From a phage, in the sequence record PZ296772.1: a stretch of DNA of 64,000 bases. The stretch is one strand, 5' to 3'. Numbering within the stretch: the first letter of the stretch is position 1; every line of letters begins with the position of its first letter. Made by a program: the position numbers and the translations under genes. Below, piece by piece: positions 1 to 64,000 of this stretch. The notes under the pieces were generated by a model, which saw only the letters and a list, made by a program, of their open reading frames with translations, did not search any database and was not told the DNA's origin.

Positions 1-2
1 AA

Positions 3-1730
3 GGACGTGGACAGCAGCTTCAAACTCTTCTTGCTCGTTTAGTTTCTACTAAAACCGGTGGTCGTTTTAAAGTATTGTCGGCAATGTATCAATTCACAGG
101 TAAACACACCTATGTGATGATGGTTCGTAAAAATGCCAACATTGAAGATATTAAAGGCATCCCTAACATTAACACAGAGTTGTACACGAAAGTAGATTCT
201 GATGTTGGCGAAGTTTATGTGAGTAAAAAGACCGGTGAAAAGGTCACCAAAGAAACGGCTATCGCTGGTTCTATTGCCGCGGTAGAAGAAAAACGTAAAG
301 ATAAGCCTGTTATTGCTCGCACTAAAATTTCTCGTCGTGCTATTGCAGCAAGTCAATCTTTAGAAGCTGACCGTCAAGAAGGTGAGTTATTCCAGAAATA
401 CGAAAATTCTGCTAAAGAAGTTAGTGGCCCGGCTACAGCCGAATTACTTCCTGAAGCATATGAAATCGTACTAGCCCAAGCATCGTCCACAGCAAAAGGC
501 ACTTTAGTTGCTGATATCGAAAATAAGATTTATAATCGTATTGATGAATCCTTTAAATTTGCCGATGAAGTTTCTTATGGTAGTGTTATTAAGCCGACTT
601 TAGAAAAGTTTGCTAAGAAAATTAAAACCGAAAAAACAACATCTGTTAAAGCATTAGCTGCTTTTGTTGAAGCTGCAAATGAAATTGCAGACTCTATTAA
701 AGACGAATGGTTTGAAGATTTTAGACGTGATAATTTCCAACTGCCTGACGACGTTTTAGCTGAAGTATCTGAAAGAACTTGGAAACAACGTAAATCAGCG
801 TTCTTGTCTAATGTGATGTATACTTATGCACGAGAATCAGCTAGAGGCACCTTTAATATAACAATGAATCGTGACCCTAAACAATACTCTGTTGCTGAAA
901 AACGAGCTATTCGTGAATATGCCTCTTCTGCATATACAGATATCAATAATATGTTGTTAGGTCGTTATAAACCAGATTTTTACGATGTTGCAGATGAAGA
1001 TGAAGTTAAACGCGCTATTGATGGTCTTGATTCGGCGTTTTTAAATGGAGATCGTTTACCTGAAGGTCTAACGTTATATAGAGCTCAGTCTATCAGAATG
1101 CCTATTTACGAAGCAATGGTTAAAAATAAGGTATTCTACTTCAGAAACTATGTTTCCACTTCACTAGCTCCTATTATTTTCGGTGGGTTTAAAGAGAACG
1201 TTGCCCTTGGACTTGCTCCTGAAGAAGTTCGCAAAGAGCTTAACATTGACAATAATGACGAAGGTGTTACTATTTCTCCTAGTCAAGTAAGAACAGCTAT
1301 GCATGCGCCAGAACAAATCCGTGTTAACGTTGGATGGGCTATTGATGGCGCCCATAAAGTTAACGTGATTTATCCAGGACAGTTGAGTAATCACCCTAAT
1401 GAGCAAGAAATTATTTTGCCTAGAGGCATTCTCTTGCAGATAAATAAAATTACAGATGCGTCATCTGACACTGGTGCAGGTTTAGAATCCAACCTTAAAT
1501 TTATTCAAGCTGAAGTCATGTCTTCAGACCAGTTAGATGAAGCTGTCATTTACGATGGTGATGTTCTCATGGAAACAGGCGAGGTGGTCGCTATGACGGG
1601 TGAAATCGAATCTGATGAGCTGGTATCGTTCTCCTCATTTGTAGAAAAAACTAGTGCACCTAAAGGTTTGGAATTGTTAGCATCTTTAATGGATTTAGAA
1701 TCAGTTCCGTTTAAATTTTTCCAAGGATAG
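3..1730 (+). CDS. alt: Alt-like mono-ADP-ribosyltransferase, C-terminal part (5-prime end outside window)
   Basis: Frame open from window edge (no stop between nt 3 and 75); R-S-E ART signature (LYRAQS, YVSTS, NEQEIIL); sits next to gene 54 as in T4. Confidence 0.7.
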   Translation, partial: GRGQQLQTLLARLVSTKTGGRFKVLSAMYQFTGKHTYVMMVRKNANIEDIKGIPNINTELYTKVDSDVGEVYVSKKTGEKVTKETAIAGSIAAVEEKRKDKPVIARTKISRRAIAASQSLEADRQEGELFQKYENSAKEVSGPATAELLPEAYEIVLAQASSTAKGTLVADIENKIYNRIDESFKFADEVSYGSVIKPTLEKFAKKIKTEKTTSVKALAAFVEAANEIADSIKDEWFEDFRRDNFQLPDDVLAEVSERTWKQRKSAFLSNVMYTYARESARGTFNITMNRDPKQYSVAEKRAIREYASSAYTDINNMLLGRYKPDFYDVADEDEVKRAIDGLDSAFLNGDRLPEGLTLYRAQSIRMPIYEAMVKNKVFYFRNYVSTSLAPIIFGGFKENVALGLAPEEVRKELNIDNNDEGVTISPSQVRTAMHAPEQIRVNVGWAIDGAHKVNVIYPGQLSNHPNEQEIILPRGILLQINKITDASSDTGAGLESNLKFIQAEVMSSDQLDEAVIYDGDVLMETGEVVAMTGEIESDELVSFSSFVEKTSAPKGLELLASLMDLESVPFKFFQG

Positions 1731-1759
1731 TTTACAAACACATGGATGTGTGATACTAT
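1730..1759 (+). promoter_or_regulatory. early promoter (sigma70-type)
   Basis: GTTTAC, 18 nt spacer, TACTAT, then CATCCTATCAA start region; same cassette type as 49477-49506. Confidence 0.6.
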
Positions 1760-1788
1760 CATCCTATCAACAACATGAGGAAAACGTT

Positions 1789-2082
1789 ATGAAATCTATG
1801 CTTCGCTTTAATGGTCAAGAACTAGTAGTTGAAGATGTTATCCCAGCGGATGATGTTTTTAACGAAGCTGTGATTGACGAATTGAATCGAGTATTCCCAG
1901 GTGCATTCCATATTGCTATGGAACCTCTTAAAAACTTTCGTGACCCTGAGCACACTGATCAAATTTTTATCGGTGTATTGACAGGACATTTAGAAACAGA
2001 GGTACCAATGGTCGTATTAGTTAAATACTCTAAAGATGATACTCCATTCCGAGCACCAGCATTCCTTTCATTCCGTAAATAA
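1789..2082 (+). CDS. hypothetical small early protein (alt-adjacent)
   Basis: ORF 1750..2082 trimmed to ATG 1789 preceded by GAGG; early promoter upstream, hairpin terminator downstream. Confidence 0.55.
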   Translation: MKSMLRFNGQELVVEDVIPADDVFNEAVIDELNRVFPGAFHIAMEPLKNFRDPEHTDQIFIGVLTGHLETEVPMVVLVKYSKDDTPFRAPAFLSFRK

Positions 2083-2090
2083 ACCCCTAA

Positions 2091-2115
2091 AGGGAGACAA
2101 CGTCTCCCTTTTTCT
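2091..2115. terminator. intrinsic terminator hairpin, likely bidirectional
   Basis: AGGGAGAC-AAC-GTCTCCCT then T run; between convergent ORF 1789..2082 and gene 54. Confidence 0.6.
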
Positions 2116-3077
2116 TATAGTCCTAAAACTCTTGATGTAGAATTCACCACACCTGTCAATGTGTTTATATTAGACACACCTCCGGCGGTCCCACCTAATC
2201 TAGAAAGTCTTGATACTGCACTTCCTAGGCCAGAATCATTCTGATTATTTCCAAACATTCCTGAAACACTACTAATAAGTCCTGATTCCAGCCATTCTAA
2301 AGCAGCCTGTCTATTTACAGCACCTGATTGCATAACGCGATAAGCAAATGTTACGTCAAAAACTGTTATCTGATTATCACCATCATACGTTAACTCAGGA
2401 GAAGAGACACTAACAGGAATACATCCAGTGAACATGACAGCGGTATGTGGTAAACCATTTCGTGCATGTAAATTAACCTGAATATCTGCTTCGACGTCTT
2501 GTGGTAAAGCGCGAAGACCTGTTACAGGGTCTTGGACTGAGTTTACCCAGTCTTGCATTGCTCTAAAGTTAGATGCTTCGGAATCCATTCTAAAGCTTAT
2601 TACTAACGGGTCCATTTCACGGCCGGTAATTCGGATGTTCGGGGAGTTATAGTTGAAATCCGTTTCATACGATAATCGGTTCTCAGGCATTTTTACAGAA
2701 TAAATCATTAAACCTGTATTATTATATGCCATATTGAAGAAGTCTATCAGATAAGCTCCTACTGTGAACTCACCTAACAAGCTTTGTACCGTACGTTGAC
2801 TCATTGCTCCAATCAGATATTTACTTATACCTGATTTTCGAATTAATTTCTGTGTTCCTGCTGTAATCAGGGTTGTTACGCCCTGATTGATATCACCTTG
2901 AGACAATCCTAGCCAATCTGAATCCAACCCTAAGTTATTATAAGCAAAACTACCAATTGACGAAATTAGTGAAGACGATTTGGTTGATGGTGTAGTAGCA
3001 AATACACAACTAAACATATTGTTTCGTTGGAAATCTGCATTTATAGCTTGGTTATTAAATTCTTCTAAAGAGTACAT
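2115..3077 (-). CDS. 54: baseplate tail-tube initiator gp54
   Basis: 320 aa ORF, same length and position as T4 gene 54. Confidence 0.8.
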   Translation of the reverse strand: MYSLEEFNNQAINADFQRNNMFSCVFATTPSTKSSSLISSIGSFAYNNLGLDSDWLGLSQGDINQGVTTLITAGTQKLIRKSGISKYLIGAMSQRTVQSLLGEFTVGAYLIDFFNMAYNNTGLMIYSVKMPENRLSYETDFNYNSPNIRITGREMDPLVISFRMDSEASNFRAMQDWVNSVQDPVTGLRALPQDVEADIQVNLHARNGLPHTAVMFTGCIPVSVSSPELTYDGDNQITVFDVTFAYRVMQSGAVNRQAALEWLESGLISSVSGMFGNNQNDSGLGSAVSRLSRLGGTAGGVSNINTLTGVVNSTSRVLGL

Positions 3078-4186
3078 TAGAAAGTCCCCGCATAAAGTGA
3101 AGAACGGTTTAATGTAATAATTTCTCGCATTGTTATCTCTAACGTAAATGTTGATGGTAAGTTAGGAGCAACAGCAAGACCATTAAATTGTCCATTTGGA
3201 GTTTTATCAAAACGTACGCTTTGAATTTGACATGGGCCAAATACGTCAGTTAATCCATCAAATTTAGACGTATAACCAAAGTTTTTAACCATCCAAATTG
3301 TAGGGTTGCTTACAACTAATACATTTGTTAATGACGCAGTAATCTTTTCAAACAATGTCTTATTTTTTACTGCATCGTCTGGTGTCATAGGCTCAATAAA
3401 CGTTGAACGGTACCATTCGTCTAAATAACTTTTAATCTCTTGGGCGTACTGTGATTTACCGGTCTCACCATATGAGAAATAGTTAAAATACTGGTAAATG
3501 TTTATAATAGCCATAAGGTCTTCAGTTGAACGCGGAGTTAAATCCCATGTAAAGACTTTAGTACGGTTCTCAGCACCGCCATACATACTACGAGAAGTCG
3601 TATAAATCTGTTCGTTATTATCAGCCATAAGCCCTTGAGTAATAGAATCTAATGCACCAAAAACTGCAGTAGAAGCAATGTTACTTAAAACACCTGTAGC
3701 AGTACCTCCACCTTTAGTAATAAGACTATCACCGATATCATTAAAACGATGTGAAGTTGTATCAACGTCAGATTTGGAACGTGGCAAAAGTATATTAGCA
3801 ACAGGAGTTTTATTTATAGTAGGTTTATTAGCTCCGGCAGGAAGCAACCCATTAGAGAATTTAGTCACTGCATCTTTCACATTATCAGTTAAATCTGATA
3901 TGATACCGTTAGATGAAGTGCCGGCGTATGCCGGACGTAAATTCCTGAGGGATCCTGAATCGCGTGCAGACATATTGTACGCGGTAAATAATAATCCATT
4001 CTTATAAAGATCTGTTACCTGGAAGTCTCCTGTGGAGTCATTTCCGGCTGCTCTTCCTGTAGGAAATTGAGCAACATAAGTTTTAGTAGTTGTTTCGGTT
4101 TTAGTGCTTTGCCCAGCACTTTCTGAGACTGGGATTGCTTTATTTAAATCCTTTGCATCTACTACTATTTCTTTTACACTAATCAT
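3077..4186 (-). CDS. 48: baseplate tail-tube junction protein gp48
   Basis: 369 aa ORF in T4 position of gene 48 (T4 about 364 aa). Confidence 0.8.
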   Translation of the reverse strand: MISVKEIVVDAKDLNKAIPVSESAGQSTKTETTTKTYVAQFPTGRAAGNDSTGDFQVTDLYKNGLLFTAYNMSARDSGSLRNLRPAYAGTSSNGIISDLTDNVKDAVTKFSNGLLPAGANKPTINKTPVANILLPRSKSDVDTTSHRFNDIGDSLITKGGGTATGVLSNIASTAVFGALDSITQGLMADNNEQIYTTSRSMYGGAENRTKVFTWDLTPRSTEDLMAIINIYQYFNYFSYGETGKSQYAQEIKSYLDEWYRSTFIEPMTPDDAVKNKTLFEKITASLTNVLVVSNPTIWMVKNFGYTSKFDGLTDVFGPCQIQSVRFDKTPNGQFNGLAVAPNLPSTFTLEITMREIITLNRSSLYAGTF

Positions 4187-4194
4187 AATAATCC

Positions 4195-5967
4195 TTAATT
4201 AACACCGGTGGCATGGAAAATTCCAGGAGCCGTTGTACTTGTTACAGGGGTCATATTCTGGACTACGGTATTCTTTTTGACGACATTATTTGTGTTACTA
4301 ATCGCCGCTACCGGTTGCTGTTGTTTAGATTCAGAAGCACGTCCTTTCTCTATTGACTGAACTTGTTTTGCTTCAGGAGATTTAGTCGAAGATTCAGGCT
4401 TAACTGTTGTCTGAGCCTTTTTGGCTTCAGCCATTTTATTATTTAGCTTTTCAAATCTAGCATCTAATTCCTTTTTAACAACAGGAGTTTTATTAAGTTC
4501 AGGGTCTTTAATAAGTTTACTTAAATCAGCATAAGACTTCTCGACGTTTTTAGCATTTTCCGGATTAGTCATATCGATTTTATCGATATAATCCTCAAAT
4601 CTAACTAGTGCCGCACGAGTTTCATTAGCTTTTATATATGCCTCTTTACGCTCCTCTTCAGGTAACTCTTTTAATTTTGCCGATTCCGCAGCACGTTCAT
4701 CGCTTGTACTAAACTCTTCTTTATTGTCATTACCACGAACCCAGTTAGTAACAAATGTTTTGCCGCGTTGTAACATATCAAGACCTTTAGAAACGGTTCC
4801 TAATTCCCCGTCGTCACGCTTCATTTGATATTTAGCGACTTTCTCTTGGTCTTCTTTCTTTAATTTGTTCCCGGTAGTTTCTTGGAATCCTTCCAAAGCA
4901 CGTCCTTCTATTTCGTCCGCGGTATCACCAAAACCTATAGCACGCAATATAGACGCAGAGAGTTTAGCCATTCCTAATTGAATTAGTTCACCTAAGTTCA
5001 TTAATGCTGTTCCTACACCTTTGACAATAGCAACGGTTAAACCACCCCAGTCTCCAGCTTCCCACAATTGTTTTATCGAGTCAATAGAAGTGAATATATC
5101 ACTTAAGAATTTACCCCACTCTTTAGCTTCATCAGAGAATTTAGTAAAGTTTTCATCAAATAAATCCCAGGCAGAAGTGAACTTGTCTGTCCAATATTTG
5201 AAATGGACTATCAATAAATCAATACCGATAACAATACCAAGAATAAGTGCGGCCATTTTTGCTGCTTCAATAGCAGCTGTTATAGTGTATTTGAAAAGCA
5301 TTCCAGCAATTCTGTCTGAAATTGATATTGATTTATTAAACCCGGTTTGAACCGTTTTGGTGAGCATTGCAATTTTATCGCTCAATTTAAAGCTAATCCC
5401 GCCTTTAGAATCGGAAGTAGAATTAGCGCTTTCTTGAACTGGCGCTGGGAAGAAATCTTCGTCTGGCTTATTATCAATCTTTTCAGGTGTAGGTAATGCT
5501 TTAAACAGCTCATCAGAAGTTTCATTCTCAACCACTTTAACAGGTATTGCGTTCTCAATTACTTCAAGAGAGGTGCCTCCTGTATTTTGAATAGCGGTAG
5601 ATGTTTGTAATTTTTGCTCTAATAATGTAGCTAATCGGTCTAACTTAGAGCTTATTGCACTAGAAACTTCGTTTATACTTTTAGTGACTTCAGTTTGTTT
5701 TTCAATAACCTCTGCGATAAGCTCTGTGCCTTCAGCAGTATTATCTGTCGAATTCTTTAAGTCTCCAATTGATTCAATAATTCCATTGCCTTTATCTTCT
5801 ACACTTTGTGATGTGAGTTCAGACGCGGCTTGGACATCGTCTAGTTTTGATGAAATGTTATTCAATGCTTCTAATGAATCAGTAGCTGCTGTTGCAGCTA
5901 CTTTTTGTGGTTTATTATCGGCAATGACCTTATTTCTACGCATGGATTTCATTTCTTCAGGTTTCAT
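4195..5967 (-). CDS. 29: baseplate hub subunit and tail length determinator gp29
   Basis: 590 aa, same length as T4 gp29; synteny. Confidence 0.8.
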   Translation of the reverse strand: MKPEEMKSMRRNKVIADNKPQKVAATAATDSLEALNNISSKLDDVQAASELTSQSVEDKGNGIIESIGDLKNSTDNTAEGTELIAEVIEKQTEVTKSINEVSSAISSKLDRLATLLEQKLQTSTAIQNTGGTSLEVIENAIPVKVVENETSDELFKALPTPEKIDNKPDEDFFPAPVQESANSTSDSKGGISFKLSDKIAMLTKTVQTGFNKSISISDRIAGMLFKYTITAAIEAAKMAALILGIVIGIDLLIVHFKYWTDKFTSAWDLFDENFTKFSDEAKEWGKFLSDIFTSIDSIKQLWEAGDWGGLTVAIVKGVGTALMNLGELIQLGMAKLSASILRAIGFGDTADEIEGRALEGFQETTGNKLKKEDQEKVAKYQMKRDDGELGTVSKGLDMLQRGKTFVTNWVRGNDNKEEFSTSDERAAESAKLKELPEEERKEAYIKANETRAALVRFEDYIDKIDMTNPENAKNVEKSYADLSKLIKDPELNKTPVVKKELDARFEKLNNKMAEAKKAQTTVKPESSTKSPEAKQVQSIEKGRASESKQQQPVAAISNTNNVVKKNTVVQNMTPVTSTTAPGIFHATGVN

Positions 5968-6497
5968 TCAAGCAATCCAATAATTTCTGCTATACCCTTA
6001 ATAGGGCCATTAGGGCCTGGAATAGCAATAGTTGTCGAAAGGTCTTCTGCCCATTTGATTACAAAAGCAGGCATCTCAAGGAAAGAAATTTCTTTCTCTT
6101 CGTCATTAACTTTTATTAAGCAATTTGATAGCATTTCACTGATTGTAGCGAATTGTTCAAATTTGCCTGGGGGTCTAAAATAAAAAGTATTACCTTGAAA
6201 TTGGAATTCTGTTCGTTGGCATACATAGACGTCATCTAGTTTATAAGTGAATCCATCTTTTTCAACTTCAGACTTAAGTTTGTTATTAAATTCCAATATG
6301 TGTAGACATGCAAAATCAAAATCTGCAGGACTCATATTTTTACAAATAGAATCAGCTAAGATTTTCATGTTTTCGTCAGGACCTTTAACGTCCTTTAAAA
6401 GATTATAATGTTTGAGCCCTAATTTAGGAATCATTACCTTTTTATTAGACTGTGGTAGAATTATTTTCTTTAGAGGTAGAATCAGATTTAAGTTCAT
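5964..6497 (-). CDS. 28: baseplate hub distal subunit gp28
   Basis: 177 aa as in T4; synteny; start overlaps 3-prime end of gene 27 by about 53 nt, start codon not certain. Confidence 0.75.
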
Positions 6498-7617
6498 TTT
6501 TAACCTTAACTGGGTTAACAGGTTCTAACACCATTGAGTTGGTAAACATGTACAGATGAGTTTGTGAGTTATTATTTGATAACTCATGAATAACTTCATC
6601 GACGTAAAATTCGGATTTGAATTGGTTCTTTTGGTCAACAAATATAATTTTAGTAGCAGGCGTTATGTTAAAATTACCTGTAGTAGTGCATTTAGCATAT
6701 CCATCATATTGAGCCATTGTCTGAAGACGACTTGCTTCTTCAAATCCATTACGATAGGTCATTTCAGAATATCCACCTGATCTTGACACAAGAATAGCAT
6801 TATCACCATCGCCTGTAACAATAACCGGAATAGATGTATCTAAAAATGAATGAGCGAATATCGTGGCGTTTTTAATAGGGTCTCTTGTAAATTGGTTAGC
6901 TTTAGTCATCCAGGTGAAATCCCATACTAATGGATACTCAAGCTCTTGAATATACTGACCTACAGTATTTGGCTCGCCTACAATCATCTTAATGCCTTCC
7001 TGACCAATAAGAGTATCATAGTCAATCATGTTTACGCCTAAAATATCTTGCCATACGAATACAAACTTATCACTCGCTGTAGCAAGTCCTAATTCTCTGA
7101 CATATGCCAAATAATCATCAAATGTGCTTGTCCAAGGAATATCAGGAACATAAGCATTAATAGTGTTTATTGGCGGAGTAATTAACGTACGGTCTTTATA
7201 TATGACACCTAACATTTCACGTATAGATTCTCCTGCGTCTGAGAAGAATGGTCGCCCAAATTTAAGGTTCTCTATAGAATGTATTGTTCCAAGCTCAATT
7301 GCAATAATATTGTCACCTTTTGAGTCCACAGACACAGAATAATGCCTACATCCGTAAATTCGAGTTCTAACTTGGAGAGGTGTGTTTGAATTTGAAACAG
7401 AGATTTGGACTATCTGTCTACCATCCATTTTAGTGTGGATGTTTTTAGTGTCATAAAATTGAAGAATCCCTTCATTTCTTCCATATAGCGAATCTCGCAT
7501 GGTTAAAGTTGTTATTGTTGCTGCGAGTTCAACGTATCTATTTTCTTGCCAAGCCGAATAATCTTGATATAATTTAACGCTTAAGTTAGGATATCCTGGA
7601 CGTTGGAATACTGTCAT
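6445..7617 (-). CDS. 27: baseplate hub subunit gp27
   Basis: 390 aa (T4 391); synteny. Confidence 0.8.
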
Positions 7618-8366
7618 TTTTTATGGTCCTTTTCTACTAATGTTAAAGCAATACCACGTTCAACAGGAATCATTTGCATAATAGAATCCAATGTGTATTG
7701 ACTCTTTACAAGTGAATGGTTTATCTGATAGAATGTAAAAATCTCATCAGGGTTAACTAACAATTTAAAAACCTCTAAGATATCAGTATATGTTTTAACA
7801 TGTCGTTCACAACAACCTAATCTAAGGGTCAAATTAATAGGATTCATAGAAGCAATAACCTTCTCAAGAGAGTCAATATCTATTGCTTCTATTACTTGGA
7901 TCTGGTTCTCTTCAGTCAAATCATTCCATGGGTACCATTCATCATTATAATATATTTCTTTTATGTTTTCACTTATCATTAATGCTTTATTGTCATAAAA
8001 CTTTTCAGGGAAAGAAAAACGTATTTTTATACCAGCAACATCAAGTTCAGGTTCGACTAGTTCTTTTTGATATATCTCAAATGGTGCAGTTTTTTCTTTA
8101 GAGCATTTAGGGCAAGTGAAAATAACGGGAACTTTTGTTTTGCCTATAGAGCCTGCAAAAACTTGCAGGAATATAAATGGTTGCCATGTTTTAGGGTACT
8201 CGCCAAAATAATCATCAATCAGATCGGCAATTATTTCTTTTTGTTCTTGCGGCGAACGATGTTCGATATCATTTCTAACTAGTAAAAAGTCTCTATAATC
8301 CGCCACAGTGAACGGCTTAAAACGATGAACACCATCCGGTAATTTACAACGAATTATATTAGCCAT
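7614..8366 (-). CDS. 51: baseplate hub assembly catalyst gp51
   Basis: 250 aa (T4 249); synteny; late promoter motif just upstream. Confidence 0.8.
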
Positions 8367-8383
8367 AATTACTCCTTTTCTAT

Positions 8384-8391
8384 TATTTATA
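8384..8391 (-). promoter_or_regulatory. late promoter (TATAAATA) for gene 51
   Basis: Reverse complement of TATTTATA, about 19 nt upstream of gene 51 start. Confidence 0.6.
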
Positions 8392-8395
8392 AATA
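8388..8395 (+). promoter_or_regulatory. late promoter (TATAAATA) for gene 26
   Basis: TATAAATA about 19 nt upstream of gene 26 ATG; overlaps the divergent gene 51 motif. Confidence 0.6.
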
Positions 8396-8413
8396 CACAA
8401 TAAAGGAGTTAAC

Positions 8414-9040
8414 ATGTACAAATATACGTTTACCGTACGTTTAGGCGATAAAGAAGTGAATTGCAGAGCCTTTACTTTAAAAGAATATTTAGGACTCATT
8501 GGTGCGCGGGCTACCGGTACTATTGAATCAGCAGTGAACAATATTATCACTAATTGCTCTAACGCTAAAAACTTGACTAAACAAGAAGCTGAGCTATTGT
8601 TGGTAAATCTGTGGGCACATTCGTTAGGTGAAGTGAATCAAGAACACACCTGGAATTGTTCCTGTGGGCATTCATTTCAAGTCTATATGAATTTATTGCA
8701 CACTCAATTGGATGAACAGGCCGATCCCTGGTATTCGTTTAGTGGTATTAAAATTAAGTTCCGTCAACCTAAATTATTTGACGATAAAAATATCGCATTA
8801 ATGATTGCTTCATGTATTGAGGCCGTTTTTGTCAATGGAGAGTCCATCCCTGTTGAAGATTTAACTGAAGCAGAAATAAACGACCTTTACGGCCTTATAA
8901 CAGAAGATGACATGATCAATATTAAAAATCTTTTAGTATCGCCATCAATTTATCTGGCAACCCCTATTAAATGTCCCAAATGTGGGGCGTCACACGTTCA
9001 CACAATACGAGGCCTCAAAGAATTCTTTGAGTTACTATAA
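8414..9040 (+). CDS. 26: baseplate hub subunit gp26
   Basis: 208 aa as in T4; AAAGGAG SD; late promoter TATAAATA upstream. Confidence 0.8.
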   Translation: MYKYTFTVRLGDKEVNCRAFTLKEYLGLIGARATGTIESAVNNIITNCSNAKNLTKQEAELLLVNLWAHSLGEVNQEHTWNCSCGHSFQVYMNLLHTQLDEQADPWYSFSGIKIKFRQPKLFDDKNIALMIASCIEAVFVNGESIPVEDLTEAEINDLYGLITEDDMINIKNLLVSPSIYLATPIKCPKCGASHVHTIRGLKEFFELL

Positions 9041-9438
9041 TGTCTAATATCAATAAACTTTATTCAGATATCGACCCAGAAATGCGTATGGATTGGAACA
9101 AGGACGTTGCTCGTTCTGTAGGACTTCGTTCTATTAAAAATAGTCTTCTTGGCATAGTGACAACTAGAAAAGGCTCACGCCCCTTCGACCCTGAATTTGG
9201 ATGCGATTTGGTCGACGAACTTTTCGAGAACATGACACCACTTACAGCCGATACGATTGAGCGTAATATCCAGGCAGCTGTTCGTAACTATGAGCCACGC
9301 ATCGACAAACTTTCTGTAAGTGTAACGCCAGTATATGATGACTATACTGTTATAGTAGAGATTAGATTTTCGGTCGTAGACAACCCTGACGATATTGAAC
9401 AAATTAAACTTCAGTTAGCGTCAAGCAATAGAGTGTAA
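9040..9438 (+). CDS. 25: baseplate wedge subunit gp25
   Basis: 132 aa as in T4; ATG overlaps gene 26 stop (ATAATG). Confidence 0.85.
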   Translation: MSNINKLYSDIDPEMRMDWNKDVARSVGLRSIKNSLLGIVTTRKGSRPFDPEFGCDLVDELFENMTPLTADTIERNIQAAVRNYEPRIDKLSVSVTPVYDDYTVIVEIRFSVVDNPDDIEQIKLQLASSNRV

Positions 9439-9463
9439 TGCTTCAAGGCAACCTATGTATAAT
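9436..9463 (+). promoter_or_regulatory. middle promoter (MotA box + -10) for uvsY
   Basis: aaTGCTTCA MotA box 9437-9445 and TATAAT 9458-9463, spacing typical for T4 middle promoters. Confidence 0.65.
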
Positions 9464-9518
9464 GGTTTTAGGTCCTTCCGATACAGCCGGGAGATTATTA
9501 GTTAAAAGAGAGAACATT

Positions 9519-9932
9519 ATGAAGCTGGAAGATTTACAGGAAGAGTTAGACGCAGACTTAGCTATTGATATGACAAAGTTGCAATATGAGACGGCGAATA
9601 ATGTTAAGTTATACAGCAAATGGCTACGTAAGCACTCATTTATTCGTAAAGAAATGTTGCGTATAGAGACTCAGAAGAAAACTGCTCTAAAAGCAAGATT
9701 AGACTACTACTCGGGACGAGGTGACGGTGATGAATTCAGTATGGACCGATACGAGAAATCTGAAATGAAAACTGTCTTGGCCGCAGATAAAGATGTGCTT
9801 AAAATAGAGACTACTTTACAATACTGGGGAATTTTACTTGAGTTCTGTAGTGGTGCACTTGACGCAGTCAAGTCTCGTAGTTTTGCACTTAAACATATCC
9901 AGGATATGCGAGAATTTGAAGCGGGGCAATAA
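9519..9932 (+). CDS. uvsY: recombination mediator UvsY
   Basis: ORF 9438..9932 trimmed to MKLEDLQEEL; 137 aa; matches remembered T4 UvsY; MotA-type middle promoter upstream. Confidence 0.9.
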   Translation: MKLEDLQEELDADLAIDMTKLQYETANNVKLYSKWLRKHSFIRKEMLRIETQKKTALKARLDYYSGRGDGDEFSMDRYEKSEMKTVLAADKDVLKIETTLQYWGILLEFCSGALDAVKSRSFALKHIQDMREFEAGQ

Positions 9933-10156
9933 TGCGTTATTCAATTGAAGATGCCTTTAATAATGATGAAGAATTTGAAACCGAAATTAAATTCTTAATG
10001 GAAAAGTATCGTCTACGTCGCCAGGACATTCGTATTCTGGCAGACCATCCTTGTGGCGAAGACGTCCTTTATATTAAAGGGAAGTTTGCTGGGTACATCG
10101 ACGAGTATTTTTATACAAAAGATATGGGTATCGATATGTGCATGCGAGTGATATAA
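9932..10156 (+). CDS. hypothetical protein (uvsY.-1-like)
   Basis: 74 aa ORF immediately after uvsY, as in T4. Confidence 0.6.
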   Translation: MRYSIEDAFNNDEEFETEIKFLMEKYRLRRQDIRILADHPCGEDVLYIKGKFAGYIDEYFYTKDMGIDMCMRVI

Positions 10157-10159
10157 ATA
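10152..10159 (+). promoter_or_regulatory. late promoter motif
   Basis: TATAAATA 30 nt upstream of the uvsY.-2-like ORF. Confidence 0.5.
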
Positions 10160-10188
10160 GATATGTAATTTCAACTTAGGAGGCAATC

Positions 10189-10356
10189 ATGTCAGATAAG
10201 ATTTGTGTTGTCTGTAAAACTCCAATCGATTCTGCATTGGTTGTTGAAACAGACAAAGGACCAGCACATCCTGGTCCTTGTTATAATTATGTCCAACAAA
10301 TGCCGGTTTCAGAAAGTTCAGAAGAGCAATTGAACGAAACCCAACTTTTACTATAG
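10189..10356 (+). CDS. hypothetical small Cys-containing protein (uvsY.-2-like)
   Basis: 55-codon ORF not in track (under 60 aa); AGGAGG SD; TATAAATA at 10152-10159; CVVC and HPGPC motifs. Confidence 0.55.
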   Translation: MSDKICVVCKTPIDSALVVETDKGPAHPGPCYNYVQQMPVSESSEEQLNETQLLL

Positions 10357-10381
10357 TGTTACCTTTTTTGCCTATGGTTTT

Positions 10382-10411
10382 GGCCCTTCCAAAAAGGTCG
10401 GGCCTTTTTTT
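10382..10411 (+). terminator. intrinsic terminator
   Basis: GGCCC..GGGCC stem followed by TTTTTTT; between uvsY.-2 and convergent uvsW.1. Confidence 0.6.
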
Positions 10412-10413
10412 AA

Positions 10414-10647
10414 TTAGAAGTCTTCTTCCTCATCCTCATCATCGTCACCTTCAAGTTCGGCACGCTTACCTGCTAAGGCATCCCTGACAGAAATATCATC
10501 TGTATCTTTTAATTCCGTTTCTTTTATACGTTTCTTATAATAAGCTTCCAATTCTTCAAGCCCTTCTAAGGTATGACAACTAGCAATTTTACCCATGAAT
10601 TCGTCAATAGATGCTTCGTATAAAAATTGTTTAAATTCAAGTACCAT
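10414..10647 (-). CDS. UvsW.1-like small acidic protein
   Basis: 77 aa ORF directly downstream of uvsW with AGGAG SD; acidic C-terminus. Confidence 0.7.
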   Translation of the reverse strand: MVLEFKQFLYEASIDEFMGKIASCHTLEGLEELEAYYKKRIKETELKDTDDISVRDALAGKRAELEGDDDEDEEEDF

Positions 10648-10672
10648 TTTTATCTCCTAAGGGCCGAAGCCC

Positions 10673-12187
10673 TTATAAATTAATTGTTTTCATTACATAG
10701 TTAAATTTCTCATCAGCGTAACGTTGGATACGATCAATACCGTGTTTTAACAAGTAATTAAGATGAGTATACTTCTTTTTAGTATTTAATGATTTAGGTT
10801 TTACACCTGCATCGTCGATTAGATCCCAAACTGTAGCAACAGCTTTAGAACCATGCTTACGAAGCACGCGACCTACGGTTTGAAGTACGATAATTTTTGA
10901 TTTAACACCATGGGCGAAAATAACATGATGAAGATTCTTGACTGAAATACCGGTAGAGAATACTCCATATGATGCGACAATAATAATGCCTTTACCATTT
11001 TCTGCCATGACTTTAAGCGCGTTACGTGTTTCAGTATCAACTTCACCTGATACGTAATAAACTTTTTCGTATCCAAGCTCTTTAATAGCTTCAAATATTT
11101 CTTTACCGTGTGTAACGTGTTTAAACATTACAAAGGCGTTCTCGTCTTTCTTAGCCAATTTGACTGAAAGTTGAGCAATCCACTTTGTACGTCGTTTTAG
11201 TCCGGTAATAATTTTAACTTCTTCTTGGTATGTTTTACCTTTTAATTTAACGGTGAATTCGTCCGGATAACGAAGGAAAATACTATTAATCTTAAGCTCA
11301 GTTACCTGTCCGTCTTCCATTAATTTAGACGTGCTAACAGGACGGAAGATTTCGCCGAACATACCTACGTACTGCATTACGTTGGCTTTTCCATCTCTTA
11401 ATGAGCCGGATAAACCGAATTTAAACATGCAATTATTTAATCCTGAGATGATTGAAGAAATACTTTTGCCTGTTGCTAAGTGGCATTCATCGTTCATCAT
11501 CATACCGAACTGAGAGAACCATTCTTTAGGCTGCTTAACTACTGTTTGCCATGTGCCGACAATAATTGGAGCGTCATTTTTAGCTCTGTCCGCTTTATCA
11601 GCACCACCGCCAATTTTCTTAATCATCGAATGACTAAACAAGCGATAATCAACAAAATCATTAGCCATCTGGGTTGTCAATGCTGTTGTAGGGACGATAA
11701 TGAGAATTTTACCTTCATAGTTCTCTAGATAATATCGAGCTAAAAGTGCTTGGATTAGTGATTTACCTGCTGATGTCGGAAGGTTTAAAATTCGACGACG
11801 ATTAACTAGTCCTTCATATACTGCATCTTTTTGATACCAATGTGGTTCGATTTTGGAGTTGCCTGAATAAATTTCTTGTTTAGAAAGCCATGCGTCAAAA
11901 TCTTCCCTGGTAAGGTCTTCGGTCTCAAAGATTTTAGGGTCAATCCATACAGAATAACTCATATTGCTACAGAACTTTTTTATTTGTCCTACAAGTCCAT
12001 ATGGTAACAAACGGTTGTAATCTAAAAGTCGAATTCTACCATCCCATTGCCCATAGCGATATTTTGGGTTAAATTTATACCCGTCTGCTTCAAAGCTAAA
12101 AAAGTCACGAAGTTCGTAAAACGTACTTTCGTCGCATTCAATGCGCACGTGACTAAAATCATAAAAATGTACTTTAATATCAGTCAT
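10673..12187 (-). CDS. uvsW: UvsW helicase (SF2)
   Basis: 504 aa; Walker A LNLPTSAGKS and DECH motif; T4 position and length. Confidence 0.9.
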   Translation of the reverse strand: MTDIKVHFYDFSHVRIECDESTFYELRDFFSFEADGYKFNPKYRYGQWDGRIRLLDYNRLLPYGLVGQIKKFCSNMSYSVWIDPKIFETEDLTREDFDAWLSKQEIYSGNSKIEPHWYQKDAVYEGLVNRRRILNLPTSAGKSLIQALLARYYLENYEGKILIIVPTTALTTQMANDFVDYRLFSHSMIKKIGGGADKADRAKNDAPIIVGTWQTVVKQPKEWFSQFGMMMNDECHLATGKSISSIISGLNNCMFKFGLSGSLRDGKANVMQYVGMFGEIFRPVSTSKLMEDGQVTELKINSIFLRYPDEFTVKLKGKTYQEEVKIITGLKRRTKWIAQLSVKLAKKDENAFVMFKHVTHGKEIFEAIKELGYEKVYYVSGEVDTETRNALKVMAENGKGIIIVASYGVFSTGISVKNLHHVIFAHGVKSKIIVLQTVGRVLRKHGSKAVATVWDLIDDAGVKPKSLNTKKKYTHLNYLLKHGIDRIQRYADEKFNYVMKTINL

Positions 12188-12216
12188 GTCAAATTACCAT
12201 GTAATAAATATAGTTA

Positions 12217-12224
12217 TATTTATA
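12217..12224 (-). promoter_or_regulatory. late promoter motif for uvsW
   Basis: Reverse complement TATAAATA 30 nt upstream of uvsW start. Confidence 0.5.
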
Positions 12225-12237
12225 ATGAGGAAATATT

Positions 12238-12906
12238 ATGATCGATAAAGACTATATTGAAGAGTTACGTGCTCTTTCTGATAAAAAGGAAGCCAAAGCT
12301 AAACTGTTTGAATATGCGGAACAATTTGGCATTAGTGTTAAGAAAACAAAATCATTCGATAATATTGTTATTGATATCGAAGAAGCTCTTAACGCACTGG
12401 CTGATGAACCATTACCTGAAACTGATGGATTATCTATCACCGATTTAATTACTGCCGCAGATGATGTGGACGGTGTTAATTTCACCAACGAAGAAGTTAA
12501 AGAAGAAGCTATTCTGTTGTTTGATTCTCCAACAGAACAAGTTGAAGTATTAGAAGTTGTCGAACAAGAAAAAGAATTAGACCATGATAAATTCGAAGAA
12601 GCAATTACTCAGGTTGTTGAATCTGAAAAAGAGCCTGAGACAGAGGTAAATAAAGAAGTAAAATTTGTTCTGCCTGAAAATTTTAGTCCTACACTCATTA
12701 AATTAGGCAAAGGTCCAGGATATGTTACTGTTCCTTGGTGGATTTATCAATGGATAGCCGAAACCCCAGATTGGAAATCTCGCCCAACTAGTTTTGTGCA
12801 CGCTTCTGCTCACCAAACATTATTTAGTTTAATTTATTATATTAATCGCGATGGATCAGTTCTAATTCGTGAAACTCGTAATTCTTCTTTCGTAACATTA
12901 AAATAA
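12238..12906 (+). CDS. inh: putative Inh (inhibitor of prohead protease)
   Basis: 222 aa acidic protein immediately upstream of hoc, the T4 position of inh; sequence not independently recognised. Confidence 0.55.
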   Translation: MIDKDYIEELRALSDKKEAKAKLFEYAEQFGISVKKTKSFDNIVIDIEEALNALADEPLPETDGLSITDLITAADDVDGVNFTNEEVKEEAILLFDSPTEQVEVLEVVEQEKELDHDKFEEAITQVVESEKEPETEVNKEVKFVLPENFSPTLIKLGKGPGYVTVPWWIYQWIAETPDWKSRPTSFVHASAHQTLFSLIYYINRDGSVLIRETRNSSFVTLK

Positions 12907-12915
12907 GGATAACTT

Positions 12916-14046
12916 ATGGCTTTTACAGTTGATATAACTCCTAAAACACCTACTGGAGTTATAGATGAGACTAAGCAGTTTACTGCTACTCCCAGTGGTG
13001 AAACTGGAGGTGGAACTATTACTTATGCATGGAGTGTAGACGATGCTCCTCAAGTAGGATCAGCAGAAACTTTTGATTATGTGTTAAAAGGACCTGCTGG
13101 AACAAAAACAATTAAAGTTGTTGCAACAAATACTATTCCTGATACTGACGCTGAAACAGCAGAAATTACTACGACTATCACGGTTAAAAATAAAACTCAG
13201 TCAACTACGTTGGCAGTAACTCCTGCTAGTCCTGCTGCTGGAGTAATTGGAACCCCGGTTCAATTTACTGCTGCCTTAGCTTCTCAACCTGATGGAGCGT
13301 CTGCCACGTATCAGTGGTATGTAGATGATTCACAAGTTGGTGGAGAAACTAACTCTACATTTAATTATACTCCAACTACAAATGGAGTCAAAAGAATTAA
13401 ATGCGTAGCCCAAGTAACTGCTGATGATTATATTGCAAAGGAAGTTACTTCGAATGAAGTATCATTGACAGTTAATAAGAAGACAATGAATCCACAGGTT
13501 ACACTGACTCCTCCTTCTATTAACGTTCAGCAAGATGCTTCGGCTACATTTACGGCTAATGTAACTGATGCTCCTGAAGAAGCGCAAATCGAATATTCAT
13601 GGAAGAAAGATTCTTCTCCTGTAGAAGGGTCAACTAACGTGTACACCGTTGATACATCATCTATTGGAAGTCAAACTATTGAAGTTACTGCTACTGTTAC
13701 TGCTACTGATTATGATAGCAAAACTATTACAGCAGAAGGTCAAGTTCAAGTGACTGATAAAGTTGCTCCAGAACCAGAAGGTGAATTGCCTTATGTTCAT
13801 CCTCTTCCACATCGTACTTCAGCTTACATCTGGTGCGGTTGGTGGGTTATGGATGAAATCCAAAAAATGACCGAAGAAGGTAAAGATTGGAAAACTGACG
13901 ATCCAGATAGTAAGTACTACTTGCATCGTTACACTCTCCAGAAGATGATGAAAGATTATCCAGAAGTTGATGTCCAAGAATCGCGTAATGGATACATCAT
14001 CCATAAAACTGCTTTGGAAACTGGTATCATCTATACATATCCATAA
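12916..14046 (+). CDS. hoc: Hoc, highly immunogenic outer capsid protein (Ig-like domains)
   Basis: 376 aa; near-identical to remembered T4 Hoc over its whole length. Confidence 0.95.
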   Translation: MAFTVDITPKTPTGVIDETKQFTATPSGETGGGTITYAWSVDDAPQVGSAETFDYVLKGPAGTKTIKVVATNTIPDTDAETAEITTTITVKNKTQSTTLAVTPASPAAGVIGTPVQFTAALASQPDGASATYQWYVDDSQVGGETNSTFNYTPTTNGVKRIKCVAQVTADDYIAKEVTSNEVSLTVNKKTMNPQVTLTPPSINVQQDASATFTANVTDAPEEAQIEYSWKKDSSPVEGSTNVYTVDTSSIGSQTIEVTATVTATDYDSKTITAEGQVQVTDKVAPEPEGELPYVHPLPHRTSAYIWCGWWVMDEIQKMTEEGKDWKTDDPDSKYYLHRYTLQKMMKDYPEVDVQESRNGYIIHKTALETGIIYTYP

Positions 14047-14050
14047 TCGT

Positions 14051-14079
14051 AAGGGGCTTCGGCCCCTTTCTTCGTTTTT
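14051..14079 (+). terminator. intrinsic terminator after hoc
   Basis: AAGGGGC-TTCG-GCCCCTT then T-rich tract. Confidence 0.65.
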
Positions 14080-14147
14080 AAAGCATACAAAACACAACTT
14101 GAGATTGATGTATATAATGGCACAAACCAAATAATACGGGATTGATT

Positions 14148-14342
14148 ATGAGAGCTGAAGTTGAAGTTTATACATTACATGAGGCGGGATTTTCATTCGT
14201 AGAAATTGCTCAAAAAATCGGTTTACAACCTAAAGAAGTTGGATTACTATGGACTAAAGCCGAGACAGCTCGGTCAAAGTTTAAAGCAAAAGAAAAAGTT
14301 GTATACCGTAAACGTTTGATTAACAAAAAGGTGAAGAAATGA
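14148..14342 (+). CDS. hypothetical small basic protein (24.3-like), possible HTH
   Basis: ORF 14142..14342 trimmed to ATG; T4 position of 24.3; FSFVEIAQKIGL segment resembles a helix-turn-helix. Confidence 0.5.
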   Translation: MRAEVEVYTLHEAGFSFVEIAQKIGLQPKEVGLLWTKAETARSKFKAKEKVVYRKRLINKKVKK

Positions 14343-14590
14343 GTTTTGCACAGGAATTAAGAGAAAGGGCCCTGGCCACTAAAGCCAATTTGTTGAAAGA
14401 TTTTATTACTAACTTCTCTGTGATGGCAGAGAAAGCTGCTGACAAAGGTCAGACACAATTCACGTACTATCCATCAAAGAATGATTTAACTATCACAGAG
14501 CAAGTCGGGCAGTGGTTACGTGATAATGGCTTTCAGTATAAAATTAATCACGACCAACGTGATGGGCACTGGATAGAAATCAAGTTCTAA
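14339..14590 (+). CDS. hypothetical protein (24.2-like)
   Basis: 83 aa ORF overlapping previous stop; T4 position of 24.2. Confidence 0.55.
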   Translation: MSFAQELRERALATKANLLKDFITNFSVMAEKAADKGQTQFTYYPSKNDLTITEQVGQWLRDNGFQYKINHDQRDGHWIEIKF

Positions 14591-14591
14591 T

Positions 14592-14618
14592 ATGCTTTAC
14601 ATTTTTTGATGGTATAAT
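14592..14618 (+). promoter_or_regulatory. candidate middle promoter upstream of rnlB
   Basis: aTGCTTTAc MotA-box-like element and TATAAT 13 nt downstream. Confidence 0.4.
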
Positions 14619-14709
14619 GAATCTAGGTTCTATCCATTCAAATTAAACATCGGGTCGGAGACAGAGTCTCTGCTAATTATTTTGATATTATTATTTATAA
14701 TGGTGATTT

Positions 14710-15708
14710 ATGTTTAAGAAATACAGCAGTCTTGAAAACCACTACAACTCTAAGTTTATTGAAAAACTCTACACTAATGGTTTGACTACTGGTGTTTGGG
14801 TAGCACGTGAGAAAATCCATGGGACTAACTTCTCGTTAATAATTGAACGTGACAACGTCACATGCGCCAAGCGCACAGGCCCTATTCTTCCAGCAGAAGA
14901 TTTTTATGGCTATGAAATCGTACTCAAGAAGTATGATAAAGCTATTAAAGCCGTTCAGGAATTCATGTACACAGCTCGAGCCGTATCATATCAAGTATTC
15001 GGTGAATTCGCTGGTGGTGGAATCCAGAAAGGTGTTGACTACGGTGAAAAAGATTTTTATGTGTTCGATATCCTTATCAATACAGAAAGTGGTGATAATA
15101 CGTATTTGACCGATTACGAAATGCAAGATTTCTGTAATGAATTCGGTTTTAAAATGGCACCAATGCTCGGTCGTGGAACATTCGATGCTCTTATCACGAT
15201 TCCAAACGACCTTGATTCTGTCTTAGCCGCTTATAATGCTACTGCGTCAGAAGATCTTGTAGAAGCAAATAATTGTGTATTTGACGCTAATGTTATTGGT
15301 GATAATACTGCCGAAGGTTATGTTCTGAAGCCTTGTTTCCCTAAATGGCTGCCAAACGGTACTCGTGTAGCTATTAAGTGCAAGAACTCTAAATTCAGTG
15401 AAAAGAAAAAGTCTGATAAGCCTATTAAAACTCAGGTTCCATTAACCGAAATTGACAAAAACTTGCTTGATGTTCTAGCTTGTTATGTTACATTAAATCG
15501 TGTTAATAATGTGATTTCTAAGATTGGGACTGTAACGCCAAAAGATTTTGGCAAAGTGATGGGATTGACTGTTCAAGATATTCTGGAAGAAACTTCTCGT
15601 GAAGGTATTGTATTAACATCATCCGATAATCCGAATCTTGTTAAGAAAGAATTAGTCAGAATGGTGCAAGATGTTCTGCGTCCGGCATGGATTGAATTAG
15701 TATCATAA
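14710..15708 (+). CDS. rnlB: RNA ligase 2
   Basis: 332 aa; KIHGTN nucleotidyl-transferase motif; matches remembered T4 Rnl2. Confidence 0.93.
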
Positions 15709-15715
15709 CGAAAAA

Positions 15716-15736
15716 GGGACCGTAAGGTCCCTTTTT
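15716..15736. terminator. bidirectional intrinsic terminator between rnlB and gene 24
   Basis: AAAAA-GGGACC-GTAA-GGTCCC-TTTTT, symmetric A and T runs. Confidence 0.7.
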
Positions 15737-15737
15737 A

Positions 15738-17018
15738 TTAATCCATAATAATTTTAGGCAATTTAACACCGAGTAAAACAGACAAGTCTGAACGTCCCGC
15801 CATTTTATCCATGTCCCCGCCATCAATTATTCTCGCTTCTTTTTCGTCTTTTGCTACTGTGTAAGGATTTGCTGATAAAGCATATCTAACCAATAATCCA
15901 ATAGACGGTTGCAAGCTTTCTGGATCAACTACAACTTTAAAAGCACCGACATGTTCCGGGTCATCTAAATCTACTCCTTCAGTGTATGGAGCATAAAAGA
16001 TGGACCCTACAATTTCTTTTTCGCCGATATTTTCTACAACACCCACAATAACATAATCTAACGGACTGTTGGTATCACAGTAAAGAGGTAATCCATTTGC
16101 CAAGAATCCATAAGCATTTTGTGAAAGATACTTGTCATCTTCTGGCTTATGTTTTAACCAACCAGAAGCAGCAAGAATAGCAGCTGCACGAGCTGAGGCT
16201 ACACAAAACGTTGCAGTATAAGTTGTCTCTTTTTGAATGTGTGATACCATTTCACACACCATTCGATATAATGAACGACCTGCTTCTGGAGCGGATGCAT
16301 AGCTCAAGTCAATAAATCCGGTGTCAGTAATTCCAGTAACTTTATAACGTTTCGATACAGTAATTAAAGACTGAAGAATATCTTTATTAATTTCATCAGC
16401 CATTTCAGTAGCAAGCAAATCTTCTAAGAAGTTAGGGGCATCAAATCCATTCGCTTCCAAATCTTGCGCTAATTCAACCGTGAGGCCAGTTTTAAGTTTA
16501 CGAGATTTGACTGAAGTTTGCCATTTATTAATCTGGAATCTTGCATCAGAAATTTCGCTATCAGAGCTTTCAAATTTGCTTGTTACCGCTGCATCTGAAA
16601 ATAACCGTACCTTTAAATGAACGACCGCAATCTGAAGAGCTAATTCTAGATCACTTTCTTGAATATCTGCAAACGGTGTATCTTCTAACACTTTATAGAC
16701 GATATTATTATATTTGAAAAAATCACCTTTATTTAGTGTGACTTTTGATTCTTCTGTTAGCTCAGTAATTTTTTCTCGGTCTACATATCCAACTTCACCC
16801 GCATAAGTAGCGCCAGTTTTAAATGTGAATTCGTTATCTGGGTTAAGATATTTGATACCATAAAAAGCAGCAACAGGTTGATTAGTTCTTTGTGTTGCTA
16901 CAATGTCAGAATATATTAATTTAGTCGTAGCGCGAGTCAAAGCAACGAGATTTGGGCGACCAATTGAGTTGCTAGTAGACGTTGTAGATTCACGCAATAA
17001 TTTTTGGATTTTACTCAT
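15738..17018 (-). CDS. 24: capsid vertex protein gp24
   Basis: 426 aa (T4 427); synteny next to gene 23. Confidence 0.85.
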   Translation of the reverse strand: MSKIQKLLRESTTSTSNSIGRPNLVALTRATTKLIYSDIVATQRTNQPVAAFYGIKYLNPDNEFTFKTGATYAGEVGYVDREKITELTEESKVTLNKGDFFKYNNIVYKVLEDTPFADIQESDLELALQIAVVHLKVRLFSDAAVTSKFESSDSEISDARFQINKWQTSVKSRKLKTGLTVELAQDLEANGFDAPNFLEDLLATEMADEINKDILQSLITVSKRYKVTGITDTGFIDLSYASAPEAGRSLYRMVCEMVSHIQKETTYTATFCVASARAAAILAASGWLKHKPEDDKYLSQNAYGFLANGLPLYCDTNSPLDYVIVGVVENIGEKEIVGSIFYAPYTEGVDLDDPEHVGAFKVVVDPESLQPSIGLLVRYALSANPYTVAKDEKEARIIDGGDMDKMAGRSDLSVLLGVKLPKIIMD

Positions 17019-17045
17019 TGCATTTTTTCCTTATGTGATATAGAT

Positions 17046-17053
17046 TATTTATA
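17046..17053 (-). promoter_or_regulatory. late promoter for gene 24
   Basis: Reverse complement TATAAATA 28 nt upstream of gene 24 start. Confidence 0.6.
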
Positions 17054-17059
17054 AAGATT

Positions 17060-17089
17060 GTTTACAACGTATTTGGTATGTGATACTAT
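17060..17089 (+). promoter_or_regulatory. early promoter (sigma70-type) in repeated cassette
   Basis: GTTTAC, 18 nt, TACTAT; the following 45 nt (17081-17125) are identical to 53491-53535. Confidence 0.65.
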
Positions 17090-17119
17090 AGACTTATCAA
17101 CTACAGAGGAGTAAACAAA

Positions 17120-17389
17120 ATGACTAAAGCACGTTTCTTACGAGATACTTTAAAAGTTCTAGAAGCTGAAGCAGTTAAGTTAGTAGAAAAATATGGTGCA
17201 AAAGTTAATGGTAATGCCTTCAACAAAGTATGGATGAAAGTTGATTCTGAAGCTCGAGCTAAAGGTTATTGGGCCACTGATAAACTTGCATCATTCAAAA
17301 ACAAAGACGGTTCTCTAGCATATGTCCAAGAAGGTATGCCTAATTGGCAAAATATTTTGAAAACTTACATCGAAATTGCACAGAAATAA
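17120..17389 (+). CDS. hypothetical early protein between genes 23 and 24
   Basis: 89 aa ORF with GAGGAG SD and strong early promoter; opposite strand to flanking late genes. Confidence 0.6.
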   Translation: MTKARFLRDTLKVLEAEAVKLVEKYGAKVNGNAFNKVWMKVDSEARAKGYWATDKLASFKNKDGSLAYVQEGMPNWQNILKTYIEIAQK

Positions 17390-17399
17390 AACCAAAAAT

Positions 17400-17417
17400 G
17401 GGAGACCGAAGTCTCCC
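17400..17417 (-). terminator. terminator hairpin after gene 23
   Basis: GGGAGAC-CGAA-GTCTCCC; on minus strand a UUCG-loop hairpin followed by ATTTTTGG. Confidence 0.65.
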
Positions 17418-17441
17418 AAAATAAGATTTAATCAATTAAGA

Positions 17442-19010
17442 TTAGATGCCTTTTACATATACACGGCGGAAGTAAGCGTTCTTACCAAGGCTGTTCAGGA
17501 TAGACGGCATACCGGACTGGATGCGAGCACCTGGAGCCTGCAGGGAACTTTCAGCAAACGGGTTAACACCGATACCGTAACGAGTTTTAAAGCCCATTAC
17601 CGGCTGGAAGTTCTTAGGATCGGAACCACGCAGTGGGGTAAGTGCAACGTAAGGAGCATAGTAAATACCTGCATCCATTTCGTTAGCGCCTTTGTAACCA
17701 ACGGTGAAGTAATCCTGTTTAGCATACTGGTCGATGTATACGCGGTATTTACCACCAAGTACACCGGCAAATACAGACTTAGTAGTGTCGGTATTAAAAC
17801 CAGAAGCCAGACCCTGTGCAGCGTAAGAAATACCAGTATCAACTGAAGCCAGTACGTTAACTACGTTACGGGAAGCGATAATGAAGTTACCTTCACCACG
17901 ACCGGTTTGACGAGCAATTTCAACTGCTTCTTTATCAATCTGGAACAACAGAGATTTAAAGCTTTCACCGGCCCAACGAGCACCACGGATATCAATCGGG
18001 TCCTGGAAGTCAAATACACCGGCTTTAGAACCCGGAGTCAGGGTCATACCAGATTTACCAACCTGTGCTGAGTAGTTAATCCAATCAACAACTTCACGGT
18101 TGATTTCTAGCATAATTTCTGTAGCCAGAATACCGCTCAGTTCAGCATCAGCATCCATACCGTGTACTGCACGGAGGTCTTGTGCTAATTCGATAGAGTA
18201 AGCAGCTTTCAGCTGGCGAGATTTAGCTTCAATAACTTGTTTATCGATACGGAAGCCCATTTCATTCCATGGGTTATCGGTAGAACCGTTGAAACCTTCC
18301 TGGAGTTCAGCGATAGAAGTAGCCATACCTTCAGCGATTTCTACCAGTGCACCAGCTTCCATTTGTTTCTTAACTTCTGCATCTAATTTAGCAGCATCAG
18401 TCGCACTAGAATCAAGTGTTACGATAGCAGAAGCTTGCAGATATACGGTACCAGTTTCTTGGAAGAAGTGAGTATAGATATCACCTACAACAGTAGTAGT
18501 GTCAGCAGCCAGAGCTGGGAATTTCTTAGCAGCACCCTGACCAGAGAACATCGCGTCCGGGGCATACATCGGATGGAAAGCTTCTTTAGCGCCAGCAGCG
18601 ATAGGGTCTTTACCATATACTGCACGGAGAGCAAATACCTGACCGGTCGGGCTGTTCATAGGCTGAACACCACAAATATCAAAAGCGATCAGATTAGGAA
18701 TAGCACGACGAACCATACCCATAACTGCTGGCCCAATTTGGGTTACTGCACCAGAGGTTTGACCTGCTGCGATGTTCTGAGCATTATAACCGTGGTCGCC
18801 ACCAATTTCAGCTTCGGTCAAGAAAGAACCAAATGCCTGAGCGATTTTCTCGTCTTTATATTCAGGGGATACTTCGAAATCTTTTTCCTGGTTTTCGAAG
18901 ATTTTAGCGATAATAGCCTGCTTGCTATTAGCGATTTCCGGCAGGCCTTCACCTTCCAGCAGTTCTTTCCATTTGTCTACGAGCTGAGCTTTAGTTTTGA
19001 TAGTAGTCAT
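17442..19010 (-). CDS. 23: major capsid protein gp23
   Basis: 522 aa (T4 521); synteny. Confidence 0.9.
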   Translation of the reverse strand: MTTIKTKAQLVDKWKELLEGEGLPEIANSKQAIIAKIFENQEKDFEVSPEYKDEKIAQAFGSFLTEAEIGGDHGYNAQNIAAGQTSGAVTQIGPAVMGMVRRAIPNLIAFDICGVQPMNSPTGQVFALRAVYGKDPIAAGAKEAFHPMYAPDAMFSGQGAAKKFPALAADTTTVVGDIYTHFFQETGTVYLQASAIVTLDSSATDAAKLDAEVKKQMEAGALVEIAEGMATSIAELQEGFNGSTDNPWNEMGFRIDKQVIEAKSRQLKAAYSIELAQDLRAVHGMDADAELSGILATEIMLEINREVVDWINYSAQVGKSGMTLTPGSKAGVFDFQDPIDIRGARWAGESFKSLLFQIDKEAVEIARQTGRGEGNFIIASRNVVNVLASVDTGISYAAQGLASGFNTDTTKSVFAGVLGGKYRVYIDQYAKQDYFTVGYKGANEMDAGIYYAPYVALTPLRGSDPKNFQPVMGFKTRYGIGVNPFAESSLQAPGARIQSGMPSILNSLGKNAYFRRVYVKGI

Positions 19011-19027
19011 TTGTGTTAACCTTTAAA

Positions 19028-19840
19028 TTAGAAACGAGATGCGACTTTCGCATATAAACTTACATTAGAATTCTGTTCTACCTGAGTTGTGGTAGTGTCA
19101 ACTGCTTCGGCAACAAAATTAAGACCGGCAGCGTCATTGTCAACTGTATTTATACTTTCGGTAATAGCGGCTTCTTCTTTAGTAGAACCTTTAACCATTT
19201 CTACAATAGCAGTTAACTTAGTACCAAATGCGTCAGAATAATCCATACCTTCAACCAGGCCAATAACTTTTTCTTTCTGAGATTCAGTCAGGTCTTTTAC
19301 GCTTTCATTAATAGCGGTTTCACGCTGAACGTAATTGATATATGCATCACGTTTGGTAACTTCTTCGAACAAACGAGCGGTTTCTTCTTTATGTTCGGCC
19401 AGCTCTTCTTCCATTTCTGCTACAACATCTACAGATTCTTCTGGAACAACAACGTTATGTTCAACAAACAGTTCTTTCAGACCACCAAGCATGGATTCGA
19501 ACAAATCAGCTTTAATGCCTTTATCAACTGCGATTTGGTTTTCTGCGAGCCATTCTTTTGCAAGATGGTCTAGGAATTTAGAAGCTTGTTCAGCCAATTT
19601 TTTATCAGCTTTCTCTTCAGCATCTTCTTTGGCCTTTTCAACTTCTTCTTCGGCCTTTTCGGCGATGGCTTTGATATGAGATTCAGCCAGTTTGACTGCT
19701 TCCTGCTTAACGGTGGCTTCGAATACAGTGCTGAAATTAGCTTTAATGTCCGGAGACAGTTCTACTGATTCGAAAACACTATTAAGAGCAACTGAAGTCT
19801 CGATGTTTTGAGCTTCTTTCAAAAGTTGTTCTTTGATCAT
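19028..19840 (-). CDS. 22: prohead core scaffold protein gp22
   Basis: 270 aa, acidic coiled-coil rich in E and K; T4 position. Confidence 0.85.
   Translation of the reverse strand: MIKEQLLKEAQNIETSVALNSVFESVELSPDIKANFSTVFEATVKQEAVKLAESHIKAIAEKAEEEVEKAKEDAEEKADKKLAEQASKFLDHLAKEWLAENQIAVDKGIKADLFESMLGGLKELFVEHNVVVPEESVDVVAEMEEELAEHKEETARLFEEVTKRDAYINYVQRETAINESVKDLTESQKEKVIGLVEGMDYSDAFGTKLTAIVEMVKGSTKEEAAITESINTVDNDAAGLNFVAEAVDTTTTQVEQNSNVSLYAKVASRF
19147..19154 (-). promoter_or_regulatory. possible late promoter inside gene 22
   Basis: Reverse complement TATAAATA about 137 nt upstream of gene 23; may be a chance match. Confidence 0.3.
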
Positions 19841-19870
19841 TTTAGTGTCCTGTGGTTTAGATTACATTAT

Positions 19871-19878
19871 TATTTATA
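19871..19878 (-). promoter_or_regulatory. late promoter for gene 22
   Basis: Reverse complement TATAAATA 31 nt upstream of gene 22 start. Confidence 0.5.
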
Positions 19879-20515
19879 ATGCTTTTAAACTCTCTGCGAG
19901 AGCTTTAAATGCTTCATCAGCACTGTTTTTGGTGGTTTCCACCGAATTTTCTGATTCTGATATTTGTTTAGGAGTAACCCAAGCATCTGGAGCAGAAGGT
20001 CCCCATACGGCATCTACGCCGACGGTTAATTTAAATCCTTCGTTCACGATACGGTACCCTTTATTGGTGTCGGTTAAAGAACCAAGACCACGAGAGGAAA
20101 CACCTGGAATCCAGCCAGCTCGTATATTAGCAGCTAATTTATCGCCGGGACCATGGTCGCCTTCAATAATTCTAGCACGTCCATATACATCGTTTCCTTT
20201 CCACCACATATCTTCAATAATGATAGCGGCTTGCATAGGGTCAACATTTGCACGAGGTGGATGGTTTAATTCTCCAAGGGCTTGTTTGGTTGCGACTTGT
20301 TCTTTAATATAGTCACTTACTGCTTTTTCCAAAACGCGTTTAGGATATAAACGTTTATTTCGGTTAACAACCTCTGCCTGAAGAAAAATACCTTCTATAT
20401 AAAGCCCTGGTTTTAAGCCAGAATCTTTTCCATCATGAGATTCCAACATTGGAACGCCATCAATAATCTCACCGGGTTGACCCCAAGTTTCAATAAGTAA
20501 CTCGGGTTTATTCAT
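19874..20515 (-). CDS. 21: prohead core protease gp21
   Basis: 213 aa (T4 212); synteny. Confidence 0.85.
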   Translation of the reverse strand: MNKPELLIETWGQPGEIIDGVPMLESHDGKDSGLKPGLYIEGIFLQAEVVNRNKRLYPKRVLEKAVSDYIKEQVATKQALGELNHPPRANVDPMQAAIIIEDMWWKGNDVYGRARIIEGDHGPGDKLAANIRAGWIPGVSSRGLGSLTDTNKGYRIVNEGFKLTVGVDAVWGPSAPDAWVTPKQISESENSVETTKNSADEAFKALAESLKAL

Positions 20516-20940
20516 TAGCTTAATCCTAATGCTTTACGACGTTTAAGAGCCTTTTTACGCTTACGCAAGCCTTTAACTTGGCCTGAAGGGTTAGCTTTTT
20601 TAGCTTTAACGACCTTACGAGCGATTTGTCTACGTTTTGCTTTAGAAAGACCAGTGGTTTGGAACGCGTTACGTTCACGAGTTTTACGGTCTTTAGTGCG
20701 GGTGACTTCACCACGAGAAGAAACATGTTTAACGATAAACTCATTTAACTGTTCTTCATTAATAATGGAAGCCATTGCAACAGCTAAATCCGTTTCAGTT
20801 TCAAGCATGTTCTCGATAATAGTATTTATATCGTCAATATCGAGAGCAGAAGACAATGCATCGATTCGGCCCTGTGCTTCAGGAATAAGTGCTTCGACAT
20901 TTTCGAGTACCAATTCATAAGATTCAGGGATAAGATACAT
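20515..20940 (-). CDS. 68: prohead core protein gp68
   Basis: 141 aa as in T4; synteny. Confidence 0.75.
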
Positions 20941-21176
20941 TATTCATCGTCCTCATCATCTTCGTCTTCGTCGTCATCGCCTTCATCAGCGTCGTCTTCC
21001 GAAGCTTTAGCTTTCTTTTCTTCTTCAGGTTCTTCGCCTTCAATCAAAAATTGAGAAGCGATTTCTGCTTTGCGTGCTTCAATCAAACGAACCGTTTTTT
21101 CTGCCATTGCACTTTCAAAAAACTTTCGAGTAGCAACGAGGTCGTTTGATTTAATAGCTTGAATTAAATCGTCCAT
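20940..21176 (-). CDS. 67: prohead core protein gp67
   Basis: 78 aa with acidic D/E tail; T4 position. Confidence 0.75.
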
Positions 21177-22747
21177 TAAAAATCCTCTTGTTCTTGGTCG
21201 GGGTCTTGGAAACGAGCCTCTTTCGACTCTTCTTCAATTTGCTTAGCCTCTTGTTCAATTTCCTCGTCAGACATCTGAAGAATATCTTTCATAGCTGTTC
21301 TGTGAGAAATATATTTACCAATAAATGGTTCGGCCATCTGAAGCATATTAATGCGACGCTCCAGAATCTCAGCATCCTTTAATTCCGAGAAATAACTATC
21401 CCGATGAAATTTTATCTTAATATTATTTATTTCATCATTCCACTCATCTTCTGTAATAATTCCTTTAAGAATTAAATTAGTTTTAAGCGGGTCTAGGAAT
21501 ATCTCTTCAAATTTATGTTGCAGCTCACGAATAAATTTACCAAATGACAATTCATCTCGTGTAATAGAAGTACCGGCATCAAACTGTATACCACCTTGGT
21601 CACTTGGAATACGTGTAATAGGAATACGTAAAGCCATATAAAGCGCATTACGGAACCAACGTACATCTTCCATATTTCCAGTATTATCTGCACCCGGTAA
21701 TGTATCAACTTCTGTTACTGCTTTACCATCACGTCGTTGTAACCAATAATCTTCGGTCATCGACATAATATGCTGCTGGTTTTTAATCTTGCCTGTAGTA
21801 GCATCATATGCAATACGGTTTTTCATCGTATTCATAACATGCTGCATATGTTCTGCTGCTTTTCTTGAAGGCATATTACCTGTATCAACGTACCATACAC
21901 GACGATCTGGAGCACGAGTAATACGATAAATTACAACGGCATCTTCAAGAAGTTTTAATTGGTTCGCCGGCTTAATAGCCCGATGCAAATAACCAATGAT
22001 ATTTTTACCACAACAATCAACTAAACCAGAATGGGCATAAACAATCGCGGCTTTAGGGATTTTTATTTTTGTGCCAGCTTCATATATGCGACCATCACAA
22101 GCATAAGATTCGTGTGATGTGTCATAAATGAAATATTCTTTATAACCCTTGACTATTTTAACACCGGCTTCAGTGGTTGTAATAACTTCACGGACATATT
22201 GAACTTGACGTGGGTCTAAACGACGAAGCTCTTTAATACCTTCTTTAGGGCGTTTAGGGTCAATAATTTTATGGAAGAAAATTCGAGAATCCACATACCA
22301 ACGTCTAAAATGATCTGAACCTTTACGTTGGAAAGATAAATGATTTAACACTTCGTTAAATTCATCCAACATCATTGATTTGATATTTGGACTAAATTTT
22401 GTGTTGTCTAAATTTATAGAAACGACTTCTGTATCATCTTCATATACGATAGCATCGGAAACTATTTCAGAGACTGCATTATCTACTTCATAGTTCGTCA
22501 TCAAATTTCGATACGTATCGATTAATTCACGTGTTGATTTGAGCCCTGGTTCTTGACTACCGAACATTCTCTGAAACATAGCATTATATGTTTGCTGTGC
22601 TTCATTTTCAGATACTTCGTATTCTTTAGCACCGTCGTCTAATTTTGGTGTGGTGATAGATTCTAAATTTTCTTTTTCTTGGTCTTTGTAATCACGTTCG
22701 TCCATTTTTGCCCATGGAGCAAACAAACTTAAGATATTAAATTTCAT
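21176..22747 (-). CDS. 20: portal vertex protein gp20
   Basis: 523 aa (T4 524); synteny. Confidence 0.88.
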
Positions 22748-22775
22748 TGTATTCTCCGAATGGGAATTATAGTTA

Positions 22776-22783
22776 TATTTATA
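22776..22783 (-). promoter_or_regulatory. late promoter for gene 20
   Basis: Reverse complement TATAAATA 29 nt upstream of gene 20 start. Confidence 0.6.
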
Positions 22784-22831
22784 TGGACTTCTCCGTCATC
22801 ACGGGAAGCTGGGGATTTCTCCCCAACCAGA

Positions 22832-23323
22832 TTATTCCCACCAATCAAGAGCAAGAGTTACTTCGAACGTTTCAATCTCGTTATTGCTGTCCCAGTCAAG
22901 AGATACTTCGCCAACGTTAGTAGGCCACAAGCCGACAATTTCAACTTCTTTAGTGACCGTTTTAGCATCACGAGCAAATTGACGAACGATAGCAGTCTTT
23001 TTATATTCAGCAGGTTTACCACCGGTAATTTCATTACCTTGTCCTGCTGCAATACCTTGCCAATCAACAAATTTCTGACGAATGCTATGAGCATCATCGT
23101 TCATTACTGTAATAGTCCAATCATCGAATGTACGATCACCGGCCACGTTAATTTTACGGTTCATATAAGAAACAGGAACCTTTTCAACGATCGCAGCAGG
23201 AAGAGCCGTAGCACGACACTGGAAGCTAAAGTTTTGCCCAAGATAAGAGATTTCTACTTCGAACAGGTTAGGGCGAGCGAAATCACCTGATTCGAAGGCA
23301 CGAGTTACGTCATCTACAAACAT
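22832..23323 (-). CDS. 19: tail tube protein gp19
   Basis: 163 aa as in T4; GAGG SD; late promoter upstream. Confidence 0.88.
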   Translation of the reverse strand: MFVDDVTRAFESGDFARPNLFEVEISYLGQNFSFQCRATALPAAIVEKVPVSYMNRKINVAGDRTFDDWTITVMNDDAHSIRQKFVDWQGIAAGQGNEITGGKPAEYKKTAIVRQFARDAKTVTKEVEIVGLWPTNVGEVSLDWDSNNEIETFEVTLALDWWE

Positions 23324-23395
23324 ATTAGCCTCTGTAGTAATATGGGCTTAGGATTAACCTGATGCCCATAGAATTAATTTTTAAACGATATAATA

Positions 23396-23403
23396 TATTT
23401 ATA
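23396..23403 (-). promoter_or_regulatory. late promoter for gene 19
   Basis: Reverse complement TATAAATA in the 18/19 intergenic region, immediately after a hairpin. Confidence 0.6.
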
Positions 23404-23424
23404 TGGGCTACCGAAATAGCCCAT
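23403..23424 (-). terminator. hairpin after gene 18 (terminator or attenuator)
   Basis: ATGGGCTA-CCGAAA-TAGCCCAT directly followed by the gene 19 late promoter motif. Confidence 0.45.
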
Positions 23425-23435
23425 CAGGCGTCTTA

Positions 23436-25418
23436 TTAACCACCTACAGCACCAATTAGTTCGTCGAAATCGGCACCAGTTGCTGTTGCTACAAAGTTCA
23501 ACGTAATATAATTTATCGAGCGGGCAGGTTGTAAGTAGAAAGTAGCTACAAATTCATTACGGTCGATAACTGCTGGGGTGTTATTGGTAGTATCACAAAC
23601 AACTTTAAAGTTATATACACCACCGAGAGCTTTAATACCCTGTAGATATTGAGAAGTCTCTGTACGGAAAGAAGAACGGGTGAATGCGTTGTTCAATTCA
23701 AACAGGCGATATTTGGATGCTGAACCAATGTTCGTTTTAACCATATTGAACAAACGACGAACGTTAATACGGTCAAATGGTGAAGGAACAGAAGTGGCAG
23801 TTTTATCACCGTACAGAACATACCCATCACCACCGGTACCAGTAACAGGGTTAATAGCTTCTTGATACAAACGATCACGCTGTGGTTGGCGAGTTTCAAT
23901 TGCAAGCTTAATAACGTTAAGAATTTGACCACGGTTATAACCAGCAGGAGACATCCAAGGCTGAGAAATATTGTCTGTGCGAGCACAAAGACCAGCAATA
24001 TCAGCAGCTAACGGAACCCAACGATTCACATCATTATATTTGTCATATTGATATTTATAGTTACCGTCAATAGCCGCGTAAGTAGAACTTACATTAAAGT
24101 TATTATCAGTGTAAGTTCCTGACGCAGTACGCCAATCAACCAGATTATCAACTGCACGATTAACAGGAATACCGACTATAGTTGCACGTGGCGGTGAGCA
24201 AAGAACCAAGCAATCTTGGCGAGAATCACCAATTGCTACAACATGTTTCTGAACTGTAGAAGCAACTTCTAAAGATTCACCTGCACAAGAACCGGCAATA
24301 AACAACTGCGCATTAACAGATTCGCGGTCAGCAAACAAATCCCAAGCTTCCATTAAATCACCAGCGTCAACCGTTTCATTAGATGATAAGCCGCCACCCA
24401 GTTTGATTACGCCAGAGAAACCTTTTGGCCAACCTTGTGCCGTAGCGAAAATATAATTGCTTGCGCCTTTAGCAAAGAAATCATCAATAAAGATATTACT
24501 ACCATAAATATCGCGTTCACCACGTTTAGTAGAAAGAACTACGCTCTGGACTACCGCGTCGTTGCGACGAACGATAATTGCATATTGGTCATCAGTCTGT
24601 GGGCCATACCCAAAGATTGCTTTAGCAGTAGATGCACGAGTACCACCATCAGGATAAATTTTTAACTGAGCCGAAGCACCTTTGTCATAGTCTGCTTTAG
24701 ATACGATTTCAATTTCGAGCTGGTCTCCAAGTTCACCTGGATAAAGAGCAACTACACCCGGGACACCATATTTTTTAATAGATTCTTGGAAAGTTAGAGA
24801 AGTAATAGCTTCTTCTGAAGTTTCAACTTCAGTCAACAGAATACCAGAATCCATTACAACAGAATCAATAGTAATTACTGCAGACAGACCAGAAGAAGAC
24901 CCAGACATTTCGGCAGTCCAGTTTGAACCTAATTCAGGATATTCGCCGATTTCTTTCGCTTTAGCGATAATTTTACCTGAAGGAATAAAGATATTCAAAA
25001 TTTTACCATCAGAATCAACTGAAGTAACTTCACCGTCTGGTTCGATAATATCTGTAGAATATTTAACTACAACTTTATCACCGACTCTGTAGTTGGTGCC
25101 AGCCGAAGAAATAGTAAAATTAATGTTTCCTGCCACAGGAGATGAGTTCTTAGCAGTATCACGATCAACAGCGCGTACAACACGAAGGTCATTACCATAT
25201 TGAAGGAAGTTCATAGCAGACATGAAATAATCTGCGGTGTCTGTGTTAGGAGTACCAAACATATCAACCAACGCAACTTCATCGGTGATTTGTTTAATCT
25301 GGAATGCAGGTCCCCATTGGAATTTTCCAGCCAGGGCAGCAGTACCAGTGGAGTTATTAACTACAGTACTCTGTACGGTAGTTTCTTTGAGCTCAACGCC
25401 CGGAGAGAGAAGTGCCAT
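23436..25418 (-). CDS. 18: tail sheath protein gp18
   Basis: 660 aa (T4 659); late promoter upstream. Confidence 0.9.
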   Translation of the reverse strand: MALLSPGVELKETTVQSTVVNNSTGTAALAGKFQWGPAFQIKQITDEVALVDMFGTPNTDTADYFMSAMNFLQYGNDLRVVRAVDRDTAKNSSPVAGNINFTISSAGTNYRVGDKVVVKYSTDIIEPDGEVTSVDSDGKILNIFIPSGKIIAKAKEIGEYPELGSNWTAEMSGSSSGLSAVITIDSVVMDSGILLTEVETSEEAITSLTFQESIKKYGVPGVVALYPGELGDQLEIEIVSKADYDKGASAQLKIYPDGGTRASTAKAIFGYGPQTDDQYAIIVRRNDAVVQSVVLSTKRGERDIYGSNIFIDDFFAKGASNYIFATAQGWPKGFSGVIKLGGGLSSNETVDAGDLMEAWDLFADRESVNAQLFIAGSCAGESLEVASTVQKHVVAIGDSRQDCLVLCSPPRATIVGIPVNRAVDNLVDWRTASGTYTDNNFNVSSTYAAIDGNYKYQYDKYNDVNRWVPLAADIAGLCARTDNISQPWMSPAGYNRGQILNVIKLAIETRQPQRDRLYQEAINPVTGTGGDGYVLYGDKTATSVPSPFDRINVRRLFNMVKTNIGSASKYRLFELNNAFTRSSFRTETSQYLQGIKALGGVYNFKVVCDTTNNTPAVIDRNEFVATFYLQPARSINYITLNFVATATGADFDELIGAVGG

Positions 25419-25445
25419 TTTAATTCCTCTTAATTTGCTTTATTT

Positions 25446-27771
<2,326 letters not shown>

Positions 27772-28596
27772 TTATTGTTTTCTAGGACCAGGAGGGGTTG
27801 GTGGAGTCGGGATTGGAATATCATGAGTATAAGTTTGTTCAACTTCGCCATTCCAATCTTGTGCTTCAACGTCTCTCGGTTTAATTTCTGTATCAACTGA
27901 TTCAAAAACACTGGCGGCTGTTTGAAGGTCTCGTTCATTAGCATGAAAATCAAGATAAGTCGTTTTAATAAGGCCTTCAGCTGCGCCTACCGGAGGATAC
28001 ATCCATCCATTTACTTCAAATGTTAATGACCACTCTAAACGTCGACGAGATAAATTATCACCGTCTATTTGTTCATCCATTGCTGCTGCCATCCATACGA
28101 CTTTAATATCCCTTTCAAATGGAATATCTTGCCCATATTGCTCAATCATAGTCGTATTAAAATGCGGCTGAAAATATGGAATAATTTGCTCAACGATTTG
28201 GAACATATCATCTTCATAACGAGTAAAGATGCTCAGTTCAAAAATCATTTTAATTGGTGATGGGTTGTATTGGTCTACAATATCCTTAGTCGATTTACTC
28301 AAAAGAGAGTTATTCAATATATTCGTTTTAAACGTTGGGTTATAAACGAAATCTACCATTTGGAGATTTATACGTGGTAGAATAGTTTCGACTTTAGCCA
28401 CATCTTCTTGTGAGTTTATAGAGGTCCATTTATTAAGTTTCATCATAAAGTGCTCTTTAGATGCATACGTAATAGGAACCCTAATTAATTTATTGCCTGT
28501 AGACAATTGACGGTTAACTTGGATATTTGAAAACAAATCGCCCATCATTGTGATATATCGCCTGAACGACGAGTTGTAAAAATAGCCAAACATCAT
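27772..28596 (-). CDS. 15: tail sheath stabilizer / tail terminator gp15
   Basis: 274 aa (T4 272); synteny. Confidence 0.8.
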   Translation of the reverse strand: MMFGYFYNSSFRRYITMMGDLFSNIQVNRQLSTGNKLIRVPITYASKEHFMMKLNKWTSINSQEDVAKVETILPRINLQMVDFVYNPTFKTNILNNSLLSKSTKDIVDQYNPSPIKMIFELSIFTRYEDDMFQIVEQIIPYFQPHFNTTMIEQYGQDIPFERDIKVVWMAAAMDEQIDGDNLSRRRLEWSLTFEVNGWMYPPVGAAEGLIKTTYLDFHANERDLQTAASVFESVDTEIKPRDVEAQDWNGEVEQTYTHDIPIPTPPTPPGPRKQ

Positions 28597-28645
28597 TTCT
28601 CCTAACCGGCCTTTCGACCGGTGTTTGCTTTATCTTATCTATTTA

Positions 28646-29410
28646 TTAATTCATAAATCCGTCATCAAAGGGTGAATTTTGTCTACCACGGTTGTTAACT
28701 ACTACATACGGCTCAACGTATTCACTTGCCTCTGAATTGATTTGCTCAACTTCAGAATATTCATTGATATTAATGTCATGGATACCGTCAAGATTTCTAA
28801 CAGGGTTAAGTTCCAAGTCACTAAATTCAGGTATATTGATACCTTCATTTTTCTGAAGCACCGGATTGATTTCTTCGCCAGAGTAAATAAACTTGCCTGC
28901 AGTAATTTTACGAATCGCATTTTTACCTACTTGATAGAATGGGTCATACGGTTCAACCCAGTTAATCTCAAACAAACTGTTATCCATTGGGAAGTATATT
29001 AAATCACCTTCCTTGGGCTCCTGATTGTTGACCTGGTGTTTGAAAAGACCTGGGTTAATAGATAATGTAACTTCGTCTTGAACTTGCATTCCGAAGTTGC
29101 TGAAGAACGATTTCGCTCCTTCATAACCTTCAAAAGAGTTAAGATATGCAGCAAATTTCCATGCTTTAGTAAATTTATTTTTAAGGTCCTCACCAAAGAT
29201 AAGGTCCACAGCAACATATTCACGTGGAACATAAAAACATTCAATACCGCGCATCTGTATGCTTTCTGCCACTAGAACATCGGCTAATGTCTGACTATTC
29301 TCGTAGTTATTAAAATTGACAAATGGATTGAGGATTTCGGTCTCATTTGTCTGAGAATACCCACCACGATTTTCTAGTTTGGCGAAAAGATTTTTATCAT
29401 AAGTTGCCAT
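28646..29410 (-). CDS. 14: neck protein gp14
   Basis: 254 aa (T4 256); synteny. Confidence 0.8.
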
Positions 29411-29411
29411 A

Positions 29412-30338
29412 TTAACCTACCAAAATACCTGCAGGAGGGTCTAGTAAATATAACTCTTCTCGTAAAGCTTCTTTCTCTAAACGAGCTTCTTCAATTAATC
29501 GAACGCCATCAACAGTGACGCCACCCGGTAACATCATACCTTGATGTTTAGCAAGAATTTGTCCATTAAGCTCTTTAGCTAATGCAGTTGCATAATCTTT
29601 AACCCAGCGGTTGTTATATGCGCCTTGTTTAGTTGCAGGATCTTCACCAACTCGTCTTCCGACCAAATTATGGTCCGGGTTGTCATACCGCTCAGAAATA
29701 GACCATGAATCACGAGGACCGACCTGTCCGTACCCTACTGTGTTTCCTACCATCTTATGGGTCTCGATATAAGAGCGAACATATGATTCAACGATAATGA
29801 CATCTTTCCGTCTAAAGTTACCCATTACTTTTAATTGCTCGTTTGCAGAGTTAAACCAAAAATCTGGAAGAGGAGCAATCATATCTTGAAGCATACCCAT
29901 ATAAGATACTAATTGAGAATAATACCCTAGATCAGCGCCAAAAGCGTTCGGTCCATAGAATTTACCACAATTACTACCCATACCACCTGAAACACCTGCC
30001 ATTCCTAAAAGGAAATCAGTGAACCAAGGATAAGTTGCATTACCGTCCATTGAAGTAATAGAGCCAACATTTGTTCTTATAATTCTTGTCACGGCAAATA
30101 CGTTAGAACCACGCATATCAAATACGCCGTGACGGTATTTTTCTTCATCATCAACAAAAAATACATGGAAACCTTTATTCAACCCATCAAAATGGTATTC
30201 ACCATAAAGTTCTAACGCTCGTGAAATACAATCATAAATTTGGTCTGTAGTTAATTCAACATTTACAATAGGAGCGCCTAAACGACGTAATATTACGTCC
30301 TTTAATTCTTTAGGGTTTTGTGCATTATAACCTGACAT
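29412..30338 (-). CDS. 13: neck protein gp13
   Basis: 308 aa (T4 309); synteny. Confidence 0.8.
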
Positions 30339-30370
30339 ATAAATCCTTTAGGGCCCGAAGGCCCTTTTCA

Positions 30371-31813
30371 TTAAGCTGTAGGAAGTTCAACCCATGCACC
30401 ATCTTTGCGAACATAGAATTTACCGTCTGAAGGAGCATCTTCGATATATCCAGCCTCTTTAAGGGCCTGAATTTCTGCTTCTGCTGCAGCAAGGTCTGTT
30501 TCTAAAGTGGTAACACGCGTAGTTAAAGCCATAATTATTGTGTCATGGTTTTTAACTGTTGGCAATATACCACGTTCTTCTATGGTTTGACCGTTTGGGT
30601 TAGTGCCGCTTATAAGTTTATTTAAACTAGTCACTTGTCCTTTAATACCGGACGAATTAGTTCCCAATTCGGTTTGAACGTTTTGAATGTTATTGCCTAG
30701 GTCAGTAACACCAGTTTCAAGAATACGAGTCCTATATAAAAGTGAACCAGCCGGTTCAGGTTGTCCACCATTTGAATCAACGCCAACCACCTGATTGAGC
30801 CATGCTACGTTAAAACGTAAACCACTAGAAGAATCAACACCTAAAACTGTGTTAATACCTGAAATGGAATCGGTATTTAATTTGATCTTACCCTGAAGAG
30901 TAGTTGGTAAATCTGGAGAGCCTATAGTAGTTTCTAACGTTGTCAAACGTGGTTTAATACCGCCAGGCGAGTTAATGTCTGAATTTAATGTTGATATAGA
31001 AAGACGATTGGCCTCGACTTGAGTTTTAATAGCGGTTGAATTAGGATATCCAACAAAATCTTTTAATGCCGCAATATCTCTAGTTTGGATAGAAATGGAT
31101 GAATCAATACCGGATAAACGAGTGTAAACCGGTACTGTTAACGATGGTCTAGGACCTATTTCTTGACGGAGGTTTTCAACTTCGGTTGTCAGAGCCCCAA
31201 CGTCAGAATCGGCAAATTTATTTTCTAACTCGGTTAAACGAACGTCTTGGTCAACCAACACTGAACTGTTAGTAATAATACGTCGTTTCATCCCGGTGCT
31301 TTCATTACCTTCGGTTGGGACACCATTAATATCTTGTCCAGTATATTGCCCTAATTCGGTTTTAATCCAAAGAAGGTCGTTACGCACCGTACGATACACC
31401 GAATCTGTTTCTGGATTAACTACTCCGATATTAGCAATAGTATCATCTAGTTTTTCTTCAGTGTTTAAAATATCAACACCGTGTGAATTTACGGTGTGTT
31501 TTAATACTTCAATATCATCAGTGTTATGTCCAATTTGTGCTAAAGCATCTACATCACCAGAAACATCCAAGATACTTTTAATTGTGACAATATCAGCATT
31601 AGCGATATCTAAAGATTCTGCGATAGTCTTAACGTTATCGTTAATTGTTTCTACATTTCGTTGAACTTCTGTTATTGGACGGTTCATTACTCCTTCAGAA
31701 CCGTATAACGTATCAGCGCCAGTTATTTCTTCTGAATTTTTAATCCAGTTTAAACGTTTTTGACCCTCATCAGGAGGGCCATCAACGTATGGTAGACTTT
31801 TTAATTCGATCAT
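30371..31813 (-). CDS. wac: fibritin (whisker) with C-terminal foldon
   Basis: 480 aa; C-terminus GYIEDAPSDGKFYVRKDGAWVELPTA is the foldon motif; N-terminus matches T4 wac. Confidence 0.9.
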   Translation of the reverse strand: MIELKSLPYVDGPPDEGQKRLNWIKNSEEITGADTLYGSEGVMNRPITEVQRNVETINDNVKTIAESLDIANADIVTIKSILDVSGDVDALAQIGHNTDDIEVLKHTVNSHGVDILNTEEKLDDTIANIGVVNPETDSVYRTVRNDLLWIKTELGQYTGQDINGVPTEGNESTGMKRRIITNSSVLVDQDVRLTELENKFADSDVGALTTEVENLRQEIGPRPSLTVPVYTRLSGIDSSISIQTRDIAALKDFVGYPNSTAIKTQVEANRLSISTLNSDINSPGGIKPRLTTLETTIGSPDLPTTLQGKIKLNTDSISGINTVLGVDSSSGLRFNVAWLNQVVGVDSNGGQPEPAGSLLYRTRILETGVTDLGNNIQNVQTELGTNSSGIKGQVTSLNKLISGTNPNGQTIEERGILPTVKNHDTIIMALTTRVTTLETDLAAAEAEIQALKEAGYIEDAPSDGKFYVRKDGAWVELPTA

Positions 31814-31822
31814 TTTTTACCC

Positions 31823-33373
31823 TTAGTAATGGACTTTAATAATATAATTTAAAGATATATTCCATGGTCTAGTTTCATAGCCAATTAATCCTTCGCGATT
31901 AAGTGTACCGAGGGCATCTCTCGGTCCGCCTAATTCAAATCCATCATTAGTGAAGTATGAAGCATTATCCCAGTCGGCATATTTTCTAGTTCCAAGATAT
32001 CCTTGATAAACAGATGCGCCAAATGGAGCTTCATGTCTTTGGTATTCTCCCCAACCACCAGCGTGTTTATGGTATGACATCTGCTGTGCTTGAACACCAC
32101 CAACGTGCATTCCATCACATCCTACACCAAGTCTATCCTTCCCATAACCATCTTGTCCTCGTTGATTTAAAATGTGACCACCAGTACCCGCTCCTCTGAC
32201 GAAAAGACCTCGCATATCAGGAATACCAGGATTATTCCAATCGCCGCCAAATCTCGTTCCGACCGTGTTTCTATAATCGGGATATTGATCTCCTGACACG
32301 GTTCCACCATGACATAAAACCCAACCCGGAGGAGCGCTATCACCTGCGAACATTTGAATTGTTCCAACAGGAACACGTTCAGATGCATATCTCTCTGTTG
32401 CAACTGGCTGGTCACCGTTTTTCCACATTCCGCCACGCGACCAAATTCCATTTGCTGTGAGGTGATCTAAATTTAAAGAACCATTAATAGTTTGCCCACC
32501 GCGTGTATTAATTACATCTGCGTTCCATGCTAATGCTCCAGAGCCATCGCCTTCGGGTGCAACACCGGCCTGCGTCGTTAATTTTACGACTCCACGCATA
32601 GAACCGGTAGCTCCTCTACCATTTAGCGTTTCACCTGTTACAGCAACATCTCCCAAATTACTATTAATTTCCGATTGTGTTCCTAGACGTATAACACCTT
32701 TATATTCTTGTGTTGCAACAGAATTCATAAAGGTATACGGGGAAATTGCATATCCTTCGCGAAGAGTTCCTTGACGTGTTTGAGCCACCGTAGCTAAACG
32801 CACAACACCGGTAATAGATTCTGAAGCCGGGTCGTTATTAGGAGCTATTTGAGAAATTAATTTTATTGCTAATTGCTGTGTTTTAAGCGGAGTCATTGCT
32901 GTGGTGTCATCAGACCCGGCAAGTGCAGCGGTTTGAGTTGCAATTTTAATAACACCATTAGTTGTTTCTGTTGAATAACGAGTAGAGAATGTGTTATCAA
33001 TAGTTTGGTTTAATTTAAGCGGAGTAATAGAAACAGTGTCTAAAGTGCCAGCAATGGCCTCCTCTTGTGTTGCATATTTAGTTACGCCGTACTGTGTTTC
33101 TGACGCGTTCGGATACTGAAGTCTTGCATTTAATGTGGCGGGTGTAACGGCTTTAGTACTATTAAATCCATCAAGAACTTCTTGTTCTGTCGCTAATTGA
33201 ATTACACCTTTTTCTGCTTCGCTTGCGTCCGGAACACCTTTAACACCATATGCGCTAATTGAGGCTAAGGCTGCCTGGACATTGGTTATTGAACTATCAA
33301 AATTTGACCCTACCGGGTCAAATTCAACATATACCGATTCGTTCGAAACGTGTTGATATGTATTGTTACTCAT
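31823..33373 (-). CDS. 12: short tail fiber gp12
   Basis: 516 aa; N-terminus [13 protein letters not shown] matches T4 gp12. Confidence 0.9.
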
Positions 33374-34029
33374 GCGGTTCTCACAAAATAATAAAAGGTT
33401 GTAGGTGAAGTATGGTTGTCAAGAGTAATGGTTTGCGCACCTAGTAAATTCCAAGTGCCGTACCCGGACTTAGCCTGAGACACTATTTCTTGAGAAACCG
33501 TGATACCATAAGCGGAATACGTTGGGAGTACGTGTCTTTGGTTATCTAAATATGTTATTTGTAATTTAGTCCCAACATTAGGGTCATCTTTATACTCTGC
33601 AATAGCCAATTGGTCGGAAATCGCATTCCGGAGAGTAGTACGTAATTGTACAACAAATTCGTCGGCTGTCATACCTACAGTAGCATTAACAGGAAGCCCA
33701 TAAACTTTTACAATAACAGGGCTTCCATCGGGCAAACTAGGGTCAGTTACACTTCCACTAAAGGACCAATAATCTACCTGTGAAGTTCCTTCAGGAGATA
33801 CACCTGAGGTGTTAATTGTAACTGTTCCTACATCTGCTCTAGCAATATTATGAACATCGTTTATTGCAGATTCTACGTTATCATCATAGAATCCTTTTGC
33901 CAATTGAGAAATGGTTACAGAACCTACGCCTTGGTTGTTTAAAATATCAATTTGAGTAGGATTTTTTCTAAATCCTAAAAAATCTGCTTCGCGGGATATT
34001 ACTCCCGCTTTAGTATTAAGTATGGTCAT
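33370..34029 (-). CDS. 11: baseplate wedge / short-tail-fiber attachment gp11
   Basis: ORF 33370..34047 trimmed to internal Met (T4-like start, 219 aa); matches remembered T4 gp11. Confidence 0.88.
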
Positions 34030-35843
34030 TATGCAATCCTTACCCAACGATATACGGTAATTGACGGTTGAATATTATTTACGGCTTGAGGCGGTATGTG
34101 TGTACTATTCGTTGTGGCGTGGCCTTCACGGTATTTGGTGTATATAGGACCTTCTGCATCAGGGTCGTATTGACAACCACCAATAATAATTGTACCGTTC
34201 TCATCGGAAATAAGAACTTTCTCGTCAGTTTGAGTAGGAGGTAAATCAGAATTAGTTAGTGTGTTAGACGTTGTTCCGAGTGTTCCACCGGCGGTATGTG
34301 TAGGATTCCCGCTAGAATCAAGGTCGTTATTATTTAATGCAAAATTAGGATCGCTAATATCGTCGTTCCATCCAACTAATACTTTTCCTTGTCCCCATAA
34401 TTTCCAAGAGCCAAATCCTAAATACGTGGCTGGGTTATTAGGGTTCACTGCATTTTCGTAAATAGTACCGACAGGGTAAATGGTGTTAAAAATATTTGCA
34501 ATAGACGAGAATTCCCTGCTATATGCAGGAACAGATTCTACATTAGGCCATCCGATATTATTGAAATCGGTCAAAGCCACATCGCCGGTCACATTTACGG
34601 TTGCACCTTGTGCGACATACCTTTCATCAGTTGTATCTAAAATGTCATCGATACTTAATAAAGTGCCTAAATCGTTATTAAACCATGTAATATCAATAAT
34701 GTCTTGGTCTTCAAACTTACGGTCAAAGACTAAAGCACGTGCAATAGTTGCATCGTTATCATCGTATTCAATAGAATAATCGGTGTTAGATGTAACCCAA
34801 GTCCCACCTAAAGCTGAACACTCGGTAGAAGTTTCTGCATCAGCACCTTCACATCTGAACATAGGTAAACCAACAGTACCAGCTAATTCTTGAAGAATAC
34901 CGTTAAAACGAACTTCTAAAGAATTGGTATTGACCGGTTCTGAAGGATTAACTCCAAATGCCGAAAAAGGAATAGATTTCAAAGTTGACAAATCCGCGAC
35001 ATATACACTTCCTTCTAAGGAAGGACGGGTTGTTAATTTCGAATCTAAAATACGTATTTGGCGGCGAGAATAAGAACTACGTAATTGTGTAATCCCATCT
35101 AAAAAGGTTTCAATTTGTACGGTGTCGCCGATATTACATGGTTGTCTTAAACGGATGCTTTTACCATCTAATGCAACGATTTCTCCAGGATTAGCTCCTG
35201 GAGAACCAAAGTCACTATTGTCACTGAACACGTCACCATAGTATAATTCGTTACCACGATGTTTTACACGGATATTATTCACATTATAAGAAACAGGCCC
35301 AAATACATCAAGAAAATCAGTTTGACCTTGAACTTCGACTAAAAATTCTTTACGAGCTACACTACTAATATCAGAACTAGTAATTTTGTCTATTTGTTTA
35401 TTTTTAACGTATTCCCAGCGCCCGGGAGAACAGTAAACTAATTCTAAGTCTGAAAACTGTACATTGATTTCTACTGGGCTAGAAGAACCTTTAATAGTAT
35501 CACCGCTGGCAGCAATTAATGTTACAGGGTTAATATTCCATGTGGCGAATACATCACGGGCTCTAATTACTTTATTATAATCTTCTACTGTTCCTTTAGG
35601 TAAATTTATAGAAACACGCCCTGTTGAAGTATCAATTGCGTATGATTTACCCCATTCAGCAGCTAAATTAAGTCCATCTGAAGAATGGTATGTTTTCCAG
35701 GCACCAGCGGAATACGGAACTTCGCCGTCGCCTAATTCATAATACAACTCATCAAAGTTTTCATTAATTTTTGCACCACCACGACGAAGGTAATCGCCTT
35801 GTCCGTCATCAACGACGTTCCCAATTTTAATATTTTGTTTCAT
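34029..35843 (-). CDS. 10: baseplate wedge protein gp10
   Basis: 604 aa (T4 602); synteny. Confidence 0.85.
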
Positions 35844-36706
35844 TATTGAGCGACCCTAATTTTCTGAGTTGAAATAACTTTAGCTGCCACTCGAAGACCA
35901 TTTATATGTGAAGAAACTGTCATAGTGGCAAAATTGTTAATTATCGAAAAACTAATATTCGCAATTTCATCTTCTTCGTTATCATTACCAACGCGCATCA
36001 CTGCGTATTCGGTTGAAATAACTCTTGAATTAATTGTATCTATTAGAATATTTATTTCACATGATTTAATTTTTCTACCGTTGGCAGATTGGCATGTAAC
36101 CAAAAGTTTAGCAGCGTTATATTCAGTTTTATAAAATAGAGGAATATTGACATAGTCTGAAATAATATTCCATGTCCCGTCTACAGGAATTTCGGTATGA
36201 CTAAACATACTTTCTGTAGAATAATCCCATATTGAACCGCCTGCACCAGAAGAAATACAACGAAGAGTAACTTTAGTATAAGGTGTGGTTATAACTAAAT
36301 TACCTGCAACACCTTTAATAGAATCTAATGCTTGGATACTTAATGGGTTATTTACAGAAATTGACCCGTTTGAATTTATAAATTCCACGGAATCGCCGAG
36401 TTCACCTCTAGCAACAGTAACAATAACACCACCGGTAGAAGCATCTATGTCGTGTCTACTTCCTACTGGAACAGGGGTGAAATAATCAGTAGGGCCTCCT
36501 TTTTGGTAGTATCCAGTGGCATGGATTATTTGTCCATTCGGTCCTGTCCCATTAGCAGTTGCCATTTTTCGTTGGTCACCAAACGCATTGTAAATAGCAT
36601 TTATATCATTGTTTATTTTAACACCGCCGTCAAAAAGGATATCGCCTGTAGAAGCGTTACCAATTTCGCCAACGTCAATCAATTGTTTTGGAGTTTGAAT
36701 ATACAT
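35843..36706 (-). CDS. 9: baseplate wedge / long-tail-fiber socket gp9
   Basis: 287 aa (T4 288); late promoter upstream. Confidence 0.85.
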   Translation of the reverse strand: MYIQTPKQLIDVGEIGNASTGDILFDGGVKINNDINAIYNAFGDQRKMATANGTGPNGQIIHATGYYQKGGPTDYFTPVPVGSRHDIDASTGGVIVTVARGELGDSVEFINSNGSISVNNPLSIQALDSIKGVAGNLVITTPYTKVTLRCISSGAGGSIWDYSTESMFSHTEIPVDGTWNIISDYVNIPLFYKTEYNAAKLLVTCQSANGRKIKSCEINILIDTINSRVISTEYAVMRVGNDNEEDEIANISFSIINNFATMTVSSHINGLRVAAKVISTQKIRVAQ

Positions 36707-36731
36707 GTGGCTAATCCTTAATAGTTTATAC

Positions 36732-36739
36732 TATTTATA
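36732..36739 (-). promoter_or_regulatory. late promoter for gene 9
   Basis: Reverse complement TATAAATA 26 nt upstream of gene 9 start, just after the gene 8 terminator hairpin. Confidence 0.6.
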
Positions 36740-36746
36740 CACGAAA

Positions 36747-36764
36747 GGGAGACCGAAGTCTCCC
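36747..36764 (-). terminator. terminator hairpin after gene 8
   Basis: GGGAGAC-CGAA-GTCTCCC, identical to the hairpin at 17400-17417. Confidence 0.55.
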
Positions 36765-36768
36765 TAAA

Positions 36769-37773
36769 TTAGAACATAAACAAAATATTGATCTCTTCGG
36801 TTTGGTCCATTGCCATAATAATAGGTGGACGGTTTTCCATATAAATCATTTCACCAGAATGACGCTGTAAATCTCCGGGGTCATAATAATCCTTTTCAGC
36901 CTTTATATTAGGGTCATTAGGACGGAGTTTAGCTTCTAAGGGATTTGTGATAATAGAAATTTGTCTAAATCCTTTATTACCAGGCAGTGCTGCATTAGGG
37001 AAATAAACTGAGTCTAAATAGGCTTTAAAACGAATTATGTTTGCTTTAACTCTATACACAAGGCCAAAATCATCTTGTTGCCAGGTTAGATTGTTTTCAT
37101 ATCCCCAACGAGCAGGGTCTTCTTTAACTTCTTCCGGCCATGGAACGACTATATATTCATTAGTACATCGGTTTATAGACACATCAGGTGGAATCTCATA
37201 AAGATACTCCCATATATATCCATCACCAACTTCGATAATCCCTTCAGCATCTCCACGACCTTCAGGAGGAGTCATTGACCTAACAGAAGGTGTCCATTTA
37301 CCACCTAATTTAAGACATTCTTCTTTGTTGTCGAGAGACTCAATAGAACACATCCCAACATCAGGAACATCTACGCAACGATATACTAACCATCCGGCCC
37401 CGACTTCAGTAGCATTATAAGGGGCTGTATTACATACGACTATATCATTTATTTTGAATGTATAAGGGTCCGGATAACGAATATCTCCCCAGTCACGTCT
37501 AGGAATAACCGAGTCTAACATAGATGGGATAACTTTAACTAAACCCATCATGTTAGTCCACATATCTGTTACACCTAAAACCGAGTCTGTTGGATACGGT
37601 GGGGCGAAGCCCACCTCATTTTCATTAGCAGCCCATGGTTCAGACCGACCAAACGTTATAAAGATGGTGTTTTTATTATCACCATCACCTATTGAATTGT
37701 AGAAATTCAACATTTTTTCAGTTCTAAATTTTGAAGTAACTATCGCACGATAGACAACACTTGAATCATTCAT
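36769..37773 (-). CDS. 8: baseplate wedge protein gp8
   Basis: 334 aa as in T4; synteny. Confidence 0.85.
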   Translation of the reverse strand: MNDSSVVYRAIVTSKFRTEKMLNFYNSIGDGDNKNTIFITFGRSEPWAANENEVGFAPPYPTDSVLGVTDMWTNMMGLVKVIPSMLDSVIPRRDWGDIRYPDPYTFKINDIVVCNTAPYNATEVGAGWLVYRCVDVPDVGMCSIESLDNKEECLKLGGKWTPSVRSMTPPEGRGDAEGIIEVGDGYIWEYLYEIPPDVSINRCTNEYIVVPWPEEVKEDPARWGYENNLTWQQDDFGLVYRVKANIIRFKAYLDSVYFPNAALPGNKGFRQISIITNPLEAKLRPNDPNIKAEKDYYDPGDLQRHSGEMIYMENRPPIIMAMDQTEEINILFMF

Positions 37774-40700
37774 CTAATTTAACCTGTGGTGGATTAATCG
37801 GGTCTCTAGGATTTCCCACGTTATCTAACAATCTTTCATTAACAAGCTCTCTAAATCTAGAGAACGTTGTACCTGATGCATCAAATAATGGGCTCATTGG
37901 CTTGCGTCGTTCGGACGGTAATTGTCCTTGGAAAATAGAGTTATCATTTTCTTCGTTATAATTTGCAGGTAAAGGGTATTCGATACCGGCATAAGGTCCA
38001 GCATCATAAATTACTTCACCTGTAACAGGATTGAATTCTACATTACCTTGAGGGTCTAAACGAGCGACGCGGTCTGCATATTCCGTAGGCAGTCCGGAAT
38101 CCCACTTATAATTTTTATATTTATTAATAATAGTTTCAACATGTTTAAGCGTTAATCCTGTATTAATAAACATTGTTAATAAGGTTATTGCAATAAATCC
38201 AAATCCTACCGGATGTACAAAACGTAGTACGTCAGATTTCCAACGAGAGGACGGAAGATTTGACTTTATTTTCATGACGTAATAAGCTCTACCACGATTA
38301 AAATAATCGATAGTGTTTTGGGCAAGTTCTTTACCTTTAATACCGCGAACTATTTCACCTTCAAAATCTGCTAGTCTTTCGGCTTTTACTTCTTGACCGA
38401 CTAAAAGCCTACCTAAAAGGTTATGAATAGTCACAGTCCATTGTAATTTACCTTTAGAATAGCTTCTTTCTAAATATGTAACATTACATCTACCTGTAGC
38501 GGTGTATATAGTTTGTCCAACCAAATCTTCACTTATAGAATCAGATTGAATTATGATATCGTACTCTGTTCCAGCAGATGACTCAATTTCCACTTCAACG
38601 TCTTCGTTATAAAGAACTTTAAACAAAAACTTATACGACGCTTCAGTTCCTTTAGTAGAATAAAAATCATAACTTCTAGACTCAAAGAACCTAGAAACTA
38701 AATCACGTTTCTCAGCATTCAAATAAATGTTCCGTTTATAAATTTCGGACCAAAGATATTCCCATGCGTGTTCTTCTCGTGGGTATTTATTTTTAATCAA
38801 ATTCAATAAGTTATTATAATGAGTCCCGTATCCATCAGAAAGATATTGAATATACGCTTCACAAAATGCTTCAAAGTTTGTATTATCCAACAGATAAGAC
38901 TCTGGCATCATTGTAGTGAGTAATGGGCGTAAATCCGGGTCAGCTAGACCTGTCTCTTCAACAGGAACCCAAGAAGTTTCTTTTTCTTGGTTTTGTAATG
39001 AGGCGGTCAAGAATACGTTAGTGGGCTTCCAAATTATAGAAACGTTATCTCTAACACGATAACTAAAATCGTAATATGAAATTATTTCACCTGATGATTT
39101 ATAAAACAACATACCAGATGCGTATTTTTTAAATCCAGTGAATTCTATATTCGGCATAACAATCTTACAATCGCCATCATTCCAGTATTCATGAACTTTA
39201 CGATCAGGTGAAGTGCTAGGGTGGCTTTCAACTACCTTTGTGTAAAGCAAATCAGAATAAATCACTACCGCTCTATCAGAGTTATTAATCCAAGAACGTG
39301 TGCCTGATTTTCTAGAATAACTAAAGAAAGGTTCTGCATAATACTGCATAGGAGTTGGTGAAAAAGTTTCCCAATTACTTTCTTCGTTTGATGCGAAAAT
39401 CATCATATGGTAATGTTTATCTGCGAGCCATTCTCTAGGATATTCATACTTAACTGCTCTTAAAAGTTCATACTTAGATTGCGTTTCTGGGTCGTCAACA
39501 ATATCAGATTCTAAAAATTTAAAATTACTAGAAGAGATATAAAGCTCAACACCATCAGTAGACATATTGGTGAAAGCCGGTTCTATACGACGGCGTTCTT
39601 CTTCGGTATTACCAAATATCCTTTTAAATGTTCCAGCGTCATGGTCTAAAACGTATACACCTTTATCAACGGAATCCAAAATAGGCTTTGTTCTTGGGTC
39701 GTCATTAACATTTTCGACTTCACCAATAATAAGAGCGAATATTCTTCCACCAACAGAATCCATTTTATAACAAACTGCTTTAGGGTTGCCTGTTATTGTA
39801 AACGTCTCGGGTTCAAACAACCGTTCGGAATAGGTCGGAGATAATGGATCTGAATCAATAGGAGCGTTACTGGTTTTAACGAAGCGAACTTTATCTCTGG
39901 CCGCAATATAAACATAGTCGTCATTACAAGTAATAGCTTCTGCAATACGTGATACGTTTCCTGGTAATGACGCGTATGTACCGAAAATCTCTACATCAAA
40001 ACCTAAATTTAATCGGTCCCCGATTTTAGCAAATGTTACATCTTGTGAACTGAAACGAACATCATCAGCAGACCAACGAATATCGGATGATTTACGCCCG
40101 TAAAAAATCTTATCATAGCCGAGCAAATACGTCGTATATTCTGATTGGTAATATACAGTTCGTGAAAGTGGATATCCTACACGGTCATTAAGCAATTTAA
40201 CCGCTTTCCATGTTTGGCCTTTATCATTAGACACTTTTACAATAGGTTGGAATCTTTCAAAAAGGTAAAGAATTCCTTCAGATTCCATTAGATATACTCG
40301 ATTTATATCTTTACATACGTCCTGGATATGCCCCTGGATTTCATGATACTGATTTTCACCAATTATAAAATTTCTAATCGATGACACATCGGTGTATGCA
40401 GGACTAAATTGGAACGACTCGCTCATCAGTGCTGCCATGATCGTGTCATTATTAAAATCAACGTAGTTTGTATTATTTTTTGTAAATTTTTCAGAAATAA
40501 ACTCGTTAGCTAATTGCATTTCAATCATATGTTGGAATGTGTAAGCGTTTATTTCAAATGTTTCAAACTCTTCGGTGTATCTCCAATCAGACTGCTCAAA
40601 TCCCTCCGCTGCTGTAGCCACACGCATCATATATGTTGTTAATGAATTTAAACCAGACTCAAAGAAATTGTTATCAGCGGTATATCCTAAATTAGTCCAT

Positions 40701-40864
40701 CTATAGCTATTACGGGGAATTGCTTCCCCATTAGCTGTTTTGGTCTCAGCTATTTCCACAAAATAGTAGAAATTAGCGCCAACCTCATCCCAGCGAATTT
40801 GAACTTGGTTTGCGGACAATTTAGATAATCTGAGACTCGTGACTGCTGGCGCTTTTACTGTCAT
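37766..40864 (-). CDS. 7: baseplate wedge initiator gp7
   Basis: 1032 aa, identical length to T4 gp7; synteny. Confidence 0.88.
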   Translation of the reverse strand: MTVKAPAVTSLRLSKLSANQVQIRWDEVGANFYYFVEIAETKTANGEAIPRNSYRWTNLGYTADNNFFESGLNSLTTYMMRVATAAEGFEQSDWRYTEEFETFEINAYTFQHMIEMQLANEFISEKFTKNNTNYVDFNNDTIMAALMSESFQFSPAYTDVSSIRNFIIGENQYHEIQGHIQDVCKDINRVYLMESEGILYLFERFQPIVKVSNDKGQTWKAVKLLNDRVGYPLSRTVYYQSEYTTYLLGYDKIFYGRKSSDIRWSADDVRFSSQDVTFAKIGDRLNLGFDVEIFGTYASLPGNVSRIAEAITCNDDYVYIAARDKVRFVKTSNAPIDSDPLSPTYSERLFEPETFTITGNPKAVCYKMDSVGGRIFALIIGEVENVNDDPRTKPILDSVDKGVYVLDHDAGTFKRIFGNTEEERRRIEPAFTNMSTDGVELYISSSNFKFLESDIVDDPETQSKYELLRAVKYEYPREWLADKHYHMMIFASNEESNWETFSPTPMQYYAEPFFSYSRKSGTRSWINNSDRAVVIYSDLLYTKVVESHPSTSPDRKVHEYWNDGDCKIVMPNIEFTGFKKYASGMLFYKSSGEIISYYDFSYRVRDNVSIIWKPTNVFLTASLQNQEKETSWVPVEETGLADPDLRPLLTTMMPESYLLDNTNFEAFCEAYIQYLSDGYGTHYNNLLNLIKNKYPREEHAWEYLWSEIYKRNIYLNAEKRDLVSRFFESRSYDFYSTKGTEASYKFLFKVLYNEDVEVEIESSAGTEYDIIIQSDSISEDLVGQTIYTATGRCNVTYLERSYSKGKLQWTVTIHNLLGRLLVGQEVKAERLADFEGEIVRGIKGKELAQNTIDYFNRGRAYYVMKIKSNLPSSRWKSDVLRFVHPVGFGFIAITLLTMFINTGLTLKHVETIINKYKNYKWDSGLPTEYADRVARLDPQGNVEFNPVTGEVIYDAGPYAGIEYPLPANYNEENDNSIFQGQLPSERRKPMSPLFDASGTTFSRFRELVNERLLDNVGNPRDPINPPQVKLDE

Positions 40865-42831
40865 TGTGAAATAGGCTCCAAATCTATGGTTAAATATTGC
40901 GGACGTAAGTCATTTTCAAATACAATTAACGACCCGTCTTTAGTAAAGATAACATCATCAGCTGGGTCCGAATAGAGTTCAATAGTTTGAACTTCAAACC
41001 TATCAGAAGTTAAATCAATTTTAGCTATATTCCAATAAATTGAATCAGCCGGATAATTTACTTCACCTATAGAGTAATATTTGTTTCTTCCGTCCGTAAC
41101 ATGAAGTTTATTAAAATCGTCACCAGTATATGGTTGAATATAAGCATTTTCTATAACGTCGCCATCTGCAAACGGGCCAATGATAACTTGTCCAATGCCA
41201 CGGTCATTTCTATCTGAACCTACAATGCGAACGTCATATTTAATAGTAGCTTCCGTTTCAGGGTCAACGCGTAAACTATCAAATGAAAACACGTTAGATT
41301 CTAATGTTCTATCTTTAATCTGGTTATTGTATTTAATACCTGTTTCAGGTGTTTTGTAGAAGTTCTGTACCTCGCGAACCATTTGAATAGTCGCAGACGA
41401 ACCAATGATAGAAATATCTGCGTCATCGACATACGTTAGCATTTTAGATTTTGCGAATGACGAGTTAAAAATTTCCACGTCTTCAATATAATACCGGTCG
41501 ATTTTATTAATAATTTGGCCTTCTAACCATTGTTCAGATTCCTGTAATTTGTTCAATGCATACGTAACGCGAATATTCATTTTAATAAACAAATAATCAG
41601 GAGAAATAACAACAGGAGTTATCGTCCCTAAGTTATACTCATTAAGATAATTTTTAATATCGTCTCGTTGGACGGAAGTCAAATATAGCCCAGACTTAGG
41701 TTTAGCAGCAATAAATGCGTACCCAGGCTTAGATGAATCCGTAAATGTCTGAACCGCTTGAATAATAGAACCAAATCGTTCAGAGACGAATGTGTCGTAA
41801 TCAGTAGCGGTCACACATCGTTGTTGAGTTTCGCGTTTAATTGTACCTAATTCACGGATACGTTCAATATCTTCAGGGTCGCCACCACCATCCGCACCAA
41901 CGAAGTCAGGGTTATTACTTGGGTTTTCATTAATTCCAATAACTGTGATATTAGCTAATGTATCAGCATAAGAGAATCCTACTGCACCATTTGCTTCAGC
42001 ACCATTAGTAGAAATATATTCAATTACGATTTTAGAACCCTGGACGGGTTTAAGGCCACCAATGTAGTTGGATGTTAAAGCACCTTCTGATGTGTTAATA
42101 GAGATTTCACCTTCACCAAAATAAAATTCAGTGTTCCCGTCAACAGTTTCTCGCATATAATAAATGGTTGAAGTAGAACCAGCATGAACCATCGATTTGC
42201 GGGTCCAGTTAATCCATTCTGCTCCGTCAACATACAATTTAACCAAATTACGGTCAATGTTCTTATCACGAATAATGATAGGTTTTAATTTATCAAATGT
42301 TAATTCAGTACGAACAATACGTCCCTGAGCTAACCTAAGACGTGGGAAATATTGATTATTTTTGTCTTTAACTACAATGACGTCTTCGGTGGAAACAAAG
42401 TTATATGGATTTACAGAAGTACCTTTAGCATACGCCAGGAAACGAGTACCACGTGGAATAGTGATATAGTTTCTATTTAATGCATCCGTACATGTGAGCA
42501 TAATTTCTGTTTGTGCTGCTGATTTAGATGCAGGCAGATATCCATTATCCTGCGCCGCTTGTACAACAGAACTGCGCAAGTTAGCAGTACGCATAAAGCT
42601 TTCATACACTGCACTATTACTGAACTGTTGGATATAAAGAGTGTTATATGCTAAAAGGTCGCACAATACATTTAAGCGTGAACCTTCAAAATCATAATCA
42701 AGAAATTCATTCTGCCCATTGAGCCATTCGATAATGTTTTGTTTGATTTCGGCAAATGTACCACCGATAAAAATCTCGGGAATAGCATTCGCTGTTCTGG
42801 CTAATTGATAATTTACAGGAGTGTTTGCCAT
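40861..42831 (-). CDS. 6: baseplate wedge protein gp6
   Basis: ORF 40861..42888 trimmed to MANTPVNYQL, the T4 gp6 N-terminus; strong match along length. Confidence 0.92.
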   Translation of the reverse strand: MANTPVNYQLARTANAIPEIFIGGTFAEIKQNIIEWLNGQNEFLDYDFEGSRLNVLCDLLAYNTLYIQQFSNSAVYESFMRTANLRSSVVQAAQDNGYLPASKSAAQTEIMLTCTDALNRNYITIPRGTRFLAYAKGTSVNPYNFVSTEDVIVVKDKNNQYFPRLRLAQGRIVRTELTFDKLKPIIIRDKNIDRNLVKLYVDGAEWINWTRKSMVHAGSTSTIYYMRETVDGNTEFYFGEGEISINTSEGALTSNYIGGLKPVQGSKIVIEYISTNGAEANGAVGFSYADTLANITVIGINENPSNNPDFVGADGGGDPEDIERIRELGTIKRETQQRCVTATDYDTFVSERFGSIIQAVQTFTDSSKPGYAFIAAKPKSGLYLTSVQRDDIKNYLNEYNLGTITPVVISPDYLFIKMNIRVTYALNKLQESEQWLEGQIINKIDRYYIEDVEIFNSSFAKSKMLTYVDDADISIIGSSATIQMVREVQNFYKTPETGIKYNNQIKDRTLESNVFSFDSLRVDPETEATIKYDVRIVGSDRNDRGIGQVIIGPFADGDVIENAYIQPYTGDDFNKLHVTDGRNKYYSIGEVNYPADSIYWNIAKIDLTSDRFEVQTIELYSDPADDVIFTKDGSLIVFENDLRPQYLTIDLEPISQ

Positions 42832-42839
42832 TTTAATTC

Positions 42840-43133
42840 CTATTTTATAAAGACTTTTGACGAGGCCTGAGAAACAGTATCCCCGCATGAAATTGGATCA
42901 GCCATTTGAACGGCCTTTTTACCGGTGATGTATACTTTAGATGTACGAGGTTCAGTAACACCTCCATGAGTCTCGTATGGTTTTTTAATTTCTGTATGAG
43001 GTGTTATTTGGTCTCCTGCCACAAGAACAGGAATACCGCCGGTGAACACTTTAGATTGGGAAGCATTTATTACAGTAGGAGGCCATGCTTCATGACCTGT
43101 TGTAACGCACTTGTCATAACTTAAGCCAGACAT
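42840..43133 (-). CDS. 5.4: PAAR-repeat spike tip protein gp5.4
   Basis: ORF 42840..43187 trimmed to [19 protein letters not shown] (97 aa); matches T4 gp5.4. Confidence 0.9.
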
Positions 43134-43135
43134 TT

Positions 43136-43651
43136 TCACGGCCTCACATAAACATAGTTTCGTAATTGATGAGCCCATTTGCTCCAATTTCCTACTATAG
43201 TTTTTGTATAAACCTTAGTAAGAGTTTTTTGTACTGGAGCCGGTGGAGGTTCTGTACCAGAGTCACTTCTAGAACCGCCTGATGAACTTTCTTCTTGGTG
43301 GTTATAAATCATTTCAACCGTATAACTAAACACTTTACGAAGATTCTGAGGAGCTCTCCACAAATATAACTGTGTTGACTCATCTTTTGGTAAATCATCC
43401 CATGAAGATGCGGTTTCAAAATCATCATTTAATCGGTATTTCAATGCATCAGAAGAAAAGCTAAACACACTTTCATATGTTCCATATAAACGATTACCAT
43501 CTACCGTAATGCCTTGTGTCGGTTCATAATCTGTTATATTTATTGACACTAAAGTTTCGGTTGTTTCTAACTGTGGAGTAAAAAGGACGTCAATAGACGC
43601 CCCTTCCATGTCTTCTCCTAAGTCGGTATTTAAAGGAAGTATTTGTGCCAT
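43136..43651 (-). CDS. hypothetical protein (5.1-like position)
   Basis: 171 aa ORF between gene 5 and 5.4; assigned by position only. Confidence 0.55.
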
Positions 43652-43654
43652 ATA

Positions 43655-45388
43655 TTACCCAATATCAATACGAGATCCGTCAACAGTATATTGTCCTGAA
43701 GCTATTGAGCTCATTGTAGTCATTGTCTCCGACCAATTTCCAGCAACAGTCATATCAACATTACCATTGACGGTCCATTTAACATTACCATTAACAGTAT
43801 AGTCATGATTCCCTTCAACTTGAGTCTTAGCATCACCTTTAACAAGAATATCTGCATTCCCGTCAACGACTATTTTGATATTGCCCTTAACGTAAAGAGT
43901 TCCATCGCCTTCAACAGTTTTAACTTGGTTGCCACGAATAAAGATTGTGTCATTGCCGTCTATTTGATGGAGGCGGTCCGCCATGTTATAATATATTTCA
44001 TTAGCACCAACGTTAACAAGCTTATCGCCAGAAATCAAGAAGTTCCCATCACCATTAGTGATGTCATAAAGGTCTTCTACAGTTTTACGAGTACGACGCC
44101 CGGACGGAGAAACTTCCTCATATGACCCTGTTGGATGAACTAAGCGATAACGTTCATTACCTGGAGTATCGTCAAATTCTTGGATATGACCACTTTCTGT
44201 TTCCATAGCATGAACATACGGGTATTCACCGCGATAACTTGATTCTGGTTCTTTAAAAAGGATGCGTGAATCTAATGGAACAGGAGGACCAGCCGGGTCT
44301 TCTGAATCGGTATTTCTAGTAACTAAATCGGCGCCAACACCAGGCGAAGGCGGTGTTTTAACAGGAACGCCATATGATTCCATGTTACCTGTTAAAATAA
44401 TTGTTGTTACACGTGAAGCGCGTCCTTTAGTCTGTTGGAACCATAATGAATCGCGTCCAGATTTGTATGCAGTTTTCCAATCACCTTCGGCCATTGCTTT
44501 AAGCATAGTATTGAATTTTGCTACACCACCAACGCCCATTTGGAAGCACATGTTTTCTAATGCCATTTGGCGAGATCTGTTCATTTTAGCATAAACAGGA
44601 CCTACTTTAGAATTAGAACGAATGTCTTTCTGCATCTTAGCAAGGTCCTTCTCAAATAACGCTGTTGCTTCTTCTAATGTAATAGTTCCCGGATTTCCTG
44701 TTACTTCACGCCCTACTTGATCGGATAACAATTTATTAATTCGAGACATGTCTCGGGTCTTTTCCATTACGATAAGGTGTCCAATACCTACTGTAGGATA
44801 CCCGAGATGGTCCCAATACACTTTATCACGAAGACCTTCGTCACGACGTAGCATTTCTGTTATTGTAAAATTAGGGTCATCATCTTCTGGAATATTTGCT
44901 AAATCTGTATCATCCGGGTTTATACCATAATCCAAGTTGTTGTCTTGAATTACGTTAGAATTCGAATAATAACCAGCTTCACCACCTTGGTTTAATACGT
45001 TCGTATCATTACCTAAACGTCGTGGATATTGACCTGTAGGGTCGGAAAAACCTTCGAGTCTATTAGGCTTTTCACGTACAATTCCGCCGTATGTACCAAG
45101 TACAATTCCGTTTGTTTTCCATTTGTCTAAGAAATGACCATATACTCGAGTTCCTTCAACAGGACCTGTAACAGAACCACCGATACCTGACATTGACGCA
45201 GACGTAATAGGTTGAATAACAGTCATCCATGGAAGTTTTTCTGTAGGAATACCTTGTACATCACCTTGTGCTCTCTGTGCCGGATGAAGACCAACTACTC
45301 GCACTCGAACTCGCCCTTGTTTTAATGGGTCCATTCTGTCCTCGACAACACCCACGAACCAATTAAGGCTACTGCTAATCATTTCCAT
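43655..45388 (-). CDS. 5: baseplate central spike gp5 with tail lysozyme domain
   Basis: 577 aa (T4 575); lysozyme-like GYPTVGIGHLIV; C-terminal VxGxxxxx beta-helix repeats. Confidence 0.9.
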   Translation of the reverse strand: MEMISSSLNWFVGVVEDRMDPLKQGRVRVRVVGLHPAQRAQGDVQGIPTEKLPWMTVIQPITSASMSGIGGSVTGPVEGTRVYGHFLDKWKTNGIVLGTYGGIVREKPNRLEGFSDPTGQYPRRLGNDTNVLNQGGEAGYYSNSNVIQDNNLDYGINPDDTDLANIPEDDDPNFTITEMLRRDEGLRDKVYWDHLGYPTVGIGHLIVMEKTRDMSRINKLLSDQVGREVTGNPGTITLEEATALFEKDLAKMQKDIRSNSKVGPVYAKMNRSRQMALENMCFQMGVGGVAKFNTMLKAMAEGDWKTAYKSGRDSLWFQQTKGRASRVTTIILTGNMESYGVPVKTPPSPGVGADLVTRNTDSEDPAGPPVPLDSRILFKEPESSYRGEYPYVHAMETESGHIQEFDDTPGNERYRLVHPTGSYEEVSPSGRRTRKTVEDLYDITNGDGNFLISGDKLVNVGANEIYYNMADRLHQIDGNDTIFIRGNQVKTVEGDGTLYVKGNIKIVVDGNADILVKGDAKTQVEGNHDYTVNGNVKWTVNGNVDMTVAGNWSETMTTMSSIASGQYTVDGSRIDIG

Positions 45389-45963
45389 TATGCAATCTCC
45401 ATCTCACGAATCAAATCTGTGATAAACGAGTTTATATCTTCTTTTGCAACAATTTTTATTTTACGAAGTTTTTCATTATCTAATACTGCCGCTTCATAAG
45501 TATCTACTGCAGCTAAAGGTCCTTTATATTGCGGATACTTACGAGCTTCATCACCTTTATCGTACCACACTAAAGGCTCGTCCGGATATGAAACCAAATT
45601 GTAAAATTTCTCACGATTTTCATTAATATGATAAAGAACTTGGTCGCCGCCCGCATTAGCATATTTCTGAATAGAAGCTTGATAAGCTGCTTCCTGAGAT
45701 GTAATCCAACCATAATACGGATCATAGTTATCATTACACATCAAAAGGACCCAGTATAATTGAGGGTTGCCATAAATGATATTCGCTAGTTCTTCAGGAC
45801 GCGGAGAGCCTTTAATATAATAAGAACGTAATCTATAATTGGCAGCAACACGTTTAAAGTACTCTTTATAGTTACGAAATATGTCTGTCATAGGAATAGT
45901 AGGTGCATTCTTATTAACTGTTTTAGCACTATATCCTATTGGGTCGAAGAATGTAAATAACAA
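45388..45963 (-). CDS. 53: baseplate wedge protein gp53
   Basis: 191 aa; N-terminus MLFTFFDPIGY matches T4 gp53; apparent TTG start. Confidence 0.88.
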   Translation of the reverse strand: MLFTFFDPIGYSAKTVNKNAPTIPMTDIFRNYKEYFKRVAANYRLRSYYIKGSPRPEELANIIYGNPQLYWVLLMCNDNYDPYYGWITSQEAAYQASIQKYANAGGDQVLYHINENREKFYNLVSYPDEPLVWYDKGDEARKYPQYKGPLAAVDTYEAAVLDNEKLRKIKIVAKEDINSFITDLIREMEIA

Positions 45964-45990
45964 GATAGTCTCCTTCCAATATGAAATTGG

Positions 45991-45998
45991 TATAAATA
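45991..45998 (+). promoter_or_regulatory. late promoter for gene 4
   Basis: TATAAATA 27 nt upstream of gene 4 ATG. Confidence 0.55.
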
Positions 45999-46005
45999 AT
46001 AATAC

Positions 46006-46013
46006 TATTTATA
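46006..46013 (-). promoter_or_regulatory. late promoter for gene 53
   Basis: Reverse complement TATAAATA 43 nt upstream of gene 53 start. Confidence 0.5.
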
Positions 46014-46024
46014 AGGAGGACAAC

Positions 46025-46474
46025 ATGGCCTACTCTGGTAAATGGGTCCCAAAAAATTTAAAAAAATACCGTGGAGACCATACCAAAATAACGTATCGTT
46101 CAAACTGGGAAAAATTCTTTTTCGAATGGTTGGATAAAAATCCAGAAATTATTGCATGGGGTAGTGAAACAGCAGTAATTCCATATTTTTGTAATGCTGA
46201 AGGTAAGAAACGTCGATACTATATGGACATATGGATGAAAGATGCATCAGGTCAAGAGTTTTTTGTAGAAATAAAACCAAAGAAAGAAACTCAACCACCT
46301 ATTAAACCGGTGAATCTTACAACTGCGGCTAAGAAACGTTATATGAATGAAATATATACCTGGTCTGTGAACTGTGACAAATGGAAAGCTGCCTCAGCTG
46401 TTGCTGAAAAGAGAAATATAAAATTTCGAGTTCTAACCGAAGATGGTCTTAGAAAACTCGGATACAAGGGGTAA
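46025..46474 (+). CDS. 4: head completion protein gp4
   Basis: ORF 45881..46474 trimmed to ATG after GGAGG SD (149 aa; T4 150); late promoter upstream. Confidence 0.8.
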
Positions 46475-46476
46475 TT

Positions 46477-47298
46477 ATGAGCATATTCCAAATTATATCT
46501 GAAGGCGTACAAGCCCCTAAGATTGCTCAGTCTATGAATGAAAGAAAATGGATTGAGATAGGATTAGAATACAAGAAAGCTAAAGAGAAAGGAATCACTG
46601 CAAAAGCATTTGCAGAATCAAAAGGAATAAAATACTCGTCGTTTACATCTGCAATGTCTAGATATGCATCATCTATTAAGACTGCACAGAAAATTGAAAC
46701 GCTTGAATCTAAACCTAAAAATAAACTCAATAAGCAAGAACGTCAACTTCTGATGATAAACTCGTTTCGCAGTTCAATACGAGAAAAGATTAGAAATGAA
46801 GGCGCAGCAGTAAACAACAAATCATCTAAGTGGTTTGTTGAAACAATTAAGAAAAGTGTAAAAGGTCATAAAGTAGTCAAGCCTACGCCAGGCAAAATTT
46901 ATACTTACGTTTATGATGCTAAACATAAAGATACTCTGCCATACTGGGACCGATATCCTTTGATTATTTATTTAGGATTAGGTAAACATAATTTGATGTA
47001 TGGGTTAAACTTGCACTATATCCCACCTAAAGCACGTCAACAGTTTCTTGAAGAATTGCTGAAGCAATATGCTAGCACAACTACTATTACTAATAACACA
47101 AAGTTGAAGATAGACTGGAGCAAGGTGAAAGGATTTCAAGGTGCTGACAAAATGATTAAAGCATACCTGCCAGGCCACATTAGAGGAACAATAACAGAAA
47201 TAGCTCCTAAAGACTGGGCTAACATAATCATGTTACCTACTCAACAGTTTATGTCAAAAGGAAAACGTTTCTCTGCGAATACTGTTTGGAAATCTTAA
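46477..47298 (+). CDS. 2: DNA end protector protein gp2
   Basis: 273 aa (T4 274); synteny 4-2-3. Confidence 0.8.
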
Positions 47299-47400
47299 TT
47301 CTATTCTCTTCCGTTCGTCTGATATTCTGTTGAATCGGATTAATGGAAGAGACCTAAAACCATTATACTGCATTTTTATTAAAGCGTTTTTGAGGTGCTT

Positions 47401-47985
47401 ATGACTCGTCCAGCGAGACAGATTTTTAACCAAACAAATATAACAAACTTTGTTGTGGATATCCCGGATAGTACACGAACTTCAGGTTTTGTGCTCAATG
47501 CCCAAACGGCTCCATTGCCAGGTGTGAGAATTCCTGTTGTTGAAACTGTGACAGGCACAATGGGGCTAGGACGTGCAATGCGTGCAGGCACCACATTTGA
47601 ATATGACCCTTTTATTGTACGATTTATAGTTGATGAAGACATGACGTCCTGGATGAACATGTATAAATGGATGCTCAGCACTAATAACTATATAACCGGC
47701 CATAATACGGCCCACTCTGATGGTCCTGAGTTTGTTACTTTGCACATTTTAAACAACAATAAGACCGAAGTAGTTTTGACGGCAAATTTCTATAAACCAT
47801 GGATTTCCGATTTGAGTGAAATTGAATTTAGTTACACTGAAGACTCTGACCCTGCCGTTACTTGCGTAGCAACTATTCATTACGCGTATATGACGATAGA
47901 AAAAGATGGCGAAGTCATTGTATCTCAACAACCACGTCAAGCGGTCGAATCTAAATCCATTTCTAGACACCCTTCCTTGCGTTAA
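47401..47985 (+). CDS. 3: tail completion / sheath stabilizer gp3 (by position)
   Basis: ORF 47395..47985 trimmed to ATG after GAGG; longer than T4 gp3, so assignment is by synteny only. Confidence 0.65.
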   Translation: MTRPARQIFNQTNITNFVVDIPDSTRTSGFVLNAQTAPLPGVRIPVVETVTGTMGLGRAMRAGTTFEYDPFIVRFIVDEDMTSWMNMYKWMLSTNNYITGHNTAHSDGPEFVTLHILNNNKTEVVLTANFYKPWISDLSEIEFSYTEDSDPAVTCVATIHYAYMTIEKDGEVIVSQQPRQAVESKSISRHPSLR

Positions 47986-48038
47986 TCGCTTCTAGCTCCG
48001 TATGTTATAATCACTCATAAATTATATGAGGAAAACCT

Positions 48039-48773
48039 ATGGAGCTAATCTTTTTAAGTGGCATCAAACGTAGTGGTAAAGACACTACTGCTGATTACAT
48101 CAATTCAAACTTTAAATCCGTAAAATACCAATTGGCATATCCGATTAAAGACGCTCTAGCAATAGCCTGGGGACGTAGGCATGCTGAAAACCCTGATGTA
48201 TTCACAGAGTTGAAATACGAATACTTTGAAGGCATTGGATACGACCGTGAAACACCATTAAATCTCAATAAGTTGGATGTTATTGAATTATTGGAAGAAG
48301 CGCTAATTTATTTGCAAAGTCAATATTTACCAATTAATAATGTTAAAGTATTATCATCGTTAGAAGGTGGATATTCGTATCTAGATATTAAACCATATGA
48401 AGCCCTGCGTGAAGCTATAAATAATATCAACGACACATGGTCAATCCGCCGTCTTATGCAAGCCCTCGGTACGGATGTTGTCGTTAATTTATTTGACCGT
48501 ATGTATTGGGTTAAACTTTTTGCATTAAACTATATGGATTATATTGGAAGTGATTTCGATTACTATGTCGTAACCGATACACGTCAAGTCCATGAAATGG
48601 AAACCGCTAGAGCGATGGGTGCTACAGTTATTCATGTGGTTCGCTCTGGTACGGAATCCACTGATAAACATATTACAGAAGCTGGGTTGCCTATTGAAGA
48701 AGGCGATTTAGTTATTACAAACGACGGCTCTTTAGAAGAGCTTTATTCTAAAATTGAAAAAATCTTAAGGTAA
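48039..48773 (+). CDS. 1: deoxynucleoside monophosphate kinase gp1
   Basis: 244 aa; P-loop GIKRSGKDT; matches remembered T4 gp1. Confidence 0.92.
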   Translation: MELIFLSGIKRSGKDTTADYINSNFKSVKYQLAYPIKDALAIAWGRRHAENPDVFTELKYEYFEGIGYDRETPLNLNKLDVIELLEEALIYLQSQYLPINNVKVLSSLEGGYSYLDIKPYEALREAINNINDTWSIRRLMQALGTDVVVNLFDRMYWVKLFALNYMDYIGSDFDYYVVTDTRQVHEMETARAMGATVIHVVRSGTESTDKHITEAGLPIEEGDLVITNDGSLEELYSKIEKILR

Positions 48774-48777
48774 TAAA

Positions 48778-49463
<686 letters not shown>

Positions 49464-49476
49464 TTTTCACAAAACA

Positions 49477-49506
49477 GTTTACATAAGGATGATGGTGTGT
49501 TACTAT
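49477..49506 (+). promoter_or_regulatory. early promoter (sigma70-type)
   Basis: GTTTAC, 18 nt, TACTAT, then CATCCTATCAA. Confidence 0.65.
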
Positions 49507-49540
49507 CATCCTATCAAATAAACAGCCTCAAGGAAATAAA

Positions 49541-49828
49541 ATGAAAACCTATAAAGAATTTATATCACCTGTTGCTAACGTTTCTACTCTGACCGAAGCA
49601 TCCCTTACTTCTGAAGTTATTAAAACAAATAAAGGACGTGAGGGTAAACCAATGATTAGTCTGGTTGACGGCGAAGAAGTAAAAGGTACTGTTTACTTAG
49701 GGGATGGATGGTCTGCTAAGAAAGATGGCGCTACTATTGTTATCTCTCCGGCTGAAGAGACTGCACTGTTTAAAGCTAAGCATATTTCTGTAGCTCAGCT
49801 TAAAATTATTGCAAAAACTCTTCTGTAA
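49541..49828 (+). CDS. internal (head-packaged) protein with capsid targeting sequence
   Basis: 95 aa; N-terminus MKTYKEFI; LTE cleavage-type motif; early promoter upstream; ipI locus position. Confidence 0.75.
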   Translation: MKTYKEFISPVANVSTLTEASLTSEVIKTNKGREGKPMISLVDGEEVKGTVYLGDGWSAKKDGATIVISPAEETALFKAKHISVAQLKIIAKTLL

Positions 49829-49831
49829 GTA

Positions 49832-49870
49832 GTTTACATGTTGATAGGACTATGTTATAGTAGTCCTATC
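49832..49870 (+). promoter_or_regulatory. early promoter with palindromic stem-loop cassette
   Basis: GTTTAC, 18 nt, TATAGT; 10 bp inverted repeat GATAGGACTA / TAGTCCTATC spans the -10. Confidence 0.65.
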
Positions 49871-49893
49871 AAAACAACCAAATGGAACCTAAA

Positions 49894-50157
49894 ATGAAAA
49901 CTTTCAACGAATTCATCTCAGAATCGTCTGGTGTGAAAATTAACAAAGCGGTCAATCAGGTTATTGTTGATATTCTTAATTTGTATAACATTGACTTAAC
50001 TCCGCATATCACGCTTGGTAACAAACGAAACTTTTTCATATTTGACACGTCTGAACTTGATGAAAATCAGTTCAATAACATTCAACGTTTTGCGAATGAT
50101 AAAGGTCTTCGACACGAGCCTGGTGGCTATAAAAAATACGCAATATATTTGAAATAA
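49894..50157 (+). CDS. internal protein-like with capsid targeting sequence
   Basis: ORF 49882..50157 trimmed to MKTFNEFISE; ISE after CTS; early promoter upstream. Confidence 0.65.
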   Translation: MKTFNEFISESSGVKINKAVNQVIVDILNLYNIDLTPHITLGNKRNFFIFDTSELDENQFNNIQRFANDKGLRHEPGGYKKYAIYLK

Positions 50158-50159
50158 AG

Positions 50160-50199
50160 GTATACAAGCCTATAGGGATATGATATAGTAGTCCTATCA
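50160..50199 (+). promoter_or_regulatory. early promoter, degenerate copy of stem-loop cassette
   Basis: GTATAC, 18 nt, TATAGT, then TAGTCCTATCAA. Confidence 0.55.
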
Positions 50200-50226
50200 A
50201 AACAAATGAGTAAATGGAGAAATAAA

Positions 50227-50412
50227 ATGAAACGCGCTGAACTGATTCGTAATGTTGCTGTAGTAATTGCTTCAATGGCCTTTAGTTTTTCGATGTTTGT
50301 AGGATTCATTTGTGGACTACTGACAACAACAGAAAATTCTATCTCATTGGTAGTAGCATTTCTAATCGGTTTAATCGCTATTGTTATGGATAAAATTGCA
50401 AAAGGTGAGTAA
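50227..50412 (+). CDS. small membrane protein
   Basis: ORF 50206..50412 trimmed to ATG after GGAGA; two hydrophobic segments; early promoter upstream. Confidence 0.5.
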   Translation: MKRAELIRNVAVVIASMAFSFSMFVGFICGLLTTTENSISLVVAFLIGLIAIVMDKIAKGE

Positions 50413-50775
50413 ATGAAATATCATGTATATGCAGATTTTGAAGCAAATCCTTCTAAAGACCCTGATTGTCGTTTGATACGCAGACCATTTGATTCAGCAG
50501 CTCAAGCATGGGCTTGGATTAAAACTTGTACTCCTTCTTACACTTTCTTTGAAGTGGTAGACGATAACGGTGTTCTGCATCCAGAACCTACAGAAACTAT
50601 TAATTTCCTTCTGTTTGCTGGATATGACTGTTATCCTCTTGGCGGTATTGACGACCTTGTTGCTACAGGAAAAACTGTTGAGGCTCTTCGCGAAATTTAT
50701 AAAAACGCAGAAGAAAATTTTGACTGGTATCATATTGTTGATGCTCATACCTTTGAAGTGGTGGAACACTCATGA
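50413..50775 (+). CDS. hypothetical protein
   Basis: 120 aa ORF, start overlaps previous stop. Confidence 0.55.
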   Translation: MKYHVYADFEANPSKDPDCRLIRRPFDSAAQAWAWIKTCTPSYTFFEVVDDNGVLHPEPTETINFLLFAGYDCYPLGGIDDLVATGKTVEALREIYKNAEENFDWYHIVDAHTFEVVEHS

Positions 50776-51062
50776 TTCTTTATGCTAAAGTAAAATCTGT
50801 CGAGAATGGATATGAAAGCGATCAACGTGCAGCTAAAGCACTAGTTAATGACTATGGTATTCTGACTAACTTTGAGGTTGAAAAGGTTTATATCGACCGT
50901 TCATCTTCGCAAGTTAAATTACTCTGTGAAGATGATAAATTTAACACAGTTAACTTTGATTTCTTTATTGAAACAGAAAAAGGCCCTCTTGAATATGATA
51001 TTTTCAAGAATCCTTTGAAATTACGTTGCATTGAATATAATTACATTAATATGGTACGGTGA
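50772..51062 (+). CDS. hypothetical protein
   Basis: 96 aa ORF overlapping previous stop. Confidence 0.5.
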   Translation: MILYAKVKSVENGYESDQRAAKALVNDYGILTNFEVEKVYIDRSSSQVKLLCEDDKFNTVNFDFFIETEKGPLEYDIFKNPLKLRCIEYNYINMVR

Positions 51063-51066
51063 GTAA

Positions 51067-51582
51067 ATGAATATTTGTTTAGGCAGTACAATTCCTAAGG
51101 GTTACGTAATTGATGTCACTACTTATGAAAATGATGGTGACAACTATAAAACCAAAACATTGTTTGAAGTGGAAGAGCATGAGCTCCAACAGTTTAAATA
51201 TCTTTTGAAGAAATTTAAGAGTCGTCATTCCAGCACTAAAGCTGAACGTTACTGTGGTAATACACCATTCAGTGATTGCTCGCTTTTAATCTACGAATAC
51301 TTGGTTGAAGGACTGTTCTCAGACCAGCTTTATCCAGAATTCATTAAAAAGGTCTTTGATATTGAAGTCGACCTTGGTAATAAATCTGAAGAAGACGAAT
51401 CGCGTGTATTCGACCTGTTCCGTGAGAATGGATATTTAGTATCAGAAGGTCTCGTTGGTATTCTTGGTCATGCTTCTGAATATTATGATTATGATTTCTT
51501 GCGTGTAGTTGAATGTGTTGAATTTGCTTATATTGAAGAAGAAATCGTTTTGCCAACTGTTAAAATGATTGATTTGCTTTAA
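51067..51582 (+). CDS. hypothetical protein
   Basis: 171 aa ORF in compact early operon. Confidence 0.55.
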   Translation: MNICLGSTIPKGYVIDVTTYENDGDNYKTKTLFEVEEHELQQFKYLLKKFKSRHSSTKAERYCGNTPFSDCSLLIYEYLVEGLFSDQLYPEFIKKVFDIEVDLGNKSEEDESRVFDLFRENGYLVSEGLVGILGHASEYYDYDFLRVVECVEFAYIEEEIVLPTVKMIDLL

Positions 51583-51661
51583 GAATTATGTGTTATTATT
51601 AATTCATACCATCTATTACCAAAGGTGCTCTAAAGTGCCTTTCATAATAGAAAGTTATTTA

Positions 51662-51735
51662 GGCCCTGTAGCTCAACGGTTAGCAGCAGTCCCCTCATAA
51701 GGGAAAGGTTACCAGTTCGAATCTGGTCTGGGTCA
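51662..51735 (+). tRNA. tRNA, anticodon CAT (Met or Ile2 type)
   Basis: Hand-folded cloverleaf: acceptor GGCCCTG/CTGGGTC (one mismatch), T arm ACCAG-TTCGAAT-CTGGT, anticodon loop CTCATAA; 3 bp D stem. Confidence 0.6.
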
Positions 51736-51741
51736 TATATT

Positions 51742-51818
<77 letters not shown>

Positions 51819-51836
51819 ACTTTAAGTGAGGAAAAT

Positions 51837-52181
51837 ATGAAAGGCAATGTTTATCTGGTAGTTCATGATTTAACGTTTTATTTTAACGAATATGATACAG
51901 TTATTTCTCATCGATTGATTAATTCGCTGTATCAGCATGCCGATTACATCTATGTTCAAAATGAATTTGGACATTGGAAGTTCATTAAAAACCGTTCTGG
52001 GTTAACTAGTTTTGAATACTTTGACCGTAAAGACCTTTTAAACGAAATCCCGTTGCAACATCGGTTCCAGAAACGTGAATCATTATATTATTGCCGTCAT
52101 ATACCAAACGCCGAATGTGTTAATGAAGCGATTAATCTATGGCGTCGGCGTCGAGAGCAAATTGATGATATGCCAAAATAA
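51837..52181 (+). CDS. hypothetical protein
   Basis: ORF 51789..52181 trimmed to first ATG after the tRNA (track ORF overlapped the tRNA). Confidence 0.5.
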   Translation: MKGNVYLVVHDLTFYFNEYDTVISHRLINSLYQHADYIYVQNEFGHWKFIKNRSGLTSFEYFDRKDLLNEIPLQHRFQKRESLYYCRHIPNAECVNEAINLWRRRREQIDDMPK

Positions 52182-52351
52182 GAAGCCGGGTCGCTACCGG
52201 CAAGTCGTCGGACTGATGTTCCCTGAATAAGACCCGACTTTAAGGCGTACATGAGTTGACATCTTAAAGTCCCTTATCTCACAGCAGAAACGGCGCACAG
52301 AATTATCGATTCGAGGAAATATCTTTGCCGTAAGCCGAGTAGCGTTTTTGA

Positions 52352-52443
52352 CGGAACGTTCGGATATGGTCGAGATATGGCCTTTTAAAAATATTGAGTA
52401 GCGTCAACTACTTAATAACCGGGTTCGAATCCCGGCGTTTCGT
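52352..52443 (+). ncRNA. tRNA-like element in structured non-coding region (candidate small stable RNA or degenerate tRNA)
   Basis: Canonical T arm CCGGG-TTCGAAT-CCCGG plus acceptor pairing CGGAACG/CGTTTCG; no canonical anticodon arm; in a 330 nt ORF-free stretch ending in a terminator. Confidence 0.3.
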
Positions 52444-52495
52444 ACAAACACTTGCCTTAGCAGGTGGAACCCCGACAAGGTTGCCGCAAGGCTTA

Positions 52496-52522
52496 GCCCC
52501 TTCCGAAAGGTTGGGGCTTTTT
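52496..52522 (+). terminator. intrinsic terminator
   Basis: GCCCC-TTCCGAAAGGTT-GGGGC then TTTTT. Confidence 0.65.
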
Positions 52523-52567
52523 GGTATAATAATAAATAGATAAGTTAATTAACTTAGGAAAAGCAAC

Positions 52568-53032
52568 ATGAAATCATACGCTGAATTTTTGACTGAACAA
52601 TCTAGTTCAGATGTAAAAGCCGCTGCGATTGCAGCAATTCAAGCAGGTAAATATTCTTACAAAGACGCCTCCGATGAAGAACGTTTCCGTTTTATTAGAG
52701 ATTTTAAAGCCGAAGGTTTTACTAATGCTAATACTGTTAGCCGAGTTTTTAAAAGCCTAGCTGCATCAGGTGAATTGTTCCAGAAAGCTACAGGTAAAGC
52801 ACCTGCGCCAAAAGCGGACCCTAAAACAGCTCAAGAAAAAAATATCGCCAAAGGAATTATTTCTAAGTATGAAGCAATTCTTAAAGAGCTTTTAGTAATC
52901 AAAACAGAAGGCCAGAAACTGGCACGAGCACATAGTTTCAAAGATAATCCTCACGCTCATAGCCTTGAGTATGTTGAAGATATCCAAAAACTTATTAAAG
53001 ACCGTATCTGGTCTGCTAAACAAATTAAATAA
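52568..53032 (+). CDS. internal protein-like with capsid targeting sequence
   Basis: 154 aa; N-terminus MKSYAEFLTE; flanked by near-identical terminator hairpins. Confidence 0.65.
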   Translation: MKSYAEFLTEQSSSDVKAAAIAAIQAGKYSYKDASDEERFRFIRDFKAEGFTNANTVSRVFKSLAASGELFQKATGKAPAPKADPKTAQEKNIAKGIISKYEAILKELLVIKTEGQKLARAHSFKDNPHAHSLEYVEDIQKLIKDRIWSAKQIK

Positions 53033-53038
53033 TAGAAT

Positions 53039-53065
53039 GCCCCTTCCTTACGGTTGGGGCTTTTT
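53039..53065 (+). terminator. intrinsic terminator (near-duplicate of 52496-52522)
   Basis: GCCCC-TTCCTTACGGTT-GGGGC then TTTTTGGTAT. Confidence 0.65.
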
Positions 53066-53098
53066 GGTATCTAGGGCATAAAAATATTTCATAAAGAT

Positions 53099-53127
53099 GT
53101 TTACTTCTTCTAAGGACATGATACTAT
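53099..53127 (+). promoter_or_regulatory. early promoter (sigma70-type)
   Basis: GTTTAC, 17 nt, TACTAT, then AGACTTATCAAC. Confidence 0.65.
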
Positions 53128-53155
53128 AGACTTATCAACCGCAGAGGAAAATGTT

Positions 53156-53461
53156 ATGAGTCTTTATACTGAACTGAATAAAAAATCTGAAGAATCTGCT
53201 GAAACTATTTTTAAAAACGTGCAAAAGCGTATTCTAGAAAAGATGTATAACACTGCAGCTAAAGGTGAAAAATCTTGCCGGTTCCCGATGAGGTGTTCTT
53301 CTGATTTATGCGCAAATACTATTGAATGGCTGGAAAGTGAAGGTCTTACGGTAGAGAAAAACCCGGCGACTTCTATTGATAGCGAATCATATATTAGTAT
53401 TTCTTGGGATAAACCTCGTACGAATGAAGGACACTACAAGTTGTTAAGTTGGAAAAATTAA
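53156..53461 (+). CDS. hypothetical protein
   Basis: 101 aa ORF with GAGGAAA SD and early promoter. Confidence 0.55.
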   Translation: MSLYTELNKKSEESAETIFKNVQKRILEKMYNTAAKGEKSCRFPMRCSSDLCANTIEWLESEGLTVEKNPATSIDSESYISISWDKPRTNEGHYKLLSWKN

Positions 53462-53470
53462 AAATAACGA

Positions 53471-53499
53471 TGTACAAGCACCAAGGATGGTGATACTAT
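53471..53499 (+). promoter_or_regulatory. early promoter in repeated cassette
   Basis: TGTACA, 17 nt, TACTAT; downstream leader identical to 17081-17125. Confidence 0.6.
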
Positions 53500-53529
53500 A
53501 GACTTATCAACTACAGAGGAGTAAACAAA

Positions 53530-53694
53530 ATGACTACTTTAATTATTTGGTTCGATGAAAATGAAGAAACATACTGTGTGAATATCGGTGAAAGTCCAAT
53601 GCCTGAATTTGAATCCTCAGATAAAAACTCTGTTGTATCTTGGGCTGAAGGTTATAAAGCCGCTAAAGGTGACGTTGAAATAATTTACATCTAA
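53530..53694 (+). CDS. hypothetical small protein (not in ORF track)
   Basis: 54-codon ORF MTTLIIWFDENEETY; leader identical to that of the 17120 gene including GAGGAG SD. Confidence 0.5.
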   Translation: MTTLIIWFDENEETYCVNIGESPMPEFESSDKNSVVSWAEGYKAAKGDVEIIYI

Positions 53695-53712
53695 GTAAGT
53701 TTATGTTATAGT
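53685..53712 (+). promoter_or_regulatory. early promoter (weaker match)
   Basis: TTTACA, 16 nt, TATAGT. Confidence 0.45.
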
Positions 53713-53740
53713 AATCACATCAAATCAAGAGGAAAACAAA

Positions 53741-53968
53741 ATGGCTAAAGTTAGTATTGATGTCGTTGATTATGAATATACCGAAGAAGTTATTCGCAAC
53801 CGTCACCCTGAAGTTCGTATCGATTCAGCCCAAGATTCCAAGTTCTGGACAACTGAGCTTAATCTGAGTGGTCCTTATGAAGCTGTTAAGAAGTTCATGG
53901 TTGAAGAATACTGCGAAGGCATGCACCCGGAAGACGCCAAGTTTTATGTCAATTTGATTAAAAAATAA
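53741..53968 (+). CDS. hypothetical protein
   Basis: 75 aa ORF with GAGG SD and early promoter. Confidence 0.55.
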   Translation: MAKVSIDVVDYEYTEEVIRNRHPEVRIDSAQDSKFWTTELNLSGPYEAVKKFMVEEYCEGMHPEDAKFYVNLIKK

Positions 53969-54003
53969 TTTACAAACTCTTGAGAGCAGAGTATAATGCT
54001 CTC
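53969..54003 (+). promoter_or_regulatory. early promoter overlapping a palindrome
   Basis: TTTACA, 17 nt, TATAAT; 7 bp inverted repeat GAGAGCA / TGCTCTC around the -10. Confidence 0.5.
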
Positions 54004-54038
54004 ATTGGATAATAAACCACCAATTGAAAGGTAATAAT

Positions 54039-54632
54039 ATGAACACACTGAAGAAACTTGTTGAATTCATCCGCACTAAACTGGGTACTGCTATGGCTAA
54101 AAATCTGACTGTCGAAGAACAGTATAATGCAGCTGCAGATAAGTTGATTACCCAAATCAGAGAACTAAAAACGGCTTCTGTTAAATCTATTAATGAAGAA
54201 AAACGTATTCGCGAACTTGTTATTGAAAAGAATAAGCAAGCCGCTTCTAAGGAACGTGAAATTCGTAAGCTCCTGGCTGAAGGACAAGATGTTACCATGC
54301 ATGCTAAGCTTGGTCTTCTGTATCGTCGAACTGCCGAACAACTTAATACAAAAGCTGACGGGTATGCCGCTATGCGAATTGAAATTGCTCGTAAGGTGGT
54401 TGAACTTGACGATGCTCGTCAGAATCTGGCAATCAAACTCGAATACATTCGTGAAACTCGAGCAGCCAATGCCCTTGGTATCTCTACGGCTGATGATGTA
54501 ATTGAAATCGCTGCACTGACTAAGGTTGATATCGAAGACACTCTGACTCGTGTTGAAACGTTCAATGGCACTCCAGCTGGTGTCGAAACCACTTCTGCCG
54601 ATGTACAAGAATATATTAACTCTTTGAAATAA
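54039..54632 (+). CDS. coiled-coil protein, possibly PspA/IM30-like
   Basis: ORF 54024..54632 trimmed to ATG; long predicted coiled-coil with a remembered resemblance to PspA-family helical regions; terminator downstream. Confidence 0.4.
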
Positions 54633-54640
54633 AATAATAC

Positions 54641-54662
54641 GGAGGACTCAGGTCCTCCTTTT
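54641..54662 (+). terminator. intrinsic terminator
   Basis: GGAGGAC-TCAG-GTCCTCC then TTTT. Confidence 0.6.
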
Positions 54663-54681
54663 GGATAATAAAGGAGTTAAC

Positions 54682-55278
54682 ATGCGAAACCAAAATAATG
54701 ATATTGACTCAATGTTCGAAGAGTTCCGAAATAAGGTAAATCCACCTACGTCTTTAGTTGATTCATTACGATATGTTGCAACTGGACGTAAATGGTACTG
54801 GTCGTCTTCTTATGAGACAACTGAATATGCAAATAACCGAAAATCTTTATTAGCCCCAGGTATTATGATTCATGATATCGGAGCTATTGCTAAACTAGTT
54901 GCAGACCATGATATTAGATTCACTGATTTCATTGCTCCTACATGGTCTGTTTGTTGTTTAAACACTGAACGGGACTATATCAGCGAACGCTCTGAAGATT
55001 ATTATGGTTTTAGAGATAAGCTCTTAAGGTCTAACATGTTTTATATCGATACTGAAGTTCTAGTCGATAATAAAAAATATTACTTTACGTTAATCGTCGA
55101 TTCTGAAACTATGTATGAAGGCAAGCCTTTGCTTAAAAGAGTTGATGCTTTAAGTGCTATTGATGCGCTTTATGAAACCATGGTTGTTAGTCCTAATTTC
55201 ACTAACAATTTAATCCTTGAGCAATTTATTATGGAATGTAGAGAATATGTCAAAGCCAACCCTATACATGCCAAGTAA
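54682..55278 (+). CDS. hypothetical protein with C-terminal EQFIMECR tail motif
   Basis: ORF 54661..55278 trimmed to ATG after AAAGGAG; no obvious TM segment. Confidence 0.55.
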   Translation: MRNQNNDIDSMFEEFRNKVNPPTSLVDSLRYVATGRKWYWSSSYETTEYANNRKSLLAPGIMIHDIGAIAKLVADHDIRFTDFIAPTWSVCCLNTERDYISERSEDYYGFRDKLLRSNMFYIDTEVLVDNKKYYFTLIVDSETMYEGKPLLKRVDALSAIDALYETMVVSPNFTNNLILEQFIMECREYVKANPIHAK

Positions 55279-55642
55279 GCCCTGGGCGTATGAATACAAG
55301 CGTAAATTAATCCCAAATGAAGTACTATTTGGCCCTATTTTAGCTTTAGCATTTTTAATCTTTATGATTATAGGAGCTGTTTTAGATTCTAGTGAAGTTA
55401 TATCGTCTGATGCAGCATTTTCATTAATGTTCGTCGCACCACTTATTGTACCATTTTTATTAATGCCTATTAACTGGGTAGGATATTGGCACCAAGGCCG
55501 TCATCACAGAGCTCGAGTTCGTGAGTGGAAAGTTCAGTGCGCAAAAGCCCAAGCTCAGTATGATGAAGCTGTTAAAAAGTATGAATATGAAGAAGCTATG
55601 GAATTCGTTAAGGAAATAAGATGCAAAAGCCTCAACTCTTAA
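55247..55642 (+). CDS. small membrane protein with EFVKEIRC tail motif
   Basis: ORF 55217..55642 trimmed to first ATG (55268 also possible); two hydrophobic helices. Confidence 0.5.
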   Translation: MSKPTLYMPSKPWAYEYKRKLIPNEVLFGPILALAFLIFMIIGAVLDSSEVISSDAAFSLMFVAPLIVPFLLMPINWVGYWHQGRHHRARVREWKVQCAKAQAQYDEAVKKYEYEEAMEFVKEIRCKSLNS

Positions 55643-55980
55643 CCGTATGGCCTTCTCTTGGTGAGAATATTTTAATTTTTATCACGAGCGCCGGCATGGG
55701 ATTTGCCTTTGGATTAGTTGGATTTCTTATTGACGGCGTTGTGTTAGGATTTATAGGGAACACTGGTGGGTTCACAGACCAATGGCAGGACTTACGGTAT
55801 ACCCAAGCCTTTGCATCCATCGCATCCTTTTGTACTGTAGTCTATTTTTACTACGATTTTATAAACCATAACAAGAAAAATAAAAAGGTTTACGCTTCTC
55901 AAATGATTAGTTATAATGAACTCCTAGCTAGACGTGAAAATGAAACAATCGAAAACTTTATTAAGGAATGTAGAAAATGA
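55621..55980 (+). CDS. small membrane protein with ENFIKECR tail motif
   Basis: 119 aa; AAGGAAA SD inside upstream gene; multiple hydrophobic segments. Confidence 0.55.
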   Translation: MQKPQLLTVWPSLGENILIFITSAGMGFAFGLVGFLIDGVVLGFIGNTGGFTDQWQDLRYTQAFASIASFCTVVYFYYDFINHNKKNKKVYASQMISYNELLARRENETIENFIKECRK

Positions 55981-56282
55981 GTAAGATTATTGAAATTAAA
56001 GTACCAGAGTTTAATGATGCCAAATCCGCTTCAGATGCAATTTATAAACTTCTGAATCAAGCTGAACGTATCGAAGAAGAAGCAACAAAGATCGCAGACC
56101 AATATTCTGTATCATTTTCTGTAGGTGATTATGGTAGCGGTCGTACTTATTATCCTAAGGGTGAAATCGTATCCCAGTGGATGAAAAATGAAATTGAAAA
56201 TAATGGCGGCGATGTTAAGCGTGAAGGTAATGGTTACGTTATTACTGAAGGTGCTTGGGTTTCGTCTTCTGCGTTGTGCTAA
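55977..56282 (+). CDS. hypothetical protein, tandem paralog 1 (C-terminal GAWVSSSALC)
   Basis: 101 aa; ATG overlaps upstream stop. Confidence 0.55.
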   Translation: MSKIIEIKVPEFNDAKSASDAIYKLLNQAERIEEEATKIADQYSVSFSVGDYGSGRTYYPKGEIVSQWMKNEIENNGGDVKREGNGYVITEGAWVSSSALC

Positions 56283-56291
56283 GGAATCATT

Positions 56292-56564
56292 ATGTCTAAA
56301 GAACAAACCGAACTGGCTGAAGCCGTAGCAAAAATATATGCAGCTATTGAGGCTGCCAAAGAAATTGCTGATAAACAAAACACAACATTCGACTTGTATC
56401 CAGCTTATGGTATGGGTGGAACCTATCATTCACCAGGACATCTTAAAGCCGATCTTGAACGTTGTACAAAAAACGGTTATGCTGAATGGGCTGATGTTTA
56501 TCAATACGACTACAACCTGAGCCTTGAAGATGGTGGTTGGGTTGCATCTTCACACACTTGCTAA
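56292..56564 (+). CDS. hypothetical protein, tandem paralog 2 (C-terminal GGWVASSHTC)
   Basis: 90 aa; junction TGCTAAGGAA..ATG conserved. Confidence 0.55.
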   Translation: MSKEQTELAEAVAKIYAAIEAAKEIADKQNTTFDLYPAYGMGGTYHSPGHLKADLERCTKNGYAEWADVYQYDYNLSLEDGGWVASSHTC

Positions 56565-56573
56565 GGAAACCAT

Positions 56574-56771
56574 ATGTCTCGTGAATTAGATTGTGCTGTA
56601 CGTACCGCGGTAGCTGCTCTAGAAAACCTGTTCCAAATTGCAACAGAAGAACGCGAAGAAGTTACATTATGGATTGAAGATAACGCAGGTCTGAATCTCC
56701 AGGACGCGATCTCATTATCTAATAATAGCATTACTGTTCAAGGCTGGGTATCGTCTAGTTATTCTTGCTAA
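56574..56771 (+). CDS. hypothetical protein, tandem paralog 3 (C-terminal QGWVSSSYSC)
   Basis: 65 aa; junction conserved. Confidence 0.5.
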   Translation: MSRELDCAVRTAVAALENLFQIATEEREEVTLWIEDNAGLNLQDAISLSNNSITVQGWVSSSYSC

Positions 56772-56775
56772 AACA

Positions 56776-56814
56776 GTTTACAATAAGATAGGACTATGTT
56801 ATAGTAGTCCTATC
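56776..56814 (+). promoter_or_regulatory. early promoter with palindromic stem-loop cassette
   Basis: GTTTAC, 18 nt, TATAGT; inverted repeat GATAGGACTA / TAGTCCTATC identical to 49843-49870. Confidence 0.65.
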
Positions 56815-56833
56815 AAATTAAATGGAGTCCGCA

Positions 56834-57073
56834 ATGATTTATTACGAAAGTATCGGAACCAAAGTGGTTGGTAAAACCATTACTCGTGAAAAGTTTGCAA
56901 AGATATTCGATATGCGTTATAAAAAATCTGAACACAAAGGCATCCGATTCGAAGATGCGCACTGTGCAATTTGCCCTTATAATGAAGACGTAAATGGTAC
57001 AATCGTTCCATTGGTAGAGGCTTCACATGATGACCTCTGGGATGAATATAATATCGCATGTCGTGAAATTTAA
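56834..57073 (+). CDS. hypothetical protein
   Basis: ORF 56822..57073 trimmed to ATG after GGAG; early promoter upstream; CAIC Cys pair. Confidence 0.5.
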   Translation: MIYYESIGTKVVGKTITREKFAKIFDMRYKKSEHKGIRFEDAHCAICPYNEDVNGTIVPLVEASHDDLWDEYNIACREI

Positions 57074-57101
57074 GTTAATGAATTAATCCGAGGAAAATAT
57101 T

Positions 57102-58058
57102 ATGATGTTAGTTATTGGTTCTCGTGCACTTCACTATCATGGTCTTATTGATTCTAGCGCTATCAAAAATAGTGATTGGGACTTTATTGCAGACCAAGGT
57201 TCTTGGAATGCATTCAAAAATCAAATGATGGGTGTATATGTTCATCAAGATAACCCTGATGTCCAAGTTTTCAAATGCTTCCATAATGGACGCGAAACTC
57301 ATTTTGAAGCATATATTGTTCCGGCAATCACTAATGTCCGTGAATTAGTCGGTGAACTCACTCCTGAAGATTTCACGTCTTCTTATGACCTTTTAAAATA
57401 CGCCAAGAAAAATTTGACTAAAGACCGTTTGACCGGGTTTTACTGGGCAACTCCTGAGATATGTCTTGCAATTAAAATGTCTCATCGTTTCAAGAAAAAT
57501 AATCCATTCTTTTTAAAGACTATGAACCATATTCAGTATCTTCGCGGTAAAGGTGTTACACTGAACGATGAACTTACTGAAATTATGCTGAAACGCCAGA
57601 AAGAAACTTTGAACTATGCTCACCCGGTTCTTGACACTTCTAAAAGTGCGTTCTTTAAAGATGACATCTATACATATGACCATGATACTATTCATGAAGC
57701 CATTGCACTAACTGACCAGCCTGCTTATAAGTTTTATATGAAAGAAGGCTCAGAAGTTATGACATCACGCGAGAAGTTCGAATCATTACCAGAAATGGTT
57801 AAATTAGCCGGTGTATATGAAGAAGCTTGTGTATTAGCTCTTGAACGTTCACAGATTCCTAACGACTTTAAAATCCATCCGAGTGATAGTTTTATGATGG
57901 CCCTTGAAAAGGTCTGTACATCAATCACATCAGGATGGTTCCGTGAGTTCGCTTGGGAAAATTATAGCAAAGTAGTAAGTATGTACCAAAGCTTAGGACA
58001 TGACGATTACGTCAAGCGTTTCAAACAAAACTTTCATATGGTAAAACCTTTCAAATAA
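57102..58058 (+). CDS. hypothetical protein, possible nucleotidyltransferase-like N-terminus
   Basis: 318 aa; GAGG SD; N-terminal GS..(x17)..DWD pattern loosely like the pol-beta NTase signature. Confidence 0.5.
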   Translation: MMLVIGSRALHYHGLIDSSAIKNSDWDFIADQGSWNAFKNQMMGVYVHQDNPDVQVFKCFHNGRETHFEAYIVPAITNVRELVGELTPEDFTSSYDLLKYAKKNLTKDRLTGFYWATPEICLAIKMSHRFKKNNPFFLKTMNHIQYLRGKGVTLNDELTEIMLKRQKETLNYAHPVLDTSKSAFFKDDIYTYDHDTIHEAIALTDQPAYKFYMKEGSEVMTSREKFESLPEMVKLAGVYEEACVLALERSQIPNDFKIHPSDSFMMALEKVCTSITSGWFREFAWENYSKVVSMYQSLGHDDYVKRFKQNFHMVKPFK

Positions 58059-58070
58059 TTTCACAAAACA

Positions 58071-58100
58071 GTTTACAAGGTCTGTAGTTGTTGATACTAT
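58071..58100 (+). promoter_or_regulatory. early promoter (sigma70-type)
   Basis: GTTTAC, 18 nt, TACTAT; leader 58103-58135 near-identical to 50192-50226. Confidence 0.65.
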
Positions 58101-58138
58101 AGACCTATCAAAACAAATGAGTGAATGGAGATATAAAA

Positions 58139-58339
58139 ATGACTACTTTGAATAAACGTTTCGGTAAAGCTAAACCTGGTTGTGCAGCAGAACGTCGTTA
58201 TGTTTTCGCTCAGTTAGAAGATGTAGAGTATCAGATTAATCAAGTTCACATTACTGGTATCGAGCCTATGTGTGGCCTTGAAGCTCTTCGTGAAGTTCGT
58301 GATGGGTATCGTCGTGACATCGAAGAAATGTCAAAATAA
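58139..58339 (+). CDS. hypothetical small protein
   Basis: ORF 58121..58339 trimmed to ATG (MTTLNKRF); leader shared with the 50227 gene. Confidence 0.5.
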   Translation: MTTLNKRFGKAKPGCAAERRYVFAQLEDVEYQINQVHITGIEPMCGLEALREVRDGYRRDIEEMSK

Positions 58340-58340
58340 G

Positions 58341-58378
58341 TGTACAAACTGATAGGGCTATGTTATAGTAGTCCTATC
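58341..58378 (+). promoter_or_regulatory. early promoter with palindromic stem-loop cassette
   Basis: TGTACA, 17 nt, TATAGT; inverted repeat GATAGGGCTA / TAGTCCTATC. Confidence 0.6.
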
Positions 58379-58395
58379 AACTTGAGGAGAATATT

Positions 58396-58701
58396 ATGAA
58401 ATTAACAGAAACCAACCGAATCGGTCTTTTTACAATATTTGCATCGCTTTTTTACGCAGCTCTTTCTGTTGCAGTATTACAAAAGGCTTACGATATGGAT
58501 GGTGTTCCTGGTTGTATATTTTTATCACCGTTTTTATTATTCGTCGGAGCTTTGATATTATATGCCACGTCCGGTTTAGACCATAATGTCTGGGTCAATT
58601 ATAAACGTAAATTGTCCGAAGAAGAACACGCAGAAGCTCGTAAAAAAGCTATTGAATCTACCAATCTAGAAAATTTCATTAAAGAATGTCGAGGAAAATA
58701 A
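58396..58701 (+). CDS. small membrane protein with ENFIKECR tail motif
   Basis: 101 aa; GAGGAG SD; two hydrophobic helices. Confidence 0.55.
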   Translation: MKLTETNRIGLFTIFASLFYAALSVAVLQKAYDMDGVPGCIFLSPFLLFVGALILYATSGLDHNVWVNYKRKLSEEEHAEARKKAIESTNLENFIKECRGK

Positions 58702-58702
58702 T

Positions 58703-59389
58703 ATGAATAGTTCTAAAGTGTTTAATAGTCAAGCTCGTGCAGTAGGTGGTTTTGCCGGCGGTATTTCTAATGATAAAATCAAGAACGAGCCTATGTTCTT
58801 CAACTGTAGTTTAGAATTTGCTTATAATAACGGCGGTCCTATTACTCGCTCTTTCATTATGAACTTGCCGGATGATTGGAACACCGACCAGGTTGTATTT
58901 GATTCACGAGTCCACATGCTGATGCCTGGTTGGTATCCTGCAATCCCAGGCTATCACCATGATGACGTACCACGCCCAGATATTCCAGTTGGTCAACACT
59001 TTATTACTGCAGGACAACCTGACTATGACAACCCTCGTTACCATTCTGAACATATTCTTGGTCTTGTTAACGCTGATGTGTGTCCTACTCATTTTGCAAC
59101 AGGAACTGCGGAGTTCAGTCAGATTCCTGATGGCGAACTTATCTATCGCCAGTGGCACAAAGAAGTCCTCGAAAAAATTGAAAAAGGTGAACTAGAGAAA
59201 TGGGAAGCTCCGGACCGTACTCTTCTTCAGTTTGATTGGCAAACATGGCACACTGGTTCTCGTGCAATTAGTAATGGATGGCGTTGGTTCGGACGTGTAT
59301 CTCGTAATACAGACAGAGTTAAAAAGATTACCAATGAAATTCGTGTCAATGCCCAAGTTTATCTGGAATTCCCTATGGAAGGCTGGTAA
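58703..59389 (+). CDS. hypothetical protein
   Basis: 228 aa; His-rich segments (GYHHDD, YHSEH) of unknown significance. Confidence 0.55.
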   Translation: MNSSKVFNSQARAVGGFAGGISNDKIKNEPMFFNCSLEFAYNNGGPITRSFIMNLPDDWNTDQVVFDSRVHMLMPGWYPAIPGYHHDDVPRPDIPVGQHFITAGQPDYDNPRYHSEHILGLVNADVCPTHFATGTAEFSQIPDGELIYRQWHKEVLEKIEKGELEKWEAPDRTLLQFDWQTWHTGSRAISNGWRWFGRVSRNTDRVKKITNEIRVNAQVYLEFPMEGW

Positions 59390-59880
59390 TGATACATAAA
59401 ATTCACTGGGCAAACATGGACGATGGCGATGAAGGTATTTCATATTATTCTATAGATTGGACAGGATGTCCATCCTACTTAGTGAAACATATTTGTCAAG
59501 AATTTAAAATCGACCAGCCAGCAGGTATTATCGTGAACAGATACATTAATGGATATCAACCTATCGATGAAGTAATACGAACAACTCAAGCTGAGCTTGA
59601 AAAGTTTTTCAATAAGTGCCAATGGATAACAGGATGGATTATATTTGTACCGTCTATATGGTTTTTCAGTACTAAGGTGAGTTCTTTCGGTTTTGTTGAT
59701 ACTATTGCTATCTTATTAGCATCTAGTATCATAAGTGTTGTTGGTGGCATCATTGGCGGCGGTACCGCCGCCATCATTATTAATCTTGTTAAAAGTAGTT
59801 TACAAGAACATAAAGACAAGATAAAAGCCAAGAATAATGAAGTTGAACGTTTTATTACCGAATGCAGGAATTTGAGATGA
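59389..59880 (+). CDS. membrane protein with ERFITECR tail motif
   Basis: 163 aa; soluble N-domain then hydrophobic Gly-rich segments. Confidence 0.55.
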   Translation: MIHKIHWANMDDGDEGISYYSIDWTGCPSYLVKHICQEFKIDQPAGIIVNRYINGYQPIDEVIRTTQAELEKFFNKCQWITGWIIFVPSIWFFSTKVSSFGFVDTIAILLASSIISVVGGIIGGGTAAIIINLVKSSLQEHKDKIKAKNNEVERFITECRNLR

Positions 59881-60113
59881 GTATAGCAATTTACATTAAA
59901 TCAGAATCATGTGATTCTTATCTGTATTCCTATGATACCGGAACGTCAGAAGAGAAAATCAAAGAAGATTTAGAAAGCGACTTGGATATGTTCCGACCTA
60001 TTTCTGATTATATGGTCCAAATATCTGATAGTGAAAGTCCGTCAACAGAAACATGTGTTGAAATTATTATACGAGATATCTTTAAACAATCACGGGACCG
60101 AGATGATGAGTAA
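59877..60113 (+). CDS. hypothetical acidic protein
   Basis: ORF 59862..60113 trimmed to ATG overlapping upstream stop. Confidence 0.45.
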   Translation: MSIAIYIKSESCDSYLYSYDTGTSEEKIKEDLESDLDMFRPISDYMVQISDSESPSTETCVEIIIRDIFKQSRDRDDE

Positions 60114-60561
60114 GAAAAATAAAGTGAAAGAACTATCAGCCGGTATTATTTTCCTTACCGAAGATAAAGAATTATTCATGGGGCGTGTAACTGGTTCTCG
60201 TCCTAAAGGTTCTTTAGCTCATCGGTGGGATATTCCTAAAGGTCGTGTCGAGCCCGGTGAATCTCCTATCGAAGCCGCTATTCGTGAATGCGAAGAAGAA
60301 ACTGGGTTTACACAATATGACCCTGCCTTCCTGAAAGACCTAGGTGAACATCATTACTCAGACAATAAGAATATTCATCTGTTCCTATATACCATCCCTG
60401 TAGAGCACGAGCAATTCAGAAACAGTGTTTGTAATTCCTATCATACATTCCCAGATGGACGACAGATTCCTGAATTTGATGCATTCGCTTTAATTAAACC
60501 TTCTCAATGGGAATATGTAATGGGCAAATCATTATATAAGGTGCTCACTACCCTCTTATAA
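60106..60561 (+). CDS. nudE: Nudix hydrolase NudE (e.1)
   Basis: ORF 60031..60561 trimmed to 151 aa; Nudix box GRVEPGESPIEAAIRECEEETG; immediately upstream of e as in T4. Confidence 0.85.
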   Translation: MSKKNKVKELSAGIIFLTEDKELFMGRVTGSRPKGSLAHRWDIPKGRVEPGESPIEAAIRECEEETGFTQYDPAFLKDLGEHHYSDNKNIHLFLYTIPVEHEQFRNSVCNSYHTFPDGRQIPEFDAFALIKPSQWEYVMGKSLYKVLTTLL

Positions 60562-60568
60562 GTAATAA

Positions 60569-60594
60569 ATACCTCCTATAAACGTGGGAGGTAT
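60569..60594 (+). promoter_or_regulatory. RBS-sequestering hairpin upstream of gene e
   Basis: 8 bp stem ATACCTCC / GGAGGTAT; the 3-prime arm is the SD of e; loop contains TATAAACG. Confidence 0.6.
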
Positions 60595-60595
60595 T

Positions 60596-61084
60596 ATGAA
60601 TATATTTGAAATGCTTCGTAATGACGAAGGTCTTAGACTGACTTTATACAAAGACACTGAAGGCTTTTGGACTATTGGCATAGGCCATTTAGTAACAAAG
60701 AACCCGTCTTTAGCCGTAGCTAAAGCTGAACTTGACAGAATGATCGGTCGTAAATGCAACGGTACAATTACACTTGATGAGGCTGAAAAGCTATTTAATG
60801 AAGACGTTGATAAAGCCGTTCGCGGAGTCTTGGGTAATGCTAAACTTAAACCGGTATATGATTCTTTAGATGCGGTTCGTCGATGTGCATTGGTCAATAT
60901 GGTCTTCCAAATGGGTGTAGCAGGCGTCGCCGGTTTTACTAATTCTCTTCGTATGCTTCAACAGAAACGTTGGGACGAGGCGGCAGTAAATCTAGCCCAA
61001 TCTAAATGGTATCGTCAGACACCTAATCGCGCGAAACGCGTAATCTCAACATTTAAAACAGGAACTTGGAAAGCGTATATATGA
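60596..61084 (+). CDS. e: endolysin (T4 lysozyme)
   Basis: ORF 60584..61084 trimmed to MNIFEMLR; catalytic E11/D20/T26 conserved; matches remembered T4 lysozyme. Confidence 0.95.
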
Positions 61085-61362
61085 AAACATATAGTGAATT
61101 TTTATCAGAATCTATTCTTAGCGAAGCTACTGACACATTTGCAACTAAGCTAGGTGCAGCTTTGGTTGAAGCTGAAAGTCTATTAGCACGTATTTCTGAA
61201 CTTGCTAGTAAGATAGATACTCGCAAATTTGAGCGCACCAGTGATATCGTTAAGCTTGAAGCATTGTTGCGCATGTGTGATAAACCAGAAGAAATCGCTA
61301 AGAACGGTTCGCTGATGAAACAACGTCTTGAAAAATATATTTCAGGCGCTTCAGAAAAATAG
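61081..61362 (+). CDS. internal protein-like with capsid targeting sequence
   Basis: ORF 61066..61362 trimmed to [10 protein letters not shown]; ATG overlaps e stop. Confidence 0.65.
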
Positions 61363-61363
61363 T

Positions 61364-61393
61364 GTTTACTTCCTCCAAGGTCTTTGATACTAT
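61364..61393 (+). promoter_or_regulatory. early promoter for denV
   Basis: GTTTAC, 18 nt, TACTAT; GGAGG SD before denV ATG. Confidence 0.65.
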
Positions 61394-61420
61394 ACATTCA
61401 TCAACTACTTGGAGGAAATT

Positions 61421-61834
61421 ATGACTCGTATCAATTTAACACTTGTTTCTGAACTGGCCGACCAACATCTTATGGCTGAGTATCGTGAATTACCACGCGT
61501 ATTTGGTGCAGTCCGTAAACATGTCCAAAATGGTAAACGTGTAAAGGATTTTAAAATCTCTCCAACATTTATCTTAGGCACAGGTCACGTAACATTCTTT
61601 TACGACAAACTCGAATTTTTACGTTTACGTCAAATCGAGCTAATCGCTGAATGTTTGAAACGCGGTTTCAAAATAAAGGACACGACGGTCCAGGATATTT
61701 CCGACATACCTGCCGAATTTCGTAATAATTATGTCCCGTCCGAAGCGTCCATTGCGATAAGTCAAGCACGCTTAGATGAAAAAATTGCTCAACGTCCGAC
61801 TTGGTACAAATACTATGGTAAATCAATTTACTAA
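61421..61834 (+). CDS. denV: endonuclease V (pyrimidine dimer DNA glycosylase)
   Basis: ORF 61409..61834 trimmed to [29 protein letters not shown]; matches remembered T4 EndoV. Confidence 0.93.
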
Positions 61835-61840
61835 GGAAAA

Positions 61841-62101
61841 ATGAAAATGTATCAAGAATTTATCTTTGAAGCAGATGCCAAAGGTCCTAAATTTAAAGTT
61901 AAAGCTTTCATTGGTGATGCGGAAGACTTTGGCTCGTTAAAACGTAATGGATATTCTTTCTTAGGTGGCGATGGTAAAGAAATCAACACCTATGCAAAAC
62001 GTAGTGAAATTGCTTATGTTGTAGCAAGCCCTAAAGTAGACGTTGGCGATATTGGATATGATTTTAACAACTTCGGAATTATTTCTGGCGGTAAAGCTTA
62101 A
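61841..62101 (+). CDS. internal protein-like with capsid targeting sequence
   Basis: 86 aa; N-terminus MKMYQEFIFE; AAGGAAA SD. Confidence 0.6.
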   Translation: MKMYQEFIFEADAKGPKFKVKAFIGDAEDFGSLKRNGYSFLGGDGKEINTYAKRSEIAYVVASPKVDVGDIGYDFNNFGIISGGKA

Positions 62102-62104
62102 ACG

Positions 62105-62134
62105 GTTTACGCTTAAGTATTAATATGGTATAAT
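62105..62134 (+). promoter_or_regulatory. early promoter
   Basis: GTTTAC, 18 nt, TATAAT, then GCTCTATCAA. Confidence 0.65.
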
Positions 62135-62164
62135 TGCTCTATCAAAACAAACAAGGAAACAAAA

Positions 62165-62494
62165 ATGAAAACGTATAAAGAATTTATCACTGAAGTTACA
62201 TTATCTGCGGAACAGAAAGCTGCTATCGAAGAAGGTAAAAATCCCAAAGTAACATATAAAGTAAATAGTAAAGGCGTTTTTGATGGTTTGGTTCAAGACC
62301 CTGAATTGAAAAAAGCTCTTTCTAAAACTAATGCGTACTTTGCTCCTAAATTTAACACAGCCGGTGTACTTATTGGATTGGATGTATTCAACTCTAAAGG
62401 TGTTCTATCTAATGCCTTTGGTTATGCCGCTAACAAAATTACCAAAGCTGCATGGGAATCCAATACCAAACAAGCTCAAAAGCCTAGAGTATAA
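62165..62494 (+). CDS. internal protein-like with capsid targeting sequence
   Basis: 109 aa; N-terminus MKTYKEFITE; first 8 codons near-identical at nucleotide level to the 49541 gene. Confidence 0.65.
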   Translation: MKTYKEFITEVTLSAEQKAAIEEGKNPKVTYKVNSKGVFDGLVQDPELKKALSKTNAYFAPKFNTAGVLIGLDVFNSKGVLSNAFGYAANKITKAAWESNTKQAQKPRV

Positions 62495-62666
62495 TTCTTG
62501 CCTAATAAAGGGAAACGCAACCTCTCCTCATGAACGTCGAGTCCTCTGAGTGATGTACCTTTTCCAACCTGTAATAAGGCCGAGCGCAATGCGGTAATGG
62601 GTTTACATAGCGAGTCGAAGGACCTAACATGTGCCACGGAACGGCCCCAACCTTAAGAGAAACTAA

Positions 62667-63206
62667 ATGAGAACATTTTTAACCGGACCTTATCTATCCC
62701 TGATGAATGCTTTTACACACCATTCTGATGCTAGAGTAGAAGAAATTTGTAAGAACGGTTATGTCCCACCATTTGAAGACGTACTCAAGCAGTACTGTAC
62801 ACTTCGTTTAGACGGCGGCAGACAATCAGGTAAATCAATTGCTGTGACTAACTTTGCTGCTAATTGGCTGTATGATGGCGGAACAGTTATTGTTCTTTCT
62901 AATACTTCAGCTTATGCTAAAATTTCTGCCGGCAACATTGAAAAAGAATTTTCTCGTTATTCTAGCGACGATATTCGATTCCGTTTATTTACTGATTCTG
63001 TTCGTAGTTTTATTGGCAATGAAGGTTCTAAATTCCGTGGATTAACGCTTTCTCGTATTCTGTATATAATTGACGAGCCTATTAAAGCTCCTGATATGGA
63101 TAAGATTTACAATGTCCATATTAAAACAGTCCAACACTGTTGCAAAAGCAAATATTGCATCGGCGGTAATGCTCGTCCTCAATTTTTTGTGATTGGAATG
63201 CAATGA
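62667..63206 (+). CDS. hypothetical small P-loop NTPase
   Basis: 179 aa; Walker A GGRQSGKS and Walker B-like LYIIDEP. Confidence 0.55.
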   Translation: MRTFLTGPYLSLMNAFTHHSDARVEEICKNGYVPPFEDVLKQYCTLRLDGGRQSGKSIAVTNFAANWLYDGGTVIVLSNTSAYAKISAGNIEKEFSRYSSDDIRFRLFTDSVRSFIGNEGSKFRGLTLSRILYIIDEPIKAPDMDKIYNVHIKTVQHCCKSKYCIGGNARPQFFVIGMQ

Positions 63207-63511
63207 TGACCACTATTGAAGTTTTTGAATATTGTTATAACAGTCCAGTATGCAATAAAAGGGCTCTTGTAGAAAATTACGAGATTTACCATTTTAAACC
63301 TAAACGATACCGTTTGACTAAAGGACTGTTTGCAGGGCAGCAGGTTCTTTGTACTGCTCCTAATGCACGGTTGATGACTAGTATTCCGCATTTCAAAATG
63401 GAATTTATTGATGGGCCATTTAAGGGATTAATCACTCAAAGTTTAATGGCGTTTAATTCCGACCCGTTTTTGATTAAAGAAAAAACTTGGATAAATTTAT
63501 TTTCTAATTGA
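63203..63511 (+). CDS. hypothetical protein
   Basis: 102 aa ORF overlapping previous stop. Confidence 0.5.
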   Translation: MMTTIEVFEYCYNSPVCNKRALVENYEIYHFKPKRYRLTKGLFAGQQVLCTAPNARLMTSIPHFKMEFIDGPFKGLITQSLMAFNSDPFLIKEKTWINLFSN

Positions 63512-63517
63512 GGTTAT

Positions 63518-63880
63518 ATGAAAGCATATCAAATTCTTGAAGGTGCACATAAAGGCACTATTTATTTTGAAGACGGCACTCAAGCCCGGATTATTGTCTC
63601 TAAGACTTTTAAAGAAGACGCTATTGTAGACCCGGAAATTTTCTACGGTTTGATTGCCCGTGAAATTGAAATTGAACATCAACCTAAAGTTAAAATTGAA
63701 GGTGGTCAACACCTGAACGTTAATGTTCTGCGTCGTGAAACTCTGGAAGATGCAGTTAAGCATCCAGAAAAATATCCGCAGTTGACCATCCGTGTATCCG
63801 GTTATGCAGTTCGCTTTAACTCTCTGACTCCGGAACAGCAGCGCGACGTTATCGCTCGTACCTTTACTGAGAGTCTATAA
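63518..63880 (+). CDS. autonomous glycyl radical cofactor (GrcA/YfiD-like)
   Basis: 120 aa; glycyl radical motif RVSGYAV; C-terminal ~60 aa match remembered E. coli GrcA. Confidence 0.85.
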
Positions 63881-64000
63881 TAGCTAAATTGATTATAGAA
63901 GGGTCTGAAGATGTTTTAAAATGTTTTGCCGCCTGGTTTAGTTGCTCAGGCGAGCAATCATTCATTGAAGCATTTAGAATGGGTGATATTACTGGAAACT

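Follow-up and report, generated by a model that had tools for sequence, protein, structure and literature searches.

What does it mean for a single phage gene to be enclosed by two nearly identical transcription terminators? This arrangement occurs in sequence record PZ296772.1, of which we analyzed a stretch of 64,000 nucleotides (the window), read as one strand from 5' to 3'. The window belongs to a Mosigvirus, an RB69-like T-even phage. Escherichia phages PTK and vB-Eco-KMB38 match its segment 51600-53500 at 100% identity, and many Mosigvirus members match it at 93-99%. An initial annotation of the locus had offered two readings: a cassette inserted or duplicated by recombination, or a gene whose transcription is insulated from that of its neighbors. 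The gene order is RB69-like, running 57B, internal-protein genes, tRNA.4-.2, ORF151c, tRNA-Met, tRNA-Arg, ORF150c and rnaC, and then a variable slot, e.8 (in some phages), ORF146c, ORF145c, frd.3 and e.6. The gene in question (gene A; 52568-53032, + strand) occupies the slot. To its left, alignment to the annotated rnaC of T4 and ATK47 places an rnaC (species 1 RNA) homolog at approximately 52306-52444 (+), which is the last gene of a tRNA-Met/tRNA-Arg/ORF150c/rnaC unit and whose nucleotide sequence is about 97% identical between the genera Mosigvirus and Tequatrovirus. A conserved 51-nt trailer (52445-52495, +), near-identical in T4, RB32, RB69 and the window, leads from rnaC to the first terminator. 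An Rfam search of 4 kb in E-value mode returned two tRNAs only, and no family for rnaC, the trailer or the hairpins. To the right of the gene, the sequence GGTATCTAGG (53066-53075, +) forms a constant junction that follows the last terminator of the array in T4, RB32, RB68, RB69, PhAPEC2 and SF, where it continues as CCTTTCC into the e.8 upstream region. The window is without e.8 and its sequence diverges immediately after GGTATCTAGG; the first gene of the constant region to the right of its slot is the RB69ORF146c homolog (53156-53461, +).

The hairpins are part of a 32-nt direct repeat in which 29 of the 32 positions are identical (91%), located at 52496-52527 and 53039-53070 with a spacing of 543 nt (repeat family D5). 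When the 64 kb were searched for the pattern with up to three mismatches, exactly these two sites were recovered, and 100 dinucleotide-preserving shuffles yielded none. Both strings quoted in the initial annotation are present in the sequence and the hairpins are real, but the ends given there (52496-52522 and 53039-53065) delimit the hairpin plus five T residues, whereas the quoted 32-nt strings end at 52527 and 53070. The hairpins do directly flank the gene, as had been claimed, with 45 nt between the end of copy 1 and the ATG at 52568, and 6 nt between the stop codon (53030-53032) and the start of copy 2. Copy 1 (+) consists of a stem-loop at 52496-52517 with the loop GAAA, five T residues at 52518-52522 and the bases GGTAT, while copy 2 (+) consists of a stem-loop at 53039-53060 with the loop TTAC, five T residues at 53061-53065 and, again, GGTAT. 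All three differences between the copies fall in the 4-nt loop; the stem, the T-run and the trailing GGTAT are the same. The stem (GCCCC-TT-CC opposite GG-TT-GGGGC) contains seven G-C pairs, interrupted by a tandem T.T mismatch that in the RNA is a 2x2 U.U internal loop, and the minimum free energies of the RNA folds are -16.0 and -16.3 kcal/mol for the two copies. It is because of this mismatch that a simple terminator scan of the window called neither copy.

Both copies have the features expected of an intrinsic terminator, namely a G+C-rich stem-loop followed by a U run, located at the 3' end of a unit and on the sense (+) strand. They are annotated as terminators in the SA79RD and PhAPEC2 records (ARNold, WebGeSTer), and the identical hairpin of RB69 carries a TransTerm terminator prediction with a score of 100 (Nolan 2006, supplement). 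Given its placement after rnaC and the conserved 51-nt trailer, copy 1 is the predicted intrinsic terminator of the tRNA/rnaC unit, and copy 2 is the predicted terminator of gene A. The end of the T4 tRNA operon was reportedly placed at the copy 1 site by Broida and Abelson in 1985. The 22-nt stem-loop core is also found in many unrelated phage contexts, and similarity of the core alone is therefore no proof of common origin.

Between copy 1 and gene A, a T4-type late-promoter motif, AATAAATA, with A at position -13, is present at 52531-52538 (+), 30 nt before the ATG, and is the putative start site of the gene A transcript. In the Tequatrovirus orthologs a perfect TATAAATA stands at the position of the window's AATAAATA, directly after the T-run, and the perfect late-promoter TATAAATA likewise directly follows the T-run in Klebsiella phage RCIP0032. 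The motif of the window is AATAAATA and not the canonical TATAAATA, which is a caveat on the late start; an exact TATAAATA is absent upstream of gene A in the window. Nolan 2006, whose T4-like phages included RB69, reports that in most of them A often takes the place of the T at -13. No early promoter is present in the 45 nt that separate copy 1 from the ATG. A further caveat on a late start is that early promoters lie upstream of the leader-bearing genes at 49541, 49894 and 62165, unlike gene A; the leader-bearing gene at 61081 has no recognizable promoter upstream. Past copy 2, a T4-type early promoter (GTTTAC-N17-TACTAT; 53099-53127, +) precedes the ORF146c homolog, whose ATG is at 53156. 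The SA79RD annotators give GTTTAC(N14)gtggTAttaT as the consensus for such promoters, and the 30-nt segment of the window's promoter that spans its -10 element and leader is repeated at 53491 (family D8). Copy 2 and this early promoter together make up a stem-loop-plus-early-promoter unit that is PeSL-like. From the arrangement of these elements we infer that gene A is a monocistronic late unit closed off at both ends. The insulation reading of the initial annotation thus fits the predicted elements, as each copy would end a unit and the late-promoter motif is situated between copy 1 and the gene.

Gene A encodes a 154-aa protein that belongs to PHROG 2280 (function unknown) and begins with the leader MKSYAEFLTE. 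The leader can be aligned to its capsid-targeting counterparts in T4 IPI, IPII and IPIII and in four other ORFs of the window, and it ends in L8-T9-E10, an L-x-E site of the prohead-protease type, in agreement with the (L/I)-x-E pattern of MKTYQEFIAE-type leaders. A weak match of the N-terminus to the PHROG 'internal virion protein' was also obtained (E = 0.008). It is solely from the N-terminal leader that gene A takes its label as an internal-protein gene, and from the same leader that packaging of its product into the virion is predicted. Pfam returned nothing significant for the protein (GemA, E = 0.07, below the cut-off). Its AlphaFold model is all-helical (pLDDT 75), has no meaningful fold match in the PDB and matches only uncharacterized phage proteins in BFVD; the pI of the predicted mature protein is 9.6. 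Relatives are present in 512 phage records, at one place per record. Of these, about 72 are of the Mosigvirus type, with at least 90% identity, and about 400 are of the Tequatrovirus type, with 60-80%. In some Klebsiella T4-like phages homology is confined to the N-terminal half of the protein, and two large protein searches added few further relatives, nearly all of those found anywhere being T-even phage proteins and the Klebsiella N-terminal-half matches. Gene A resides after rnaC, between the other leader-bearing loci of the window, which are the ipI locus at 49.5-50.2 kb and the ipII/III-like genes at 61-62.5 kb. It is therefore outside both classical internal-protein loci, and its slot, about 2.4 kb downstream of the ipI locus, is a third internal-protein-like place. 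The G+C content of the gene is 37.2% as compared to 38.0% for the window, and a foreign 'moron' origin was rejected on this compositional ground.

The initial annotation had suggested looking in related phages for an empty site with a single terminator copy, and such sites were found in T4, T2, RB7, LF82-4, NBG1 and G2285. In T4, rnaC is followed by a single hairpin (GCCCCGACCGAAAGGTTGGGGCTTTTT) and then by GGTATCTAAGCCTTTCC and e.8, with GGTATCTAAGCC likewise standing between the hairpin and e.8. A 221-nt query placed over this junction matched in one piece in T4, T2 and RB7 (full length) and in BYEP01 (96%), whereas in carriers of gene A the match was split in two, with about 555 bp between the parts. 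A second, artificial query, which mimics a precise deletion by joining positions 52380-52522 of the window to positions 53066-53210, gave a one-piece match over its whole length in the Mosigviruses LF82-4, ECO111 5-P, NBG1 and G2285. The order in LF82-4, NBG1 and G2285 is rnaC, one hairpin and then the window's own right flank (GGTATCTAGGGCATAAAAATATTT, the early promoter and ORF146c). At the empty sites, the sequence to the left of the single hairpin is that beside copy 1 and the sequence to its right is that beside copy 2, and the loop of the hairpin is GAAA (copy-1 type) in LF82-4 and NBG1 but TTAT (copy-2 type) in G2285, TTAT being the copy-2 loop of ATK47 and SA79RD. Because the loop types differ among the empty sites, crossovers fell on both sides of the loop, which points to two or more separate events within the 27-nt repeat. 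Collapse of the repeat during genome assembly is unlikely, as a single hairpin is seen in six independently sequenced phages, T4 included. 

The content of the slot was surveyed at 20 loci. It holds nothing in T4; gene A in the window, SF, RB32, RB68, L035 and L083; gene B in RB69; A followed by B in PhAPEC2, ChristianSchoenbein and the IMG/VR loci L036 and L048; and unrelated genes in L013, L047, L075 and OLB35. Gene B is a different leader-bearing gene of 187 aa, which in RB69 is frameshifted into ORF149c/148c. A hairpin and T-run follow every A or B module that is fully seen, the terminator downstream of gene B in RB69 being a different hairpin, and where e.8 comes next the array ends in TTTTT-GGTATCTAGG. 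The bases after the T-run predict the next element: (A/G)GTATAAATA or GG(C/T)ATAATAAATAG leads into gene A, AGTTTGAATCAC into gene B and GGTATCTAGG into the constant region. At the A|B joint of PhAPEC2, a Mosigvirus-type left flank and a TT-type hairpin are fused straight to the gene B leader; in a 40-nt sliding comparison of PhAPEC2 with a Tequatrovirus locus, identity is 100% until copy 1, where it drops to about 60%, and it lies at 95-100% over gene B. In ChristianSchoenbein, OLB35 and L072 gene A ends in bases of the Tequatrovirus type and copy 2 has a flank of that type too, which places a crossover inside the conserved 3' end of gene A and indicates that the hairpin is not used in every exchange. 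Seg-type endonuclease genes (segB-type in some relatives) are located within 1-2 kb of the slot in T4, RB32, RB68 and LF82-4; the slot of the window has no linked recombinase or endonuclease gene. As a caveat on the role of the hairpin, a nearby segB-type homing endonuclease could move the whole region by co-conversion.

How old is the arrangement? Nucleotide identity between Mosigvirus and Tequatrovirus is 76% for gene A, 80% for e.6, 97% for rnaC and 95% for gene B. A recent insertion of gene A was considered and rejected, since its divergence is at the level of e.6, whereas gene B is 95% identical. Having diverged between the genera as its neighbors have, gene A is therefore an old resident of the slot, and the gene-plus-repeat arrangement is old as well, so that deletion is the simplest account of the empty sites; gene B has moved between the genera recently. 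The cassette reading of the initial annotation is supported by the empty sites and their hybrid hairpin, in the form of an old cassette that was lost repeatedly, but gene A has not been duplicated (it is single-copy in every genome), nor is it a recent insert.

The variants of the stem and loop point to two hairpin copies that evolve together. A TT/TT stem is found in both copies of the window. All Mosigviruses examined have TT in copy 1; in copy 2, TT occurs in the window, SF, ATK47, SA79RD and PhAPEC2 and is absent from ChristianSchoenbein, OLB35 and L072. In Tequatrovirus the two stem positions are GA or AG in both copies, and copy 2 of RB68 has an additional C-to-T change in the stem. The stem variants swap places, being GA/AG in RB32 as compared to AG/GA in L083, and the loop TTAC belongs to copy 2 in the window and to copy 1 in ChristianSchoenbein. 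The similarity between the Tequatrovirus copies also reaches the flanks (CTTA before the stem and GTAT after the T-run). In Klebsiella phage RCIP0032, the region past the tRNA cluster reads AGCCCCGTC-TTCG-GACGGGGC-TTTTT-AGTATAAATA. Next comes a 177-aa protein whose N-terminal half is homologous to gene A, and the downstream terminator is unrelated, making no repeat. This arrangement suggests that the insulated late unit is older than the direct repeat, and that the repeat is a feature of the T-even clade.

We propose that gene A is a self-contained accessory module that is swapped at repeated insulating terminators, and we assign this explanation as a whole a probability of about 0.8. The comparative genome evidence for its recombination part is strong, while its transcriptional and packaging steps are deduced from sequence motifs and their order. 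The module would comprise the late promoter, a ribosome-binding site, the leader-bearing gene and a terminator, and it occupies the variable slot just past the tRNA/rnaC terminator. The two hairpins would be homologous copies of one intrinsic terminator that has two jobs. In transcription, copy 1 would halt early and middle transcripts arriving from the tRNA/rnaC unit, the AATAAATA motif would then launch late transcription of gene A, and copy 2 would close the gene A transcript ahead of the early promoter of the next gene; a stop at copy 1, a late start and a stop at copy 2 would place gene A on its own schedule, at the time of prohead building. The protein probably enters the prohead by means of MKSYAEFLTE, is probably cleaved there by the prohead protease behind Glu10, and would be injected together with the DNA. 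In recombination, the approximately 27-34 bp of identity between the copies suffices for the T4 recombination system. Exchange between the copies deletes the gene and leaves one hybrid hairpin, and exchange at the hairpins of co-infecting phages adds, replaces or concatenates modules. The same hairpin links rnaC to gene A, gene A to gene B, and the last module to the constant region.

Several other explanations of the repeat have to be weighed against this one. The hairpins could be independent terminators that resemble each other because of a favored stem form (GCCCCTTCC...GGTTGGGGC plus T-run) and that take no part in gene gain or loss, and relatives with unrelated, independently conserved terminators had indeed been named in the initial annotation as the finding that would speak against a cassette. 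The same stem, including the mismatch, does occur in 39 different upstream contexts in IMG/VR (other T4-like loci and unrelated contigs), RCIP0032 carries its related gene between two unrelated terminators, and in RB69 the hairpin downstream of gene B differs. However, this explanation is contradicted by the empty-site junctions, which in two genera retain exactly one hairpin, flanked on the left as copy 1 is and on the right as copy 2 is, with the loop of either copy. It also conflicts with the extension of the Tequatrovirus similarity into the flanks, to which the RB32 annotators gave a length of 34 bp, and with the stem dinucleotide and loop variants that are shared or swapped between the copies within a genus, and we regard it as highly improbable. 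An expression-only role for the repeat is a little less remote, yet still very unlikely. In that case the terminators, both strong, would shield a late gene from the heavy transcription of the tRNA/rnaC unit and from the early genes downstream, and the insertions and deletions would be incidental products of homing co-conversion or flank recombination. Consistent with this idea, the order of terminator, TATAAATA and gene is kept even in the repeat-free Klebsiella T4-like phage, Seg-type endonuclease genes lie within 1-2 kb in T4, RB32, RB68 and LF82-4, and SegB is reported to drive preferential inheritance of the tRNA region (PMC2330249). Recombination in the flanks, however, would transfer or replace alleles and would not give precise hairpin-to-hairpin deletions with hybrid loops, and the A|B junction of PhAPEC2, which is inside the hairpin, needs an exchange within the repeat.

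It is also conceivable, though we think it unlikely, that a dedicated recombination activity of the attC kind acts on the hairpin by recognizing its structure or sequence, with circles being excised and reinserted and homologous recombination not being the main route. Many genomes have their junctions at the hairpin, the tandem T.T mismatch is surprisingly conserved among phages, and PeSL mini-circles have been shown in RB49 (PMC2839356). The stem contains a GCCC/GGGC inverted motif, which Mosig and colleagues reported at about half of 13 T4 deletion endpoints (cited in PMC2839356), and the idea of a specific binding protein was raised by Arbiol 2010 (PMC2839356). Against such a system, no recombinase or endonuclease gene is linked to the slot of the window, and the crossover points vary inside and outside the hairpin; nor is it needed, as T4 recombination is known to work on short homologies (quoted in PMC2839356). 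A related possibility, which we likewise consider very doubtful, is that the conserved tandem U.U (T.T) mismatch makes the hairpin a recognized structural site at which a phage or host factor starts targeted exchange. If this were the case, T-even and other phages would be using a common terminator-type element as an integron-like dock for late-promoter anti-defense cassettes.

Exchange of gene A as a module at its terminators, the explanation that we prefer, has some wider bearing. Internal proteins are injected counter-defense factors. The T4 protein IPI*, for example, blocks the GmrSD restriction enzyme, and knowing how phages swap internal proteins helps to explain host-range change and informs phage engineering. 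The locus provides a natural series at one joint (empty, A, B, A plus B, replaced) in which the crossover can be read to within a few bases, and this makes it a convenient test bed for the model of recombination at regulatory cassettes. It also shows that genes with such a leader occur outside the two classical internal-protein loci. The prevailing view of plasticity in T4-type genomes is unchanged by the locus.

Repeats that bracket leader genes have a history in T4-like phages. Repoila et al. (1994, EMBO J 13:4181) are said to have described leader genes bracketed by repeated regulatory sequences that were thought to mediate shuffling; the repeats were reportedly about 70 bp long, with a T4 early promoter overlapped by an A/T-rich inverted repeat, and were found at two loci, ipI and ipII/III. 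The hairpin studied here is not of this type, being G+C-rich and having no promoter inside it, and Repoila-type elements are present elsewhere in the window, at 49472, 49816, 50144, 53678 and 56760 (families D1 and D2). The nearest counterpart of the locus itself is RB32ORF133c of RB32 (NC_008515), a Tequatrovirus ortholog with about 74% amino acid identity in the same rnaC/e.8 slot. The RB32 record already notes a 34 bp imperfect direct repeat flanking the gene, and the GenBank notes on Ip7 and Ip9 (a 43 bp direct repeat flanking) are of the same kind. The RB32 locus differs from that of the window in that its stems are fully paired (GA or AG in place of TT), both of its loops read GAAA, a perfect TATAAATA stands after copy 1 and e.8 lies beyond copy 2. 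The RB32 record offers no mechanism and no empty-site comparison, and a literature search by the gene names RB32ORF133c and RB69ORF149c turned up no paper that deals with the locus.

The closest mechanistic parallel is provided by the PeSLs (Arbiol 2010, PMC2839356; Comeau 2014, PMC4122927), cassettes of a terminator stem-loop and an early promoter that insulate variable ORFs and act as recombination linkers. In RB49, stem-loop cassettes were shown experimentally to terminate transcription and to recombine into mini-circles (Arbiol 2010, PMC2839356), and the same paper quotes a homology requirement of less than 50 bp for T4 recombination. Both Arbiol 2010 (PMC2839356) and Comeau 2014 (PMC4122927) trace this idea, for the two internal-protein loci, back to Repoila 1994. 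PeSLs resemble the repeat of the window in being short conserved regulatory cassettes in hyperplastic regions that link insertions, deletions and replacements, and the RB49 stem-loop is likewise G/C-rich. The slot of the window is also hyperplastic (nothing, A, B, A plus B, or other genes), and the deletion products here are natural empty sites with hybrid hairpins. Copy 2 has the PeSL layout, with the early promoter at 53099-53127 and the ATG at 53156, whereas copy 1 is followed by the late-type AATAAATA only and thus falls outside a strict definition of a PeSL. As compared to PeSLs, the repeated part here is only the stem-loop, the T-run and a few bases, and the PeSLs of T-even phages (PST/T4) have A/T-richer AGNA-loop-TCNT stems in contrast to the G+C-rich stem of the window.

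Two more distant systems bear comparison. Like a moron of lambdoid phages, gene A is a single ORF with its own putative promoter and terminator that is present or absent between the same neighbors; it differs in that its composition is not foreign and in that it is gained and lost through homologous exchange between repeated terminators. Most novel ORFs of T4-like phages do not resemble morons (Nolan 2006). As an analogy only, the slot recalls an integron, with promoter-poor single-gene units that have imperfect hairpin-forming boundaries and stand in tandem at one locus, but it contains no integrase, its hairpins are predicted sense-strand terminators, and general homologous recombination is the simplest explanation. 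The phenomenon is already known from the RB32 annotation, Repoila 1994 and the PeSL papers, and the locus is a further well-resolved example of it; what is new is the coupling of a G+C-rich terminator to a late promoter, and their location at a third internal-protein-like locus.

The slot that follows the tRNA/rnaC unit, occupied in the window by the 154-residue internal-protein-like gene A (52568..53032, + strand), contains a different leader-bearing gene in several related phages. This second gene, gene B, encodes 187 residues beginning with the leader MKTYAEFLTEAAKL... and was found at L089 (PhAPEC2), L088, L036, L048 and L003 (RB69, in which a frameshift divides it into ORF149c and ORF148c). 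Between Mosigvirus and Tequatrovirus its copies share 95% nucleotide identity, as compared to 76-88% for the neighbouring genes, which implies that gene B moved between the two genera recently. Phage OLB35 (L091, positions 579-700 or so in the oriented segment) appears to preserve a remnant of the gene: the gene-B leader AGTTTGAATCTCTCAGAGAATGCTG... comes after the copy-2 terminator hairpin, but the open reading frame that follows is the homologue of ORF146c. A deletion in this phage appears to have removed gene B together with its terminator and e.8 but to have spared the leader.

The same arrangement is found in RCIP0032, a T4-like phage of Klebsiella (L105, 1925-2560), where the tRNA cluster is followed by a terminator, TATAAATA and a leader-bearing gene, as at the slot. 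The encoded protein resembles that of gene A in its N-terminal half only, and the downstream terminator is unrelated. The comparison suggests that domains have been shuffled inside this protein family.

The edges of the slot also vary. On the left, Mosigviruses differ in how many ATA/TAA units they have in the segment running from the copy-1 T-run to AATAAATA (52523-52539), which reads CATAATAAATAG, (C/T)ATAATAATAAATAG or CATAATAATAATAAATAG; PhAPEC2, in addition, has T9 in place of T5. On the right, the slot is followed by e.8 in T4, RB32, RB69, SF and PhAPEC2, from all of which the window diverges directly 3' of GGTATCTAGG; e.8 is missing from the window (53066-53098), as it is from ATK47, SA79RD, LF82-4, NBG1 and G2285. 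Gene A itself contains an A7 run (52836-52842), and public data include frame-shifted, early-ending versions in which the shift falls exactly at this run (P0007-P0009, and phages ECO4 and PYps55T, where tblastn matched the gene in two pieces). The shifts at the A7 run could be sequencing errors or real slippage.

Both terminator stems in the window contain a tandem T.T mismatch (52496-52517 and 53039-53060). Among IMG/VR hairpins (loci L007-L101), the 5' arm GCCCCTTCC is paired with the 3' arm GGTTGGGGC in 60 of 71 matches, distributed over 39 different upstream contexts, and with its Watson-Crick partner GGAAGGGGC in one case; the loops vary freely. The mismatch seems to be preferred. Tequatrovirus hairpins at the gene-A slot are fully paired, with GA or AG.

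Elsewhere in the window, two internal-protein genes (49541-49828 and 49894-50157) are flanked by 56-65-nt repeats (49472-49527, 49816-49882 and 50144-50209) that reappear at 53678-53733 and 56760-56826. Each comprises a T4 early promoter (GTTTACA...) and an overlapping inverted repeat (GATAGGACTAT...ATAGTCCTATC), and the family is the classical repeat of internal-protein loci. Two further open reading frames with capsid-targeting-type leaders (61081-61362 and 62165-62494), one of them immediately preceded by an early promoter, presumably constitute the equivalent of the ipII/ipIII locus.

Follow-up and report, generated by a model that had tools for sequence, protein, structure and literature searches.

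Genes at the locus

The window, meaning the whole 64,000-nucleotide stretch of phage DNA that was analysed, belongs to the Mosigvirus lineage (RB69/JS09-like T4-type phages). The ends of five of its open reading frames, p1 to p5, were confirmed by an ORF check (Table 1). The genes p1, p2, p3 and p5 are the counterparts of T4 e.5, e.4, e.3 and e.2, p4 is an additional gene with two transmembrane segments (2-TM), and the order is the same as in T4, upstream of nudE and e. The p4 protein has no T4 counterpart; it is kin to e.2-type proteins over their C-terminal half, with a weak phrog_2203 match over residues 14-99. For p2, the conserved ATG at 55247 was taken as the start rather than the upstream TTG at 55217, as supported by a PHROG match beginning at residue 11 of the TTG ORF and by the T4 e.4 N-terminus MSKPSLY.

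Table 1. Positions of the five genes and their C-terminal tails in the window
Feature	Position	Strand	Description
p1	54682..55278	+	Soluble, 198 aa; T4 e.5 ortholog, phrog_2607 (PHROG E=1.9e-94); C-terminus ..LEQFIMECREYVKANPIHAK
p1 tail L-E-Q-F-I-M-E-C-R	55216..55242	+	
p2	55247..55642	+	131-aa 2-TM protein; T4 e.4 ortholog, phrog_2604; C-terminus ..MEFVKEIRCKSLNS
p2 variant tail A-M-E-F-V-K-E-I-R	55595..55621	+	Ile at Cys position
p3	55621..55980	+	119-aa 2-TM protein; T4 e.3 ortholog, phrog_2330; C-terminus ..IENFIKECRK
p3 tail I-E-N-F-I-K-E-C-R	55948..55974	+	
p4	58396..58701	+	101-aa 2-TM protein; phrog_9798; C-terminus ..LENFIKECRGK
p4 tail L-E-N-F-I-K-E-C-R	58666..58692	+	
p5	59389..59880	+	163 aa; soluble domain at the N-terminus plus two TM segments; RB69/T4 e.2 ortholog, phrog_2203; C-terminus ..VERFITECRNLR
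p5 tail V-E-R-F-I-T-E-C-R	59842..59868	+	

A Kyte-Doolittle scan, in which topology was derived from hydropathy alone, found two hydrophobic segments in each of p2 to p5 (residues 26-44 and 57-75 in p2) and none in p1, in agreement with the four membrane proteins proposed in the preliminary description. Sigma-70-like promoters were located at 53969, 56777, 58072 and 58341. Between 54 and 60 kb, no TATAAATA late promoter was present. Judged by these signals, the tail genes are predicted to be expressed early.

Rarity and extent of the C-terminal tail

The pattern E.F[IV].E[CI]R was matched 4 times in about 128,000 six-frame positions of the 64 kb, compared to 0.0066 matches expected from residue frequencies and none in 300 residue shuffles. 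All four matches lay at the 3' ends of the tail genes, and the shared C-terminal tail noticed earlier is therefore real. It had been assigned to all five proteins. The strict motif is carried by p1, p3, p4 and p5, whereas p2 has the variant F-V-K-E-I-R, and 11 further residues come after the motif in p1, which does not stand at the very end.

The motif is not a common low-information string. A tail HMM searched against the whole assembled T4 genome matched only e.5, e.3 and the e.2 remnant, so that in T4 the motif is restricted to the e cluster. There, e.5 (C-terminus ..LEKFVKECREYVKAITIPSK) and e.3 have the tail, e.4 has the variant, and in e.2 the tail lies behind two in-frame stop codons. 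Across loci, 29 relaxed matches fell in the last 20 residues of ORFs (24,920 positions) versus 6 internal ones (99,868 positions), an enrichment at ORF ends of about 19-fold per position.

The motif reaches further than the five proteins first described: 44 tails were found in 11 phage genomes of 11 different lineages. Among them, F/W was conserved in 44/44, I/V in 43/44, R/K in 42/44 and C in 35/44. The broad consensus is hydrophobic-x-x-[FW]-[IV]-x-x-C-[RK], with 0-25 residues between the motif and the stop codon, and the fuller form is [ED]-[LIF]-[EN]-x-[FW]-[IV]-K/x-E/x-C-[RK].

Families carrying the tail

Three to six tail proteins are encoded per genome, in the early, non-essential 'e.2-e.6' block of T-even-type phages. 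The soluble carriers are the e.5-slot proteins and a protein of about 95 aa; the others are the e.4, e.3, e.2 and p4 families, all of them 2-TM. In pairwise hhalign comparisons, the membrane families matched at 92-97% probability with their tails and at no more than 4% without them, except e2-p4 (97% with, 78% without) and e3-e4 (41% without). The soluble families matched the others only over 12-26 tail columns. Thus, the tail is a peptide module common to at least six families, soluble and 2-TM, that otherwise lack detectable similarity.

The e.5-slot proteins have retained the tail despite divergence into different PHROGs (2607 and 8788). In phiC120, p3 has been lost and only its last 30 codons remain. 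In IME281, e.4 is absent and the e.5-slot protein ends like VR7 e.4 (..NGAA versus ..NGTA). Five tails were found in Klebsiella phage Roth17, in whose annotated block, by annotation only, no genes stand at the usual sites of the WVSSS family, the DUF7275 gene and the 228-aa gene. In the Aeromonas and Pseudotevenvirus loci examined, the motif occurs only on e.5-slot proteins, and no 2-TM tail proteins are present. Since T4 e.2 carries two in-frame stops and phiC120 lacks p3, single members are dispensable and their selective value is conditional, a point against the docking-helix reading set out below.

Selection on the protein and dual coding at gene junctions

The codon differences between copies reported earlier were confirmed in the window genes; p3 and p4 share an identical ENFIKECR in which 4 of 8 codons differ synonymously. 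Among 23 tails from 7 genera, both TTT and TTC, both TGT and TGC, and five Arg codons from both codon families (AGA, AGG, CGT, CGA and CGC) were used. In all six ortholog families compared, the nine tail columns were about twice as conserved as the remainder (mean pairwise identity 0.43-0.52 versus 0.19-0.28). The reading frame was kept in 11/11 genomes, so relatives preserve both frame and residues rather than a nucleotide junction with shifted frames. These sequence comparisons show the tail as a short peptide module kept by protein-level selection, as had been proposed.

Most tails are followed by only 0-5 residues and then by a stop codon overlapping or abutting the next start (often ATGA). 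As a result of this end-to-end packing, tail codons also carry the ribosome-binding site or overlapping start of the next gene. The suggestion that the Lys-Glu codons act as a Shine-Dalgarno sequence held for the genes after p2 and p3, where AAGGAA serves p3 and the gene whose ATG overlaps the p3 stop (ATGA at 55977), respectively. After p4 and p5, R-G and R-N codons take this role instead: the CGA GGA codons after the Cys of p4 (GAGGA) form the site of the 228-aa gene at 58703, and the AGG AAT codons of p5 provide the AGGA site of a 78-aa gene, whose ATG overlaps the p5 stop at 59877, in agreement with the SSE1 annotation. At the p1-p2 junction, only a weak site was found, and the 32-nt overlap encodes the 11-residue extension of p1. 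The anti-SD duplex energies at the five junctions were -6.1, -6.1, -5.9, -4.3 and -3.3 kcal/mol, compared to a background 5th percentile of -5.9. A Cys follows the p2 motif (AGA TGC) because the p3 ATG (55621-55623) spans both codons, and the T4 e.4/e.3 junction is arranged in the same way. Dual coding shapes the variable positions (K-E, K-G, R-G) and leaves the conserved ones (F, I/V, C, R) untouched.

This bears on the reading of the tail as an RNA- or DNA-level element only, that is, either a conserved cassette at the junction that combines ribosome-binding site and start, or a recombination hotspot, translated as F-I-K-E-C-R by chance. At three to four of the five junctions, the ribosome-binding site of the following gene does lie in tail codons, and rearrangements finish in or near tails (the phiC120 p3 remnant and the IME281 e.5-slot protein). 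However, synonymous codons, including both Arg families, vary freely at conserved residues, the ribosome-binding site is not at a constant position relative to the motif, and the codons for F, I/V and C, which are not rich in purines, lie outside any such site. This reading is largely refuted by the codon table, and we give it almost no credence. A nascent-peptide effect, in which the last residues modulate termination or re-initiation at overlapping stop/start junctions, is very unlikely. It would fit the translational coupling of the genes and the majority of tails, which lie 0-5 residues from such a stop. Known arrest and termination-context peptides, such as SecM and TnaC, act with a constant spacing to the peptidyl-transferase centre, whereas the motif-to-stop distance varies from 0 to 25 residues (5-25 in the e.5 type).

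Predicted structure and possible role of the tail

On an alpha-helical projection, the hydrophobic residue (-3), F(0), I/V(+1) and C(+4) all lie within an arc of 100 degrees, bordered by R(+5). We infer a short amphipathic helix with the Cys central on its non-polar face; the hydrophobic moment of the tails is 0.47-0.69 and their mean hydrophobicity -0.38 to +0.03. In AF2 models of p1 and p5, both weak, residues 177-192 of p1 were helical (pLDDT about 75 versus a model mean of 58), and pLDDT was 36 for p5. The predicted p1 tail helix may pack merely on its own domain. Since in the 2-TM proteins the helix closes a basic, charged stretch behind the second TM segment, it should sit on the cytoplasmic side of the inner membrane.

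We tentatively favour, without regarding it as established, the reading in which the tail is an amphipathic helix in the cytoplasm that docks onto a common partner. Such a helix would bring membrane-anchored and soluble tail proteins to one partner protein early in infection, either of the host or from a phage gene outside the e.2-e.6 block. The products of e.6 and e.5 were ruled out as obligate partners because VR7 lacks both genes (161.5 of 169.3 kb scanned) yet keeps the e.4, e.3 and e.2 tails. Going by annotation, the Roth17 block would likewise speak against the WVSSS family, the DUF7275 protein and the 228-aa protein as partners. The Cys would serve mainly as a small buried non-polar residue, and its replacement by I, V, M or S in the e.4 family (orthologs of six genera) and two other 2-TM families is as expected for such a position.

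Alternatively, the lone, well-kept Cys beside an Arg could act through chemistry instead of packing: its thiol might serve metal bridging between chains, redox sensing or covalent modification, with the Arg tuning its reactivity. Its conservation is second only to that of Phe, R/K always follows it in those 35 tails, and the use of both TGT and TGC indicates that the residue itself is under selection. This is improbable nevertheless, given one Cys per tail with no second ligand at a fixed spacing, and three 2-TM families that dispense with it while keeping the rest of the motif; the Cys of window p2 and T4 e.4 is a mere product of overlap with the start codon that follows. The tails could also bind each other: the C-terminal helices of the three to six tail proteins in a genome would join in a small bundle and so assemble a hetero-oligomeric membrane complex, in which the soluble members (e.5 type and ~95-aa type) are tethered to the membrane by the 2-TM members. 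Several tail proteins are always co-encoded, often with translational coupling, which favours co-assembly; the conserved hydrophobic positions have heptad-like a/d/e/a spacing; and no universally linked partner gene was found within the block among the genomes compared. There are also hints of within-genome co-variation (F-V in T4 e.5, e.4 and e.3 versus F-I in window p1, p3, p4 and p5; W at position 0 in the 2-TM members of both R3_1 and Roth17), but the sample is small and paralogy accounts for part of it (e2-p4). With nine residues, the helix is on the short side for stable bundling, and the Aeromonas and Pseudotevenvirus loci offer no 2-TM members to bind, so we consider self-association unlikely, though worth weighing.

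Membrane-targeting helices such as those of MinD and FtsA are likewise short, C-terminal and amphipathic, with flanking basic residues, and act at the cytoplasmic face of the inner membrane. A tail of this kind would hold the soluble members at the membrane and place the last residues of the 2-TM proteins on the surface of the bilayer. Its C-terminal site, amphipathic pattern, basic flanks (R/K at +5, often K/R at +6 to +8) and presence on soluble and membrane proteins alike fit this reading. In known helices of this kind, which occur on soluble proteins, amphipathicity is conserved rather than exact residues, whereas the tail retains F, I/V, C and R between families of less than 25% identity. 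Most of its carriers, being integral membrane proteins already, need no targeting aid. With only four non-polar residues, acidic residues at -4, -2 and +3, and the low mean hydrophobicity given above, direct membrane binding is decidedly unlikely. The T4 capsid-targeting sequence, N-terminal M-K-T-Y-x-E-F-I-x-E, is likewise a short peptide (about 10 residues) on otherwise unrelated internal proteins of one phage, addressing them to one receptor, and is cut by the gp21 prohead protease after Glu. The tail might be its C-terminal kin or a plain gp21 site (I-x-E), since four positions agree (hydrophobic/aromatic -3, F 0, I/L/V +1, E +3) and window proteins begin with MKTYKEFIS, MKTFNEFISE, MKSYAEFLTE and a fourth ten-residue stretch. 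However, that sequence is N-terminal, cleaved, late, on soluble packaged proteins and devoid of C-R, whereas the tail is C-terminal, on mostly membrane proteins, and its genes have early, not late, promoters. Two-TM carriers cannot enter the prohead core, and the tails of Kanagawa-, Moon-, Marfa- and Karamvirus have G, S, Y, Q or M in place of E(+3) but keep F, I and C-R. Kinship with this signal, or service as a gp21 site, is thus highly improbable.

Relation to described families

LPXTG/sortase and PEP-CTERM/exosortase systems also place a short C-terminal motif on many unrelated proteins of one genome. There the motif stands ahead of a TM helix and a basic tail, its carriers are secreted proteins with signal peptides, and the cognate enzyme is encoded; the tail motif of the phage proteins comes after the TM segments, there is no signal peptide, and no candidate sorting enzyme linked to the tail genes was found. 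Searches of Pfam, NCBIfam, PHROGs, PDB sequences and the literature gave no described family matching the tail, as the preliminary description had supposed, and no matching solved structure.

The window genes are orthologs or paralogs of T4 e.5, e.4, e.3 and e.2 (PHROGs 2607, 2604, 2330 and 2203), which are catalogued singly as 'hypothetical' or of 'unknown function'; the RB69 record labels the p5 ortholog 'e.2 conserved hypothetical, predicted membrane protein'. In the databases reachable, no annotation, PHROG, Pfam or NCBIfam entry or paper links these families by a common tail. The shared tail ties this block of genes of unknown function to one probable common partner.

Five window proteins share a C-terminal tail

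Near their C-terminus, five ORFs of the window, p1 to p5, carry the tail hydrophobic-x-x-[FW]-[IV]-x-x-C-[RK], numbered here with the F/W as position 0, and all five end as the preliminary description had reported. The stricter pattern E.F[IV].E[CI]R had four matches when the 64-kb window was translated in all six frames, each of them at the end of a tail gene, compared to an expectation of 0.0066 and no match in 300 shuffles. No further tail copy was found in the remainder of the 64-kb window. Four of the five were also rightly described as membrane proteins: in each of p2 to p5, a pair of hydrophobic segments precedes a basic charged stretch, which leads into the tail, and p1 is soluble.

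Two of the ends needed correction. The p1 tail was confirmed but is not formed by the final residues, as 11 more residues follow the motif. Their codons belong to the 32 nt that overlap p2, for which ATG 55247 is the conserved start. The p2 tail stands as the variant F-V-K-E-I-R, but its Cys is not the motif Cys. It follows the motif because AGA TGC contains the ATG of p3 (55621-55623), and it is a by-product of the overlap. The T4 e.4/e.3 junction is built in the same way.

The ORF at 56822-57073 was considered as a sixth member and rejected because its ortholog in phage Q7622 (7271-7501) ends ..CYEI and because Q7622 also encodes the true tail protein of about 92 aa.

Features of the tail locus and of other window regions discussed in the text
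Feature	Position	Assigned family	Remark
Putative internal head protein ORFs	starts 49541, 49894, 52568, 61081		Small; N-termini include MKTYKEFIS, MKTFNEFISE, MKSYAEFLTE
Sigma-70-like promoters	53969, 56777, 58072, 58341
e.6 ortholog	54039-54632	phrog_1203	197 aa
Terminator-like hairpin	54641-54658		Between e.6 and p1
p1	54682-55278	T4 e.5; phrog_2607	Match over 1-198, E=1.9e-94
p1/p2 overlap	55247-55278		32 nt, out of frame
p2	55247-55642	T4 e.4; phrog_2604	E=1.1e-64; two TM segments
p2/p3 overlap	55621-55642		22 nt, out of frame
p3	55621-55980	T4 e.3; phrog_2330	E=1.1e-48; two TM segments
Soluble paralogs (three)	55977-56282, 56292-56564, 56574-56771	phrog_899 and phrog_4882	101, 90 and 65 aa
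Rejected sixth candidate	56822-57073		Ends ..NIACREI
318-aa protein	57102-58058	DUF7277 and DUF7275	N-terminal, E=9e-28; C-terminal, E=1e-78
p4	58396-58701	phrog_9798	Without T4 counterpart
228-aa protein	58703-59389	phrog_1843	Between p4 and p5
p5	59389-59880	T4/RB69 e.2; phrog_2203	E=5.8e-53

Gene families of the tail locus

The 5.4-kb region shares 98% identity with Shigella phage SSE1 and 95% with JS09 and other genomes of Mosigvirus, the RB69-like T4-type phages. NudE, T4-type lysozyme e, and DenV are encoded downstream of the tail region; therefore, the locus was taken to correspond to the T4 'e.2-e.8' block. Gene correspondences were established by translating the T4 genes. By sequence similarity, p1, p2, p3, and p5 were assigned as members of the T4 e.5, e.4, e.3, and e.2 families, respectively. 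p1 lies directly after the e.6 ortholog and shows 47-49% identity to T4-type e.5 proteins, and the 32-nt e.5/e.4-type overlap is found in T4 as well (68662-68693). p3 shows 35-39% identity to Tequatrovirus e.3 across 100% of its length (tblastn). The RB69 counterpart of p5 is named e.2, and T4 e.2 aligns with p5 at the N-terminus. The e.2 family was defined by an N-terminal W-x-N-L/M-D-D-G-D-E-G domain, subsequent TM segments, and a position upstream of nudE, all of which p5 displays.

The five tail proteins fall into five separate PHROGs, none with an assigned function. Neither they nor e.6 had any match in NCBIfam, PDB sequences, or a Pfam set without the recent entries PF26873, PF26876, and PF26896, which the protein database gives as per-family labels. 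Because these entries were built per family, they do not connect the tail families by construction.

Distribution of the tail among phages

The syntenic block was taken from other genera and scanned in all frames. Three to six tails were present in every Tevenvirinae-type genome examined and in Klebsiella phages R3_1 (Marfavirus) and Roth17, whose records are not placed in Tevenvirinae, that of Roth17 stating no taxonomy. The tails are on e.5, the e.4 variant, e.3, and the e.2 remnant in T4 (Tequatrovirus); on the e.4 variant, e.3, and e.2 in VR7 (Gaprivervirus); and on the protein in the e.5 slot, e.3, and e.2 in IME281 (Dhakavirus). Q7622 (Kanagawavirus), Merlin (Moonvirus), R3_1, and Roth17 have five tails each, and fGh-Ecl01 (Karamvirus) has six. 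Beyond Tevenvirinae, Cronobacter phage leB (Pseudotevenvirus) encodes after e.6 a protein with M-E-K-F-I-H-S-C-K-K, 25 residues before its stop, and Aeromonas phage AS-zj has two post-e.6 paralogs with F-I-N-Y-C-I and F-V-E-Y-C-I. A hybrid protein of OLB35 (P0006), with an e.3 N-terminus and an e.4 tail, was set aside, as its source record is marked UNVERIFIED.

The consensus of 44 tails was [ED]-[LIF]-[EN]-x-[FW]-[IV]-K/x-E/x-C-[RK]. Position 0 was F in 40 and W in 4, and the next position I in 33, V in 10, and L in 1. The Cys position held C in 35 and I, M, V, or S in 9, and the basic position R in 37, K in 5, and I in 2; from there, 0-25 residues remained before the stop codon. The carriers comprise soluble proteins (180-316 aa in the e.5 slot; another of about 92-117 aa) and 2-TM proteins. 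Across nine source sequences, made up of the window plus eight loci, a relaxed pattern gave 29 matches within the last 20 residues of ORFs versus 6 internal ones, with about four times as many internal positions; 3 of the 29 were the thymidine kinase motif Y-x-S-L-C-R-K-H-W. On the complete T4 genome, the tail HMM found e.5, e.3, and the e.2 remnant only. The tail is a real and statistically solid feature, broader than the preliminary description had seen, and is present in T4 itself.

Over its full length, the T4 e.2 gene (67475-67960, minus strand), annotated with 102 aa, is orthologous to p5 (163 aa), but two in-frame stops interrupt it (..IQWTE*AIGFF*LYLL..). Its 53 unannotated downstream codons remain in frame, end in ..NLNNFITECRKLK, and overlap the nudE start. 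From its sequence, T4 e.2 looks like a recently inactivated gene.

Protein-level selection and relationship of the carriers

Codon differences between copies had been taken to argue for conservation at the protein level, and this was borne out by codon variety and by identity in the tail columns. Among 23 tails from seven genera, the Phe position was encoded by TTT (13), TTC (8), or TGG for Trp (2); Cys by TGT (17) or TGC (6); and Arg by AGA (8), CGT (5), AGG (3), CGA (2), or CGC (2), with AAA for Lys (3). The octapeptide ENFIKECR is common to p3 and p4, and 4 of its 8 codons differ synonymously, which excludes recent gene conversion. Mean pairwise identity was 0.43-0.52 in the nine tail columns versus 0.19-0.28 in the remainder, in all six ortholog families.

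The e.5-slot protein of IME281 belongs to another PHROG (8788) yet ends L-N-R-F-I-A-E-C-R-E-Y-A-K. In profile-profile comparisons with the tails included, the membrane families matched each other with 92-97% probability, in alignments that reach no further than the tail or the helix just before it. Without the tails, e.2-p4 reached 78% and e.3-e.4 41%, and all other pairs 4% or less. Soluble families matched the others over 12-26 columns only. Thus, the tail is common to at least six families, among which at most two pairs are detectable as paralogs by these profiles.

The tail may have spread by 3'-end recombination, or it may have emerged repeatedly and independently. Rearrangements that end in tails do occur. 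Mosigvirus phage phiC120 has lost the body of a p3/e.3-like gene, and the last 30 codons (5001-5090 of its locus), with the tail intact, stand before the next gene; this remnant suggests that deletions in the block tend to keep the junction. IME281 lacks e.4, and its e.5-slot protein ends ..NGAA, like VR7 e.4 (..NGTA), in codons that overlap the e.3 start.

Dual coding and expression

Genes of the block lie end-to-end, the stop codon often sharing bases with the start that follows (ATGA). The proposal that the AAG GAA of the motif acts in several cases as the Shine-Dalgarno of the next gene was right in substance, but the placement of the site varies and the p2 site is weak. Against a window background with a 5th percentile of -5.9 kcal/mol, anti-SD energies were -6.1 kcal/mol for p3 (AAGGAA, the K-E codons of the p2 tail), -6.1 for the gene after p3 (AAGGAA, K-E codons), -5.9 for the gene after p4 (GAGGA, R-G codons), -4.3 for the gene after p5 (AGGA, R-N codons), and -3.3 for p2. 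The ribosome-binding site lies inside the motif or just past its end, at positions that differ between junctions, which explains a preference for K-E, K-G, and R-G at variable positions. It does not account for the conserved F, I/V, C, and R.

In the two long out-of-frame overlaps, the e.5 (EYVKAxxIxxK) and e.4 (CKSxxS) extensions are conserved because the second frame encodes the N-termini MSKPxLY and MQKPxL. Dual coding therefore accounts for the 'R-C' in e.4 and for the 11-residue extension of e.5. The locus is a clean example of such coding, the same codons being constrained by the peptide, the ribosome-binding site, and sometimes the next N-terminus.

A terminator-like hairpin and four sigma-70-like promoters were located in the region. 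The window contains 18 TATAAATA late-promoter boxes, none of them within 54-60 kb. From these sequence signals, the tail-block genes look like early or middle genes.

Neighbouring genes

The e.6 ortholog is far better conserved than its neighbours, with 87-88% identity to T4 and 50-58% in Aeromonas phages, and the family is present in 1102 phage records. In several GenBank records it is called 'host specificity protein', a label without basis in those records.

Three consecutive soluble paralogs end G-x-W-V-S-S-S-x-x-C at the extreme C-terminus. This WVSSS family has five copies in VR7 (..WVSSSAMC, ..WVSSSSEC, ..WVSSSYEC, ..WYNSSMSC, ..WYPSSC) and four to five in Q7622, Merlin, and R3_1. It is a second, distinct family with a C-terminal Cys motif, placed among the tail-bearing genes.

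The 228-aa protein shows 75-82% identity in Aeromonas T4-like phages and 26-35% to homologs in Pectobacterium, Erwinia, Cronobacter, Enterobacter, Mycobacterium, Gordonia, Alteromonas, and Pseudoalteromonas phages, an unusually wide range for a gene of a variable block. The 318-aa DUF7277/DUF7275 protein is kept in most related loci, and none was seen in the annotated Roth17 block.

Elsewhere in the window, four small ORFs have N-termini that fit the capsid-targeting sequence of T4-type internal proteins. By this analogy, they probably encode internal head proteins.

Partner candidates and sequence searches

As a hub for the tails, e.6 was attractive, being highly conserved and always before e.5. 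It is not obligate, since VR7 lacks both e.6 and e.5 and keeps three tails; the same genome rules out e.5 as an obligate partner. No homolog of either was found in VR7 (tblastn E above 1, with 161.5 of 169.3 kb covered). Support for a PspA-like reading of e.6 was sought and none was found. The tails can probably also do without the WVSSS family, the DUF7275/7277 protein, and the 228-aa protein, because the annotated Roth17 block, judged by gene positions only, has five tails and no genes at those positions.

A homolog search with a 41-column tail alignment gave only 13 short fragments, all from the same T-even proteins. A 33-position tail profile, run exhaustively with HMMER against 1.84 billion representatives, gave seven matches, six e-cluster proteins and one false positive of repetitive sequence (P0044). 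At the sensitivity of these profile searches, neither a wider family nor a host look-alike was found.

Exact ENFIKECR occurred in IMG/VR in Mosigvirus contigs and a few unrelated matches. One of these, in an unrelated phage (11800-12144), is a 115-aa protein directly 3' of the major-head-protein gene with an internal A-L-E-N-F-I-K-E-C-R-G; ten residues are identical to the p4 tail, 40 residues from the protein's own end. It was judged a chance or convergent helix. In 185,579 prokaryotic genomes, the octapeptide matched 18 times, always internal to large proteins and never in Enterobacteriaceae, and no bacterial or archaeal protein had it at the C-terminus. Several chance matches were estimated for a pattern of this information content. 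The prokaryotic matches were not accepted as pointing to host mimicry.

Comparison with known systems and proposed role

On helical projection, positions -3, 0, +1, and +4 span no more than 100 degrees, and +5 lies at the edge of this arc. In the predicted amphipathic helix, L/I/F, F, I/V, and C make up a small non-polar face, next to which lies an Arg. In the AF2 model of p1, residues 177-192 form a helix of above-average confidence in an otherwise mediocre model. Throughout the e.4 family, as in two further 2-TM families, the Cys position is I, V, M, or S, as would be expected of a buried non-polar site rather than of a ligand or nucleophile.

The tail was compared with several known systems. 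The T4 capsid-targeting sequence is N-terminal, right after the initiator Met, and has Glu at the gp21 cleavage position (F-I-x-E), whereas the tail lies 0-25 residues from the C-terminus in 44 of 44 and has E at +3 in only 19 of 44, with G, Y, S, Q, N, or D instead in several genera. Prohead packaging and gp21 trimming of the carriers appear unlikely from their sequences, because most have two TM segments. Sortase and exosortase signals combine an N-terminal signal peptide with a motif followed by a TM helix and a basic cluster, whereas in the tail proteins the TM segments come first and nothing hydrophobic follows. Ribosome arrest and termination-context peptides keep a fixed distance between motif and stop or stall codon, unlike the variable distance seen here.

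Zinc clasps and hooks use invariant Cys or His, usually two per chain, whereas the tail has one Cys, replaced in 9 of 44 including the whole e.4 family. A MinD/FtsA-type helix is C-terminal, amphipathic, and sufficient for membrane binding; the tail has a hydrophobic moment of 0.47-0.69 but a mean hydrophobicity of -0.38 to +0.03, with three acidic positions. Exact tail residues are kept on unrelated carriers within one genome, which favours a specific binding epitope over generic amphipathicity. The tail is similar to 'shared address or docking peptide' arrangements already known but belongs to no described one. The earlier remark that no matching described family was known held up, as family libraries, PDB sequences, and searches of the literature covered by motif string and gene name, including two genome-wide T4 screens, were all empty.

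Tentatively, and at somewhat below an even chance, we propose that the tail would be a docking helix by which its carriers bind one shared partner on the cytoplasmic side of the inner membrane. A further reading, which we regard as unlikely, draws on analogy: the tail would be an address tag, the C-terminal counterpart of the N-terminal capsid-targeting sequence, recognised at the inner membrane by one receptor of host or phage origin, and the e.2-e.5 'ORFans' would be interchangeable cargoes and anchors assembling on this receptor early in infection.

Even in T4, the best-studied of the large lytic phages, e.2-e.6 remain 'hypothetical'. The first feature to unite these proteins is a shared tail under selection, which three to six of them carry in each genome and which is conserved across Escherichia, Klebsiella, Enterobacter, Citrobacter, Cronobacter, and Aeromonas phages. 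Its nine residues offer a direct experimental handle, as bait, through four mutable positions, and as a reporter fusion. If a single partner were recovered, several ORFan families would gain a function together. If the address-tag reading were true, the e.2-e.5 block would be one functional system rather than a set of unrelated accessory genes.

What the first reader, a model, noticed from the sequence alone, without database searches (positions are those of the whole stretch)
55977..56771. Tandem triplication of small proteins ending in G-x-W-V-x-S-S-x-x-C
Three consecutive genes (101, 90 and 65 aa) end with ..EGAWVSSSALC, ..DGGWVASSHTC and ..VQGWVSSSYSC, each followed by the same TGCTAA stop context and a GGAA ribosome site. 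The N-terminal parts are divergent. A conserved terminal Cys after a Ser-rich stretch could be a modification or metal-binding site. This looks like an in situ expanding gene family of unknown function.
Basis: seen in the sequence. Interest (0 to 1): 0.55.

Follow-up and report, generated by a model that had tools for sequence, protein, structure and literature searches.

The report
Cys-tailed small proteins with nucleotidyltransferase partner
The three small genes are real, old paralogues of a widespread but unstudied phage protein family that ends in Trp-x-Ser-Ser-Ser-x-x-Cys, and in every phage lineage examined they sit just upstream of a conserved nucleotidyltransferase gene, so the two probably work together in an uncharacterised early-infection module.

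Summary
Three adjacent + strand genes (55977-56282, 56292-56564, 56574-56771; 101, 90 and 65 aa) end in GAWVSSSALC, GGWVASSHTC and QGWVSSSYSC. The window is an RB69-like T4-type phage (Mosigvirus), and the genes are RB69 ORF139c, 137c and 136c.

The similarity lies in the proteins, not in the junction DNA. The terminal Cys uses both TGC and TGT, the Ser codons use both TCN and AGY, and the downstream DNA differs between copies.

The family is large: about 120 clusters at 50% identity. Members are acidic (median pI 4.35), and 118 of 123 sampled members end exactly in Cys. There is no Pfam or NCBIfam family and no paper. The predicted α/β fold is confident (pLDDT 92.6) and has no PDB match.

The duplications are old. 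Orthologues in other genera are 48-62% identical, while paralogues within a genome are about 30% identical. Arrays hold 1-6 copies.

My best reading is that the tail couples each paralogue to this enzyme. That coupling is inferred, not shown.

The parts
55889..55917 (+). Promoter-like site (TTTACG-N17-TATAAT) inside the 3' end of the e.3-like gene, 60 nt upstream of gene A.
   Evidence: Consensus scan, 10 of 12 matches. The same position is annotated as a T4 middle-type promoter in phage SA79RD. This is a consensus match only.
55977..56282 (+). Paralogue A (101 aa; RB69 ORF139c type). It has a long N-terminal helix, a GDYGSGRTYYP loop, a small beta sheet, and the tail W94-V-S-S-S-A-L-C101 (nt 56256-56279).
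56292..56564 (+). Paralogue B (90 aa; RB69 ORF137c type). It has the AYGMGGTY loop typical of most family members and the tail W83-V-A-S-S-H-T-C90 (nt 56538-56561).
   Evidence: phrog_899 E = 4.8e-19. Orthologues 56% identical in JS98 and a Klebsiella phage.
56574..56771 (+). Paralogue C (65 aa; RB69 ORF136c type). It has an N-terminal helix MSRELDCAVRTA… and the tail W58-V-S-S-S-Y-S-C65 (nt 56745-56768). Only the last ~18 residues are detectably related to A and B.
   Evidence: phrog_4882 E = 1e-36. hhalign 94% probability, E = 1.4e-7 over 18 columns. Orthologues 55-58% identical.
56770..56819 (+). Composite early-promoter/stem-loop element (PeSL-like). It ends the A-B-C unit and could start the next one.
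   Evidence: TTTACA-N17-TATAGT. Hairpin of -16.6 kcal/mol, z = -5.6. It is one of three copies of a 50-nt repeat. It fits the PeSL description in PMC4122927.
56822..57073 (+). RB69 ORF135c-like gene (83 aa, unknown function). It lies between the array and the enzyme gene but is not part of the conserved core.
   Evidence: phrog_3723. Homologues were found only in Mosigvirus and Dhakavirus loci.
57102..58058 (+). Partner gene (318 aa; RB69 ORF134c; Pfam DUF7277 + DUF7275). It encodes a Pol-beta-type nucleotidyltransferase with a strongly conserved helical C-terminal domain.
58065..58114 (+). Second PeSL-like element, directly after the nucleotidyltransferase gene.
   Evidence: Repeat family D1. 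TTTACA-N17-TACTAT. Hairpin of -15.5 kcal/mol, z = -4.1.

Best explanation
The three genes are old paralogues of a phage-specific family of small (about 60-150 aa), acidic, folded proteins. The proteins carry no signal peptide, so they are probably cytoplasmic. The bodies have diverged, but all keep one C-terminal tail: G-x-W-[VQIL]-S-S-S-x-x-Cys-COOH.

They form the upstream half of a conserved two-part early-gene module. The other half is the MenT/ANT-like nucleotidyltransferase encoded at 57102-58058.

The mechanism I commit to is that the shared tail is the handle through which each paralogue engages this one enzyme. The tail could be a substrate, with its Ser hydroxyls or terminal Cys thiol/carboxylate nucleotidylylated. 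Or it could be a docking peptide that places the small protein on the enzyme. Either way, a single enzyme would serve 1-6 different small proteins, whose variable acidic bodies then act on different host-takeover or counter-defence targets.

Shown: paralogy, protein-level selection on the tail, a confident independent fold, the nucleotidyltransferase fold with intact catalytic residues, and strict two-way gene linkage across unrelated phage groups.

Inferred: any physical contact, any modification, and the biological target.
For: (1) Linkage. 32 of 32 loci with a homologue of the enzyme at >= 37% identity carry 1-6 tail-bearing ORFs on the same strand, 17-1417 nt upstream. The pattern is almost absent elsewhere in those loci. 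The loci cover Mosigvirus, Dhakavirus, Karamvirus, Biquartavirus, Acinetobacter T4-likes, Stephanstirmvirinae, Otagovirus, RSP15, two jumbo phages, Myxococcus phage Mx1 and marine contigs.

(2) The reverse test holds. Three phages found through the small protein alone all have the enzyme gene downstream.

(3) The module moves as a unit. It sits at e.2/e.3 here, next to nrdD in Aeromonas phage 44RR2.8t, and in other places in non-T4 phages. It is absent from the T4 e.2-e.3 junction.

(4) The pattern is a conserved terminal motif on otherwise divergent paralogues. The invariant residues are W, S, S and the C-terminal Cys, and conservation is at protein level. The invariant residues are nucleophiles.

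(5) The nearest structural relatives of the enzyme transfer NMP to hydroxyl groups: the tRNA 3'-OH for MenT, and antibiotic OH groups for ANT and Lnu. The catalytic G-S, D-x-D and E are invariant.

(6) Distant DUF7275 homologues in Streptomyces, Gordonia and KVP40 phages have no tail-bearing genes nearby. They also lack the Cys of the KVCTSITSG motif, which is kept in all linked enzymes.
Against: Linkage could reflect co-regulation or co-transfer rather than contact.

The Trp-to-Cys spacing varies (7 residues in 151 members, 5 in 30, 8 in 3). A few members carry 1-3 residues after the Cys or lack it, which loosens the idea of a precise recognition tag.

The Trp lies in the last beta strand (93-96) of the model and may be purely structural.

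In this phage a promoter/stem-loop element separates the array from the enzyme gene, so the two are not strictly one operon.

No known protein-nucleotidylylation system uses such a tail.
Confidence: 0.4

Rival explanations
1. The small proteins are antitoxin-like inhibitors or regulators of a MenT-type tRNA nucleotidyltransferase. The acidic helical proteins would cover the enzyme's substrate-binding cavity, as MenA1 does for MenT1, and so control when or on what the phage enzyme acts.
Against: One antitoxin would be enough, yet arrays hold up to 6 diverged copies. The most conserved part is the C-terminal tail, not the helix. There is no sequence similarity to MenA, AbiEi or DUF1814. The enzyme is not strongly basic (pI 6.5). 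A lytic phage has no obvious need for a toxin-antitoxin pair.
Confidence: 0.2
2. The small proteins are independent early effectors, such as nucleic-acid mimics or inhibitors of host or defence proteins. Their tail would bind a metal or make an intermolecular disulfide or hetero-oligomer among the paralogues. The enzyme gene would be only a travelling companion.
For: The proteins are small, acidic and folded, and lie in a hyperplastic early region of a T4-type genome. 65 of 184 members have only the one terminal Cys, so any Cys-based site would have to form between chains. Tandem arrays of diverged small inhibitors are common in phage accessory regions (general knowledge).
Against: This does not explain why linkage to one enzyme family survives transfer between unrelated phage groups and different genome positions (32 of 32 loci). 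No other conserved metal ligand is present.
Confidence: 0.2
3. The tail is a site of ring-forming chemistry, as in ribosomal peptide natural products. A Ser would be activated and eliminated to dehydroalanine, then attacked by the terminal Cys (lanthionine or aminovinyl-cysteine-like), with the nucleotidyltransferase acting as the Ser-activating enzyme.
For: The S-x-x-C-COOH spacing in most members resembles the epidermin-type AviCys motif (my own recollection, not tested). The invariant residues are Ser-Ser and a C-terminal Cys. An enzyme that could activate hydroxyls is adjacent.
Against: The proteins are predicted to be well folded, not leader-plus-core peptides (pLDDT 92.6). The Ser-to-Cys spacing varies from 0 to 3 residues. 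No dehydratase, cyclase or flavin decarboxylase domain appeared among the neighbouring genes or proteins I scanned or saw annotated.
Confidence: 0.05
4. The resemblance is an artefact of a repeated gene-junction sequence (TGCTAAGGAA), with no real protein homology.
For: Genes 1 and 2 share a 21-nt junction repeat (family D7).
Against: The Cys codon is TGC 49 times and TGT 23 times, Ser codons are TCN and AGY, three different stop codons are used, and the downstream DNA is unrelated across 72 distinct gene ends. HMM and profile matches are significant.
Confidence: 0.01

Closest known systems
MenA1-MenT1 and the wider MenAT/AbiE nucleotidyltransferase toxin-antitoxin systems
   Different: There is no DUF1814, AbiEii or MenA sequence match. 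The enzyme has an extra, very conserved C-terminal domain (DUF7275). There are 1-6 diverged small genes rather than one. The small proteins have an invariant W-x-S-S-S-x-x-Cys end. The module is encoded by lytic phages. Toxicity and tRNA activity are unknown.
Antibiotic O-nucleotidyltransferases ANT(2'') and LnuA/LinB
   Different: Their substrates are small molecules. They have no associated small-protein genes and no sequence similarity to the phage enzyme.
Protein nucleotidylylation by Pol-beta-fold enzymes (GlnD/GlnE acting on PII and glutamine synthetase; MntA acting on HepT). This comparison rests on my own knowledge and was not tested here.
   Same: The concept is the same: a nucleotidyltransferase that modifies a hydroxyl of a partner protein encoded nearby.
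   Different: Those systems modify an internal Tyr of a single partner. No sequence or specific structural match was found here.
PHROG families phrog_899 and phrog_4882 (unknown function)
   Same: The three proteins are members: E = 1e-22 and 5e-19 for phrog_899, and 1e-36 for phrog_4882.
   Different: PHROGs splits the family in two and gives it no function. The common tail and the link to the enzyme are not recorded there.
PeSL-bounded ORFan cassettes of T4-type hyperplastic regions (Arbiol 2010, PMC2839356; Comeau 2014, PMC4122927)
   Same: The array and the enzyme gene are bounded by composite promoter/stem-loop repeats in a hyperplastic region.
   Different: Typical PeSL cassettes carry lineage-specific ORFans. 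This module is conserved far beyond T4-type phages.

Membership tests
Small-protein family with W-x-S-S-S-x-x-Cys end (phrog_899 / phrog_4882) | Significant HMM match to the family profile | tested here: met
   phrog_899 E = 1.4e-22 (A) and 4.8e-19 (B); phrog_4882 E = 1.1e-36 (C). An exhaustive profile search found about 123 small cluster representatives of the same architecture.
Small-protein family with W-x-S-S-S-x-x-Cys end (phrog_899 / phrog_4882) | C-terminal W-x-[SAPT]-S-S-x(0-3)-Cys as the last residues | tested here: met
   All three window proteins have it. 118 of 123 family representatives end exactly in Cys. Ser at W+3 in 183 of 184 and at W+4 in 181 of 184 members.
Small-protein family with W-x-S-S-S-x-x-Cys end (phrog_899 / phrog_4882) | Position upstream of, and on the same strand as, a DUF7277/DUF7275 gene | tested here: met
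   The gap is 330 nt in the window. The arrangement holds in 32 of 32 loci.
MenAT / AbiE-type nucleotidyltransferase toxin-antitoxin | Toxin has the Pol-beta nucleotidyltransferase fold with G-[GS]…D-x-[DE] | tested here: met
MenAT / AbiE-type nucleotidyltransferase toxin-antitoxin | Toxin matches DUF1814/AbiEii sequence models | tested here: not met
   Pfam gives only DUF7277 and DUF7275. There are no PADLOC hits and no PDB sequence hits, even with a profile.
MenAT / AbiE-type nucleotidyltransferase toxin-antitoxin | Upstream partner is a MenA/AbiEi-type antitoxin | tested here: not met
   There is no Pfam, NCBIfam or PADLOC match for the small proteins. The fold has no PDB neighbour. Only the gene order and the helical, acidic character resemble MenA1.
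MenAT / AbiE-type nucleotidyltransferase toxin-antitoxin | Toxicity of the enzyme, its neutralisation by the partner, and tRNA 3'-end extension | not testable with these tools
   This needs expression assays and tRNA sequencing.
Lanthipeptide / AviCys-type ribosomal peptide precursors | Unstructured leader-plus-core precursor, with a dehydratase/cyclase or flavin decarboxylase gene nearby | tested here: not met
   The small protein is predicted to be compactly folded (pLDDT 92.6). The window neighbours that were scanned (e.3-like gene, ORF135c and the enzyme) match only unknown-function families, DUF7277 and DUF7275. No such enzyme domain appears in the precomputed Pfam hits of other loci.
PeSL (promoter-early stem-loop) elements | An early-promoter-like TTTACW-N17-TAYWAT overlapping a stable stem-loop, repeated in a hyperplastic region and flanking variable ORFs | tested here: met
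   Three copies. Hexamers are spaced by 17 nt. Hairpins are -15.5 to -17.1 kcal/mol. Two copies bracket a 262-bp insertion that RB69 lacks. The consensus is taken from PMC4122927. The -10 hexamers are TATAGT and TACTAT, one base off that consensus.

The most novel reading that the evidence does not exclude
The W-x-S-S-S-x-x-Cys end is a dedicated tag read by the co-encoded MenT/ANT-like nucleotidyltransferase. If so, this is a previously undescribed phage system in which one enzyme covalently nucleotidylylates a set of 1-6 different small acidic effector proteins early in infection, or builds a nucleotide chain on them. A new kind of protein modification would then be used for host takeover or counter-defence across many unrelated phage groups.
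Probability: 0.2. Interest if true: 0.8.

Novelty: new variant of a known kind. Interest (0 to 1): 0.55.

Why it matters
T4-type and other large lytic phages carry hundreds of small early genes of unknown function. This one has three unusual features that make it experimentally tractable.

- It has a near-invariant chemical handle at the extreme C-terminus: two or three Ser followed by a terminal Cys.
- It occurs as arrays of diverged copies.
- It has an obligate-looking genetic partner that is a predicted active nucleotidyltransferase.

The module occurs in hundreds of sequenced phages, including therapeutic candidates against E. coli, Klebsiella, Acinetobacter, Aeromonas and Pseudomonas syringae.

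If the tail is modified by the enzyme, this would add a new protein-modification system to phage biology. If instead the small proteins restrain a MenT-like tRNA-modifying enzyme, it would be the first such pair described in lytic phages. Either outcome can be tested with a few clones and mass spectrometry.

Tried and rejected
**Junction-nucleotide artefact.** Rejected on codon evidence.

**'Inhibitor of prohead protease' label.** Phage ESCO10 uses this name for the orthologue. Rejected because that record's product names are shifted along T4 gene order (hoc, inh, uvsW, segE…) onto unrelated small genes.

**'Sulfurtransferase' label.** Several records use it, but it belongs to the e.4-like gene upstream, not to this family.

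**Known family.** There were no significant hits in Pfam, NCBIfam, PADLOC or PDB sequences for the small proteins.

**Long Ig-repeat proteins.** These scored in the exhaustive profile search. They are false positives that match a TYQWQ-type repeat, not the tail.

**ORF135c as a third core component.** Rejected; it is confined to Mosigvirus and Dhakavirus.

**Capsid-targeted internal proteins.** This was a lead from the nearby ipI/ipII genes. I did not pursue it. The N-termini do not resemble the T4 capsid-targeting sequence, and the genes lie behind early/middle-type promoters.

**Literature.** Searches for the RB69, 44RR and Pfam identifiers and for C-terminal-Cys phage proteins found nothing relevant.

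- The AFDB fold library was unavailable.

Full report
**Where the window comes from.** The region is 97-98.5% identical to Mosigvirus (RB69-like, T4-type) coliphages. It is read here on the strand opposite to the usual genome orientation. The three genes correspond to RB69 ORF139c, ORF137c and ORF136c. They lie between the e.3-like and e.2-like genes of the lysozyme-tRNA hyperplastic region. In T4 itself, e.2 and e.3 abut and nothing is inserted between them.

**The observation.** The ORFs at 55977-56282 (101 aa), 56292-56564 (90 aa) and 56574-56771 (65 aa) end in …EGAWVSSSALC, …DGGWVASSHTC and …VQGWVSSSYSC.
- The first two are followed by TGC TAA GGAA…ATG. The third is followed by TGC TAA AACAG and a promoter/stem-loop element, so the 'GGAA' part of the description holds for two of the three.
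- Pairwise BLASTP is weak but significant: E = 1e-4, 5e-4 and 2e-3.
- A and B share one PHROG (phrog_899, E = 1e-22 and 5e-19). C is in phrog_4882.
- A profile-profile comparison links the C type to the A/B type with 94% probability and E = 1.4e-7, but only across the last 18 columns.
- No other ORF in the window has this ending.

**Protein or DNA conservation?** I examined 72 distinct gene ends from related loci.
- The terminal Cys codon is TGC 49 times and TGT 23 times.
- The Ser codons switch between the TCN and AGY families.
- All three stop codons occur, and the DNA after the stop is unrelated between lineages.

The conservation is therefore selection on the peptide W-x-S-S-S-x-x-Cys followed by a stop. 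It is not a shared junction sequence.

**The family.** I searched about 1.8 billion cluster representatives exhaustively, using a profile built from window proteins and their database relatives.
- The search gave 170 hits at E <= 1e-3. The best 150 listed included 123 new small proteins (65-143 aa) and 22 long Ig-repeat proteins, which are false positives.
- 118 of the 123 small proteins end exactly in Cys.
- The common plan is an N-terminal amphipathic helix ending in …(I/L)AD(E)xx(L/V)xF, then usually a (A)YGMGGTY(Y)P loop, then an acidic variable stretch, then G-x-W-[VQIL]-[SAP]-S-S-x-x-C.
- The acidic stretch often contains extra W-x-S-S-x-C-like repeats (40 of 184 members).
- In 184 members, Ser occupies W+3 in 183 and W+4 in 181. 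The Trp-to-Cys distance is 7 residues in 151, 5 in 30 and 8 in 3. Median pI is 4.35 and median net charge is -8. 65 members have only the single terminal Cys.
- At least five subtypes exist. JS98-like phages carry five in a row, one of them unannotated.
- No Pfam, NCBIfam or PADLOC model matches, and neither does any PDB sequence. Literature searches found nothing.

**Structure.** AlphaFold2 on paralogue A, with a 24-sequence alignment, gives a confident compact model (mean pLDDT 92.6, pTM 0.78).
- The model has a helix at 15-43, a small five-stranded sheet and a short helix at 67-75.
- The conserved A-W-V-S forms the last strand (93-96), and S-S-A-L-C forms a terminal turn of lower confidence.
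- These are folded proteins, not leader-plus-core peptides.

**Age of the duplications.** A, B and C each have orthologues in Dhakavirus (JS98) and in a Klebsiella T4-like phage at 48-62% identity (E = 1e-21 to 1e-41). Paralogues within one genome are about 30% identical or match only in the tail. The array is therefore ancient and has been remodelled by loss and gain.
- Mosigvirus has 3 copies; Dhakavirus has 4-5.
- Other T4-like relatives (Karamvirus, Yersinia, Aeromonas and Acinetobacter phages) have 2-4 copies.
- A phi92-like Klebsiella phage has 6; Otagovirus has 4.
- In the RB69 reference genome, a 1-nt insertion splits the A gene into ORF139c and ORF138c.

'In situ expanding' is not the right description.

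**The partner gene.** In Aeromonas phage 44RR2.8t the family sits next to nrdD rather than at e.2/e.3, yet it is still followed by a homologue of the 318-aa gene at window 57102-58058, RB69 ORF134c. I tested this link systematically.
- All 14 IMG/VR loci retrieved with the 318-aa protein (43-97% identity) have tail-bearing ORFs upstream on the same strand.
- All 5 loci from species-representative genome assemblies, all of them MAG contigs, have them too.
- So do non-T4 phages: Klebsiella phi1_175008 (Stephanstirmvirinae), Xanthomonas jumbo phage XbC2, Pseudomonas phiPsa397 (Otagovirus), Ralstonia RSP15, Acinetobacter Ac42, a marine contig and PspYZU05.
- In the reverse direction, three phages found only through a small-protein query (Pseudomonas SYP, Myxococcus Mx1, Ralstonia jumbo RsoM2USA) all have the 318-aa homologue 18-1417 nt downstream.
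- The tally is 32 of 32 loci, with 1-6 small genes and gaps of 17-1417 nt. The same pattern occurs twice in all the remaining sequence of those loci, on both strands.
- Genome counts by host genus are also close for the A-type protein and the enzyme: Aeromonas 57 vs 59, Enterobacter 34 vs 36, Klebsiella 32 vs 35, Shigella 17 vs 18.
- Distant homologues that match only the C-terminal domain at 32-36% identity (Streptomyces and Gordonia phages, KVP40) have no such neighbours. They also lack the Cys of the KVCTSITSG motif that all linked enzymes keep.
- ORF135c (56822-57073), which lies between the array and the enzyme here, is confined to Mosigvirus and Dhakavirus and is not part of the core.

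**What the partner is.** Pfam calls it DUF7277 + DUF7275.
- Among 38 homologues, the invariant residues include G6 S7, D25 x D27 and E69, which is the Pol-beta nucleotidyltransferase signature. They also include many residues of the C-terminal half: K125, H128, H174, D193-H194-D195, H198, E240-E241, the LALER motif and KVCTSITSG.
- The AlphaFold2 model is confident (pLDDT 91.6).

It is therefore a predicted active nucleotidyltransferase of the MenT/AbiEii/ANT kind, with an additional conserved domain. By sequence models it is not a member of DUF1814. Its relatives transfer NMP to hydroxyl groups: the tRNA 3'-OH for MenT toxins (PMC10435456), and antibiotic hydroxyls for ANT and Lnu.

**Transcription layout.**
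- A promoter-like site lies 60 nt upstream of A (55889-55917). The same position is annotated as a middle promoter in a close relative.
- A, B and C are spaced 9 nt apart.
- After C comes a 50-nt composite element (56770-56819) with TTTACA-N17-TATAGT overlapping an 11-bp hairpin of -16.6 kcal/mol.
- Two further copies follow the enzyme gene, at 58065-58114 and 58334-58383.
- These elements fit the PeSL elements described for T4-type hyperplastic regions (PMC4122927; PMC2839356).

The array and the enzyme gene are thus neighbouring early/middle units rather than one tight operon in this phage. In many other phages the gap is under 100 nt.

**How it most likely works.** The facts to explain are these:
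- several diverged bodies share one invariant C-terminal tail made of nucleophilic residues;
- the tail sits at the very end of the chain;
- the family has a strict, transferable linkage to one predicted hydroxyl-directed nucleotidyltransferase.

The most economical reading is that the tail couples each paralogue to that enzyme, as a substrate (O- or S-nucleotidylylation) or as a docking peptide. The variable acidic bodies would then address different targets during early infection. I put this at about 0.4. The weaker claim that the two gene families function together in some way I put at about 0.7.

The main rivals are:
- an antitoxin-like inhibitor role modelled on MenA1-MenT1 (0.2);
- independent acidic effectors whose tail binds metal or mediates oligomerisation (0.2);
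- ring-forming chemistry on the tail (0.05).

None of these could be tested here, because no multimer prediction or experiment was available.

**Novelty and verdict.** The genes are catalogued as hypothetical proteins. The family definition, the terminal-Cys tail, its protein-level conservation and the obligate pairing with a MenT/ANT-like nucleotidyltransferase appear not to have been described. By architecture the nearest known kind is a small-protein/nucleotidyltransferase pair (MenAT1), from which it differs in several defining respects. I therefore rate it a new variant of a known kind, with a real chance of being something new. Interest is 0.55: a solid and widespread feature that is easy to test, but with no demonstrated mechanism yet.

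Noticed in passing
window 58065-58383 (compare L038 2950-3035): Relative to RB69, the window has a 262-bp insertion (58078-58339) carrying a 66-72 aa ORF (58121 or 58139 to 58339). Two copies of the 50-nt promoter/stem-loop repeat bracket it, where RB69 has a single copy. This is a clean example of PeSL-mediated cassette insertion.
   Followed up: yes
L038 875-1181 (RB69 ORF139c/ORF138c): The RB69 reference genome has a 1-nt insertion (a T at position 205 of the gene alignment) that splits the A paralogue into 71-aa and 33-aa ORFs. All other Mosigvirus copies seen are intact at 101 aa. This is either a laboratory-strain pseudogene or a sequencing error.
   Followed up: partly
window 55621-55980, 58396-58701 and 54661-55278: The e.3-like membrane protein and the RB69 ORF133c-like membrane protein flank the module, and both end in …ENFIKECR(G)K. 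The e.5-like gene contains an internal FIMECRE with a matching 22-nt DNA repeat (55225-55246 / 55957-55978). This is a second recurring C-terminal motif of unknown meaning.
   Followed up: partly
L008 (OM386655, phage ESCO10) and L001 (MK962757, phage JK45): There are public annotation errors. In ESCO10, T4 product names (hoc, inh, uvsW, segE, uvsY, gp25, gp26) are shifted onto these unrelated small genes. In JK45 the e.4-like gene is called 'sulfurtransferase', with no support found here.
   Followed up: partly
L026 6006-7028, L023 1-2472, L028 3064-3723, L026 3638-4198, L040 921-1418: In several unrelated phages the nucleotidyltransferase gene lies next to or near RNA-repair genes. RNA ligase is directly downstream in RSP15. 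RNA ligase plus Pnkp lie 4-6 kb upstream in XbC2. RNA ligase lies about 1.2 kb upstream (two genes away) of the distant homologue in Streptomyces phage Annadreamy. Macro-domain genes are also nearby: RSP15 ORF154 (annotated 'phosphatase'; the macro-domain call is my own reading of its sequence, not tested) and an annotated macro-domain gene in Mx1. This is a possible hint of an RNA-end or ADP-ribose-related role.
   Followed up: no
L026 4195-4979, L031 232-420, L042 5202-5384: A few family members depart from the terminal-Cys rule. RSP15 ORF155 and ORF157 end in …CNGY and …CGYL. A MAG copy ends in …CGY. A marine copy ends in …WTSSSQN with no Cys. The Cys is usually, but not always, the last residue.
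   Followed up: partly
window 56822-57073: ORF135c (83 aa, phrog_3723) contains H-C-A-I-C-P and a C-terminal A-C-R-E-I, which could be a small Cys/His site. It occurs only in Mosigvirus and Dhakavirus, always directly upstream of the nucleotidyltransferase gene.
   Followed up: partly

Follow-up and report, generated by a model that had tools for sequence, protein, structure and literature searches.

Internal-protein genes of an RB69-like T-even phage form cassettes that probably recombine at a shared start-codon and targeting-sequence block

T-even phages reportedly carry two hypervariable internal-protein (IP) loci, known from the work of Repoila, Tetart, Bouet and Krisch in 1994 (EMBO J 13:4181) and of Comeau et al. 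in 2007; the 1994 study is said to have found IP open reading frames with a conserved leader of ~11 amino acids, varying in number, order and identity, and to have proposed that flanking homologies mediate their shuffling. As later papers of that group summarize it, the Repoila proposal emphasizes flanks of ~70 bp made of a promoter and an inverted repeat and includes no detailed mechanism (PMC2839356; PMC4122927). The PeSL (promoter-early stem-loop) repeats that flank the cassettes of RB49/phi1-type phages consist of a sigma-70-like promoter and a GC-rich stem-loop in intergenic positions; when a cassette is deleted, a mini-circle carrying a chimeric repeat is expected to be set free (Arbiol et al. 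2010, PMC2839356; Comeau et al. 2014, PMC4122927). Petrov 2010 makes no statement on IP loci. In T4, segments between microhomologies of 6–10 bp are repeatedly deleted or amplified, and ipIII was lost in three of five evolved populations (PMC9391042). Srikant 2022 describes a 0.7-kb deletion, and its supplements give no deletion coordinates for comparison with the 697-bp interval from the ipIII targeting sequence (CTS) to the next one.

The window analyzed here, the whole 64,000-nucleotide stretch of record PZ296772.1, is 96–98% identical to Mosigvirus (RB69-like) genomes. Judged from its sequence, the stretch from e to vs.8 is the ipII/ipIII-equivalent hypervariable IP locus of an RB69-like T-even phage (Table 1). 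Its plus-strand order is e, IP-like gene A, denV, gene B, gene C and then vs.8, and the coordinates bear out the preliminary description, which had listed e, a CTS gene, denV with its early promoter and two further CTS genes. The same description had given the T4 map as denV-ipII-ipIII-e, correctly, as the transcribed order in T4 is e, ipIII, ipII, denV, vs.8; the annotations of RB69, NHEP11 and PTK read e, IP, denV, IPs, vs.8. The locus shares with T4 the anchors e and vs.8 and the denV unit with its promoter and Shine-Dalgarno (SD)-masking hairpin, whereas cassettes A and B are missing from T4, in which denV comes after ipII. Cassettes homologous to the ipIII-like and ipII-like ones of T4 also occur in Mosigvirus relatives.

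Table 1. Features of the two internal-protein loci and their neighbors (positions in the window).
Feature	Position	Strand	Remarks
IPI-type internal protein gene	49541..49828	+	phrog_4363; 78% nt identity to T4 ipI
Second IP-like gene (MKTFNEFISE...)	49894..50157	+	phrog_7673; fifth CTS gene, more diverged
nudE	60103..60561	+	left of e
e hairpin	60568..60595	+	sequesters SD of e; 12-bp stem, -16.3 kcal/mol, z = -3.29
e, lysozyme gene	60596..61084	+	99% aa identity to RB69 e, 82% to T4 e
IP-like gene A (family F1 = RB69ORF127c)	61081..61362	+	phrog_3499 'internal head protein', E = 3.5e-46; CTS codons 61081-61110
denV regulatory module	61364..61417	+	early promoter overlapping inverted repeat
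denV, endonuclease V (pyrimidine-dimer glycosylase)	61421..61834	+	99% aa identity to RB69 DenV, 92% to T4 DenV
IP-like gene B (family F3 = RB69ORF125c)	61841..62101	+	phrog_2667 'internal head protein', E = 6e-20; CTS codons 61841-61870
Gene B 3' spacer	62102..62164	+	early promoter + SD; stays with B whatever gene comes next
IP-like gene C (family F7, body of RB69ORF123c)	62165..62494	+	hybrid CTS 62165-62194
Crossover interval TTTAT	62183..62187	+	CTS codons 7-8; 18-22 nt inside coding sequence
Conserved structured RNA-like element	62500..62641	+	142 nt; right boundary of array, before vs.8, in T-even phages
vs.8	62667..63206	+	conserved right anchor of IP array

The conserved left anchor of the array, e, is preceded by a hairpin with GGGAGGU within its 3' arm and a TATAAA-like sequence in its loop, the T4-type device for early/late control of lysozyme translation. 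The ATG of gene A shares ATGA with the stop codon of e. At the other end, 172 nt without an open reading frame separate gene C from vs.8, a gene for which a literature search returned no relevant result. The first 12 nt of vs.8 (ATGAGAACATTT) resemble the start of the CTS (ATGAAAACATAT), and in NHEP36, SF and phi25-307 an F7 cassette occupies the expected position of the vs.8 start.

How is the array put together? Across 21 related loci, every IP gene body comes with a 3' spacer of its own, and the class of spacer found before an IP gene tracks the gene upstream, not the gene downstream. Four different bodies are found behind the spacer of gene B (class S2), with 4, 5, 4 and 3 occurrences, and the body of gene C occurs behind 8 different spacer classes. 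The only sequence common to the cassettes is a block of ~40 nt comprising the SD, the ATG and the 30-nt CTS. Since the spacers are linked to the upstream gene, the switch between upstream and downstream linkage lies at −8 to +30 of the ATG; all the cassette junctions that could be placed fall within these limits, with the crossover resolved in most of them no more finely than the whole SD-CTS block, and all the junctions between two intact cassettes lie inside that block.

Comparison with the relatives, to which the preliminary description had pointed, revealed not one uniform order but differing content, with at least 12 cassette arrangements downstream of denV in 21 close loci. Breakpoints at the CTS codons are frequent, the matches of many records stopping at 62187, 62188 or 62195 or starting at 62153–62161. 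Gene A is invariably part of the array, no relative being without it, and its upstream context is the same in 19 of 19 Mosigvirus-type loci; gene B follows denV in 15 loci. In Typing phage 13, denV is joined to C within the SD, between aggaa and caaaATG. B is followed by C in 308Ecol101PP, NHEP10 and NHEP11 as well, with a CTS that is fully of the C type and with different left-flank SNPs, and this joint is an independent junction giving the same architecture.

One junction that could be mapped more finely is that of gene C itself. From 61835 to 62164 the window is 100% identical to PTK, and the identity continues to 62187, that is, from the denV stop through nucleotide 23 of the CTS of the PTK family F5 (Ip10-like) gene; the segment 62165–62187 matches the Ip10-like gene of both PTK and RB69. 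On the other hand, 62183–62700 corresponds to the PTK F7 gene (gene C) with 1 mismatch, and the only two differences from the CTS of PTK gene C, at 62177 and 62182, are both Ip10-type bases. The sequence being Ip10-like up to 62187 and gene C from 62183, the crossover of a 340-bp deletion is placed at 62183–62187. The hybrid junction was absent from all other phage records searched. At the level of sequence comparison, from which all the evidence comes, the cassette structure, the junction positions and the hybrid CTS are thus demonstrated, and the suggestion of the preliminary description that the targeting codons act as a recombination module gains support. The CTS of the ipII-like gene of FL23 is also mixed, in a patchy pattern to which we give little weight.

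We consider it likely that the IP array is made of cassettes that recombine at the SD-ATG-CTS block and that gene C originated in one such event, the Ip10-like cassette of close relatives such as PTK and RB69 having dropped out when its CTS crossed over with that of gene C. The array is a head-to-tail series of cassettes, each composed of a variable mature-protein body and its own 3' spacer, which supplies the next gene with its ribosome-binding site and sometimes with an early promoter. Each cassette opens with ~40 nt containing the SD, the ATG and a 30-nt CTS (MKTYxEF(I/L)xE, ending in the prohead-protease motif). As this block is the only sequence that the cassettes share, the phage's homologous recombination over short homologies would pair them there, giving in-frame deletions, insertions or swaps, and each recombinant cassette would keep a working targeting peptide. 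denV forms a self-contained unit (early promoter, SD-masking hairpin and gene) inside the array, after the first IP gene in RB69-type genomes and after ipII in T4.

Could selection alone have placed the junctions where they are? If breaks occurred at random short repeats anywhere in the locus and only products preserving an intact, in-frame targeting peptide survived, junctions at the CTS would likewise be expected. Furthermore, T4 generally uses microhomologies of 6–10 bp (PMC9391042), and the locus itself contains deletions at unrelated ones: repeats of GGGTAAA and TAACA mark the erosion of a second denV copy, and repeats of GGTAAAG the removal of gene B in SF, which means that the CTS is not the exclusive site of recombination. 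Nevertheless, we regard a selection filter as an improbable explanation on its own. IP genes are non-essential, and out-of-frame or truncated products are tolerated (B is reduced to 38 aa in JS09 and 61 aa in FL23), yet every junction between intact cassettes lies in the SD-CTS block. That block is also the longest shared homology available, with a 15-nt perfect run within 25/30 identity in PTK and, in T4, a perfect direct repeat of 47 nt whose copies, at the starts of ipIII and ipII, lie 697 bp from each other. Homology-driven recombination, rather than selection alone, probably made the junctions.

Exchange through flanking early promoters and stem-loops (the ~70-bp Repoila elements or PeSL-like ones) instead of the CTS codons was put forward by Arbiol et al. 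2010 and, reportedly, by Repoila et al. 1994 (PMC2839356; PMC4122927), and promoter elements do exist upstream of denV, where there is also an inverted repeat, and upstream of gene C. The latter is the top promoter match of the region (10/12, with TG), having a −35 GTTTAC at 62105–62110 and a TG-extended −10 TATAAT at 62129–62134, and it has no inverted repeat. A promoter with an overlapping stem-loop on both sides of each reading frame is not what this locus contains: only denV is preceded by the two together, A, overlapping e, and B, starting 6 nt downstream of denV, have nothing of the kind in front of them, and C has a promoter only. Moreover, the spacers differ among cassettes and travel with the upstream body, several, namely those after the Ip10-like and ipIII-like bodies of relatives, are devoid of promoter-like sequence, and the mapped crossover of gene C lies 18–22 nt into the coding sequence. 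We find it very unlikely that the flanking elements are the recombination sites.

The locus can be compared with several described systems. Like the T-even loci of Repoila et al., it is a hypervariable IP locus with a conserved leader and changing content, but its junctions lie in the SD-ATG-CTS block, one of them narrowed to a 5-nt interval in coding sequence, and its spacers belong to the upstream cassette. As in PeSL regions, small non-essential reading frames in hyperplastic regions are exchanged between short conserved flanking repeats, and close relatives differ in the presence or absence of reading frames, the breakpoints lying in a repeat that the frames have in common. Here, that repeat is the SD-ATG-CTS block, which is mostly coding, whereas the PeSL is intergenic and regulatory; an exchange would consequently be an in-frame N-terminal fusion. 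Integron arrays similarly hold swappable, promoter-poor accessory genes between fixed anchors, likely for defense or counter-defense, but there is no site-specific recombinase or attC-type site here, exchange would instead depend on general recombination, homologous or by microhomology, within translated sequence, and the likeness is an analogy only. The plasticity of the IP loci and the idea of shuffling are thirty years old, and since shuffling via flanking homologies has been known since Repoila et al. 1994, the novelty is low: the present result adds detail, not a new principle, and overturns nothing.

The place of denV differs from that in T4, as the preliminary description had claimed, but the difference did not arise by rearrangement in this genome. 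All the Mosigvirus relatives examined share the position of denV between IP genes, and across T-even genera it is the majority arrangement (20/33 loci). The order e, A, denV, B, constant in all Mosigvirus loci and frequent in other genera, Dhakavirus and Kanagawavirus among them, is therefore an old arrangement and not a change in this genome. DenV is homologous to T4 DenV over its full length (137 aa) and has homologues in 1120 phage records. Upstream of the gene, an early-type promoter (GTTTAC 61364–61369, 18-nt spacer, TACTAT 61388–61393) accompanies a 10-bp inverted repeat (61370–61379/61408–61417; −18.5 kcal/mol, z = −3.06) that sequesters the denV SD and is predicted to hide it in read-through RNA; the homologous module of T4 stands downstream of ipII and shows compensatory changes in its stem. 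Transposition of denV, or its relocation by a homing endonuclease, into the array of this lineage is scarcely credible, even though denV is a self-contained promoter-hairpin-gene unit known at two positions, given the constant order, the absence of any endonuclease gene within 60–64 kb, and the hybrids JS09, SF and W143, which have denV at both positions with the downstream copy, after ipII, decayed, which shows that a whole T4-type ipII-denV block was imported and not denV alone.

The CTS block is also conserved at the nucleotide level. The 23-mer ATGAAAACNTATAAAGAATTTAT occurs four times with no more than 3 mismatches (at 49541, 61081, 61841 and 62165), against a chance expectation of 0.02. 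Those at 49541 and 62165 have 0 mismatches and differ from each other at the N position only (22/23 nt match), as the preliminary description had noticed; alongside this similarity, the loci sampled show no trace of cassettes having passed from one IP locus to the other. The sole match in the search for such exchange came from Av-05, whose 121-kb genome has a large deletion. At the IP locus that holds the 49541 gene, homology to the window stops at 49561–49563 in several records and at 49925, the CTS end of the 49894 gene, in one.

A CTS close to MKTYQEFIAE is present in A, B (MKMYQEFIFE) and C (MKTYKEFITE), and (L/I)-x-E is intact at residues 8–10 of each (LSE, IFE and ITE, respectively). In T4, (L/I)-x-E at the CTS end is the cleavage motif of the prohead protease (gp21). 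Gene C belongs to phrog_3966 (function unassigned) and matches phrog_2667 weakly, through its CTS only. The three genes sit in one of the two IP loci known for T4-type internal proteins, the one from e to vs.8 (the other runs from 57B to the tRNA region), and their products are probably packaged in the head. Within the CTS, codon choice is uniform for AAA (100/100), TAT (90/98) and TTT (97/99), compared with 73%, 69% and 56% genome-wide, and the third positions of Thr3 and Glu6 follow genome-wide usage. The conserved peptide and an A/T-rich codon choice largely account for the nucleotide conservation.

Between gene C and vs.8 lies a structured RNA-like element with nested helices (62507–62511/62558–62562; 62520–62533/62545–62556; 62567–62570/62577–62580), a pseudoknot pairing 62516–62518 with 62610–62612, and an early-promoter-like site at 62602–62630. 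Folding of the 172-nt spacer as a single sequence gave no structure (z = +2.26 on the plus and +1.39 on the minus strand), and the "no RNA" reading drawn from it was overturned by covariation. Coding explanations were likewise rejected: in the window, stops occur in all three frames; the T4 in-frame 'N-terminal extension' of vs.8 has no conserved reading frame; other genera do not preserve a 7-codon ATGAAC...TGA reading; and the minus-strand reading frames annotated over the spacer in some records are contradicted by plus-strand G-U pairs. An Rfam scan of the whole window at the gathering threshold yielded no family for the element, and one of 62480–62700 at a permissive E-value yielded only chance-level matches (E = 4–7). 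Scanning 185,579 genomes of bacteria and archaea with a pattern for the element gave 0 matches, and the element is thus without a detectable host origin.

Could the block be more than a convenient homology? One bolder reading, which we think unlikely, makes SD-ATG-CTS the translated 'attachment site' of an integron-like anti-defense array, kept synonymously uniform by concerted evolution, and the element its right boundary or insulator, a new phage RNA family hidden in T4 under the annotated vs.8 start. The codon bias of the CTS (AAA, TAT, TTT) points toward such a maintained site.

Internal proteins enter the host with the phage DNA, reportedly as anti-restriction factors. At least T4 Ip1, Ip2 and Ip3 act in this way, each blocking its own variant of the GmrSD-type restriction enzymes (PMC12373910), and the content of the array would consequently help set the host range. 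The unannotated structured element beside the array is the part likeliest to reward more work. If the targeting codons are where bodies are swapped in frame, packaging and injection would come automatically to any new body. This would explain the fast reshuffling of the repertoire in T-even phages, therapeutic candidates included, and would provide a simple engineering rule for payload swaps.

The 60000–64000 segment was matched by 868 phage records in megablast, the best being the Mosigvirus genomes RB69, PTK, NHEP11 and KMB38 (96.5–98.1% identity), and was mapped from the RB69 and NHEP11 annotations, the ORF list and the sequence (Table). Three genes between e and vs.8, here called A, B and C, begin with the capsid-targeting codons (CTS) of internal-protein (IP) genes. 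The 23-mer singled out in the preliminary description does recur, with at most three mismatches, at 49541, 61081, 61841 and 62165 (0.02 expected). The gene C protein starts with MKTYKEFITE, and the CTS in A, B and C is closed by (L/I)xE, the cleavage motif of the T4 prohead protease. A and B match PHROGs annotated as "internal head protein"; the family of C itself carries no functional annotation.

Features of the e–vs.8 region (window positions)
Feature	Position	Remark
nudE	60103–60561	
Hairpin before e	60568–60595	12 bp; −16.3 kcal/mol, z = −3.29
e	60596–61084	
Gene A	61081–61362	IP-like
denV	61421–61834	
Gene B	61841–62101	IP-like
Gene C	62165–62494	IP-like
Spacer	62495–62666	172 nt, ORF-free
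RNA-like element	62500–62641 (+)	apparently structured
Short ORF	62629–62669	13 codons
vs.8	62667–63206	
vs.7	63203–63511	
vs.6	63518–63880	grcA-like

Could the targeting codons themselves serve as a recombination module, as had been proposed? The comparisons support this proposal: cassette junctions lie in the block formed by the Shine–Dalgarno sequence (SD), the ATG and the CTS, and one lies inside the CTS codons. In RB69 and PTK, B and C are separated by an additional gene, which is Ip10-like. Compared with PTK, the window has 0 mismatches over 61835–62164, is identical over 62165–62187 to nucleotides 1–23 of the Ip10-like gene, and over 62183–62700 matches gene C but for one base (62580). 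The sole differences from the CTS of PTK gene C, at 62177 and 62182, are both Ip10-type bases; the two PTK CTS blocks agree at 25/30 positions, 15 of them in one unbroken run. The window thus reads as the exact product expected from CTS × CTS recombination in a PTK-like parent, with the exchange inside TTTAT (62183–62187) and a loss of 340 bp. Two independent mutations both matching the neighboring cassette would be very unlikely (about 1e-4 or less by our estimate), because the ~850 flanking bases hold only one mismatch. The window's B–C junction was absent from all records searched (50,697 phage genomes); the best single-piece matches, 308Ecol101PP, AV111 and JQD51, reach 96.9% identity because their CTS is wholly C-type. 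This group, together with NHEP10 and NHEP11, has the window's B–C architecture with different left-flank SNPs, and its junction is therefore independent and upstream of CTS nucleotide 13. In typing phage 13, denV is joined straight to C inside the SD.

All CTS-bearing ORFs were then clustered by their mature part across 21 related loci, namely the window, RB69, NHEP10, NHEP11, NHEP36, PTK, PNJ-6, Lv5cm, SF, typing phage 13, phi25-307, phage 55, FL23, G2469, W143, JS09, mobillu, 308Ecol101PP, two IMG/VR contigs and T4. Six families emerged (A, B, C, Ip10-like (RB69ORF124c), ipIII-like and ipII-like), with at least 12 cassette arrangements 3′ of denV: B-C; B-Ip10-C; B-ipIII; B-ipIII-C; B-ipII-C; ipII-C; C only; B only; B-Ip10-ipIII-ipII-C; B-ipIII-ipII; B-Ip10-ipIII-ipII; and B-Ip10-ipII-denV′. 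Spacer classes, defined on 37 nt (−45 to −9 from the start codon), track the upstream gene: the spacer of B, with its strong early promoter, precedes C four times, Ip10-like genes five times, ipIII-like four times and ipII-like three times, and eight different classes stand in front of the C body. These results indicate that a cassette consists of a gene body together with the 3′ spacer belonging to it and that the change from one cassette to the next falls within −8 to +30 relative to the ATG; the start region is the sole sequence that cassettes have in common.

Homology breaks across database records agree with junctions at the CTS. The 380 records that match 61835–62700 were sampled with a spread, and in this sample homology is lost at 62187, 62188 or 62195 in at least 10 and gained at 62153–62161 in three. 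At the other IP locus, where the 49541 gene is the ipI orthologue (78% nucleotide identity to T4), the pattern recurs: records lose homology at 49561–49563, where the 23-nt block ends, and also at 49925, the CTS end of the 49894 gene; in Klebsiella phages, the match is limited to 49530–49563. The 49894 homologue of Av-05 (L007, NC_025830, 120,938 nt; 652–915) lies ~2 kb upstream of nudE, compared with ~10 kb in the window; as this genome is ~48 kb shorter than its relatives, the short distance reflects either an extensive deletion or a genome assembly that is incomplete.

The order around denV was correctly said to differ from that of T4 (transcribed in the order e, ipIII, ipII, denV, vs.8), but it is typical of the lineage rather than a local rearrangement: the order e, A, denV occurs in every Mosigvirus locus fetched, and Dhakavirus and Kanagawavirus representatives read e, IP, denV, IP, vs.8. 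In a census of 33 T-even-type IMG/VR loci centered on denV, CTS genes flank it on both sides in 20, lie only upstream (T4-like) in 8, only downstream in 4 and on neither side in 1, which makes T4 the minority arrangement. denV does have its own early promoter (GTTTAC, 18 nt, TACTAT), overlapping an inverted repeat of 10 bp in which the denV SD is base-paired (−18.5 kcal/mol, z = −3.06); by this folding, the ribosome-binding site should be exposed only on transcripts from that promoter. A homologous promoter/stem module lies 3′ of ipII in T4, its stem sequences different yet still complementary. In FL23 (L093, 2361–2692), both denV (150-nt ORF) and gene B (61 aa) are apparently truncated; loss from the array can therefore extend to denV itself.

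Nested remnants of a second denV copy lie 3′ of ipII-like cassettes in Mosigvirus and in Tequatrovirus W143. About 130 nt of the 5′ end and the 3′ end are left in JS09 (L096, 3879–4016), and smaller remnants in SF (L089) and W143 (L095); the copy is gone between GGGTAAA repeats in G2469, FL23, PNJ-6 and phi25-307 and at a TAACA repeat in NHEP36. These remnants indicate that a T4-type block (ipII, denV and its downstream element) was imported into an RB69-type array already holding denV, the redundant copy decaying afterward. The T4-type and RB69-type orders differ in where a single self-contained denV unit is placed, and hybrids between them are found. Gene B of SF was removed at GGTAAAG repeats; with the second-denV deletions, this shows that recombination in the locus is not restricted to the CTS.

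The best-supported reading is that general phage homologous or short-homology recombination acts on the SD–ATG–CTS repeat, which is the longest homology between otherwise unrelated cassettes and the only shared one giving in-frame, targetable products. T4 deletes and amplifies segments between 6–10 bp microhomologies, and ipIII was lost in 3/5 evolved T4 populations (PMC9391042). In T4, the starts of ipIII and ipII make up a perfect direct repeat of 47 nt with a spacing of 697 bp, which would fit the 0.7-kb lower bound of those deletions. Alternatively, the CTS may be a site merely kept by selection rather than a preferred site of exchange. Among 101 mutually related CTS sequences, codon choice is skewed at Lys2 (AAA 100/100; 73% genome-wide), Tyr4 (TAT 90/98; 69%), Phe7 (TTT 97/99; 56%) and Ile8 (ATC 47/79; 25%) and follows genome-wide usage at Thr3 and Glu6. 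The skew is only suggestive of concerted evolution, because the sequences are related and gene 5′ ends are under their own constraints. In RB69ORF127c (gene A; L001, AY303349, 2494–2540), a compensated −1/+1 frameshift within the CTS reads MKTYMNFYQNLSLNEA, where all 19 other relatives have MKTY(S/N)EFLSESIL. Either the record, from 2003, contains a sequencing error here or targeting has really been lost.

Conservation is higher in the spacer before vs.8 than in the sequences on either side of it: nucleotide identity is 80–87% in comparisons with Klebsiella, Dhakavirus, Krischvirus-type and other phages, and vs.8 protein identity in the same phages only 36–46%. Three nested helices in the RNA-like element of this spacer are supported by an alignment of 23 sequences, as is a pseudoknot of 3 bp for which four covarying variants occur (CGC/GCG, CCG/CGG, CAC/GUG and CCA/UGG). 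Of the alignment cells, 97.7% are paired; the covariation score of 0.177 (0.048 in shuffles) was reached by 0/500, and slid controls gave no compensatory changes. The covariance model found one copy in the window (152.5 bits) and, among the T-even loci searched, one per locus where detected, T4 included, with no significant match in the distant T4-like phages searched. A pattern scan placed the element in 22 IMG/VR contigs (21 of 144–178 kb and the 121-kb Av-05 genome) and in none of 185,579 bacterial or archaeal genomes; Rfam gave no match. An early-promoter-like site, GGTTTACAT-17-TAACAT, lies in the 3′ part of the element.

The ~40 codons with which vs.8 begins in the T4 annotation overlap this element (NC_000866 ~64825–64945; L003 3326–3446). 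Other phages do not preserve them as an open reading frame, and conservation of the protein begins at MRTFLTGPYL; the start annotated in T4 is therefore probably wrong. The ATG at 62629 opens the short ORF (MCHGTAPTLRETK), which ends on the vs.8 start as ATGA. Since its counterpart is read in frame with vs.8 in PNJ-6 and in several other genera, this ATG may be the true vs.8 start or may serve uORF coupling. Farther downstream, vs.6 encodes a GrcA/YfiD-like autonomous glycyl-radical cofactor (RVSGYAVRF motif), annotated so in relatives and partially duplicated in Lv5cm. At the other end of the region, the SD of e is hidden by a hairpin with a TATAAA-like sequence in its loop, which is the known early/late control of T4 lysozyme, conserved here.

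Polymorphism of the two IP loci, a conserved leader and shuffling via flanking homologies were reportedly described by Repoila et al. in 1994, so that these ideas were already known and our contribution is one of detail. As summarized in later papers from the same group, that proposal invoked flanking early promoters and stem-loops "without detailing a mechanism" (PMC2839356, PMC4122927), and more than 30 IP variants are cited there (Comeau et al. 2007, in PMC2839356). Ip1–3 of T4 each block a different GmrSD enzyme (PMC12373910). To this picture we add that spacers belong to the upstream cassette, that junctions fall within the translated block, and that one of them can be placed to 5 nt, in an allele unique to the window among 50,697 phage genomes.
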